The position numbers were made by a program, and so were the translations under genes. Shown piece after piece: positions 1 through 64,000 of a stretch of 64,000 nucleotides of DNA. Numbering within the stretch: the stretch's first letter is position 1; each line of letters starts with the position of its first letter. Below the pieces are notes generated by a model. It saw nothing but the letters and a program-made list of their open reading frames with translations, did not search any database and was not told the origin of the DNA. Source of the stretch: Eledone cirrhosa (lineage: Eukaryota); contig OZ024742.1 of assembly GCA_964016885.1 (NCBI GenBank), forward strand, positions 101,308,001-101,372,000. Direction: 5' to 3'.

Positions 1-527
1 AGTCCAATCTAGTAATATTACGGGGGAGAGACCAACCAAGTAACATTAGAAAGGAGAGTCCAATCTAGTATTAGGTGGGAGAGACCAACCAAGTAACACT
101 AGAAAGGAGAGACTAATCTAGTAATATTAGAAAGGAGAGACCAACCAAGTAACATTAGAAAGGAGAGTCCAATGTAGTAATATTAGGGGGTGGGAGACCA
201 ACCAAGTAACATTAGAAAGGAGAGTCCAATCTAGTATTAGGTGGGAGAGACCAACCAAGTAACACTAGAAAGGAGAGTCCAATCTAGTAATATTAGGAGG
301 AGGGAAAACCAACCAAGTAACATTAGAAAGGAGAATCCAATCTAGTAATATTAGGGGGGAGAGACAACCAAGTAACATTAGAAAGGAGAGTCCAATCTAG
401 TATTAGGTGGGAGAGACCAACCAAGTAACACTAGAAAGGAGAGACTAATCTAGTAATATTAGAAAGGAGAGACCAACCAAGTAACATTAGAAAGGAGAGT
501 CCAATCTAGTAATATTAGGTGGGAGAG
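1..527. repeat. Minisatellite, ~53-58 bp unit x ~9.5, each unit a dimer of related ~28-bp subunits; runs off the window start
   Basis: Repeated AGTCCAATCTAGTAATATTAGG(G/T)GGGAG + AGACCAACCAAGTAACA(T/C)TAGAAAGGAG. Confidence 0.95.
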
Positions 528-641
528 AAAGGGCTTCAGAGCAAGAGGTAAATGATTTCAGGCCAAGCTTTCCAGGGAGTGTTTAGCAACGATGGCTATT
601 GGTGAGTTTTGTAGTTGAATATAAAATGGGATTTTATATAT

Positions 642-1210
642 GGCAAGCACCCTGACGGAATCACTCTCTTCCCATTCGAAGGAGGTAGATCCCTCTTCTG
701 GGACGCCACCTGCTGCGACACATTCTCCGCCTCCAGCTTAATCGCTTCGGCCACAAACGCTTGCATTGCAGAAGAACGTAAAATAAACCAATACCGGGGT
801 TTGTCCAGTCACAGTCGAGACCTCAGGCGTACATGGACCGCGTACTGCCCTACTCCTCCGCAAGATCGGAGTGTCGGCAGCCCATCTGAGGAGGGAGCAC
901 CGTGAGGTTGGATGGCTGTTGCAGCGGGTGTCACTGGCCATCATCCGGGGGAATGCTTTTGCCGTCTTGTCCGTGGGGCGCAGCATTCCCGTCACCTTGC
1001 CCTAGGTCCAAAGCCCAATCCCCCCACCCTCTCTTCTGCGAGACCAGAGCTCTTGCCATCCCCTCCCTTTCCCGTTCTTTTCTTCTTTCTTTCTCTCTCT
1101 TTTTTTCTATACTTTCCTAATCTTTCTTTCCTTTTGTTTCCCCCTTTTTTTCTTTTTTTTTTTCTTACTTAACAAATGTTCTTATAAATTTACGATGAAA
1201 AAAGAAAAAA
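642..1210 (+). mobile_element. 3' fragment of an RLE-type non-LTR retrotransposon (CRE-like): restriction-like endonuclease domain, 3' UTR, A-rich end
   Basis: KHPDGITLFPFEGGRSLFWDATCCDT...AEERKINQY, then after a frameshift PVTVETSGVHG...LLQRVSLAIIRGNAFAVL. This matches the PDG..WD.T..DT / VET.G / QR.SLAI.RGNA C-terminus of CRE-clade elements. A-run at ~1198-1210. Confidence 0.85.
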
Positions 1211-1443
1211 ATGGGATTGCTATGACGATAAATACTGATTGTCAGGAAACAAACACCTATACAAATAAATAAGCTTGAGGATCCAGTTGAATCACCAAGC
1301 GAGACACTAATTAATTAATATATTTCCTTGTTAATTCGTTTACTAATTAAGCTAATTAATTGTTGATGATTGCTCATTGATTGCTGACGATTGCTTCTGA
1401 CTGTGTCCCCCTCCCCCGACCTTTTCGGTATTAAGTAGGCGAC

Positions 1444-1499
<56 letters not shown>

Positions 1500-1628
1500 A
1501 ACAACACTCACAAGCAAATTAACAAAGTAAGTAAATAGATGAGGGTAGTTCTCTTTCCATAAAGAGATGCAGAGTGGGTATATTGAAGAAATAAATTCAG
1601 ACGGCGAGCCGTCGAGATTATACCTCTT

Positions 1629-1697
<69 letters not shown>

Positions 1698-1741
1698 TAT
1701 AAAAAGGAATAGTAGATACAATATACCTATTTTTTCCTTAG

Positions 1742-1830
1742 TCCCGACTGTACAGTTTCGCTGGTCACTATGCAAAAATGTTATCATAGATATGTAACAT
1801 TGTTGTGAGGTAAGCCAGCTTATCAAGAGA
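1742..1830 (-). ncRNA. Decayed type I hammerhead ribozyme
   Basis: Minus strand: TCTC-TTGATAA (CTGATGA with 2 transitions)-GCTGG...CCAGC (stem II)-GAAA-CTGTACAG (palindromic stem III)-TC-GGGA. Confidence 0.65.
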
Positions 1831-2120
1831 GCACCTCAGGGAAGAGCCCTAACTACATACGTCCGTAGCAGGAGGGCTCAAGCGACATGCAAAAGTACAT
1901 GAACTCCAACTACAGCCGGCTATTCCCAGTGAATGTTTTGGTTGCCGACTCTGTGCAAGACATTTTAGATCATTGGCTGGGCTAAAAAGCCACATTCGAT
2001 CGCAGCGCTGTTAGTTGCTATCGTGTGTGTGTGTGTATAGATATGTTTATGTGTGTGCGTGTGTGTGTATATGTATATGTATATTATTATCGTTGTTGTT
2101 GTCGTTATTATTATTGTTGT

Positions 2121-2301
2121 TGGATTGGCAGTATCGGTGGAGGGTCGGACACCATGCTTTCCAGCGTAGTTACGTCCCTTTACGATCTGAGTTCAAATCC
2201 CGCCGAGGTTGACTTTGCCTTTCATCCTTACGGGGTCGATAAAATAAAGTACCAGTAATGCACTGGGTAATTGCTGGCCTTGTGCCTAAAGTAGAAACAG
2301 T
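2121..2301 (+). mobile_element. tRNA-derived SINE with Meta-like central domain (near full length)
   Basis: B-box GAGTTCAAATCCC, then GCCTTTCATCCTTACGGGGTCGATAAAATAAAGTACCAG, ending in a (TTA)n tail; many other copies in the window. Confidence 0.85.
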
Positions 2302-2366
2302 TATTATTATTGTTGTTATTATTATTATTATTATTATTGTTATTAATGTATATGTATGTATATATA

Positions 2367-2451
<85 letters not shown>

Positions 2452-2799
2452 TTTATTTTATTTCATTTTTTTTTTTCCCAAGTGCAATGGCCATACTCGA
2501 TAACGAGGGGGTAGCCATCATCATCATCATATATGTATGATTATGTGTATATATATATATATATGCATGTGTGTGTGTGTGTGTTTGTGTATTTGTGTGT
2601 ATGAATAAAAATATATATCAAAAATGAAAAAATTAGAATACAGTAAAAATAGTAAGTAAGGGGGTGTTATAAAGTAAAACAATAAAGATAAAAATGAATA
2701 TACAAATGTATATTTATATCTGTACGTATATGTGTGTATGTTTTTACTCAAAACTCCGATAAACGCGGTACTCTGAGAAAGAGAAGGGAGTAGAAAGTG

Positions 2800-3039
2800 C
2801 AGAGTAGAAGAGAGAGGGGAACAGAAAAATAAAGAGAGAGAATGTCTATAGGAGGGAAACAGCGACAGAAAGAAAGAGACAAAGAAAAAAGGGGAAGAGA
2901 GAGAGAGAGAAGGCTGTATGAGAGAAGGGACTGGCAAAAAGAGAGAGAAAGAAGAGGCTGTGTGAGAGGGGAAAGAAAGAGAGAGAATGTCTATAGGAGG
3001 GAAACAGCGACAGAAAGAAAGAGACAAAAAAGTAAGCGG

Positions 3040-3109
<70 letters not shown>

Positions 3110-3182
3110 TATGTGAGAGAAGGGACTGGCAAAAAGAGAAAGAAAAAAGAGTCTGTGTGAGAGGGGAAAGAAAGAGAGAGTG
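2800..3182. repeat. GA-rich tandem duplication (~150-bp unit x ~2) with (GA)n
   Basis: GAATGTCTATAGGAGGGAAACAGCGACAGAAAG and GAGAAGGGACTGGCAAAAAGAG each occur twice. Confidence 0.85.
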
Positions 3183-3354
3183 AGACAGTAAGTAACCACA
3201 TGTGAGAAGAGAAGCAGACGACAATATAAAATATTAAACACGATATTAGAAAAATATTTTTGTAAATATGACAATATTTTATATATGCATGCATAGATAA
3301 ATACATACATATGTTTACAGGTATATATATATATGTATTTTATATATACATACA

Positions 3355-3699
3355 TCATCATCATCATCATCATCATTTTACGTCCGCTTTTCCCTGCTTG
3401 CAAGGGTGGGACGGGAACTGATTCTGGCTTGATTTCTACAGCTGGATGCCCTTCCTAACACCAACCTCATTTACAGTGAGTGCTGGGTGCTTTTTTGCCG
3501 TGGCACCTCCACGACCTCTTTGCAGTGGAATGATATGGACACCAGTCCCTATCATCTCATTTCTACAGCTGAGTAAACTGGAGCAATGTGAAATAAAGTG
3601 TCTTGCTCAAGGAAACAACACATCACCCGGTCTGAGAATTGAACTCACAACCTTTCAATTGCAAGGCCAATGCTCTAACCACTAAGCCATGTGCCTCCA
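3355..3699 (-). mobile_element. Full-length tRNA/CORE SINE with RTE-derived 3' tail and (GAT)n end, flanked by a ~47-bp direct repeat
   Basis: Head TGGAGGCACATGGCTTAGTGGTTAGAGC...GAGTTCAATTCTC; CORE-like CCTTGAGCAAGACACTTTATTTCAC...CAGTTTACTCAGCTGTAGAAATG; tail identical to the RTE at 49321-49361; direct repeat 3288-3334 / 3698-3744. Confidence 0.85.
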
Positions 3700-4346
3700 T
3701 GCGTAGATAAATACATACATATGTTTACAGGTATATATATATATATATATCGCCATTTTTCTAATCCTTATGGGACTTTTGCATTCAAAATCATCATAAG
3801 GAGTCCTATAAACAGCAACCAGGTAAATTTCTTTGATTTGTTTCAGATTTATTCAATTACAGATGTTCGATGAGATCGAGTCCCGTTCTGTCTGTGTGTG
3901 TAAAGTATTATAACTTGCGTATTATTCACCCGATATCTTAAAATTTTACACATTGCTAAAGGAGGAGGCGAGATGTTTTTATAAAAGAAACATAACCACT
4001 TTAGATGACGCTGTATATTGTGTATTACAAGACTCTTTTATTAATTAGCACTGATGAACTGTAATACTTCTAGAACCTACAAGGTAGACAAGTATTGTAC
4101 TCAGTAATTTGATTGCCTATTGCCTATATCACGGAATATAGTTGCTGTAAGCGACAATTCCTTAACGACATATACATAACATTTACAGCATTGTGTTACA
4201 CAATTTCTTCTCGGTGATCAGTCAGTTTGTAATGATATTTTCTTTATAGCTCATTGAACATTTGCAGTAGGTTCTGTAGTATATCAGTCTCTGGTTGACA
4301 GTTAATGATTTGTTTCAGATTTATTCAATTACAGATTTTCCATAGA

Positions 4347-7300
4347 ATGCCTCGAAAAAGCAAGAGTCACATTGGAAGAAAAGCAAGATATGATTTTGCT
4401 TTGCGTTCTTTGCGCGCAAGCGAGACAGAAGAACAATGTATGCTACGGCGTGGTCGCAATGCTGCTTCTACTACGATCGCCAGAGCATTACAGACAACTG
4501 AACAAGCAGAACTCTGGCTTGCTCGCAATGCTACTTCTATTTCGAAGGCCAGAGCATTACAAACTGCTGAACAAGCAGAACTCCGGCTTGCTTGCGATGC
4601 TGCTTCAACTTCAAATAGCCATGCTTTAGAGACTGTTGACCAAAGGGCAACAAGGCTTGCGGCTGATTCTCAACGGAAAATGTGTTCTCATGTCTTTCCG
4701 AGGGTTTCTTCCTGTTACTGGTCTAAGAAGTCTTTTCATTACAGCCTCCAAGAGGACTATGCCTCCCACCCACATATCATCATTGGTAGCATGTCAACTG
4801 TTTGCGTCTATTGTAACGCAATGAGGTGGCCAGCAGAATCTACCGGTATATGCTGCTCCAATGGAACGGTTAGATTGCCTCATTTACAAGTCGGTGCCGA
4901 ACCTTTGAATTCTCTGCTGCTTGGAGACCACCCTGATTCTAAACACTTTCTTAGAAATATAAGAGCCTACAATTCGGCTTTCCAAATGACAAGCTTTGGT
5001 AATACACCAATGAAACATGGAAAGTATATGCCCACATTCAAGTGCAAGACCAAATTTACCATCAAATTGGCTCCCTTATTCCACAAGATGGCGATGAACA
5101 CAGTTTTCTCCAGATGTACTTTATGGGGAACGGACCTGAAGAAACTGCACGAAGAGCTTCAGTTGCTAAAGGAACAATACCTTTTCTTCTGCAGCCCCTT
5201 CAATATATGCTTCATACCATAAACCCCTACGTCACCATTTTCAAAACTGCTTTTCAGCGTAGAGATGCTAACACCAATCAATTAAGGTTGTCATTCGAAG
5301 TGACCACGCTCCACCAGAGCAGCATCAGGGTTGCTTTAACAGACCCCAAACCGATGAAGTTGCGGTGCTTATAACAAGTCCTAATAGGAGTGCTTCAAAC
5401 CGTGATATTGTTCTTGAATGGCAGGACTCGCGTCTTCAAAAAATAAATGAACTTCATCCTGCATATGATGCCCTCCAATATCCATTACTGTTCCCCTTTG
5501 GCGATGATGGCTACCGCATTGACTTGCCAAAGTGTAATCTGGTAACTTTAATGTATCTTCAACCACGGAAAACCATTTCACAAATGTAATTTTATGCATT
5601 TAGGCTTATGGTCGCAAAAACGACATCAACATTCTGCATAGAACACGGATGCTCCTCAATCAATACTGTGTAGACGTATTTGCTAAGGTAACTATTTCTT
5701 ATTTTATGATTTCGTTCAGAAAATTTCCTTAGCCAGTTTACTCAATATTTACCACAACAATTTCTTTCTTTTCCATATTGACACTGAACGCCTCCAATGG
5801 ATAAGACACCATAAAATGAAGAATACGGCCATCTACGTGACGAAGTCAACCGAAATGATCAGGTTATTGCTTCGGATGTTGGGATTTCTGTCATTCTCCC
5901 ATCGTCATACACTGGAGGCCCCCGTTACATGCATGAAAAAATGCAGGATGCTCTGACCTATGTCCGCCATTGTGGCCGTCCTGATCTTTTCATCACCTTC
6001 ACATGCAATCCAAAATGGTTTGACATCCAGTCTCACTTACTTCATGGCCAAAATCCTTCACACAGGCATGTTATCACATCTAGAGTGTTTCACCTAAAAC
6101 TTATGAAAATGATGGGTGTTATAAAATACGGACAACTTTTTGGACCAGTAAGGTGTTTCATGTACACCGTAGAATGGTAGAAGAGAGGACCCCCACATGC
6201 CCATATTCTCCTTTGGATTCAAAAAAAGCTCATGTCAACTGGTGTTGATTCTGTTATAAGTGCTGAATTGCCAAATCCCCAAGACGACCCTGTCTTTTTT
6301 CAAATTATAAAAGCCAACATGATCCATGGAGCCACCTAAATCCAAAATCTGCATGGATAATGGGAAATGTACAAAGCGTTACCCACGTAAACTTATCCAT
6401 GAAACCAAAACTGGTGATAATGGCTACCCTTTATACTGTCGCAGGGCACCACAGGAGGGTGGACATACAGCAACTATAACAATGGTTGGTGGTCAAGATT
6501 TCAATATCGACAACCGATGGGTTGTACCACATAACAAGGTGCTTTGTAAAATGTTTTCAGCCCACATTAATGTTGAATTCTGCAACTCCGTAAAATCAAT
6601 CCAATACATCTGCAAGTATGTTAATAAGGGAGCCAATCGAGCAGTTATTGAGTTGGCTAAGACCGATAACGCTGATGCCGCCACAGATGAAGTCACGTTT
6701 TTCCAAACTGGACGGTACATCTCTTCTAACGAGGCATTTTGGCGCATATTCGGTTTTCCGATCCATTAACGTGAACCTGCAGTTATTCACCTCAGCGTTC
6801 ATTTGGAGAATGGTCAACAGGTGTATTTTAACCAAGAAAATATGCTTGACTGTGCAAGAACGACCCTTACCGGATTCTTTGAACGTTGTACTTCTGACTC
6901 TCTTGCCAGAACACTTCTTTATGCGGAGTTGTCTACATTCTATACGTGGAATAAATCTTCCCGCTGTTGGCAAAGAAGAAAGCGAGGATGCATTTAACAA
7001 AGGGATGCTTCGATGCGTGAGTCTGATGCCCCCTCAGTCTGATGCCCTCACAGTTCATCCGCTCAATTCAGAATGCTTTCACCTTCGTCTTCTATTGCAC
7101 GTTGTCAAAGGTCCAACTTCCTTTGAAGACCTTCGTACCGCCAATGCCCATATTTGTTCAACATTTAAAGAGGCCTGCTCCAAATTAGGTCTTCTCGACA
7201 ATGATCACTATAACCACGCCCTCCACGAAGCATCAATGTTGCAGTCACCAATTGCTCTTCGTAAGCTTTTCGCCGTTATGCTGGTGCACTGCAGTCTTGG

Positions 7301-8945
7301 GAATCGACAGTCTTTCTGGGAGAAATATCGCGACAGCATGTGCTTGGACATCCTAATGCAATCTCGCTTCGCGTCCACACACATGAATTTACAGTTTACA
7401 CCTGAAATATACAACTGCGGTCTCATATTTCTAGAAGATATACTTTTGTAAATGGGTGACCGTCTCTTGAAGAACTACTGTATGGAATTCCCTAAAAGAG
7501 AAAATGAGGCTGTTTGTAACCGCCCCCTACTAAGGGAGACAGGCTATGGTGCTGCCAGGCTTCTGTCCTACGTTCAAGAAAGAGAAACACTTTTGAATCT
7601 TGAACAAGCTGATGTCTATACTTTTGTTTTGACCATGTTTGAAGACACCAACGGTGGCAGCCACTTCCTTGATGCGCCAGATGGCACAGGAAAGACATTT
7701 CTCCTCAACCTGCCAAAGTTCGCCAACGTGGACAGATTGCCATTGCAATGGCGTCTTCAGGAATAGCAGCAACACTGCTAGACGGCGGCAGATCAGTCCA
7801 TTCAAAATTTAAGCTTCCTCTTAACATCGGTCATGTTGAAAATCCGACCTCCAATATAAAGAAGAATTCTGATGAGGCTGCTGTCTTTCAAATATGCAAA
7901 TTGATTGTCTGGGATGAGGCAAGAATGTCCCACAAGAGCACTTGATGCAATCAATACAACGCTACAAGACCTGCACTCCAACTCTAAGCCGTTCGGTGGC
8001 GTCGTTCTGCTTCTTGCTGGGGATTTTCGTCAAACACTTCCCATTGTCCCAAAAGGCCAACCAGTTGATGAAATAGATGCTTGCATTAAACATTCTCATC
8101 TTTGGCGCTTCGTCCAGTCGAGAAAGTTAACCATCAACATGCGATCGATTCTCCACCAACAAGACGGTGTCAATTACTTTGCTTCAAAGTTATTGGATGT
8201 TGGTAATGGGAACTTACCAATCGACGTAAACGGTTTGGTTGACATAAGTACCATCGGTAACTACGTCTCCAGTCCTGAGGACATTTGCACAAGAGTTTAC
8301 CCCAACCTCTCAACAAATTACGTCAGTCATCAATGGATGTGTGAAAGGGCCATCTTAGCTCCTACAAATGCCACCGTCCAAGTTCTTAACACATGTCTGC
8401 TTCGTCAACTTCCTTCCCAAGAGCGATGTTATGCTTCGATTGATTCGATTATGGACCCGACACAAGTAACGTTTTAACCAACAGAGTTTTTAAACTCACA
8501 AGAGCCATCGGAAATGCCACCGCATAAACTCTGCCTAAGACTTGGAAGTCCCATCATACTCTTGAGAAACTTGGAACCTCCTCGGCTTTGCAATGGCACA
8601 CGCTTGGTTATAACGCAAATGTTGGATGACGTTCTCGAGGCTACAATCATTACGGGAAAAGGCGCTGGCGACTCTGTTTTTATTTCCCGAGTTACACTTA
8701 TTCCAACTGACTGTGTCTTTCCGATGAAAAGTGTCCAATTCCCCATTCGATTAAGTTTTGCAATGACCATTAACAAAGCCCAGGGGCAGTCACTAAAAGT
8801 GGTTGGGCTGGACCTCAGTATTCCATGCTTTTCACACGGACAACTGTATGTGGGATTTTCAAGAGTTGGAAACTCGGCCATCTCTTTTACTACGCTCCCG
8901 GAAGATTGACAACAAATGTGGTTTACAAGGCAGCCCTCCAAGCAG
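4347..8945 (+). pseudogene. Helitron RepHel (HUH endonuclease + Pif1-family helicase) pseudogene with many stops and frameshifts
   Basis: 23-aa STPR-like repeats; CVYC..CC zinc finger; PDLFITFTCNPKW; EW*KRGPPHAHILLW; YICKYVNKG; Walker A DAPDGTGKT; IVWDEA; LAGDFRQTLP; AMTINKAQGQSL; FSHGQLYVGFSRV. Confidence 0.95.
5688..5776 (+). other. Phase-0 spliceosomal intron (89 nt) within RepHel, acceptor decayed CAG->CAT
   Basis: VDVFAK|GTAACT...TTTCTTTCTTTTCCAT|IDTERLQWIR; removing it restores the motif that is contiguous in Helitron 2 (VDMAAKMESERL). Confidence 0.8.
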
Positions 8946-9461
8946 TTTTTCCGTGGAGTTGAAATCCCCTTCAGGTTGGTCCTTATTGCGATTACTTACT
9001 TTTCACAATAGGTAATATTACTCTTCCAACAAATGGCCATTGATGAAATCAACCATTTTTTCATTTCAATGGACAGCCTTCCACATGCCCCAGGTTATTT
9101 CATAATTCAATTACACATCTAGTTTCTTACAGATTGCTTTCATGTCAACCGAACTGTCGTCTATGCTTTTTGTACCGGTTCTTCAGCTATTCAGTCAATT
9201 AAACGACATTCCAAACGATATTTTCATTTTTCTCTATTTTCTATTTTCGATATTTCTCTATTTTCACATTTTAATGACAGATATCTGTAAATAAAACATG
9301 CTCTTTTTGAATACCGTCTCATTGTTGATTGAAAGATTTGATCACGTAAAATTATCCTCCATGTTAAACATCGACAAGACGGAATTTCACCATTAAGACT
9401 GCAGTCCTACCAAGAACTAACACTGTCCAATGGGCGGGGGCATTTGCTAGTATTATATATA

Positions 9462-9943
9462 TCTCCTTATAATATATAACCAGCAATTTCTCTGTCTGTC
9501 TGTCCGACGCATAGAGAGAGAGTGAGAGTGAAAGAAAGAGACAGACTACAAGAGGGGGGTAGCGGGAGAGAGAGAGACGCTGGAAGAGGGGAAGGAAAGC
9601 TATGTCTTGCTGTCTGCATTACGATACATATATATATACACACACACACTGAGCGCGTCATAATGACGTAATGCAGACAGCCAGACATACAGACAGATAT
9701 TATAAGGGTGCAACGTTATATCTATGTATCTATCTAAAAAGAAAGACTAAGAATTATATAGAGAGAACGGTAAATCGCCTAATGCGGTCCCTAGGGCATT
9801 GAAAATTTGAAATGATTTTCGCTCAAAACACTCACAAGACCATAAGTATTACATGCCTAAAGTTTGAAAACAATCGGTTGGATGGTTCTCAAGTTTTAGT
9901 GAGCTGACAGACAGACAGACATTCTCTGTTTTAGATATATAGA
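9462..9943. mobile_element. Two Helitron 5'-end modules facing each other (9462+ and 9943-)
   Basis: + strand A|TCTCCTTATAATATATAAC...TCTGTCTGTCTGTCC; - strand TCTATATATCTAAAACAGAGAATGTCTGTC; 9665-9943 is homologous to 12545-12830. Confidence 0.7.
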
Positions 9944-9979
9944 CTAGCAGAAAACCGCCCCGGGTGGTTTTCTGCTAGT
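9943..9979. repeat. 37-bp near-perfect palindrome made of two Helitron 3' termini
   Basis: ACTAGCAGAAAACCGCCC-C-GGGTGGTTTTCTGCTAGT (18-bp arms, one mismatch). Confidence 0.9.
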
Positions 9980-11148
9980 ATATATATATAACAGAGGATG
10001 TCTGTCTGTCTGTGTAAATCCCTAAAACTCGAGAAGTACCCGACCGATTTTTTTCAAACTTTACACATGTGTTACTTATATTTCTTGAAGTGCAATGGGC
10101 TAAAGAAAAACACAACTTTTTCTGCCCTACCCGCATTAGGCGAAAGACCACATTCTTTTGGCATTTTTAGGCTTTTTTAAGGCGTAACTTAAAGATAATC
10201 CAGCCGATTTCCTCGAAATTTGCAGCACACATTAGTTAGTCCCTTCGCATTACTGTAGACAAAAAAAAATTCCGATTCCATTAATGGTTTCTAGGAAATT
10301 TACGAATTGGCATTGGCATTACATGCCATTTTCATTTTCAATATAAACGCTACTTAAATATCGTAAGTAGCGTATAATATTTCGTTAAGAATTTGGTTTA
10401 TTTAACAGAGGACAGAACACTTACTTACTTTTAAACAGGACCATTTTCGGGGAATTGAGGAAATGAGGAGGACCTTAAAATTTTTGTCACCGCCCTGTTG
10501 ACGCTTTGTGCTTTCATCACGCGCAAATCCGGGTCCTGTGTACGTTGCCGTGTTATCGACACCGTAAAACTCACGTCTGTGATACTTCTACTAAGACCCC
10601 TTTTGTTGCATCTACACTGCAGTATGAACGCCCTGCGCAAGTACGCCGAACAGCGGTTGTGCTAATTCTGAGGTGACCCCTTTTGTCGCACCTCTGTTGC
10701 TGTGTAAACGCAATGCAACCAGTGCCGCCCAGCGTTTGTGCTAATTGCACTATGACCCCCTTCTGCTGCAGCTGCGTTGCCACGCTGATTTCGTCATCTC
10801 AATATCCCTACTAAAATGTACATCCCTACTTGGTTTTCACACAACTGACTACGTCACTCCTTCAGACTGACGTTTGTTCCCCATCCGTGACGTAATTCGT
10901 GAACAGACTTACGACATACATCGCCCTACAACACTTACTCCTTTCGCATACGGGATTTCCGCAATCAGCCCACTGACACTGCTACTACTGGATTCGGCCT
11001 GCTGGTGTTCTACGTTTCCAGTAGATTAACAATCATTCTCTGACAATAAGGGAATTCAAAAAGTACACAGCTACATTCCTCAATCTTTGCATATGCGTGT
11101 TGCTATCTCACGTTTCCCACCCCGGGCAACGCCGAGTCCTGTTGCTAG
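9979..11148 (+). mobile_element. Non-autonomous Helitron (~1.17 kb)
   Basis: Head TATATAACAGAGGATGTCTGTCTG...CCGATTTTTTTCAAACTTTACAC; tail CCCGGGCAACGCCGAG...GCTAG|T. Confidence 0.85.
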
Positions 11149-11531
11149 TATATATATATATATTCCGCCCATCTCAAGAGAACGTCTTCACGTACTGCCG
11201 TTATGTCTCCCTGTTTTCTAAAGGCAATATTTGATCGTAACTTTTCATAAACATTTACTTCTGTGTCTACAGATTAATTTTTCTAAGTTTCAGAAAAGTC
11301 TGCTTAAGGTGAATGCAGAAATTCTTTACTTAAACTTTGAATCTGTAAGTATCGAGTACTCTGGTGAGTAATGGTCGAACCAGTTTCCAGTTTCTTATTG
11401 TAGCTATCTTTATATGTGTGTGTGTGTGTTATATATATATTTATTTGTAATATCTACACTCTACTCTGATGAATATCGAGTGATAATTTTGGCATACCGC
11501 CTATGGAAGCACCATAGCTACCACTATACAC

Positions 11532-11618
<87 letters not shown>

Positions 11619-11922
11619 TGGAAGTTAGTAAAATCAAAGTTGCAGCACTCGGCCAGCATCCACGAAAGAAACAATATTCTGAAGCTTTGCACGAAGCACT
11701 CAATAAGAAGATATCGAGAAATCGATAAGTTACATGTTAGAGTAATAAACATACGTTAAATAGCGTGACAAATTGAAAACTGTGGTTAAGGGACAAAGCC
11801 ACAGAAGCCACCACAACAACGAAAATACAATCAGGTTAAATAACAAACTTGGACCGTATCGAAGGATATTATACAATATCCTCGATTGGTTTCTGCGAAT
11901 CCAATATATATATATATATATA

Positions 11923-12824
11923 CTAGCAGTTGTACTCGGCGTTGCACGGGATAAGGTATTTTGGAATGCGGGCCGCCAACAGACCTAATCGTGGAAAAGC
12001 TGCATTCATGGACAATATGTAAAGAAAATAAACCGAATACTCTGATGGCTGGATAATCTTTAAGGTTTTCCTTGATGAAGCAGGAAAAATGCAGGTTTTC
12101 GCCTAATGCGGGCCCTAGGGAATCAAGAAAATGAATTTTTTTTATATGCATATAATATGCCTTGAAATTTCGGGAAAATCGGCTAGACGTAACGACTCAA
12201 AACAGCCCTAAAAAGCTGAAAAAATGAAGTTTTTCACCTAATGCGGGACCTAGGCCATAAAAAAGTTGGATTTTCTTTGCTCACGGTATGAAGAAGAGAC
12301 TGACTAATACGTAGTTACAATTTCAAGGAAATCGGTCTGACGTAACGACTAAAAAAAAACCCCAAAACCTGTAGTTTTTCACCTAATGCGGGCCCTAGGG
12401 GATCAAAAAGTTGAATTTTTTTATGTGAATAACACTCCCCGAAACATAAGCAATACACATGTAAAGTTTGAAAAAAGTCGGTTAGGTACTTCTCGAGTTT
12501 TAGGGATTCAAAGACACACACACACACAGACATCCTCAGGGAAGTGACGTAATGCAGACAGGCAGACATACAGAAGATATTATAAGGGCGCGGCGCGACG
12601 TTATATGTATGTATCTATCTAAAAAGAGAAAGACGAAGAATAATAGAGAGAGATCGCTAAATCGCCTAATGCGGTCCTTAGGGCATTGAAAATTAGAAAT
12701 TATTTTTGCTCAGAACACTCCCTGAAACATAAGTATTACATGTGTAAAGTTTGAAAACAGTCGGTTGGGTGGTTCTCGAGTTTATTGATTCAAACTCACA
12801 CACACACAGACAGACATCCTCAGT

Positions 12825-12830
<6 letters not shown>
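11923..12830 (-). mobile_element. Non-autonomous Helitron with duplicated 5' module
   Basis: Minus-strand tail CCCGTGCAACGCCGAGTACAACTGCTAG|T; head TATAACTGAGGATGTCTGTC; head repeated internally at ~12440-12540; CCTAATGCGG motif x4. Confidence 0.85.
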
Positions 12831-12856
<26 letters not shown>

Positions 12857-12908
12857 TATATAAATGGAAAGTATAGAAATGATTGTAGCAAGAAGCCAAC
12901 AGTATTCC

Positions 12909-12968
<60 letters not shown>

Positions 12969-12970
<2 letters not shown>

Positions 12971-13676
12971 CATACGTTAAGACGGGCGTTCGTGAAATTG
13001 AAAGTAAATTTTTTGACAAGTGAATTTGTTTGTTTTGTTTTTTTACAATGAAAGTTACGATACACACGCAATTGTATGAATTTCTTAAAATATATATATG
13101 TGTGGGTGTGTATATGTGTGTATATATGTGTGTACACTGTGAATTTGTTTGTTTATTTACAACAGGTCTCTATAGTGATATGGTGTTAATTAGTATTGCG
13201 TGTGTGATTATTTTTTCTTATATATATATGTGTGGGTGTGTATGTGTGTATATATATGTGTGTCTGTATGTATATATATATGTGTGTTTGTATATATATA
13301 TGTGTGTTTGTGTCATCATCATCGTTTAGATGTTTTTGTAATATCTTGCCAAAGTTGTTGGCACCAACTATCTGTCCCCAAAGAAATTAAGGTCGGGACA
13401 TAAGAAGGTCAGAGAATGATAAGGAATTTGGGTCAGAGGGGCAGATTGGGGTCAGAAACGCAGATAGGCGTCAGAAGGACTGTATAGAGACCTGTTGTAA
13501 ATAAACAAACAAATTCACAGTGTACACACATATACACACCCACACATATATATATTTTAAGAAATCCATACAATTGCGTGTGTATCGTAACGTCCATTAT
13601 TAAAAAAAAAAAAAAAAAAAAATTCACTTGGCAAAAAATTTACTTTCACTTTCACGAACGCCCGTCTTAACGTATG

Positions 13677-13678
<2 letters not shown>
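12969..13678. repeat. Inverted duplication, ~200-bp arms (12969-13174 / 13483-13678), bounded by (TA)n on both sides
   Basis: GGCATACGTTAAGACGGGCGTTCGTGAAA...ACAGGTCTCTATA and its reverse complement. Confidence 0.9.
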
Positions 13679-13746
<68 letters not shown>

Positions 13747-13764
13747 CATATGTATGTATTTCAT

Positions 13765-13884
13765 CCTGCAGAGTGTCCAAATATCACCCTCCTCACCAAG
13801 CAAGCCTGGTGGGGTTGCCGGTTTAGTTGCCGGCGACCCGATCATGAGACAGGTTGTATTGGGTTACATGTTACCAGTAGCACC
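13765..13884 (-). mobile_element. Interspersed repeat module (second copy at ~35950-36070), possibly a LINE 5' UTR; strand assumed
   Basis: Near-identical CCTGCAG..TGTCCAAA.TCACCCTCCTCACCAAG...CATGAGACAGGTTGTATTGGG.TACATGTTACCAGTAGCACC at both sites. Confidence 0.6.
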
Positions 13885-13889
13885 CGAGA

Positions 13890-14179
13890 GCGACCGTGAT
13901 TGCGAACAAATTGCTGGTGACAGAAAGGACTGGAGAGAAAGGTGCCATAGTGCGATCAGGAGCTTCGAATCCAGTCGCATAGAGAAATTGCGTGTTGACC
14001 GAACAGGGACGAAGCAACGGGCCTTGATACCTGCAAGACTCTCCATAAACTCTTGCTCTTGCGACCTATGTGGCTTGGTCTGTGGGTCACTGGTGGGATT
14101 GAAATGTCACATGAGACACCGCCATCCAGAGAGCTGAACTTTTCTTGGACACTTATACGTCGGATATCGACGGGAGAGT

Positions 14180-14186
<7 letters not shown>
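13890..14186 (+). mobile_element. 3' end of an RTE (BovB-like) LINE
   Basis: AGDRKDWRERC...FE...CDLCGLVCGSLVGLKCHMRHRH C-terminal C2H2 finger typical of RTE, then a short UTR and CAT/TA tail. Confidence 0.8.
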
Positions 14187-14243
<57 letters not shown>

Positions 14244-14264
14244 CAATGTGCTTATTGTTATGTG

Positions 14265-14476
14265 CTAAACATGGTAGTAGGAAAATATTCGGCTTATTTA
14301 AAAAATAGTAATATTTACGAGAGTAAATTTTACTCATTTACTAGGTGAATTTTAGCTCAATGCTATGATAGGATCAAGCAGAGCCAGTATATAATTACAA
14401 TGTGCTTATAAACAAAAATTAAAAGTTCAAGACATTTAATGTCTTGAACTTTTAATTTTAGTTTATAAGCACATTG

Positions 14477-14530
<54 letters not shown>

Positions 14531-14678
14531 TTTATAAGCACATTGTAATTATATACTGGCTCTGCTTGATCCTATCATAGCATTGAGCTAAAATTCACCT
14601 AGTAAATGAGTAAAATTTACTCTCGTAAATATTACTATTTTTTAAATAAGCCGAATATTTTCCTGCTACCATGTTTAG
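14265..14678. repeat. Foldback palindrome centred at 14437; right arm interrupted by (TA)n and a short re-duplication
   Basis: ...AAAGTTCAAGACATT-T-AATGTCTTGAACTTT...; 14528-14678 is the reverse complement of 14265-14414. Confidence 0.92.
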
Positions 14679-14732
14679 AGAAACTGTAAGAAGAAATAAT
14701 GTAATTAAGCATAAAGATACTGAGGGTATTAA

Positions 14733-14915
14733 TAATTGTTTCTACTTTAGGCACAAGGCCAGCTATTACCCAGTGCATTACTGGTACTTTATTTTATCGA
14801 CCCCGTAAGGATGAAAGGCAAAGTCAACCTCGGCGGGATTTGAACTCAGATCGTAAAGGGACGTAACTATGCTAGAAAGCATGGCGTCTGACTCTCTACC
14901 AATACTGCCAATCCA
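14733..14915 (-). mobile_element. Meta-domain tRNA SINE (a deleted copy follows at ~14920-15075)
   Basis: Reverse complement of 2121-2301. Confidence 0.85.
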
Positions 14916-15165
14916 TAATAATGATTTCTAGTATAGGCCAGTAATTTGAAGGGGAGGGGAAAGTCGTTTAAATCGACCCCAGTGCATTATTTGTGTTTTA
15001 TTTATCGACCCGAACGTAAAGGGCCGTAACTCTATGTCGCAAAGCATATTTCCGTAGCTCTACCGACACTACCAATTAATAATAATAATGTCTTTATTAA
15101 CACACAAAATGTTTACTTCAGGAAAAACATTTTTTTTTTAATGACTTAAATAGGTTTATTTACAA

Positions 15166-18100
15166 CTAGCAGAAGTGCCCGGCGCTGCTCGGGGCTGAAT
15201 TGCTTGAAAGTACTGTTAATGATTGCACTGAATTATGATTATTCAGGCAACGATTGATATAAGTTTACGCCGAATGAATCTATTTGTAAGTGTATAGAAA
15301 GCCCTATAAAGGGGTTCCTACCCCCTCGTAGAATGGTGTAAGAATTGAATGTGAGGTTGCCTTGAAAAGGGCCATGTTATTGTTCTCAACCTCAAGCCAC
15401 TTTGGATTACATGTAAAGGTGATGAATAAATCGGGTCGCCCATAATGTCATAGCGTCTTGTGTTCGCTCGTGCATGTACCATGGGCCCCCTGTATAGGTT
15501 GAGGGGAGAATGCACATCTTGCCGATGTTGCGGGCGTCAGTGTCATTCCTGATGCCGTCACGCAAATGTATGTAGGAGTCTGAGCGCAGCTGTGATTCAA
15601 TTTGATGAAGCACAGTCTCTCGGACTCCATTTTTGCAGCCATGTCAACTGCAAACTGGTGAAACAGTTCCCGTGAGCTATGCAGGGGGCTAAAATCATTA
15701 TGCCTTGTCATGAAGCGGTATGAGTAGAAAGCCATACATGAAACAGTTTTAGATGTCGCAGCAGTGGGCTCGTTTGGTTTGTGGTGAGGAATGCCGAAAT
15801 GGTACCCGTCTTCTCCGTACGGAAAAAGAAGGGGATACTGCAGGGCGTCATATGAACGATGCGTCTCATTAATACGTTGAAGACCACTGTCGCGGCTTTG
15901 AAGAACTATGTCTCGCTTATTGTGCTGTCCACCATGGAGAACTATGGCCACTTCATTGCACGAAGGAGCGTTATATCGGCGTGCGTGCTCCCCAGAAGGT
16001 CTTTTGTCAGCATCGATGACAATGGTGAAGTTTGGTGAAGGGGATGTTTCCAAGGTGTATTTGAAACTGCGAATGTAGCTGTTGTGCTCATGAAGCATGT
16101 TTTGCAGACTGAGCAGCACGTCCCTGTCAAAATTGTCAGCGTCAGTGTTTGCAGGTGGTGGAATAACGCCGAAACGCACATCAATTTGCGTATTGTAGTT
16201 TGAAATGAAGTAAATTTGAAGGAACGAAGGTTTGGAATTTTGTAGTGGCTGGAGTGACCCAATAAGGTGGTACACCTGGCCTTGGACCTTGAAAGTAGGC
16301 ATCCAACCAGTTTCTCTGACAACGTTAGCCCCGAAAGAAGTCATCTGAAATGCACAATTGTACTTCCTGATGAGTTGAAGGAATTTTGATGACCTTTAGG
16401 TCGAACCAGTAAGTAATTCCTTCAAAGGATCTGGCAGCTCCCGAAGAGGGGGCAAGCTGACCTTACCGTTTAAGCAGCACATTGCAGGTGGTTCCCCAGC
16501 CCACTTTTTAGCATTGCAGAATTTGCAATTGAAGCACATTTCCCCAATATTTATGTCGGCGCGCATCGAGTAATTGAAGTTGGGCTCATACTTGAAAGCC
16601 CGTAGATGCCAGTAAGGGCTGTGTGGACTCGTCAGACCGCGGATAGCCTCGCGCCGTCGACTGTTCCGCTGAAATGTAGAACGTTGCTGGTCTGAGTCGT
16701 GGGAACGTGGAGCATCAGTAGCAGAAGCGACGTTTGCAATGGTAATGAACCGGCCGTCTGCATCTTGAGAAGGCATGGAAGCAATGAAAGCCGCCTCGTT
16801 CCTATGAAGGTGAGTGGTCGGTAGTTCGAAACGTTCCGAAAATCTTGAAGCAGCAGTAACCGCAGCGTTTTTAGCCAGTCGAGTGGCCCTTTGTTGTGGG
16901 CCCTCTGAAGCCCTTGAAGCAGCAGCAGCAGCAGCCTTTATAGCCATGTGATTCGACCTTGTTTCCGGACGCTCTGAAGCCCTGGAAGCAGCATCGTATG
17001 AAGCCTGTTTTGCTCGGCGTGCGTTGCGCTGTTGGAAAGTTTCAGCAGCTCGTGATTCCGCTGAACGTAAGGCGCTCTGTGAAAGTCTGAAATCCTTTTT
17101 GTCGGAGGACTCGTTTGCGGTAATCGTCTTTTGCGCGACTGCTGCTGCCGTATGGCGGCCGAGGCGACTTCTCTTTTTCGGTGGCATTTTATGTGAAAAA
17201 TAAAGGGTGAAAGTTACTTAAAGATAGAAATTGTAATGTGAATGAAATGTGGAAAAATTTTGACCGTGGAAGGAAAAGAAACAAATATTTGGAGCTGAAA
17301 GAAATTGTTTAGGTAAGTATAGCGACAGAGTGTGTAAAGTGTATTGAAACGTGAGTTAAAAGAAAGAAAAGGAAGTTGTTTACGTACATGTGGCAAATGG
17401 CAAATGTTTTAGTTGTTTAATAAAATATTTGTGTAAAGTGTATAGAAACGTAAATTGAAACAAAGAAAATGAACTGACATTTTTAAGAAAGGAATTTGTT
17501 TACGTACATGTTGCAAATGGCAAATGTTTGTGCAGTTGTCAGAAATATAACCAGGGTACATTTGTGGGACTGATGTATTATAATGAATAGTCGTGTATTT
17601 GTGGTTATAAATCCTGCACCTTGTTTAATTGCTTTAAATTTTTTTGGATCAATTTATGTGAGTGTGTGTTTGTATGTGTTTGTAAATAAATCATTAAGTT
17701 TGAAGCAACTAAAAGTTAGTGTGGTTATAAATCACGCACGTTGTTTAATTGCTTTAAATGTTATTTTATCATTTGAAGTGAGTGTGTGTCTGTATGCGTT
17801 TGGAAATAAATCAGTAAGTTTGAAGTATAAAAGAGAAAGTAGCAAAATGTGTGGGTTGTAGATAGATGAAAGCAGATGATATGACAGAGTAAAACGGACA
17901 GTATCACCATCAACATGAACAATGTAAAATGAAAAGAATAATTTACTTTCATTTTACGTGTTTCAGCTTGGAAAGAGAAAGTAGCAGAAGGTATGAAGTT
18001 GTATAGATTTTGAATGGTAATGGGAAGAGTTTAGCAGTTTAAATGAGATAGGAAAATCGTAAAATATTGAGTTTTATCGATTTTTTGCGTAATTGTGGGT

Positions 18101-18235
18101 GACATTGAAAAAATTATATGTGCCAAGACCCAATCGAAGCTATTTCGAATACTGAATTGTAAATTTCAATTGAAGAAATTCTATATCGTAGATTTCTATA
18201 ACAAAGGAGCATGACCATACACTGAGCTTTATAGA
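15166..18235 (-). mobile_element. Helitron 2, internally deleted, with both exact termini (3070 bp)
   Basis: Minus strand A|TCTATAAAGCTC ... CCCGAGCAGCGCCGGG hairpin ... CTAG|T: canonical TC/CTAG ends at an A|T target. Confidence 0.93.
15395..17187 (-). pseudogene. N-terminal half of Helitron RepHel, truncated just after Rep motif 1
   Basis: MPPKKRSRLGR, 23-aa STPR-like repeats, CKFC...CC, YNCAFQMTSFG, YDALQYPLLFPYGEDG, ILPSTYTGGP, GRPDLFITFTCNPKW; one in-frame stop plus frameshifts; no helicase follows. Confidence 0.92.
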
Positions 18236-18269
18236 TTATGATAGTTTATAACTTTGCCTATTAATCGGT

Positions 18270-18650
18270 ATGGTGAGCAAATGGGGTCCTACGTGCTGGC
18301 CTCCCCACAGCCCTGGCGGACAAGCTGGAGAAGGCGTTTGCTTTGAAATCAGCACTTCCCTCTCCACCATGATTTTCCTCTTCAAGTGAACCGTGAAGAA
18401 GTTTTTCAGGGCTTCGCCGAAGAGGAAAGAGTTGGTCTTAAACCCTTTCAAGGGCGTCAATCATACAACCTCTTTCGCTAACACCTTGGCCAATATTTAA
18501 AACTCTGCATTTAACTGAGTTATGGGCCTAAAATTGTCAATATATTTCCCCTTGTTCAGGTCCTTTCTCAGCAATGCCACCGTCCCTCGGTTCACAAAAC
18601 TGGGAATTCTTCTTTTCTGCTGGCAGTTGGTGTAGACGTTCGCTAAGATG
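18270..18650 (-). mobile_element. Internally deleted Tx1-like LINE fragment (same family as 32440-34697)
   Basis: [22 protein letters not shown] fused to FGEALKNFFTVHLKRKIMVEREVL. Confidence 0.85.
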
Positions 18651-19499
18651 TTCGTTCGCTAAACGAATACCACAAAGTAATCAATCCGATGTTCTAACGG
18701 CTTTGCCAATTCACTGCCTACTGTATGTGGCATTAACAACTAATTTCAAACAAATCAACCCAGCTTTGAAACGCAAACAAAGGATTTTTTTAAATGACGC
18801 CCACACTTATCAGAAAGAAATAGTGCTGACAATTTAGTTTACGAAATTTGTATCTCTATTTTTTATTATTAGAGTCCCATAACTCCCGAGGGAGTCGTAG
18901 GGGTCCGTAGTGACATACTAGCGTTTCTGGCAGATCCCATCTCTTTCCAGGTCTGAACGCAATAGATTTCTTCCAGAGAAGGATAGAAAGTTAAAGAGAA
19001 GTGAGAAAGAGACATAGAAGAAGAATCGACCCAGTACTAAACTGGTACTTTTTTTTATCGACCCCAAAAGGATGAAAGGTAATGTTTTTCTCATTTAAGA
19101 CGTAGTTCACCAACCATAAAATTGCCGTATTTATGAAATCACAAATTATCGGAAACTGTTGTATAATTTATTCTTTATCCACATTAAATTTACTTCATTC
19201 TACTGACAGGGCTTGAGTATTTAGCGTCATACGTTAGTCCTACAATATACGTTCTCTTCTCCCAGTTACAAAAAAATAATTTCAACCTACTGACATCTTG
19301 CTCTGGTCACACTAAAAAAATTACTAAGCCAGTTATCTTTCAATATAGTCCACGTTTACGCACACCAAACCATCCAACAGGTTATAACTCCATATGATCC
19401 TCTCCACTGCATTATTTCCACAATGTTACTAAGCTACAAAGATGTTCAGTGATTTATTTATTGATCGCAGGAAATTATATATATTTGACAACACCACAA

Positions 19500-19737
19500 A
19501 AACCCTCCAGCCCACACTGTAAAGTGGTCGTGTAGGTGTCACGACAATAAGCACCCAGCACACACTGTAAATGAGGTTGGCGTTAGGAAGGGCGTCCAGC
19601 TGTAGAAAACAAACCACAATAAGTTACGTGTATGCGAATCAAGGAACTGATCTCTTCGACCTGATCTCTCACAAAGGGACTGCCTGTCTTATCCATGCTA
19701 GCGGGGAAAATGGACGTTAAATGATGATGATGATGAT
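19500..19737 (+). mobile_element. 5'-truncated SINE with RTE-type tail
   Basis: GGTTGGCGTTAGGAAGGGCGTCCAGCTGTAGAAA...GGACGTTAAATGATGATG, homologous to 3355-3500. Confidence 0.75.
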
Positions 19738-20591
19738 TTAAGTCAATTATAAAAACTGTGATACTTTGAGATTCAGTATAGCGCCTCTCTGGAGTATGAA
19801 CCTTAGGTAGCTACATAGTTGGTTTTAATGGTAACGCTAGTCTTGTTCATCGTACAGGATGTTTTTGCTGTTCATCCAATGGAATGAGACTTATTTGTAA
19901 GCGGATAAGGAAGAAATATAAGGAGGGGGGACGATTGAAACAAAATGGGGTTATATAGTAGATACGGTTATGTTTGTACATATATATTTTTAGCTTTAGA
20001 CAGGTGAATGTGTATTGTAACTGGTAGAATAGGTGAAGAGGTATGCATTTACATATCCGTCTTTTGATATGTAGGCAGTCACGTATTAAAAAGAAAGAAC
20101 TAACGAAATTATACATACATCCGGGTGGTGAAGCATTTCCTTTATATTAATTTTATCTTTCCGTGAGTATATGTGTAAATAGTCACTCCTTAACGACCCA
20201 GCTACAAGGATAAGCTAAACATTTCATAGGCTAACTATGAAGGAGTGATGCTATGCTGTGAAATCCTGCATGCATTAATTTCAACTATTCTTATTAATAA
20301 CTGCATTGTTTCTTTTCAGGGACTAGTCGACCGTAGTATGTTCTTCAGACTTGATCGTAAACCGAATTGGTCGCTAAACGAACTCCTCGCTTAACAACCA
20401 GGTTTCGTTTCAACGATTTGATCATAAAATATATTTAGATATTATTTGTTTTAATTCTTCCATTACCATATTTCTTATGAAAGGCACTGTATATCATATT
20501 CAAATAATTGTGAAATAATCAAGTATTTGGAGGGATTTAGTGATTTTCGTATTTTCGAACACAAAATATTGAAGGGTTTTAGATAAATATA

Positions 20592-21050
20592 AAAGACCCC
20601 ACTTCGGTCACGAATGACCATGGGATTTGCATCTGGAAAGTTCCCCTCCCAGTCTCCTCACTCCAAGCTACCAATGTTGTCCAAGGGAAAGACAAAAGCC
20701 GATACAGCTTAGCACTAGTGAGGTCGCCACTCGTTTTTACACCTGAATAAAATGGAGTGATGTGAAGTAAAATGTCTTGCTCGAGAACACAGCCAGGTTT
20801 GGAAGTGACGTGAAATAAAATGTCTTGCTCAAGAACACAGCCTGGTTCGGGAGTGACATGAAATAAAATATCTTGCTCAAGAACACAGACCGGTTTGGGA
20901 GTGACGTGAAATAAAATGTCTTGCTCAAGAACACAGCCCGGTTTGGAAGTGTTGTGAAATAAAATGTCTTGCTCAAGAACACAGCCAGGTTCGGGAATCT
21001 AACTCACAATCTCCCAACTGTAAGCCAGACGCTTCAAACCCACTGAGACC
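20592..21050 (-). mobile_element. tRNA/CORE SINE with a 48-bp segment amplified 5x (20762-20997)
   Basis: Unit GTGAAATAAAATGTCTTGCTCAAGAACACAGCC.GGTT.GG.AGTGAC at 20762, 20810, 20858, 20906 and 20954; tRNA head at ~20995-21050. Confidence 0.85.
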
Positions 21051-21465
21051 AACTTTGCCTTTCATCATTCCGGTGTCGATAAAATAAAGTACCAGTAAAG
21101 TATTGTGGTCGATATAATCGACTTTTCTCTTCTCGCAAGTTACTACTTGTGTGTCAACGTTAAAAAAGTATCAATTAGAATAAATATAATATAATACAGT
21201 GGGTACAAGAATGCCAGGCTAAATGATAAATACCTTGTGAACACAATTCTCTTGCTTCAAAAGTACACTCAACACTTCGTGTTTTATAGAGAAGTCATAG
21301 CGAGAAAGGTTGTTAGTGGGAATACTTAGCGAAGCATGCTAACCTGACAGACAGATTTAGGGAAGAATTTAGGAGATTCTTCAAAGACTTGAACTTTACA
21401 ACGAGTATTATAACATGCTCTCATGTAACAAAAACGTTTTAGGACCTTCTCTAGATTAAAAAAAA

Positions 21466-21664
21466 GAGGGTCGACTGAAAATTTCATAGGCTGTCCAAGA
21501 TACACTCATGGAATGACAAAATGAAGTTTATTTTTCAACATAGTTTCTGGAAAGAAACAATTGAGCTATTAATAAGAAGAGTTGAAATTAATGCATGCAA
21601 GATTTCACAGCACTGACATCACTCCTTCATAGTTAGCCTATGAACTTTGCAGCCTACCCTCGTA
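21466..21664. mobile_element. Mariner-type MITE (partial second copy at ~20205-20320)
   Basis: TIRs GAGGGTCGACTGAAAATTTCATAGGCT / AGCCTATGAACTTTGCAGCCTACCCTCG|TA. Confidence 0.75.
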
Positions 21665-22009
21665 TGTTGGATATAATATGTTAAGTTGGCAGGTCATTTG
21701 TATCCGACGAAGGTGTCAATCAAAGTTACAAATATATCACTCAGAGAGAGAGAGGGAGGGTGGTGTTCAATGGACTATGCAAATCCACTTCGTTAGTGTG
21801 TTCGAAGGTAGGGTGAGTCTATTCTACAATAGAAACTGATATTTTGTAGAATAGATCAGTCTTATCAGACAATCAAAATCTGATAGCATCATTTCAAAAT
21901 TATTCTCAGAGATTACGCGAGTCAAATCGATTTTGTGAATTTGAAATCAATGGAACTCGAGGATGACAGAATCATGAATGTATTAGAATATATTTAATCA
22001 CGTGTTGGA

Positions 22010-22312
22010 TGTGTTGGACCTCCGTCGGTTCCGACGACGAGTTGTTCGAACAACGGAATAGCTTGCTCGTGAAATTAACGTGCAAGTGGCTGAACATTTT
22101 AAAGACTCATGTACCTTTAATGTAATTCTTCTCGGGGAGATTCAGTGTGGCGGATTATGTTATATTTGAATTACATGTACATCTCAGTTTTGCAAGCTAA
22201 TTGTACTGAAACAATGTGAAATAAAGTGTTTTGCTAATGGACACAAGGCGCCACTGGGAATCGAACTCACGATCTAATGATCGTCACCCTAACCACCAAG
22301 CCACGCGCTTTC
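22010..22312 (-). mobile_element. tRNA/CORE SINE with a third type of 3' body
   Basis: Head GAAAGCGCGTGGCTTGGTGGTTAGGG...GAGTTCGATTCCC and a CORE-like segment at ~22190-22245. Confidence 0.7.
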
Positions 22313-22944
22313 ACTAATACATGCATTGAATTCACTCAACAGTTTGATATGATTTCTACATTTCAGTTATTTAGAACTGAAAAACAAAGAAAGTGAGAAT
22401 GACCGTAAATAAATCACCGTCACATGTTGAAAAAAACAAGGACAAAACTTGGTATTAATGTCAGTTTTGTGGCTATAAACATATAGATAAGATGAGGGGT
22501 TAAATTTTATCTATATCCTTTTACAATTGCATGTCAACAGTCTTCGAAGGATCTTATCTATAAGCGATATAATTGAAATACCTTAATCGAAGAGTTGGTA
22601 GCTTCTCATCGGTAGTAAATGCTTCTGACTTCCAGGATATAAATAAATAGCTCTTTAACGCTCAATCCTCTATAAATATAATTTTATTTGTCGAAAGAAA
22701 TGTAGGAGTCATTTTACAATAAATCTTCACGCGTCCGTATCATCTCTTGGTCAGCTCGGTCTGTCTGATCTCTCGAGTACTGTCTGAGGTTTTTCACCAG
22801 AGAGCGAGAGTGAGATTGACCATGTATTCATACGCAACTTCCCATTGGTCAGTTTGACCTTATTGCATAAATGCTGCTATTGCAAGGTGCGACGTAGTTC
22901 CACTATCCATGTCCCACATTTAATAAAATGTCTAAAGTCTGTCT

Positions 22945-23210
22945 TAAGCCAGAAGGCTCATTTGGCCGGTGCTTATCCCGGTTTCATGGCGTGAAACGAC
23001 TGAGAGTACAAGATTCACCCATAGACAGGACGCCAGTCCATCGCAGGGTTAAACCCCCAGCTATTGCTGGTAATCATTTTCAGCTGAGTATACTGGAGCA
23101 ACGTAAAATGAAGTGTTTTGCTCAAGAACACAACACGCAACCTAGGAATCGAACCCACGACATTACGATCGTAAGTCCAACACCCTTACCACTAGACCAC
23201 GTTCCTCCAC
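22945..23210 (-). mobile_element. tRNA/CORE SINE carrying a V-like domain
   Basis: Head GTGGAGGAACGTGGTCTAGTGGTAAGG...GGTTCGATTCC; CORE-like; then CCCTGCGATGGACTGGCGTCCTGTC...GAAACCGGGATAAGC. Confidence 0.8.
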
Positions 23211-23281
23211 TTAATAAAATGTATCCTAGGGGAAATTTTAAAACATACCACTTTCAGGCAGTATGTACATTTATATATATA

Positions 23282-25044
23282 CTAGCGGCCTCCCGGCCTT
23301 CGTTCTGGTCTATATTGTGCTCAAATCTATTCATAAGGCACCTATTATCATCTGCCGTAATGTCCATTTTACTTGGAATATAACATGTTGAAAGGTATTT
23401 AGATATTGCATAACATAATTTTTAAAATGTATTTAGAATATCTAAATACAGAAAGTAATAAAGAAAATAACAGAAAATTGTATTCTACGAAAATTATAAA
23501 ACATTTACAGAACTTCAGTATATACAATGGTTTTAACTTTTTCTTTGGAACATATATGAAGAGTTTGTGGGGGATTCCTAGTCTGGAACAACCTACATAC
23601 AATTGAACATGTGAGAAACATCCCTCTCCTAGATGGAGAATGATAACTTGCAGTATTTGACCTTGAGACTTGTTAATGGTCATTGCGTAACTGACTCTCA
23701 CTGGGAATTGCAATCGTTTGAGACGAAAGTGGACATCTGTTGGTATTAGCTGTATTCTAGGTATAAATACAATGTCTCCCTTACTACATCTAGTGAGGAT
23801 TTTGGCTTCGATAATGTGAGACTGTAGTTCAGTCACAACCATACGTGTCACATTGCACAATCATGACTGATCCAGGTTTCTGAGAAACATGCTAACTGTG
23901 CCCTTCTTCAATTCAAGGTTATGTGGCAGCATACCAGATGGTTCCAGTCTGTTGAGAAATTCAACGTAATAATGAACAGCATCGACCTCGTCGACAACTT
24001 TGTTGATAGATTTATAGGTCTGGCTACCTCCAGGAATCATTTGTGAGAGATTTTGTTGATGGCCTTCATTGTGATGTGTTGGGCGTGGGTGTGGCAAGGA
24101 ATACTCTTTCACACAGCCACACCTCATTGGAATGGTGGATTTCGAAATTGGGGAACGCTTAATTAATTAAGCTTACAATGCTTTCTACAACAGTACAAAA
24201 TGTTGAAGAATCAAAATATCCTTCAGTACAAAGGAGTTGCTTTTCTATAAATTTAAACGGCTGAGAGGTGTTTATTTGTAACTCCGTGTGACCCCTTCCC
24301 TTCCCACTTATGTTATTCGCTATGAAGAAATTTCCGAGGCTGAGCGAATCCGAGTACCCCTCTCCCCAATCTGTTGGGAGGGGGGGGGGTTATTGCGAGC
24401 ATGTCCGAGTCCAGATTAATTTAAAACACACGAAAAAACCTAGGAAAACAAAAATATCTTCACAATCCCCAGTGGGTGATTTACTATAAATTTAAACGGC
24501 TGAGAAGTACTTATCTGTAATTCCGTGTGTCCCCCTCACTCCATGCCTCCGTATTCGGAAAAGGGAGTAGTTGACGAGTGAATCGGATATCGGATCGTTC
24601 GAAAACAAAGGAAAAAAACATAGAAAAGAAAAAAAAAACTCCCACAGAAGAATTCTCCGAGGCTGGGAAAATCCGAGGGTCACCCCATTTCGTTTTCTAA
24701 GAAAAAATTGATTACCAACATGTCGGAGATCATATTAGCTGAAAACAGACGAAAACCCCTTAATTATTACCAATTTTATTTAGTGTTATTAGCGGTCAAC
24801 TTCGAAATAAACTTCCTTTGTATAGGTATATAACTAGATGAGGAACGAACAGATAGTATCTGCATGCTAAAAAGAGCAGTAACTTCTTCCCCAACTCGCG
24901 CCCTCAACTTTCTTCCCCATTCCGTTTTCGAAAAATAAGTCGACAGCGATCTTGTTGGAGGTGAGAATAGTTGAAAACACACGAATATCAATTTTATGCA
25001 AGTCTTAATAGCGGTCAACGTACAAACAAGCTTCCTTTTTATAA

Positions 25045-25046
<2 letters not shown>
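23282..25046 (-). mobile_element. Helitron 3: deletion derivative retaining the helicase C-terminus, with a tandem mini-unit at its head
   Basis: Tail CCAGAACGAAGGCCGG...GCTAG|T; EFLNRLEPSGMLPHNLELK, FIPRI, QFPVRVSYAMTINKSQGQ, FSHVQLYVGCSR; head TATACTTATAAAAAGGAAG duplicated at ~24810-24830. Confidence 0.85.
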
Positions 25047-25101
<55 letters not shown>

Positions 25102-25318
25102 ATATATATATACCCTTTGAATTTAATATATACTCCCATAAGGTTGAGTAAAACTTTAGGCAGTATTCGGCTGCGCTTTATAGAAACCAGCCTACTCGCC
25201 GACAGGCACCAATCACAAACCTTCTGCCTTGACCACTGGCCACGTGATGGTTCTTAGCCATTTTGAATTCATTTCCGGCGGGGATCATGGTAGAAGAATC
25301 TTAGTCCAGTCTGGGGTA

Positions 25319-25386
25319 TCTCCTGATGAGTTCCGCGCCTCGTGGATTTATCCAAGACCGGATATATCCAAAATTGTTGGTAGAGA
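25319..25386 (+). ncRNA. Decayed type I hammerhead ribozyme
   Basis: TCTC-CTGATGA-G..TCCG...CGGA...C-AAAA (GAAA with G->A)-TTGTTGG-TA-GAGA. Confidence 0.45.
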
Positions 25387-25683
25387 CTATGAGGATTTTG
25401 ATGAAATTTATGTGCATTCTTTCTTCTAACTTCAATTTTGTACCTAATTCCGTCTAGTTAACTATTTGTCTAGTCAATTTCTACAGGCTAGGATAAATAC
25501 TAGGTAAGTGTCATATAGCTGTGCATCGCGGAAAAGAAGCTATATCATTTATCTATTATTTCTTCATAAGTACATTTTAAACTTATAGCCTCGTTTAAAT
25601 GATTTTTTGTGTGTTTAATTTATACTAATTGGGAGAGGAAATATTGTATATATTTTATCTAATGATTCTTTGGACTTACATTT

Positions 25684-25777
<94 letters not shown>

Positions 25778-25957
25778 AGGGAAGCAGAAAATTGCTTATT
25801 GTAATCCAGTTCGTGGTTAAGATAGCCAGTTTCATGGACGGTTTCAACGTACGGTTAGGGGTAACTCCACAAGTTTGTAAGAATCACGTTCAATCTTGGA
25901 GTGTAAAGGATAAAAGAGAAAACATAGGTAAGCATTAAAAAAAGGATTTTATCCAGG

Positions 25958-26028
25958 TATTTACGACCGTTTCATTGGTAAGTGCAACCTTATATTGCTA
26001 TATTGCAAATAGCAGTCACTCAATAATA
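25958..26028 (-). ncRNA. Hammerhead-like motif with variant core in the inverted pLTR
   Basis: TATT-A-TTGAGTGA-branched stem II-GAAA-CGGTCG-TA-AATA. Confidence 0.45.
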
Positions 26029-26564
26029 ATTGTTGTACACGTCCAAATTTTCAAAATAGTGAATAAGTTACTCTTAACAAGTTCTTAATATATAGAAAAA
26101 CATTTTTTGGAATTGTATTTGCTAGTATAGAGAGGGAGGAAGAGGAATTAGAAAGTGGAGGGACAGACAAAGGGAGTAGTATAGAGAGAGAGGAAGGGGG
26201 AGAAGAATTAGGAAGTAGGGTGACAAACTGAGATGCTGGGAGGGGTAGAGGTGGAAGGAATCTTTGACCAGTTTTGATATATGTAGAAATGATGTCGTCG
26301 ATTTAGAGTGTAGTGAGTTAAAGAAAATTAAATTGTTTATAGTGGGAGGGATGGAGAGAAAGAGGGAGAGAAAGAGAGAGAGGGGGAGAGATAGAGAGAT
26401 AAATATATATATATATAAAGGGGGGGAGAAAAGAAAAGACATAAAAAAAGAGAGAGAAGAAAGGAAGAAAACAAAAAGAAATAGAAAAAGAATGAAGGAG
26501 AAGGGAGGGATGTAGGTATTGGTTTTTGTGGGTAATTAAAGGGGTTGTATACAATAAGAGGGTA

Positions 26565-28117
26565 AAAAAGCCTCAGATAAAGCCTTAGCATTCGTCAAAG
26601 CCAATCCTGCCTTAATAAACGACGAGATAAAAATTATATTAGCTGCCAGGAAAACAATAATTAAATTTGAAAACGCCTATTGGGAACGTAAGGATAGATT
26701 AAATAACTTCGACATCACGGTAGGGGCTAATGACTCGGCTCAAGTCACAGATTTAGTAGGTATTTACATAGCCCATAATTTACAGAGGGAGTTTAGCGAC
26801 CTTCGCGGTGGAATCTACAGAGACGATGCCCTTCTCCTAGTTAAGAACCTAAAACCAGAGCATAGAAAGACTCCGTAAGAATATTAGAAAGACTATCGGG
26901 AAATTGGGCCTTAGCATAAGTATGAATATAGCACTAATATAGTTAACTTTCTAGACGCGACGCTTAACCTAAATACGGGACTTGTAAGACCTTTTCACAA
27001 GATTAATGAGAACTTAGCATACATCAACTGTAATTCGAACCACCCACTATCCATAATTAAATCCGTTCCGCGCAGCATATCCCTTAGGATCTCCCGCCTC
27101 TCGTCTAACCAACAAATCTTCGAGGAACATGCATAGTACTACAATACCGCACTAGAAAAAGCAGGGCACTTAGATAGAGTAGAATATATAGATGAAAGCC
27201 TCCGCAAAGCACACACGAACACGCATAACACAAACTCCAGAAACACACGCACACACACATTTACGCATAGAACTACAAATTATAATGAAAATAGAAATAC
27301 AACATCGAAATCAAGCAGGTCACGCAGTAGAAAATATATTTGGTATAACCCCATATTTAACACCTCTATTAGTACTAACCTACCCTCTACTTTCTTTAGA
27401 ATAATAAATAAGCACTTTCCAGATTTACATAGATACAGCAAAATCCTTAACACTAAATCTATTAGAGTATCTTACTCCACGGCACCAAACATAGAGGCAC
27501 ACATTAAGATGCTTAACGCTAAAAAGATACGTAACAACACCAAAACACAAATTTATAACAATAACAATACAATTACCATTGAACACAACAGAATATCTAA
27601 TACACAACCACCCACTAATAGGCAAACAAGACGTAACACACTTGTACAGGCATCGCAGCCCACTAATAATGCCAAGGTTGCCCATGACAAGAATTGTAAT
27701 TGCCACCTACCTGAAACCTGTCCATTATATAACGAATGTATGGTTTACCAATGCACAGTGGAATCAAACAACCAGAAATGGTATTACATCGGAGCGACTG
27801 GGAATACATTTAAAGCTCGTTGGTATACACACCGTTACGCAATGAAACATTCCCAGCATCGTTATGTAACTACCCTTGCGAACAAGACCTAGCAACTGAG
27901 GGAAAGTAACCATCAATACACCCTGAAGTGGAAAAAATTATCGAACGCTCCCCCATATCGGAGTGGTATGAGAAGCTGTCGATTATGTGACCTTGAGCTG
28001 TTCCACATTTTGAGTTCGAAGAATAAGTTACTCAACAATAAAATCGAAAGATCGATTTATTGTAACCATAGACTCAAAGAAAAGTTTTCGCACTCCAAGT
28101 GCAAATCGAACCCTTAA
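26565..28117 (+). pseudogene. PLE reverse transcriptase (partial) + GIY-YIG endonuclease pseudogene
   Basis: FDITVGANDSAQVTDLVG, GIYRDD, VNFLD, SNHP, CNC....CPL, VYQC...YIGATGNTFKARW, CRLCDLE...LLN...CNHR. Confidence 0.92.
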
Positions 28118-28686
28118 CCTCTTACTACCACCTGACAAACTGCATATACTTAGAATTTCTATCCTCTTATTGTATACAACCCCTTTAATTACCCACAAAA
28201 ACCAATACCTATATCCCTCCCTTCTCCTTCATTCCTTTTCTATTTCTTTTCGTTTTCTTCCTTTCTTCTCTCTCTTTTTTTTATGTCTTTTCTTTTCTTC
28301 TCCCCCTCCCTTTATATATATATATATATATTTATCTTTCTATCTCTCCCCCTCTCTCTCTCTTTCTCTCCCCCTCTCTCTCTCTCTCTCTCTCCATCCC
28401 TCCCACTATAAACAATTTAATTCTCTTTAACTCACTACACTCTAAATCGACGACATCATGTCTACATATATCAAAACTGATCAAAGATTCCTTCCACTTC
28501 TACCCCTCCCAGCATCTCAGTTTGTCACCCTACTTCCTAATTCTTCTCCCCCTTCCTCTCTCTCTATACTACTCCCTTTGTCTGTCCCTCCACTTTCTAA
28601 TTCCTCTTCCTCTCTCTCTATACTAGCAAATACAATTCCAAAAAATGTTTTTCTATACATTAAGAAATTTGGACGTGTACAACAAT

Positions 28687-28757
28687 TATTACTGAGTGGT
28701 TGCTATTTGCAGTATAGCAATATAAGGTTGCACTTACCAATGAAACGGTCGTAAATA
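28687..28757 (+). ncRNA. Hammerhead-like motif with variant core in the Neptune 3' pLTR
   Basis: TATT-A-CTGAGTGG-TTGCTAT..ATAGCAA..TAAG..CTTA..-GAAA-CGGTCG-TA-AATA. Confidence 0.45.
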
Positions 28758-28826
28758 CCTGGATAAAATCCTTTTTTTAATGCTTACCTGTGTTTTCTCT
28801 TTTATCCTTATATATATATATATACG

Positions 28827-28992
<166 letters not shown>

Positions 28993-29037
28993 TATATAGA
29001 TATATAATACAAGGACGATTTGTTAACATATACACAC

Positions 29038-29100
<63 letters not shown>

Positions 29101-30103
29101 AGTATGTCAACACTGTACGGCTTAATTCGGAATGTTTGTTTACAAACACACCGAGCATTATAATAAAGGTTCGGTAAACCCATACGTACATATATATATA
29201 TATATATATATGTGCATGTATGTATATATATACATACCACTGTACGTTTGTATACATATGTGTATGTACGAATACATACTTATATTTAAGTAACAGCCGT
29301 ACTAAGAGTGAGAAATGAAACCTCGTTTTATTTTTTCCGTTTATATATATATATTAAGCTCTCTCTCATATATATATATATATACAATATAAAACGAAAA
29401 ATCAGTGATGCATCTGGACTCAATTTATTGTGTTACAATTGTTTCGCCAGCAGACAACTCGAGACACGATCATATCTGTCTGATTCTAGAATTGCAGGTT
29501 CGTCGAACACTTGCAATAATTACGGAACAAATTTTCTCACTGGGGTTTTAGCTTCAAAAAACATCTTCCTCGCTTGTCCTGCTGTTGGCTGTTGTTTTTC
29601 TGCGTCATCATAAATTCTGGCCCATATTTGCTGCCATACTGTCCATCAGCTACTCTCCGTCCGGAAACACTTCAATGAATTCATGCTGGGTTTGGTATTT
29701 CACAAGTCACTCACACACACATATACACACACATACACACATATATACATACACATACACACACGCGCGCACACATACATATATACATATATATATACAT
29801 ACACACACATGTACATATACACACCCATATACTTATTCACACACACTCACATACACACACACACGCCCACGACCATATAACTAACAACATACGCGTCCAC
29901 AGGCGCCTGCCTACATGCCCTCGTACATCAGCTCTCACACGCACGCACACGCACACACACACACGCACACGCATACAAGGACACACACATGTGTACGCGT
30001 TCATCTACTCATATTCACAAACACGTACAGACATATACACAGACACGCACACGCACATACACACGCCTATCCGTACAAAGAGGCACAAAGACAGACACGC
30101 TTC

Positions 30104-30171
<68 letters not shown>

Positions 30172-31356
30172 CGTGTATATGTACACACACAAACGTACTC
30201 ACAAACAATCCCTTACCCTGTTTTAGGTGCACGTACACACACACACACACACACATACACACACACATACACACTGGCTCATATACATTCAAACAAATAC
30301 GCGCCCAAATAGCTCCGTGCCCACGTACATCTACAAAGATACATACACGCACACACATCTCTGTCCGTACTCAAATGTGATACACTCACAGTCATATAAA
30401 TCTGCACAAAAGGTCATACAGGGTCATCCATGAAAGGTTGCATCCTGTTATACATGCACGAGTATAAACAATGTAACCAAATACATACATCCCTACACAT
30501 AAAAATTATAACTATAATTATTTTATAAATTATATAATGTGAATTATTTTCAATATAATATAAATAATTAAATATAATATAATAAAATTTAATAAGAATT
30601 ACCTTCGTGAGGACGAAAATATTATTTCTTCTTTCTCATGTTTGCAAATAGTTTAAATATGATTTCATAAAATATGATTTTATAAATTAAATATGACAGT
30701 ATACTTTAATATTAATACAGATATTTATAAACTTTTATAGCCTGAAATATTATACACTTTGATTAATTCATTACTCTGAACTAACTTAAATGATTTGAAA
30801 GTTAACGGTCAACTGGATACGTTTGGATAGTATATATAACTAATTAACTAAGGACTAGAAATTAACCTTCATACAATTACACCCAGTTATAGTTAAGATT
30901 TAGATTGATGAATACTTCTAGATAATTCAATAATTCAAAGATTCGAGTTTACTCTTTCGCAAAGCTATGCCCAAATGTATAGTTCTGTATAGATATATAT
31001 ATAATTCATCCCTCCCTATGTTTTACACTATAAAAATTATTCCTTTTGTCTCTCTTTCCTTGATCAATTCTCTTTTGCTCTCTATACTTCTACTAGCTAT
31101 ATTATCCCCTCATCTGCTTTCTCTCTGTCTTTCTTTTTTCTTTCCTCTTTTTTCTTTTCTCTTTCTTCAGTTATGTATATTGCTGTTATGTATTTTTAAG
31201 CTTTCTCACACGCACCCTCTGTATTATATGTACTATATGTAAGTTTTTTCAAGTCTCAATCTTAAGGTATATAAATATTGAGTTTTGTCATATCTTACTC
31301 ACTACCATGACTGAACCTTAACCATCTACTATGTCAGGGTATGTCAGGCATCATCT

Positions 31357-31423
31357 TATTTTATCTGATGAGGACGTACTGTTGAAGTTAGCTCAGTACC
31401 TCTGAAATATGTATAATAAAATA
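31357..31423 (+). ncRNA. Minimal type I hammerhead ribozyme
   Basis: TATTTTAT-CTGATGA-GGACGTACTG...CAGTACCTCT-GAAA-TATGTA-TA-ATAAAATA: perfect 8-bp stem I, AUA site. Confidence 0.85.
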
Positions 31424-31682
31424 TACTTGATCACAAGAATGTCTATTTTTGTTAATATTTTGAATTAATATTAATAACTCCGGAAAACCAAATTCTGTTG
31501 AGTGCTGCCAATCTATTGTAAAACTCATTCTTTGATTTATTCATTGAACCTTGTTGAACCTTTAAATATATATATATATATATATGTGTAAAGTGATTCC
31601 GTCGGAAAGGTCCAGGAAAAAAGAGTGCTCTATGTAGGTTACAGAGCTTATTAGTTATGTAATAAACAACATAAGATAATTA

Positions 31683-31742
31683 TTTCATTTACCAGTGGTT
31701 TCTTGAAAGCAACCAAAATTGCTTTCATTCATCAGAATGAAA
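31683..31742 (-). ncRNA. Minimal type I hammerhead ribozyme
   Basis: TTTCATT-CTGATGA-A-TGAAAGCAA-TTTTGG-TTGCTTTCA-A-GAAA-CCACTGG-TA-AATGAAA: 7-bp stem I, 9-bp stem II, GUA site. Confidence 0.88.
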
Positions 31743-32040
31743 AAATGCTGGTGTCTTTATTGACAGTGGATTTGAAAAACAAAATTATAACAGATATTAA
31801 AGTGATCCGGAGGGAAAAAAAAGAGGGAGTAAAAAGAATAATAAATAAGAATATTTAACAACACACACACGCACACACACTCACATATATGCACATATAT
31901 ACATATATATATAAATATATACACGCATATATACACATATATATACACAGAGACACACATACACACACATACATATATATATATATACATATCCATACAT
32001 AAACACACCATATATATATATATATATATATATATACATG

Positions 32041-32124
<84 letters not shown>

Positions 32125-32439
32125 TATACATACACATACATACATACATACATACATACATACATACATACATACATACATACATACATACAAACATACA
32201 TACATACATACATACATACATACATACATACATACATACATACATACATACATACATACACACACATATATCTACACACATGCATACGTACTCACATATA
32301 AAAGGATACATATGCACACACACAAATAAGAATAAATAATCATAATAGGCCGTCACATAAAAAATAAGGATTAAGAAAATAAAAAAATAAAAAAATCAAA
32401 AATATTAAGTTGACAGCGATACAAGACGGCAAAATTTAA

Positions 32440-34697
32440 AATAATAATAATAATAATAATAATGCTTTCTTTATTAACCACAAGGGTTTACATAAAGTAG
32501 ACATTAAGGACAGTACAGGACAATACAGGACGGTACAAATGGGCATTTCTGCGTGTAAAAAAAAACAGAGGATGTAATAAAAAATAACAATGAAAAATTC
32601 CCCAATAGGGGGGAGACTTCCGAGGGACATTTGTGGAGAAAGCCCATTAAAAGGCCACAGTGACCCTGACCACCAGGGCAAGTGCCCTCTCCCAGTTTTC
32701 CACCTTTAATTTACAGACAGATACTCAGAGTAGGCCCATTCAGACGGGCCATACTTGCTTCTTTCACCCATCTTTCAACAAAATGCTGGGAAGAGAGCAC
32801 TTCCCTCTCTACCCTGATTTTCCTTTTCAAATGAAATTTGAAAAAGTTAATCAGGGCATCACCGAAGAGGCAAGTGCTCGTCTTCAGCCCTTTCAAACGT
32901 GTCCACCATACTATCTCTTTCGCCATGGCCACCAGACAGATAAAAACTGTCTGCCCTTCCCGGCTAAAGGAAGAGGGCGGGGCAATCCTCACGATGGACT
33001 CAGCTGATAGCTGGATCCGTCCTACACGTGACAGCAGGTGTTCGACATAAACCCACAAGTCAGCAATGCTCGGACACTGGACGAGTGCGTGCAGGACGGT
33101 TTCGTCACCCTGCGCGCATCTAGGACATGCCCGGCTGACAGCACCTCCATGCCTGTAGAGTTTATCCCGAACTGGCAAAGCTCCTCGGTAGCACTGCCAG
33201 GCCAGGGATTTCTGGAAGTTGTCCATAGGCCCCGGCCCGAAAATCCTTCCGAAGAGATTGGCTAGTTGATTTTCGTCGACGCCTAGAGTTTCTCCAAGTA
33301 CGTCGTCGCTCTTCCCCTCCACTAATCCTCTATAGAACGCCAAGGTGGAGTTTCCACTGATCACATTGCCCAATTGGTCGAGGGCTGTGAGCGCCTGAAG
33401 ACATTCCAGTCTCCAAGCGCTCCCTCTCGGTCTTCGCTTGACCCAGGACTGCAGCTCCGTCAAGGAGACGAGCTGGGGAAAGACGTGTCTAGCAAACAAC
33501 GACCACACCTGATCACCGTCGAGGAATAGGTGGAGATGTCGTAGCCTGAGCGCGTGTCTGCGCATCATCAGCCACGGCATGCCCAGCCCTCCAGGTAGCG
33601 GGTGTTGACAGCAGATGGACCGCCTGACCATCGGTGCGCGTCCCTTCCACAAAAAGCGAAAGAGCAAACGCACCAGCGCAGTCAGGCGGGGCTTAGGACA
33701 AGGTACGACGGTCAGGCGGTAGTAGATGACTGACGCGATGTACGCGTTAGCCACCTCCGCTCGACCTTTCAGGGATAGCTTCCTCTCCGCCCATTTCTGG
33801 GTGAGAGAAGCCACCCTGCTCGTCACCTCGTCCCAGTTTTTGTCCGTCTGGAGGTCCGGACTGAACCAGACCCCTAGCAATTTAACCGGTCCGTCCGTCC
33901 AGCGTCCGACAACGCTGTTGGACGGCATGAACCTGCTTCTCCAGGTGCCGAGCTGCAGGCCCACTCACTTTTCCTGGTTGATCATTGCTCCTGTCACCGC
34001 TTCGTATTCTCTTAGTGTAGTGCCGATCGCCTCTATGTGTTTGGCGTTCGACACCACTACGGTGACATCGTCCGCATATGCTGACACGGATCTTCCGCAT
34101 CCTAGTTCGCGCGGGACCCCCTCAACGTCTTCAGTTTGTGCAGTAATGGCTCGAGAGTCAATACGTACAAGAGGGACGAGAGGGGACATCCTTGGCGGAC
34201 CGAGTGCATGATTTTGAACGGTTCCGAAAGGTGACCGTTCACTCTCACCACAGAGCAGATGTCGCTGTGCATGGCAGCGATCCAGCCTCTGAAGACGGGC
34301 CCAAAGCCAGCCGCCCTCAGGACTGCGGCTAGGTAACGATGGTCGAACCTATCGAAAGCTTTCAACTGATCTAAATTGATCAAGGAAAGCACCCGTGCCA
34401 GGTTCCCTAGCTACCCTCTCTACGATGTATCGCATGAGGTGGAGGTTGTCGTGGATGGATCTGTCGGGAATGGCGCCAACCTCTTTGCTAGCACCTTGGC
34501 CAAAATCTTGAACTCTGTGTTTAGCAGAGTTATGGGCCTGAAATTATCTATGTTATCCCCCTTGTTCGGATCCTTTCTCAGCAGCGCCACAGCTCCTCGG
34601 CTCACAGAGCTGGGAATTCTCCCGTTCTGTTGCTAGTTGCAGTAGACGTCCGCCAAGAGGCCTCCGAACAAGTCTGGCATCTGTACGTAAAGTTCAT
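32440..34697 (-). mobile_element. 5'-truncated Tx1/L1-clade LINE (RT + C-terminal zinc finger) with (TTA)n tail
   Basis: [58 protein letters not shown]...ETVLHALVQCP; AATAAA before the tail. Confidence 0.93.
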
Positions 34698-34885
34698 ATA
34701 TTTAGTTTTTTTGTGCATTTGCTTACCACGTGCGTTTGGTCATTTTTTATTATTATTATTGCCACCATCCACACCATCATCACCAACCCCATCACCACAA
34801 ATACCAACACCATCACCATCATTAACCCCAACACCACCACCACCAACACCACAAAAGTCACCAAAAAGCGAAACAGAAACAAACC

Positions 34886-34965
<80 letters not shown>

Positions 34966-34980
34966 TACACGCACACAAAT

Positions 34981-35029
<49 letters not shown>

Positions 35030-35911
35030 CACACACATACACATATATACACATATATACATATATACACAAAAGAAAAACAAAAATTTATTTTCAATTT
35101 TATGAACATATATATATATATATATATACATACACATATATATATATACAATATATTAACAAATGGAAACTATATTTATAAAACCATATTTACTTCATTA
35201 TACATATTTCAAGGGCCACCAAGGCAAACTATGGTGCGCTTTAATCAGATAAAATATAATATAGGTTAGTTTTATAAATAAATATTGACACGCACGCACA
35301 TACACACCCACATATATATGTACATACACACACATACATACACATCTATAAAAAAAACTACAATATACTAAAATATACATCTAACGTCATACATTAAAAG
35401 ATGTATCTCGTACTAAACATGCACAGATATACACATTATAATCATATACATACATCCATACATATTCACGTAAGATATGGTGGCTGCCAACTCGTTTTCG
35501 AGTACGGCCACTACTTTATATCCATGTAGGAGAACCCCTACCGATGCGTTGAACGAGTGTGACTTTTTAGTCCAGCCAGCTACTTGAAAACTCTGGTACA
35601 AACACTACACTTGTGACAATTATTGACACATAGTGCTGGGCCCCTGGTACCATGTGACGACAAGTGCAGAGAGAGATCTCCAGATATAAAGCAATGCCTG
35701 TGCCGTGAAGCTTTTATAGTGAGCAAAGGCACTGCACAAAGCCAGTCCCACACTCTTAACCAAGATTATATTTACCAAAAAGAAGAACAAGTCAACATCA
35801 TTGGATACCATCAGGGCTGCAGGTGTTATATCAGAGTTTTCCTTCTAGAATTCTGCCTTGACAAAGGCTAAGGGGTCATCTCTCCCGGTGATTTTGAATG
35901 GCCATTGACTC

Positions 35912-36085
35912 TTAAGAGCTCCTTTTCCCTTTGACAGGTTTTGTTTTTAGTCCTGCAGGATGTCCAAAGTCACCCTCCTCACCAAGAAACCTTGGTGGGG
36001 TTGTCAGTTTAGTCGCCAACGACCCGACCATGAGACAGGTTGTATTGGGATACATGTTACCAGTAGCACCAACTGGTGACCTGAC
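35912..36085 (-). mobile_element. Second copy of the 13765-13884 module
   Basis: Direct sequence match to 13765-13884. Confidence 0.6.
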
Positions 36086-36101
36086 ATACGTAAGATATAC
36101 A

Positions 36102-36228
<127 letters not shown>

Positions 36229-36234
36229 ATCTAC

Positions 36235-36331
<97 letters not shown>

Positions 36332-36439
36332 CATATATATATACACTCATACGCTTACACATATACACATATAAAAACAATAAAATAAATATACAATACA
36401 TCCATACACATTCACGTAACATATACATACACACACACG

Positions 36440-36539
<100 letters not shown>

Positions 36540-37775
36540 CATACGTATATATATTTCTATATACACACACACATATATATACACACACGCCTACGCATAT
36601 ACACACATATAAAAACAAAATAAATATACAATATATTAAAATATTCATATAACGTCACATAGATATATTAAAAAAAGAGAGGAGAAAGGAGAAGGTACGT
36701 GTATGCGTGTGATATAGTACATATGGGGGAGTATAAGATGACACTTAAGTCTGTGTACGTAACAAATAATATGTGTTCGAAAATGGAACACGTGGAGAGT
36801 ATGTATTCACTTTTGAAAAGGTACACATGCATGGGGACGCGTAGCCCGGTCATATTGGGGTTTGTCACTGTGGTTGAGGTGTGTTGTCCTATAGGTGTAA
36901 GGTACTTGACTGAACGACCGTGGAATTCGGGTCAACCTGTCTCGGCTCAGGCGATGTTCCTGCTTAGGGTGACGTGCAGAGTCGGGTATGTATCTTGGGT
37001 TATTTTGGTTTACCCCACGGGGCATATAATGTCATCAGGGTATGGTGTCTGATCCCTTGAACCCGTTTCGTCGCTCTGGTCGGCGCGTGCTCCGCCGCTT
37101 GCCCTTAGCCTGGGCTTCCCGGAGGATTCCATGCGGAGAGTGTGCACCTTCTCTGGTGTCTGCAGGTCATGTTAATTTCTGATTTCAGGTTGACCGCGTC
37201 ATCCTTCAGTCTGACTATTTCCATGGCCTCGTATTTCAGGCCTTTGAGGTCTACAGAAGCACAGAGACATCGGAGCACCACGACATACAACAAACTATGT
37301 AAGGATTCACCACTATCAACAGACCCCATGAGGCCTACAGATACACACAGAGACATTTGAGCCCTACTACTACAGACCATGTACAAGCCACAGTGGTCTA
37401 CAACTAATTACAGACCATTCAGAGATATACAAACCACATCTCTCTCTCTTTTACTAACTACGGTCTTCCAACTACTACCACGGACTCCAAATTTCAACAA
37501 CAACAACAATTATCTGTCGCTCGCTGTTTTCACACCACCACCAACAACAGCCTCACATCAGCAACAATAACAACATTAACAACTCTTGGTAACTGTTTTA
37601 TATGTACTTTTTAATTGATTCGCGTGAAGTAAACCATATATAAACCAAATCATTTATTATTTATATTTTCGTTATTACATTTATACTTATTATTATAGTT
37701 ATTTCATCTAACAACTCTGTTATAATCATTTCTAATAACCACATATAACCATCTAACTTTTCATTTAACCGTTCG

Positions 37776-38175
37776 TTAAAGAACTACAACGTGCAATCCA
37801 AGAGCACATTGGCCTGGAGAGTGACACGTAAGAATAACATTAGCTCTGGATGCAATGTCGGTGACAAACTCATTTGTTGCCTCTTGTAAAGAAATAGGGA
37901 CATCTGAATAATTGTCAAGAAGGGCTTTCACTGCAGAAAGTCGTGTTAGCCATCGAGTAGGGCACACAGGTGTTAAGGAGCGTGGTGACGATACTTCATT
38001 TTCTTCATCATGTTGTGATAAATACGCGTGCTTAAATTTCCCTGATGTACTATATAGTTTCCGCAATTCATTCACGTAATCTAGAACAGTTTTGATAAGT
38101 GAAGCTTGTTGTACGGACTTAGCTATAATAAGTTGAGAAATATGAATGCCGCAGTGCACGTAATGGGCCAAACCA
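37776..38175 (-). mobile_element. hAT transposase fragment (Tip100/ZMYM1-like)
   Basis: YVHCGIHISQL (CxxH) and VCPTRW..R..AV motifs. Confidence 0.8.
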
Positions 38176-38580
38176 AGTTATGTTAGAATCTTTAAAAAGA
38201 TCTTTAAAAAATACCCGTACAAATTAAATACAAAAAAAGTTTTAGTCCAAACTATTTCAAATTATATATTTTTGAAAAATAGACATGAATGTTCTCAAAG
38301 ACTTGATTTCAGTCGAAAAAGCTTTTTTTTAAATTCTATTTTTCACTGTTAGCTGTTGTAATATTTTGACTGGATAAACAATTCTACAATTCAAACTGTA
38401 AAGTCAAAATATGAAGAATGTCTTACTTTTCTCTGAAATCACAAACTCAGGGGAAAACTAGTACCTTGCAAAATAAAATACCTCGTAGCAAAATAAAATA
38501 CTTAGCAATGAATGAATTGAGAAGCTTGGTGACAGTGAGAAAGTAGTATTTGTATCCCTTATATATATATACATAGATAG

Positions 38581-38712
<132 letters not shown>

Positions 38713-38759
38713 GATGAATTCCATGTCTGCTACCTTAATTCCCTCAAGCTAAGTTATTA

Positions 38760-41381
38760 CTATTCCTACATGAAAGACTGGTTAATCTTCATATATAACT
38801 TGTCCCGACTTGGTTAATTAATGACAGTATTTGTGTTTTTCATTGCAATTGTGTTTATTACAAAGCGTTATTCCAGAACATTACTTGAAACTTTATCATA
38901 CTGGAACAGGACTCGTTATAGTAAGTTCCTTATACATAATTTTATAGGCTTATATAGGCAAATCTCTACGTAATTTTACCAAACACATTCGATAAACAGA
39001 AAATGACCTCACCAATGAAGAAAAAATGCAGGCAGTACAGCGTTGATTACTTACGGTTCTGATTCATCCAATCGCCGTCGAACCACCTGACACCCATGTG
39101 TTTAATTTGCAAGGAGTCCTTTTCGAATGAGGCGATGAAGCCATCGCGTTTGAGTAGACACCTGGAGGTGAGGCACCCCGATAAGAGATATAAAGATTTA
39201 GCATACTTTCAGTCTCTTAGGGACCAATTTCAGAAAACAACACAAATTTCTTCTGCCTTTTCAAAAGTTGAAGCTTCAAATGTTGATGGACTTGTCTCAT
39301 CTTACAATATTGCCAACATAATCGCAAAGTGTGGCAAGCCCCATTCCTTGGGTGAAACATTGGTAGCTCCTGTCATCTCAGAAGTTCTTTCAACAGTACT
39401 ACATCAGAACCCGTTAAAGACCTTGAAATGTATTCCGTTGAGTAACGACTCAATAGAGAGACGCATCGACGAAATGGCGGAAAATGTTGAACAAAAATTA
39501 TGCAACATCTTGAAATCGACACAATTTGTTTTGCAACTTGATGAAAGCACACTTTCCGGGAATCAGTCCTTACTACTGGGATAGGTGCGATTTTTCCACC
39601 AAAACGAAATGCACGAGGAGCTTCTCTTCACTCTGAATCTAGCCACAGATACTAAAGGTGCCACCATCTTTGAATCTGTCAAGTGATACCTCGAAGAAAA
39701 AGAGATACCTCTTAACAATATTGTATCATGTGCTACGGACGGCGCAAGAGCAATGGTCGGCTAACATAAGGGTTTCGTCTCTCTTCTGAAGAGAGGAAAT
39801 CTATCTGTATTTGTTGTTCATTGTGTCATTCATCAACAACACTTAGTTGTGAAGAAACTCAGCAAGCCACTGAGCAAGTCCTTCCAGGTGGCCCTTGATG
39901 TCATCAATTTTATCAAACGGCATTCCCTCAATGAACGAATTTTCCGGCAACTGTGCGAAGATAATGACGAAGAATTCGTCGAGTTGCTCCTTCATACTGA
40001 AGTGAGGTGGCTTTCAAAGTGCAAGTGCCTTACTCGCTTCTTTGAACTGTTCGACTCTATCATTGAGTTTCTTCGAGAACGCAACACAGAATTGTATTAA
40101 AAAAATCTCGATGTGAAGCAAAACTGCGCCTACCTCGCCGACATCTTCGACAAATGCAATAGCCTCATTATGGCTTTGCCGGGGGAGAAGATCACCTTGT
40201 TTAAAGCAAGGAATGCTGTGAAAATATTCCTGGCCAAATTGAAAGTCATCGAAAGGAATCTTTGTTGACGGGAATTCTATAATTTTCCTAGTGTCGCCAA
40301 TGTTCAAAACATTGCGAGCGATGACCAACTCCAAATTTATACCGCGTACCTCCGTGCACTACAAGACAACATGAGAGAACGGTTTGTCGACCTTTTGCAG
40401 ATGGACATCCCAATGGGGATAGCAGATCCCTTCATAGCTAACTTCGACGATTTGGACGTTAAATTTCAAGAAGAATTAATTGAACTTCAGACAGATGACA
40501 TTATCAAAATTAAATTTTCCAAAATAGGTGAACCCCTTTTTTGGATGCAAGAGGAAATTCAGCGTCGATTTCCACTCCTACATGCAGAGGCTAAGAGATT
40601 TACTTTGCCTTTTCCTAGCTCATACTTAGTCGAGAGGCGGCTTGGCGCTGTTTCCAGACTGCACAGTAAGGCTCGCAACCGCTACAATGTGATTGCACGT
40701 GGAGATCTCCGGCTACATCTTACGAAAATCCAGCCTGACGTCAAAGAGTTAGCTAAACTCCATGAAGCTCAAGGGTCCCATTGAAACGAGGTCAAAGTAA
40801 GTCGATTTTTTATTTGTAGTTGCAGTCTGACTGAACTGGAAACCATCTACCACAATTCACTTACTCATTTGTTGTATATATTTTACCGTTTACTAATGAA
40901 TATACCTTCTTACGTAGTCATGAAAACCCTCTTCCGTGGTCTCTAAGCTCACAAAGCGGAGGGGACATCAAGTTAGATATCAACATTTATTCTGTCCGTT
41001 TCATTAAAGGGAAAATTGGAAAGCTTTGAAATAATACAATTGCCACTTTCTTCCAGATAAGAGCACTCTTTGGATAGACAGAGTTGCTCTTGTATAAATG
41101 TTCAAAATAGCTGGTATCGTCTGGTGGGAATATAACAAATTCAACTGGTCCTTATTCATAGAAAAGAACATTTATGTTCCTTTTTTTGAAATTGATATAC
41201 TTCTTTACAAGGAATGTATTTATACTCTCAGCTGCCTGCAATGGTATCTTTGGAATATCGTTAATCAATTTTTTAGTAATCTACTGATATCGAAATCAGT
41301 AGTATATTGAAAAATGGAAAAATAGGGTAGGGAGCGTTTTGTGATTTCGAGCGTTTAGCCGAAATGGGTTGAGGACCTTTG
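38760..41381 (+). mobile_element. hAT Charlie/Buster-type DNA transposon (left end not resolved)
   Basis: Transposase remnant; right TIR-like GGTTGAGGACCTTTG followed by GTCTAG (NTCTAGAN-type target). Confidence 0.75.
39003..40784 (+). pseudogene. Buster/Charlie-type hAT transposase (ZBED5/SCAND3-like) with several nonsense codons in a single frame
   Basis: KKCRQYS.DYL.F*F, BED finger CLIC...MKPSRL.RHL...H, LQLDES, CATDGA, HC..H, HTEVRWLS, FPSSYLVER, GDLRL.LT.IQP...QGSH*. Confidence 0.93.
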
Positions 41382-42029
41382 GTCTAGTGGTAGGGCTTTT
41401 TTCACTTAAAGAAGCTTCTAATACAGGCATAACTTGATCTGATGCATGGGTGGTAGTAGCCGAGAGGGGCTTTTATTATTCTTTCGTTGCAGCATATGCA
41501 ACAAGGAATGTAAGTCCTTGGCAGGGCTAAAAGGTCACGTTCGTGCCACTCATGTGTGAGAAGAGGATCAAGTGATGGCAATTCTCGAAAGTGAGATGCA
41601 GCCCCCCCCCCCCCCCCCCACCATCACCACCACCACCACCACCACCACCACCACCACACACACAATCGCAGTCATGTCATTCACTAAAAAGTTAGCTTTC
41701 CAATAATAAAATCATGTATTCTAAACCTACATTTGTTCCTGCAAGTAAATATTTCTCCAAAGTTACTTTTCATTTAATTCTGTATGTCATTTGTATATAT
41801 ATGCTGAATATGTATGTAATTATATTTTATATGTAATCACGTTCACGTCTCAGCAATCGGCCTAAACCCTAGGCTTCGATTACCAGAGGCAACCCAGCCG
41901 CCCTTCTCTACCAATAGAAGGTGGTGGTTCGATTTTCACTATAGATTCAGCTGACATCCGGATGCATCCGACACACAGCTCTTCGGCACACGCCTACAAA
42001 TCTGTAATGTATAGACACTAATTAATAAC

Positions 42030-42390
42030 ATGCAGGACGGTTTCGTCGCCCAACCTGCACCTTGAGCAGGTTCGACTGTTGGCACTTCCGTACCTGTAGA
42101 GCCTGTCTTGAAGAGGTAATGTTCCTTTGTAGCACTGCCAGGCCAAGGATTTTAAAAATTCTCCATAGATCTCCAGAAGAATTTACTCAGACTGTCCTCG
42201 ATAATGTCCAGAGTGGTTCCTAAGCTATCGTCGCCTATTCTCTCTACTAGCCCTCTGTAGACAGCGAGATTTGTTTTCTGGTCACTGATTGTTTTGTCCA
42301 GTAGGTAGTGCCGTGAATGCCCGATAGTTTACTAGATACCAAATACCCATCATCAGTCTGAGCTTAACCCAGTATACCGACTTACAAAGG
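42030..42390 (-). mobile_element. Older Tx1-like LINE fragment
   Basis: Homologous to ~33090-33460 (GCAGGACGGTTTCGTC...GTAGCACTGCCAGGCCA.GGATTT). Confidence 0.75.
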
Positions 42391-44231
42391 ATGGTATATT
42401 GTAAAATCATTGCTTAGAATTATGGATGATAAGCAATTAGAATATTTCTTTATACCGCTCAATTTGCATGGGGAATTAACTTTTAACATTAATTTCTCAC
42501 ATTCTATGGGAGATATATTGATCATAATTCAAACAGCATATCGCACCTTGCATCTCTTTGTAAACGTGGCACCTCATTTTCATGGGGAGTCTATCAACAA
42601 CAACAACAACAACAACAACAACAGCAGCAGCAGCAGCAGCAGCAGCAGGAGCAAAACAATAACAACATTTTATCATTTAAAACTGGATAAGCTCTGACAT
42701 GAAGCAGGTAATCATCTTAAGTAACCTCAATAGCATTTAAATCTGACGCAGCTTCCCAACATTAAACATAACAATGGCATTATACAGTCGATAATTTTTC
42801 GTTCTCTTTTGCCGCCTATCATGTTGTCATTCCTTTTATTTCAAATATATTAATACCATTTCAAAATCGTGGATATCTTTATTTGTATTTTCGTCTGCAT
42901 CAATGAAATAGAAATATAGATTTCTGATCCAGGGGATTAATTAAAACAGTGCCATGCCCCGTATTGAATAATCAGTAGCCCAGTACATAATCTGTCATTT
43001 TTTCATTTTAAAAGGGAAAATAATTGTTTCTACTTTTAGCACAAATTATGAAAATGGGATAGGAAAGGAATAGTGAAGGGAAGAAAGAAAAAATATTTGA
43101 AAGAAATACAAGTAAACGAAGAGAAATAAAGATGGAAAGAATCGATATGGTGACTAGAAAGAAAAATAAGAAAATTAATTTTAAAAAAAACAAACTAGAA
43201 AGGAATCAAAAGTAAATATAACACAAGAAAGAAAGTTGGAAGTGAAATAAGAGACGATGAAAACAAAGAAAATAGACTACAAAGGAAGAAATGGAAAACG
43301 AAAGGAAAACAAAGTTTAAAGAGGTATATGAATAACGAAAAACAAACAGAAAAGCAAGAAGAAAAAATGAATTACTAAAATAAGAAAACGACAGACGGGG
43401 AAGAAGGAGAAGGAGGCCAGAAAATATAATAAGGAAATGGAAAGAATACAGAATAGATGTGAATGGAAAATAGATTGCAAGAGCCAAGCAAGATTACAAA
43501 AGAAATTCAGCAAAATAGGAAAGAAAATGAATTAATAAGGAAGGGGAGAATCAAGGAAACAATAAAAATAGGTGAAAGAAAAAGATAACAAAAAGATTGG
43601 ACATAAGCTATTCTATTCCGTTTGAGGTGAAATATTATATCAGCTTCTTTATATCAGATTGAGGGTGTAGAGATTCGTATTTCGTTAGTGAAACACAGCT
43701 GTACTTTTGTATCAACTCCACTACTGACTATATCACGTGTCGCACTGACTGAAGATTGTCAGACTACTTCTCATCTTTGCTGCTACCGGTTCGAACTTAG
43801 TGCCCTTTGTATTTCTCCACTTACCGTTTATCCTCAGGTAAAACTGATTTAATATTTTATTCATTCAGCTTTTCTAATTTTTTTCTCTATACAATATTTG
43901 TACTGAATTTATGCATATGTTGTATATATATTTATACTAAATTACACAATTTTCTTTTATTTTTAAATGCAAGCTCTCCTTGTATAATTATGATTGTTTT
44001 TGTCGAGACTTTTAAAGCACTACATGTGTACAGTTAATTATATAACCCTGCTCACTTAAGTTTACAGTTTTTGTGTAGAATTCATAATATAGTTAAAACT
44101 CTTTCGTTTCCATATTTCTAATTACATACACTGTATTTCAGTTAATGAATTTGAAGGGGTGAACTAAAATGAGATATTTGTTAGAAGATTGAAATTTAAA
44201 TAGGAACGCTTTAAATTTGGTGGTATTATTT

Positions 44232-44335
44232 CCGAGGTTGACTTTGCCTTTCATCCTTACGGGGTCGATAAAATAAAGTACCAGTAATGCACTCTGGGTA
44301 ATTGCTGGCCTTGTGCCTAAAGTAGAAACAATTAT
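44232..44335 (+). mobile_element. Meta-domain SINE, 5'-truncated
   Basis: Matches 2203-2301. Confidence 0.85.
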
Positions 44336-45652
44336 TTCATAGAACCTAAGCCGGTTTTAACTAGATTAATAAAAAAAGTAGACTATTCAAGGCTACATTT
44401 AAATTCAAGAGCCTGAGGTTTCGGGCGCAAGAGCACTTTTTTTAATTTTTTTAAATTTTTTTTAAAAGCATTATCACAGACATAATTCGTAGAAATCGCA
44501 GCCAGTTCAATCAACCCTAATAATACCTTTCAAGAAAGATAGATAAAAAGCGAAGATTCCTGGCAAGATCCCAGTGATCGAGAGGTGTACATAACCTAAT
44601 ACCGGCGAATCTATCCCACTCGCACCCACCACTGAACTATAATAATTTTATGGAAAAGGAAATGAAAAATCGTGTGGTGTCATTCATGTCTTTCCTAGGA
44701 GCATTAATGGTGCTTATTTTAACGAAGCCTCACTGAAGGGTTCACGAAGGTCTCTTTTTCGTATTTTCATTTGTACCTATTTCCTCCTTTCTATCTTCAA
44801 TCTTTATTCATACATGGTTCATCCCACCTCTACTCTTCCTAAATCACTCTATGTATGCTAGGGCTGGAGAGGCTTTCATATCCCTTTGGAAGGAGGAGGC
44901 GTATATAATAAACATAGTTAGCATAATGTTTAATCGTCTAGACATTTTTTTTCTGTTCGTCTTCAATGATGAATCTATTGGTTTATGTGCGGTTGGGTGT
45001 CTCCTACCCAACTGCACATTTAAAGAAAGAGAGAGAGATAGTCGTGTATCAGATTGGTTTGCGTTTTTATGGATATTATTGACTATAAATCTTTGAGGAA
45101 AATGAAAATATTTCGTCTCTGCTCATTTACATACACACATGTGCCGGCTAGATACGCAATGCATTCGGTGAATCGGACGGGATATTTTCATTTTGTTCAA
45201 GGGAGATCTGTTGCCATTGATACGTTTTAATCTATTATATTCCCCTTTTCTTGTGCGCCCTTGTGGCAAATAAAGAAATATATATTTCATTTATCTGTAA
45301 ATTTACATGAATCTGTGAGATTTATAACTGGGTTTACGTGGCTACATATTTCTAGGAGTTTCTCCCAAGTTGTTTGAAACCAAATTTACATACATACATC
45401 TGAGTAACTAAACGTCGTTATCCATAATTTGATTTTTAAGGACTGTTCTTGTGTGCGCTCGCATTTTGATAAAATAGATTCAAGTCCCTCTTAATTTCAA
45501 TGTAGCCTTAAGACAACTAGAACTCGTTTTAAAACTCTGGTTATATGTATATATATATATATATATATAATATATATATATATATATGCTTGTGTGTGTG
45601 TGATCCTGCTTAGGGTGAGAGCAGAAATTCATTGCTTAAACTTTTATATATA

Positions 45653-45726
45653 TAAAAAACCCTACCAGAATCGTAACGGTATATATATATATATATATAC
45701 CGTTACGATTCTGGTAGGGTTTTTTA
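45653..45726. repeat. 74-bp perfect palindrome centred on (TA)10
   Basis: TAAAAAACCCTACCAGAATCGTAACGG-(TA)10-CCGTTACGATTCTGGTAGGGTTTTTTA. Confidence 0.95.
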
Positions 45727-46171
45727 ACAATACTACAGGTAGGGGCTGTCGCCGATCCAGTTCGTTTTCAAACCTAGTAACCACCTCTTTTCCGGAGAAA
45801 GGCATGAAGGTCATATAATCTCAGCACTCACCCACCTCTTTCCTACAGTGAGATGTTGTTGCAGCTGTGACGTCAGTTTTAATTGTAAGCCGTTTTTATA
45901 TCATAAAAATTATATATAATAGGGCAAATATATACAATACTGAATAGGTGGAAACTTCTAGATCTCATTCAAACTTGTAGTCGAAAAATATATGTAATTA
46001 TAACAGATGTGACAATTGTCCCGTAGAAATTTTGTACAATTTGGGGTACCGCATGAGTTCAGCGATGCTGAATGATTTTATTTTATTTTATTTTTTTAAC
46101 ACCTGCTATTAGTCTTTAAAGGATATTTATGAACCGAAGATACCTTAGGCTAAGAACACTTTTCAATCGGG

Positions 46172-47285
46172 ATATTATATATATATATATTATATATATT
46201 ATATATTATATATATATATTATTTATATATTATATATATATTATTTATATATTATATATAAATGAGAGGTATAGAGATTGTTTTAGCATATATATATTAT
46301 ATATTATATATATATTATATATATTATATATTATATATATTATATATATATAATATATAATATATTATATATTATATATTATATATTATATATATATTAT
46401 ATATATTATATTATATATATTATATATTATAATATATAATATATGTATTATATGTGTATATATATATTATATATATATTATTATATATATATTATATATA
46501 TATTATTATATATTATTATATATATATATTATTATATATTATTATATATATTATATATTATTATATATATATTATATATATATTATATATTATTATATAT
46601 ATATTATATATTATTATATATATATTATATATTATTATATATTATTATATATATATTATATATTATTATATATTATTATATATATATATTATATATATTA
46701 TATATTATTATATATATATTATATATTATTATATATATATTATTATATATATATTATTATATATATATTATATATTATTATATATATATTATTATTTATA
46801 TATTATTATATATATTATATATTATATATATTATATATTATTATATATATTATATATATATTATTATATATATATTATATATATATTATTATATATATTA
46901 TATATATTATATATATATTATTATATATATATATATTATATATATATTATATATATATTATATATATTATATATATATATTATATATATATTATTTATAT
47001 ATATATATATATTATATATATATATTATTTATATATATATATTATATATATATATTATTTATATATATATATTATATATATATATTATTTATATTATATA
47101 TATATATTATTTATATTTATATATATTATATATTATTTATATATATATATATATATTATTTATATTTATATATATTATATATTATTTATATATATTATAT
47201 ATATTATTTATATATATTATATATATATATTATTTATATATATTATATATATATATATTATATATATATTATATATATTATATTA

Positions 47286-47348
<63 letters not shown>

Positions 47349-47644
47349 ATATTATATATATATATTATATATATATATATATTATATATTATATATATTA
47401 TATATATATTATATATATATATATTATATATATATATTATATATATATTATATTATATATATTATATATATATTATATTATATATATTATATATATATAT
47501 TATATTTATATATATTATATTATATTATATATATATATATTATATTTATATATATTATATATATATATTATATATATATTATATTATATATATTATATAT
47601 ATATTATATTATATATATTATATATATATATTATATATATATAT

Positions 47645-47676
<32 letters not shown>

Positions 47677-47833
47677 ATATATTATATATATATATATATT
47701 ATATATATATATATATTATATATATATATATATTATATATATATATATATATTATATATATATATATATTATATATATATATATATATTATATATATATA
47801 TATATTATATATATATATATATTATATTATATA

Positions 47834-47872
<39 letters not shown>

Positions 47873-47901
47873 TATATATATATATTATATATATATTATA
47901 T

Positions 47902-47936
<35 letters not shown>

Positions 47937-49305
47937 ATATATATATATTATATATATATATATTATATATATATATTATATATATATTATATATATATAT
48001 ATTATATTATATAAATATTATAATTATATTATATATATATATTATATTTATATTATATTTATATTATATTTATATTATATATATTATATTATATATATTA
48101 TATTATATATATATATTATATATTTATATTATATATATTATATTATATATTTATATTATATATTTATATTATATATATTTTATATATTTATATTATATAT
48201 TTATATTATATATTTATATTATATATATTATATATATTATATTATATTATATATTTATATTATATATATTATATTATATTATATATTATATTATATATTA
48301 TATTATATATATTATATATATATTATATTATATATATATTATATTATATATATATTATATTATATATATATTATATTATATATATATTATATTATATATA
48401 TATTATATTATATATATATTATATTATATATATATTATATATATATTATATATATATTATATATATATGATATATATATGATATATATTATATATATATG
48501 ATATATATTATATATATATTATATATATGTTATATATATTATATATATATAATATAATGTTATATATATTATATATATATGTTATATATATTATATTATA
48601 TATATATGTTATATATATTATATTATATATATATATTATATTATATATATATTATGTATATTATATTATATTATATATATATTATATTATATTATATATA
48701 TATTATATATATTATATATATATTATATATATATATTATATTATATATTATATATATATATTATATTATATATTATATATATATATTATATATATTATAT
48801 ATATTATATATATTATATATATTATATATATTATATATATATATATTATATATTATTATTATATATATATATTATTATATATATTATATATATATATATT
48901 ATATATATTATATTATATTATATATATATTATATATTATATATATTATATTATATTATATATATATTATATATATATTATATATATATATTATATATTAT
49001 ATATATTATATTATATTATATATATATTATATATATATTATATATATATATTATATATATATATTATATATATATTATATATATATATTATATATATATA
49101 TTATATATATATATTATATATATATATTATATATATATATTATATATATATATTATATATATATATTATATATATATATTATATATATATATTATATATA
49201 TATATTATATATATATATATTATATATATATATATTATATATATATATATTATATATATATATTATATATATATATATTATATATATATATTATATATAA
49301 ATTAT
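46172..49305. repeat. Degenerate (TA)n/TATTA array, ~3.1 kb
   Basis: Almost pure A/T alternation with frequent doubled T. Confidence 0.95.
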
Positions 49306-50195
49306 ATCATCATCATCATCATTTTACGTCCGCTTTTCCCTGCTTGCAAGGGTGGGACGGGTCTTATTCAGCACAGCATCTCTCCACTCGTCACGGTCCC
49401 TCGTCATCTCCACCGTGAGCTTCAATGATCTGAGGTCTGTTCTCACCACCTCCGCCCATGTTTTTCGTGGTCTACCTCTACCACGTCTTCCTTCAACTGG
49501 CATTTCCTGGCACTTCTTCACCCATCGGTCATCCTCCATGCGCATCACATGTCCATACCACCTCAGTCTCCTCTCCCGTACACTACATTCTATCCCTCTC
49601 AGACACAGTTTCTCTCTCAACACATTTATGCTGGGTCGTTCACGCACATTTACACTGCACATCCAACGGAGCATGCTTGCCTCATTTCTCTCCAGCCGTC
49701 GCATATCTTCTGCGGTAGCTGCCCATGTCTCACTACCATGCAGCATCGCGCTCCTCACACAGGCATCATACAACCGGCCTTTCGTACGCAGGGAGAAACC
49801 CTTCGTCAACAGAGGAAGCAGCTCCCTAAACTTCTTCCAACCCGTCCTTATTCTAGATACTATGGCCTCGGAACACCCTCCTCCCATGCTAATCTGATCT
49901 CCTAGGTACCGGAAGCTATCCACCACTTCTATAGCGCCCTCTCGCATTTGAAAACTGTGTCTATCAGTGCGACTTCTACTGTCTAATTTCCCTGTACATC
50001 TACTGCATACATATTTCTCCCTACCTGTTAGTTTGCCTGCTATCCCGCTACATCTCTTGTGTACCCAGGACCTACATTGTGTGCATTTTATAGAATTTAT
50101 GCCAGTTCCTTTTCTGCATATCGAACATGGCCATTTCCCTGACGGAATCAGGGTTTTGTCCTCTTTTCTACTCATCAACACTTTTGTCTTAGCTA
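49306..50195 (-). mobile_element. 3' portion of an RTE-clade LINE with a PHD-like finger and (GAT)n tail
   Basis: KTKVLMS, CSIC...C..C..WVH..C...C..C, VDSFRYLG, MLHGSETW, RRLRWYGHVMRM, GRGRPRKTW, DRDEWR. Confidence 0.93.
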
Positions 50196-50385
50196 TATTA
50201 TATATATATTATATATAGAGCTGGTCTATTCCGTATGGTCAATCGTAATGCAATAATATAGAGAGTACTCAACGTAAAGCAGTTCAACCGTCTTTGTTTT
50301 TGTAGTTGGTGGTGCTATTACGGAGTTAAATATTATAATGAAATGACAGGAGGCTGGATTTGTGTAAATCCTTGAAAGGTTTATT

Positions 50386-50443
50386 ATACTATGATCATTT
50401 CAATGACCGGGTTCCGTATGAATCCGGTGATATCATCAGGTAT
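50386..50443 (-). ncRNA. Minimal type I hammerhead ribozyme (left arm)
   Basis: ATAC-CTGATGA-TATCACCGG...CCGGTCATT-GAAA-TGATCA (palindrome)-TA-GTAT, then AATAAA. Confidence 0.8.
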
Positions 50444-50577
50444 TCGAAATATAATACGTGAATGTAATAGGTAAAATCCATGGGGCTGAAAATCGAGACC
50501 CGAGGGCGACCGCTATTCTGTTCCTTCAACCTCAGCCGGTCGTCCAATACCTATTACATTCACGTATTATATTTCGA

Positions 50578-50635
50578 ATACCTGATGATATCACCGGATT
50601 CATACGGAACCCGGTCATTGAAAGGATCATAGTAT
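50578..50635 (+). ncRNA. Minimal type I hammerhead ribozyme (right arm; stem III T->G)
   Basis: ATAC-CTGATGA-...-GAAA-GGATCA-TA-GTAT-AATAAA. Confidence 0.75.
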
Positions 50636-50687
50636 AATAAACCTTTCAAGGATTTACACAAATCCAGCCTCCTGTCATTTCATTATA

Positions 50688-55490
<4,803 letters not shown>

Positions 55491-55531
55491 TAAATAACAA
55501 AGAACGCCTATAGCATATGCATGTCTTTACT

Positions 55532-55577
55532 TGCTAACATTGTTTCATCCGCACTATAAGTGGGACTCATCAGAGCA
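55532..55577 (-). ncRNA. Minimal type I hammerhead ribozyme
   Basis: TGCT-CTGATGA-GTCCCACT-TAT-AGTGCGGAT-GAAA-CAATG-TT-AGCA. Confidence 0.82.
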
Positions 55578-55891
55578 TAAAGGTTAATTACATACCATAC
55601 AAGCAATAACAAATCCAAGACATTGAAGAATGAAAAATAATAATAGACGATAAAGGATATTAAGGAAGTAAAAGTAAAGATAAAGATAAAAATAAAAATA
55701 AAAATAAGATAATAAAATAAACAATGAAAATAAGCAATGGAAAATAAGGGGTGCTATCAGTCACAGTTGGGCGGGGTGCTGTCAACATATAGTTACATAC
55801 AAGCATACACATGGATAAGAGAACAACAAGAGTAGATAAGATAGATAGGATTAGGTAAGAGTAGGTAAAAAGTAGGTGAAAAACAGACTTT

Positions 55892-56074
55892 TGGCGGCAG
55901 GTTGCTAAATCCCATCCATATACTCCTCATAATAGAGTATGTAACCTATGCCTTGCCGAATCCCACTCTATTATATTTGCTAAATGCCCTCTACTAAATA
56001 GAAAGTCTGAAATATTTTCCTCTTGCCCCCACCGAATATTAAGCTCTTTCTTCTACTTTAAACCTGTTAGCTAG
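55892..56074 (+). mobile_element. C-terminal fragment of a second Neptune-type PLE ORF
   Basis: WRQVAKSHPY...CNLCLAE...LLNRKSEIFSSCPHR...*, same pattern as 27930-28117 but divergent; not in the ORF track. Confidence 0.85.
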
Positions 56075-57310
56075 CACTTCCTTATTCCTCCAGTTGGGCT
56101 GTCTTGTGTAACTGTCTCTGACTGTGTGTAACTCTCCTATTGTTGGTCGTCTATGTATACGAGTCGGTGAATGTATACGTATGCCTGTGGGAGGATATTG
56201 ATCTGGATATTGGGGTGTGCAGGTGAGTGGGTGTGTATGTTAATAAGCACCCCTGTTTGGCACAGTGGATGTAACCCATCCACGCTCGCCTACCCACCAT
56301 TGGTGCATTGGTGGGTCTATCCTGACGTATATCTTGTGGATCTGTACCTCTGTATGCGCATGAGTTGTGATGTAATGTACTTATGTAAAGCGTGTACTGT
56401 GATTTAGGCTGCACTAATAGAAATTTAGCCTGTAACCGTGGGCGGACCTGTGCCATCCTGCCGTAAGCAGTGGATGCGTGGCGCATGTACGTGTTGCCCT
56501 CATATTCTGTGGTTTAAGATCTACAGGCTGACCTCTGGGAGCTCTTGCCCGGGGTTGTAGTCTTTCTAGCACGATCGGCCTTCCTTATATTGACGGTCGT
56601 TGTTATGATCCCGAAAGTAACGTTTTGGCCCCGATAGCCCTCCGTAGTTACTAACGGTCTGTGTACACTTGAATCAGGCAATGGCACGTGCAGACATGAA
56701 TATCTCCGTAGGATTTCAACTTTATTTTACTACATCTCATCGTATGTATTTATTTTGAATGTATTACCTGTGGTGGTGGGTCTGGCCTAATGTGGTATTT
56801 CGGTGTTTAATATCAGCTTTGACCCGGGTGTCCTACGCTGTGTGTGTGTACGTGTATACATTTATATGTGTATGGGTGTAGGTGGTTGTATGTGTCTGTA
56901 TATATAAAAAATATATATATATATATATGTATACCGTCTCTGCATATGCATGTGGTGTGTATATGTGCATATACGTGCTGAACATATTGATGTGTACAAT
57001 CTTGTGATGTCCCAATGCGGTGACTTAGTGGCTCTTGAAGCTATTTTTTATATATCTTCTGTCTTTTTATATATCTTTTGTATGCGCTCCAACTGTGTCT
57101 GCTCGCTTTGGCTAACCCGCCTGCACCTCGCTTGCTAATGCACGTGAATTCTTCTACCTCCCTTCGATGCACCTCTCTTTGACCATTGGACTCCTGCCCG
57201 GGTGTGAACCGGTTTGTGATTACCCCACCGCTCAACTGTGTGAATGCACACCTGCGACTTTCGAGTGAACTTTTGAGACTGCCCAACCTGGGACGCCTCC
57301 ATTGCCTTGC

Positions 57311-57468
57311 AATGGTCAAGTGATACTGATGACTGTGACACTTAGTGCCTTCGTGGGCCCCTGATGTTTTCAAGAAATATATTTTAAAAGAATGGTCAAG
57401 TGATACACATAACTGTGACACTTAGTGCCTTCGTGGGCCCCTGATATATTCAAGAGATATATTTTAAA
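57311..57468. repeat. Tandem duplication, ~80-bp unit x2
   Basis: AATGGTCAAGTGATAC...CTGTGACACTTAGTGCCTTCGTGGGCCCCTGAT occurs twice. Confidence 0.9.
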
Positions 57469-57544
57469 AAAATATATATCTTATCTCAATTTACTTTATT
57501 TCATTTTATTTTATTTTATTTCATTTCATGTTATCTAATTTTAT

Positions 57545-57619
57545 TTATATATATATATATTATATATATATATATTATATATATTATATATATATATTAT
57601 ATATATTATATATATATAT

Positions 57620-57676
<57 letters not shown>

Positions 57677-57990
57677 ATTATATATATATATTATATATAT
57701 ATATTATATATATATATTATATATATATATTATATATTATATATTATATATTATATATATATATTATATATTATATATATATATTATATATATATATTAT
57801 ATATATATATTATATATATATATTATATATTATATATTATATATTATATATATATATTATATATATATATTATATATTATATATATATATTATATATATA
57901 TATATATTATATATATATATTATATATATATATATATTATATATATATATATATTATATATATATATTATATATTATATATATTATATAT

Positions 57991-58025
<35 letters not shown>

Positions 58026-58035
58026 ATATATATAT

Positions 58036-58068
<33 letters not shown>

Positions 58069-58226
58069 ATATATATATTATATATATATATATATATTAT
58101 ATATATATATTATATATACTATATATATATATATAATATATATAAATATATATATATATATTATATATATATAATATATATATATATTATATATATATAA
58201 TATATTATATATATTATATATATATA

Positions 58227-58268
<42 letters not shown>

Positions 58269-58327
58269 ATATATATTATTATATATATATATATTATATA
58301 TTATATATATATATATATATTATATAT

Positions 58328-58361
<34 letters not shown>

Positions 58362-58434
58362 ATATATATTATATATATTATATATATATATATAATATAT
58401 ATATATATTATATATATATAATATATATTATATA

Positions 58435-58503
<69 letters not shown>

Positions 58504-58582
58504 TTATATATATATATAATATATATATATATAATATATATATATAATATATATATATATATATAATATATTATATATATTT

Positions 58583-58614
<32 letters not shown>

Positions 58615-59778
58615 TTTATATTTATATATATATATTTTATATATATATATTATATATATTTTATATTTATATATATATTTTTTATATATATATATATATT
58701 ATATATATATTTTATATATATATATTATATATATATTTTATATATATATATTATATATATATTTTATATATATATATTATATATATATTTTATATATATA
58801 TTTTATATATATATTTTATATATATATATTATATATATATTTTATATATATATTATATATATATTTTATATATATATTTTATATATATATATTATATATA
58901 TATTTTATATATATATATTATATATATATTTTATATATATATTATATATATATTTTATATATATATTTTATATATATATATTATATATATATATTATATA
59001 TATATTTTATATATATATATTATATATATATTTTATATATATATTATATATATATTTTATATATATATATATATATATTTTATATATATATTTTATATAT
59101 ATATTTTATATATATATCTTATATATATTTTATATATATATTTTATATATATATATATTATATATATATTTTATATATATATTTTATATATATATATTAT
59201 ATATATATATTTTATATATATATTTTATATATATATATTTTATATATATATATTTTATATATATATTTTATATATATATTTTATATATATATTTTATATA
59301 TATATTTTATATATATATTTTATATATATATATTTTATATATATATTTTATATATATATTTTATATATATATATTATATATATATTTTATATATATATAT
59401 TATATATATTTTATATATATATTTTATATATATATATTATATATATATTTTATATATATATTTTATATATATATATTATATATATATTTTATATATATAT
59501 ATTATATATATATTTTATATATATATATTATATATATAATATATTATATATATTTATATATATTTTTATATATTTTATATATATATATATATTATATATA
59601 TATATTTTATATATATATTTTATATATATATTTTATATATATATTTTATATATATATATTTTATATATTTTATATATATATATTTTATATATATATTTTA
59701 TATATATATATTTTATATATATATATATTGTATATATATATATTGTATATATATATATTGTATATATATATTATTATA
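57545..59778. repeat. Degenerate (TA)n array with TATTA, TAATA and TATTTTA sub-domains
   Basis: Direct inspection; ends at an RTE-type tail remnant (59779-59811). Confidence 0.95.
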
Positions 59779-59855
59779 TCATCATCATTTTACGTCCGCT
59801 TTTCCCTGCTTTCCCTTATTATATATACATTTTTATATATATATTATTATATATA

Positions 59856-59965
59856 TAAGGATGAAAGGCAAAGTTAACCTCGGCGGGATTTGAACTCGGA
59901 TCGTAAAGGGACGTAACTATGATGGAAAGCATGGCGTCCGACCCTCTACCTATACTCCCAATCCA
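59856..59965 (-). mobile_element. Meta-domain SINE, 5' half
   Basis: Reverse complement of 2121-2230. Confidence 0.8.
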
Positions 59966-60354
59966 CGAAAGTTAACTTGTATTAAATAACGAAAGTATTG
60001 TAATCTTTATATTTCTCATATATATGGATTGAATCATGTTAAAATTTCAATGTTTTCCATTTTTTAGTATATTTTAAAACATATCCCTTAGTTTTTTTCT
60101 TTCTCAATCTGTAAACCTTGCCCTGGCACAATAAGATTTTCTATGGGACAAGTCAAGAAGAGTCAAAGGTAGAAAAAAAAGTGGGTGCTAGTTTGGCACC
60201 AAAACATGCAAAATATCGAAAGTGGAATTCGTAGCAACGAAACCTATTTTGTAGTGACGATTTAGATGTGTATAGTAAATACTACACGGATTATTGAATT
60301 TATATCCCAATGATTGTTCTGGGTTTTCTCTTTGAAAGAGTATAGCATTATTTC

Positions 60355-60507
60355 CTATGCTTTCCAGCATAGTTACGTCCATTTACGGTCTGGGTTCAAA
60401 TCCCGTCGAGGTTAACTTTGCCTTTCATTCTTACCGGGTCGATAAAATAAAGTACCAGTAATCAACTGGGTAATTGCTGGCCTTGTGCCAAAAGTAGAAA
60501 CAATTAT
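60355..60507 (+). mobile_element. Meta-domain SINE
   Basis: GGGTTCAAATCCC...GCCTTTCATTCTTACCGGGTCGATAAAATAAAGTACCAG. Confidence 0.85.
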
Positions 60508-60744
60508 TTCCTATAACATGTGTGTTGCCATATCATGTTATTAAAATAATGTATGTGCTGTTGGCATTCTGTGTATATCCAGTTTAAAGTCGGTACACAA
60601 TATCCCTCCGTATTGTAAAAGGTGACTAAAATCAGTTGGTGTCGGAAGGGCATTTTTGGCTGTAAAACATTCTTAAAAATTACCCCATGGTGGGTAAAAA
60701 AAAAACGATTAAGTCTGCAAGGCTACCCTGCTTTATCAGGGGTA

Positions 60745-60882
60745 ATAATTGTTTTTAGTTTTGGCACAAGGCTAGCAAATATCCAGTGCATTACTGGTAC
60801 TTTATTTTATCCACCCCGTAAGGATGAAAGGCAAAGTTAACCTCGGTGGGATTTGAACTCAGAATGGCAAGGGCCGTAACTC
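60745..60882 (-). mobile_element. Meta-domain SINE
   Basis: Reverse-complement match to the same family. Confidence 0.8.
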
Positions 60883-61989
60883 TGTACAGGAATATATATA
60901 TATATATATACACGCACACATTAAAAAATAGTGTTTCTGATTGCAGAGCAACCATCTGACTAGTGGCAATTTTTTCTAAATTTTACATCTTTATAACTTT
61001 AAAATGTTTTAGATTGAGATAAAATGGTGTGCATTGAGCCAGAAAGGCTTGGAACCATTGATCTACGATTTCAAAATCGGTATTTTTTTTTAAAGCCTAA
61101 CTGCAGTTAAAGAAGGGGTTAAAAAAATCTATATTTAAAAAATTACCTTTCCGCTTTCTAATTTATCCTTTTTTTTTTAAATATATATATATATATATAT
61201 ACTCCTATTTCTAGCAGGTATAGAAAAGGCCTAATCTCATTTTATGTGAACTCCATATACAGACACATGGTGTTGCCCCTATTCCCTCACGGCTAACGTG
61301 TCCTTTGTATAAACTTCGTACAACGCTTCAAAGAAAATGTTATATTAAAGCAACGGGGGTGTCGAAGTATGGTGAGATATAGTAAGAACGAAAGAAAGCT
61401 AGACAAGATTAAAAGTGGTTGTGTTATAGAGAAGGGAGAAAGAAAATTGCTCTCAGTTGATAAATGGGTCGTTCTGAAGTGTTTTGTGTGGAGTTGTGTG
61501 TTAAGGTGAAGATGTTTGTATAGACTAATTCTATCGTTTAATATATGTCGGTATGTTGACCCACTTCTGAGGCAGCCGGATCTTAAATACAGCTTTATCT
61601 ATTTAAGGCTGTAAACGAGGTTTAAATTACTAAATTCTCAAAAACGTTTTTTTTCTCCATCACCCTTTTGATAAACAAGCCGATCGAAACCACTCCTTGT
61701 TCTACGATACAAAACTGTTTATAAAGTGTTATCTAAAACCCTTCCATCTATTTTATGTAATGAGAAATCCGTCCTAATCTTTCATAACAAAAAAAAATTC
61801 TCGATTATATTCAAAATTATTTGACAACTATAAGCAATGTCTGTAATTAAAAATGTTAACGAAATGATTAGCCCTTTCCGTGACATTATTTCTTGTGAAA
61901 TACACCGCTTATATGATTTTAAGTAAAGAGAATTTGTAGATTTAGTAAAATAGCTAGTTCTTTTTCATTACATTAGTATTTGGAACTTA

Positions 61990-62101
61990 TAATTGTTTCT
62001 ACTTTTGACACAAGGCCAGTAATTATCCTAGTGCATTACTGGTACTTTATTTTATCGACCCCGTAAGGATGAAAGGCAAAGTTAACCTCGGCGGGATTTG
62101 A
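61990..62101 (-). mobile_element. Meta-domain SINE, 5'-truncated
   Basis: Reverse-complement match to the same family. Confidence 0.8.
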
Positions 62102-63330
62102 GATTAACTTTGCCTATATGAACACCTGGTTGGTCTGAAAAAAAAGTATTAATTTTTAGGAAATTAATGCAAAAGTTCAGATACGAGAGTAAAACAATCT
62201 CTTCAAATATTGTAGAATTACTGTAAACCTTAATGTTTTACCGTCAATTATTTATTGGTCTATCCTAATACATGGTCCGTTATTGTTGTTGGCTTGCCTT
62301 TTGAAGTATCAGGCGATTTTCTGTTGAGGTGTTTGCCTATTCCAATACCTCAGCCTCGCTATCACTCTACCATACTAACGTATTAGGTGGTGGTGGGGTA
62401 TTTCAGCACCATAAACTCGCTTTTACCCACGCTACCGGTCATGTTTTGGCTTTTAGCATTTTAGAGAAACACCAGCATTTGCTGCTGTTTAAATTCTCCC
62501 GTTTTTTGTTTTGTTTTTCTGATTAATTTCTATTGTTTTGTTTACATTTAAATAAAACGGTTTTTCCATCTCTAAAGTAAAATTAAATTGATGTAAGCCT
62601 TCCTCTTCTGTCTGAAAAAAACAACAAAAAAAAAAAACGAATAACATAGTAAAGATAGTTGTAAATAGGATATTTCAGAATGAATAAAGGATAAGCAATA
62701 TTAGTTGATGCTCGTAAGGCTGCTTAGCTGTTTCAAAGTGTCTGCCTCGTTAATGCCTGCAATAATGCCAAGAGTGTTTCAAGACCCTTCAAAATCCCTC
62801 CACTTGATTATTGGAAAATCATAAGTACTATTTCATGAGAAATATGGTAACGAAGATTAATGGTCCTGTCTTGCCACATATCTGGAATACTCAACAGCTT
62901 ACATGTTAATTAACTAGTGAATCGGGTGTTCGGGTTGACTAGATAACTGTTCTCTATTCCAGAGCTGCTAGATATTCTACAGTCCCACCTGAGGGAGAAT
63001 GTATTTTATTCCACTGGTAATGTTAAAATACCACCAATGTAGTTAGCTGTTTCTTCCCCAAATCTCTGACTGTATTAGACATGTTTATATATGTAACCAA
63101 TGAATTTTATGTCATTTTCTAGTATATTAGGTGCATATTTTAACCCTAATATGTCAATCTGCTTTCACCCTATACCCCGAAAGGATCATATAGTTAATTT
63201 CTGTCCCTTATCAAGCATTGGGTGACTTGAGATCTCCATTAAACATGGTTACAAGTTCCCAAGTCATACAAATGTCTGCCAAGTCCTTCACACACCTCAA
63301 CCAGATTTTGGAAAACTTTGACTCCTCATA

Positions 63331-63595
63331 TCATCATCATCATCATCATCATTATCATCATCAACGTTTAACGTCCGTGTTCCACGCTTGCATGGGTTTG
63401 GACGGGGGTTTTCCCACTTGAGGCAAGAGTGATTGTCTTGCTCGCATAGGACTGTCTGGCAGGTTTTCTACAGTTGGATGCCCTTCCTAACACCAACCAC
63501 ATTTACAGTGTGGGTCTGGGAGGTTTTTACCGTGTTGCCTACACGGCCACATTACAGCGTGGACTGTGTTTTTTTGTCGTGACACCTACACGATC
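63331..63595 (-). mobile_element. 5'-truncated SINE with RTE-type tail
   Basis: (CAT)n-TTTAACGTCCG...GGATGCCCTTCCTAACACCAACC as in 3355-3500. Confidence 0.75.
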
Positions 63596-63733
63596 TCATT
63601 TGTTTCGGCCTGGATGGTGTGGCACCAACATAACTTTACATAGAAGGGGGCGGTGTGGATGGAGTGGGGGTGGTGGGACGGGGGTATATTTTGTTAGAGA
63701 TGTCTACTGACTGTAGTAGGTTTTACTATGTAT

Positions 63734-64000
63734 TTAGGTAAGGCGGGTCTTCTCTATTACTGAGTACCGCCAAAGGTCTCGGTCCAGTGACATTGTCTTG
63801 GAGAGGTGTAAGTGTGTGAGGTCGGAGTTTATCAGCTCGTCCCAGGTTTTTCTAGGTCTGCCTATTCCGTGGCTACCGTCTATCTTTATTGCCCTGCATT
63901 TTGTTATACAGCTATCGACTTTCATGTGCATCACGTGTCCATACCAACGTAGCCTTCTCTCGAGTAAACATCTGATCCCTCTTATTTCTAATTTTTTCCT
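63734..64000 (-). mobile_element. RTE LINE C-terminal fragment (continues beyond the window)
   Basis: RRLRWYGHVMHM...GRPRKTWDE...DRDLWR, same family as 49306-50195. Confidence 0.88.

Follow-up and report, generated by a model that had tools for sequence, protein, structure and literature searches.

How did two hammerhead motifs come to lie back to back, on opposite strands, within an almost perfect inverted repeat in the genome of Eledone cirrhosa? The repeat is found in a 64,000-nt stretch of DNA, the whole of which is termed the window here, and an earlier note had described it as a 354-bp miniature element, mobilised by a Penelope-like element (PLE) and resembling a MITE. Examination of the locus and of its relatives elsewhere in the genome indicates that it very probably derives from a 2.9-kb non-coding PLE with hammerhead motifs, two 5'-truncated copies of which are joined head to head in (TA)n; the insertion was likely the work, in trans, of a Hydra-clade RT-endonuclease.

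The inverted arms (50334-50473 and 50548-50687) are 140 nt each, 99% complementary and separated by 74 nt, and, as described in the earlier note, differ at a single base, which falls in stem III. Folding of the whole inverted repeat gave -265.7 kcal/mol (z = -34), with 0/100 shuffled sequences being equally good, and predicts that a read-through transcript would form a long dsRNA hairpin. In the right arm (plus strand), stem I (ATAC, 50578-81), CTGATGA (50582-88), GAAA (50620-23) and the AUA site (50631) are followed by GTAT. The left arm (minus strand) mirrors this arrangement, with stem III reading A-TGATCA-T, and both hammerheads face outward. As such, the descriptions of each arm as a type I hammerhead motif followed by AATAAA, of a UGAUCA palindrome in the left stem III with the mismatch in the right, and of an element holding no coding ORF were all upheld. 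By contrast, the 354-bp boundaries (50334..50687) have to be redrawn, since the left arm runs on to ~50214 as a 121-nt stretch of the family tail, which 30/30 of the best genomic copies carry, such that the insertion spans 50214-50686 (Table 1). The right end does enter (TA)n, as had been reported; the left end, too, borders (TA)n. As to the 74-nt 'spacer', 69 nt are further left-copy sequence and 5 nt (TCCAA) are untemplated, this junction being absent from the other 29 of the 30 best copies.

Table 1. Features of the insertion and its flanks (window positions; U denotes a position in the parent monomer).
Feature	Position	Strand	Details
Target remnant, left flank	50195..50217		Short, (TA)-rich; no readable target-site duplication
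Tail	50214..50334	-	Monomer U1-121; ends 24 nt early at internal CTCTATA
Tail hairpin	50265..50326	-	ACTC-CGTAA...TTACG-TT-GAGTAC; form common to Hydra-clade PLE tails
Left copy	50335..50542	-	5'-truncated monomer 3' end (U2716-2923)
AATAAA, left	50380..50385	-	Immediately downstream of left hammerhead
Type I hammerhead motif, left	50386..50443	-	Palindromic stem III intact (A-UGAUCA-U); predicted cleavage 3' of 50390
Inversion junction	50543..50547		TCCAA, untemplated (5 bases)
Right copy	50548..50686	+	5'-truncated monomer 3' end (U2785-2923); without tail
Type I hammerhead motif, right	50578..50635	+	Rare T>G in stem III (A-GGAUCA-U); predicted cleavage after 50631
AATAAA, right	50636..50641	+	Immediately downstream of right hammerhead
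(TA)-rich array, right flank	50688..55489		Long; likely target

The surrounding region comprises very long TA-rich arrays broken by insertions (46172-55489 and 57542-59779). Directly left of the element, within the TA array, lies a LINE-like fragment (49324-50190, minus strand), which we take to be RTE-like, with a PHD-finger-like Pfam match. Elsewhere in the window are PIF1 helicase, Helitron-like and zf-RVT fragments (7905-8474, 15451-17217 and 32714-33964), as well as a perfect inverted repeat of ~26 bp around (TA)10 (~45655-45726).

The type I hammerhead core (CUGANGA, GAAA and UH) and stems I-III are present, and the hammerhead descriptor yielded 0 matches in 20/20 shuffled versions of 46 kb from the window. 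As had been proposed, the motifs are of the PLE hammerhead type, with stem III forming a palindrome. The suggested covariance-model check turned out negative, with an Rfam scan of 49000-52000 returning no hammerhead match at E-values up to 10. Stem II starts with U.U, contains a C.C mismatch and lacks the canonical G10.1-C11.1 pair. When stem covariation was considered, as had also been suggested, none was seen within the family (22 rows), where 0/27 pairs, whether of the hammerhead or the hairpin, presented a compensatory change, the covariation score was equalled by 311/500 shuffles and RNAalifold did not recover the hammerhead fold from the family alignment. Across seven clustered motifs of the genome, several of which may be related, stem II positions 2, 3, 5 and 6 paired in 7/7, with the pair types changing; position 4 (mostly C.C) paired in none, and slid controls were lower. 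The predicted active fold is not the minimum, be it for the monomer (-4.0 vs -14.9 kcal/mol) or the dimer (-24.6 vs -33.4 kcal/mol), and the GGAUCA change lowers predicted dimer stability from -24.6 to -15.8 kcal/mol. A cis-dimer of the two ribozymes of the window was ruled out, given their location on opposite strands. As modelled, the hammerheads are passengers in the window element, lying on opposite strands, with a read-through RNA expected to bury the sense one in the 140-bp duplex. Similar outward pairs occur in other hammerhead families (L013, L023, L037, L063, L075 and L077), indicating that the layout is routine in this genome. Three further hammerhead motifs of other PLE-type families are found in the window, at 31365 (+), 31735 (-) and 55573 (-).

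Searches of the genome (3.0 Gb, 1,796 contigs) using the 354-bp sequence as query revealed 1,351 candidates, of which 40 were scored and the best 30 loci used, while a tail-only query gave 30 loci, 20 of which were taken with 10 kb. The parent was found to be a non-coding monomer of 2,923 bp, represented by a natural copy at L064:4920-7842, that carries an internal 507-bp duplication. The longest stop-free frame is 112 aa, there is no RT or GIY-YIG ORF, and tblastn of the monomer against three PLE proteins gave no match below E 3. The hammerhead lies at U2819-2868 and the first 3' end at U2923, with the tail (~143-145 nt in the family) corresponding to positions 1-145 of the next monomer; two 3' ends ~145 nt apart are fixed, and the 5' ends vary. 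Long copies present an inverted truncated copy, then a pLTR, then a full monomer, with a tail at one end only (L064, L066 and L067), the partial tandem that makes the pLTR ahead of the full monomer being seen in L064, L066, L067 and L070. The insertion structure, with pLTR, inverted copy and tail, supports the earlier view of the element as PLE-type and retro-derived, rather than a DNA transposon. As for the question of whether copies recur in fixed form or are truncations of a GIY-YIG PLE, they proved to be variable truncations of a longer element, the parent of which is, however, non-coding and not a GIY-YIG ORF element.

Exact-pattern matching across the genome gave 5,499 hammerhead and 2,944 tail matches, both lower bounds, with reversed-pattern controls giving 0. 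Shortened back-to-back copies such as the window element number a few thousand. The GGATCA form of stem III has 14 genome matches, such that the mismatch in the window is sporadic. A further, older subfamily, ~80-88% identical, has the same ends as the main family, with no ORF linked to it in 20 stretches. Among the first 100 hammerhead matches listed, 24 neighbour pairs lay within 7 kb of each other, namely 21 head-to-head, 2 tail-to-tail and 1 tandem; in these 100, head-to-head spacing was continuous, from 109 to 2,463 bp, and 58 lacked a head-to-head partner when the exact pattern was used. Tandem arrangements were also noted. At L058:1491-2860, a retrozyme-like offshoot that arose from the monomer by internal deletion (U1-229 + U2686-2923, ~467 bp) is found in tandem and inverted form, while L046, L072 and L185 contain ~470-560 bp tandem units with a hammerhead in each, comprising a separate retrozyme-like family.

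The possibility that a discrete element of 354-470 bp, be it MITE-like or a miniature PLE, transposes whole was next considered. Many copies are of similar size, and one junction pair, which sits at microhomology beside a GC-rich hairpin, recurs in 4/30 of the closest copies. Nonetheless, these 30 copies present 25 distinct junction coordinate pairs, the 'spacer' is part of either the tailed or the opposite arm, depending on the copy, the ends are asymmetric, the spacing is continuous and no target duplication is readable in the (TA)n surroundings; the symmetric terminal inverted repeats and constant interior of a MITE are lacking. That reading is accordingly largely refuted and very improbable, and the claim that the 354-bp unit moves as such does not survive the spread of junctions and spacings. 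An artefact of assembly through long-read fold-back was also weighed, given that perfect palindromes amid AT repeats are error-prone and that none of the pieces in four contig sets reaches across the locus. The asymmetry of the ends, the untemplated bases at the junction, the divergence of the arms with age and the thousands of copies make this extremely improbable. The arms differ at 0-2 positions in young copies and at up to 13 in older ones, leaving the earlier idea of 'homogenised' arms unneeded.

In each of the 30 best copies, one side continues into the common tail and both sides end in (TA)n, and one tail per insertion was seen in 30/30 of the closest copies. When pairs chosen regardless of tail were considered, 21/22 had one tail, 1 had none and 0 had two, with 14 additional loci in these sets holding no pair; in L121, the tail is missing from both ends. 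Overall, 48 of 58 loci, 28 of the 58 having been selected by tail, were resolved as pairs, every one with one short and one tailed end. The two arms of an insertion, moreover, agree at U2787 in 44/44 pairs, where 22 disagreements would be expected were the arms drawn independently, and private variants are common to both arms in L017, L029 and L272. Subfamilies active at different times, or conversion between arms, could also be sources of such agreement. In the papers searched, subfamily variants common to both arms, as in these 44/44 pairs, were not found.

The structure of the copies suggests mobilisation in trans by a PLE protein. In the mechanism proposed, the transcript of a partial-tandem source copy would be bound near the tail hairpin by an enzyme able to nick both (TA)n strands. 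Synthesis of cDNA would be primed from one nick at the first 3' end and from the second nick where the tail ends, the template probably being a single RNA; both cDNAs would then stop early, often at the GC-rich hairpin near U2710, and would be joined back to back through microhomology or end joining. Given that separate, early-stopping cDNAs would be joined, the inverted repeat would be a by-product of each insertion and not a copied unit. A cluster of 5' truncation points was observed at U2706-2716, at the base of the GC-rich hairpin and possibly an RT stall site; the same cluster is found in L065, L067 and L068, loci not selected by the 354-bp query.

Fold-back of a single cDNA, the 3' end of which would snap back and copy itself to generate the inverted arm, in a manner close to the self-priming idea of Arkhipova 2013, would equally account for variants common to both arms. 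It would likewise fit junctions at short palindromes, with near-perfect fold-backs at U2710 in L309-L311, and overlaps of 2-4 nt in 8/26 strictly scored junctions, a lower bound in that the strict scorer failed at subfamily indels, leaving 4 unscored, with BLAST ends used instead. Since a first-end cDNA would be without a tail, however, the tailed arm should always be the longer, whereas it is longer in 17/30 and shorter in 13/30 of the closest copies. Fold-back is therefore considered unlikely, and two separately primed cDNAs remain the preferred reading.

Attention was then turned to the identity of the enzyme. The tail contains a hairpin of the form RCTC-stem-NN-GAGY, which in families of this genome appears as ACTC-stem...stem-NN-GAGT at the start of the tail. 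Three genome families (A, B and C) carry RW[KR], DKT and CxCX5C, the Hydra marks given in Craig 2021 (PMC8557442), with tail medians of 70, 78 and 133 nt, as compared with 143 nt in the hammerhead monomer family. A frame of 758 aa encoding a Hydra-type protein is located in L104. The hairpin was detected in 63/65 tails of the monomer family, in 15/23 older monomer copies, in 14/14, 14/15 and 11/16 tails of Hydra-type families A, B and C, respectively, and in 4/12, 5/6 and 2/2 tails of three other, non-attributed families, relative to a background rate of 13/5,000; it was found in 0/31 tails of a Neptune-like family with a 784-aa frame and in 0/9 of a further family. Because the motif was defined after viewing these families and is not a published criterion, published Hydra consensi were examined by eye, with the hairpin being present in 3/5 testable sequences, partial in 1 and absent in 1. 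In Hydra-2_Amil, Hydra-1_Ajap and Hydra-2_Ajap, it assumes the form GCTC-stem-NN-GAGCAC, where G-C replaces A-U, while Hydra-1_Crog has a partial hairpin, Hydra-1_Obim none and Hydra-1_Amil lacks the region. The tail hairpin was not found in the open-access papers searched.

No autonomous element similar to the monomer was found among Hydra-type families A/B and C, the Neptune-like 784-aa family and 30 GIY-YIG loci, and as such, the partner was assigned by a short motif. Intact-looking PLE frames are present in the genome; those beside copies in L077, L121, L225 and L226 were rejected as partners, being separate insertions split off by (TA)n. The (TA)n target is consistent with Hydra dependence but not specific, as other clades use it too. 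Taken together, the tail hairpin and the agreement between arms point to a Hydra-type RT that works in trans and likely makes two copies of one RNA, with trans action of a Hydra-type enzyme considered reasonably probable. Were the tail hairpin coincidental or convergent, a Neptune-like or Poseidon-like PLE could be the mobiliser instead. Indeed, the Neptune-like 784-aa family is very young (copies 98-99% identical), presents head-to-head pairs in (TA)n, and the PLE families sampled were few; still, its tail is 36 nt, the hairpin is absent (0/31) and no hammerhead was found beside its frame, such that a non-Hydra mobiliser seems doubtful.

Several related elements were noted in the course of these searches. 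Hydra-type family C (L279-L308) has a 133-nt hairpin tail, with only the GAAA half of the hammerhead core recognisable by eye. A frequent small palindromic element in (TA)n (L283, L301 and L051) presents, by eye, the same hairpin on the reverse strand. The very young Neptune-like PLE (L175-L186) encodes RT and GIY-YIG by Pfam. Finally, L226:843-4232 contains a PLE-like frame of 1,130 aa, in which a stretch rich in asparagine resembles the N-rich inserts of rotifer Penelopes.

Returning to the preferred reading of a trans-mobilised PLE copy, a broader proposal is plausible though tentative. The RCTC-stem-NN-GAGY hairpin past the first RT start may be a recognition mark of Hydra PLEs, from coral to sea cucumber to Eledone cirrhosa, that several non-coding families parasitise by keeping only hairpin and hammerhead, with a dimeric enzyme copying one RNA twice from two fixed starts. 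If true, two fixed starts on one RNA would explain head-to-head PLE insertions with exactly one tail. The window feature is itself ordinary for a PLE-rich animal genome, with the caution for annotation that such stubs resemble MITEs. With young copies numbering in the thousands, two exact 3' ends, an almost strict rule of one tail per insertion and a hairpin, seen again in published Hydra consensi, that is a candidate for recognition, the monomer family provides a small RNA substrate and clear mutations for addressing both how the RNA is recognised and whether copying has two starts. The hairpin of the tail, together with the end rule, makes the PLE insertion mechanism testable, and it is from this that the moderate interest of the locus derives.

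Compared with known systems, the copies share with MITEs short length, non-coding sequence, a long inverted repeat and high copy number, but differ in having asymmetric ends, a variable interior and a tandem-forming retroelement as parent. According to Li et al. 2026 (bioRxiv 10.64898/2026.07.22.740005), Chlamydomonas MRC1 and animal non-LTR retrozymes are likewise non-coding and PLE-dependent, the retrozymes with a type I hammerhead; those elements measure 51-972 bp and form tandem arrays, whereas the monomer is 2.9 kb and mostly inverted. Two or more short tandem hammerhead units, by which a retrozyme is recognised, were found at L058 alone among the mapped loci, the window copy being inverted. 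Opposite-strand hammerhead pairs 100-700 bp apart are described in Cervera and De la Pena 2014 (PMC4209133) for metazoan minimal hammerheads, which also share the short stem I, long stem II, palindromic stem III and, in full copies, tandem spacing near 3 kb; relative to these, the monomer family has an 8-nt stem III palindrome and C.C in stem II and lacks G10.1-C11.1.

With Hydra-clade PLEs, as presented in Craig et al. 2021 (PMC8557442), the monomer shares the (TA)n target, a hammerhead near the 3' end, the tail hairpin and U at both stem II ends, the last seen in 14/25 listed Hydra families; unlike them, it is without RT or endonuclease and has no similarity to the Hydra elements sampled. 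For a Poseidon element, Frangieh 2024 reports that both strands are nicked and extended by the purified protein, with two RNA start sites bounding the tail, and that hammerhead cleavage is protein-assisted and dispensable for insertion in vitro. That system differs from the present one in clade and in RT start sites not homologous to the cut DNA. Craig 2021 (PMC8557442) and Frangieh 2024 both call the origin of inverted, tailed PLE insertions open. Relative to PLE insertions as depicted in Craig et al. 2021 (PMC8557442) and Arkhipova et al. 2013 (PMC3846280), the monomer differs in lacking an ORF and in a tail of ~143 nt, as opposed to the published 30-40 bp. Both papers describe an inverted copy, pLTR and full monomer with a tail at one end, and in the latter, head-to-head insertions are reported to be the common form, with one inverted pLTR bearing the tail. 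Shared with these are 5' truncation, the partial tandem, the head-to-head copy, the one-end tail, the pLTR hammerhead and the microsatellite target. The locus is thus a real but ordinary PLE stub that represents a new family and adopts a layout already published.
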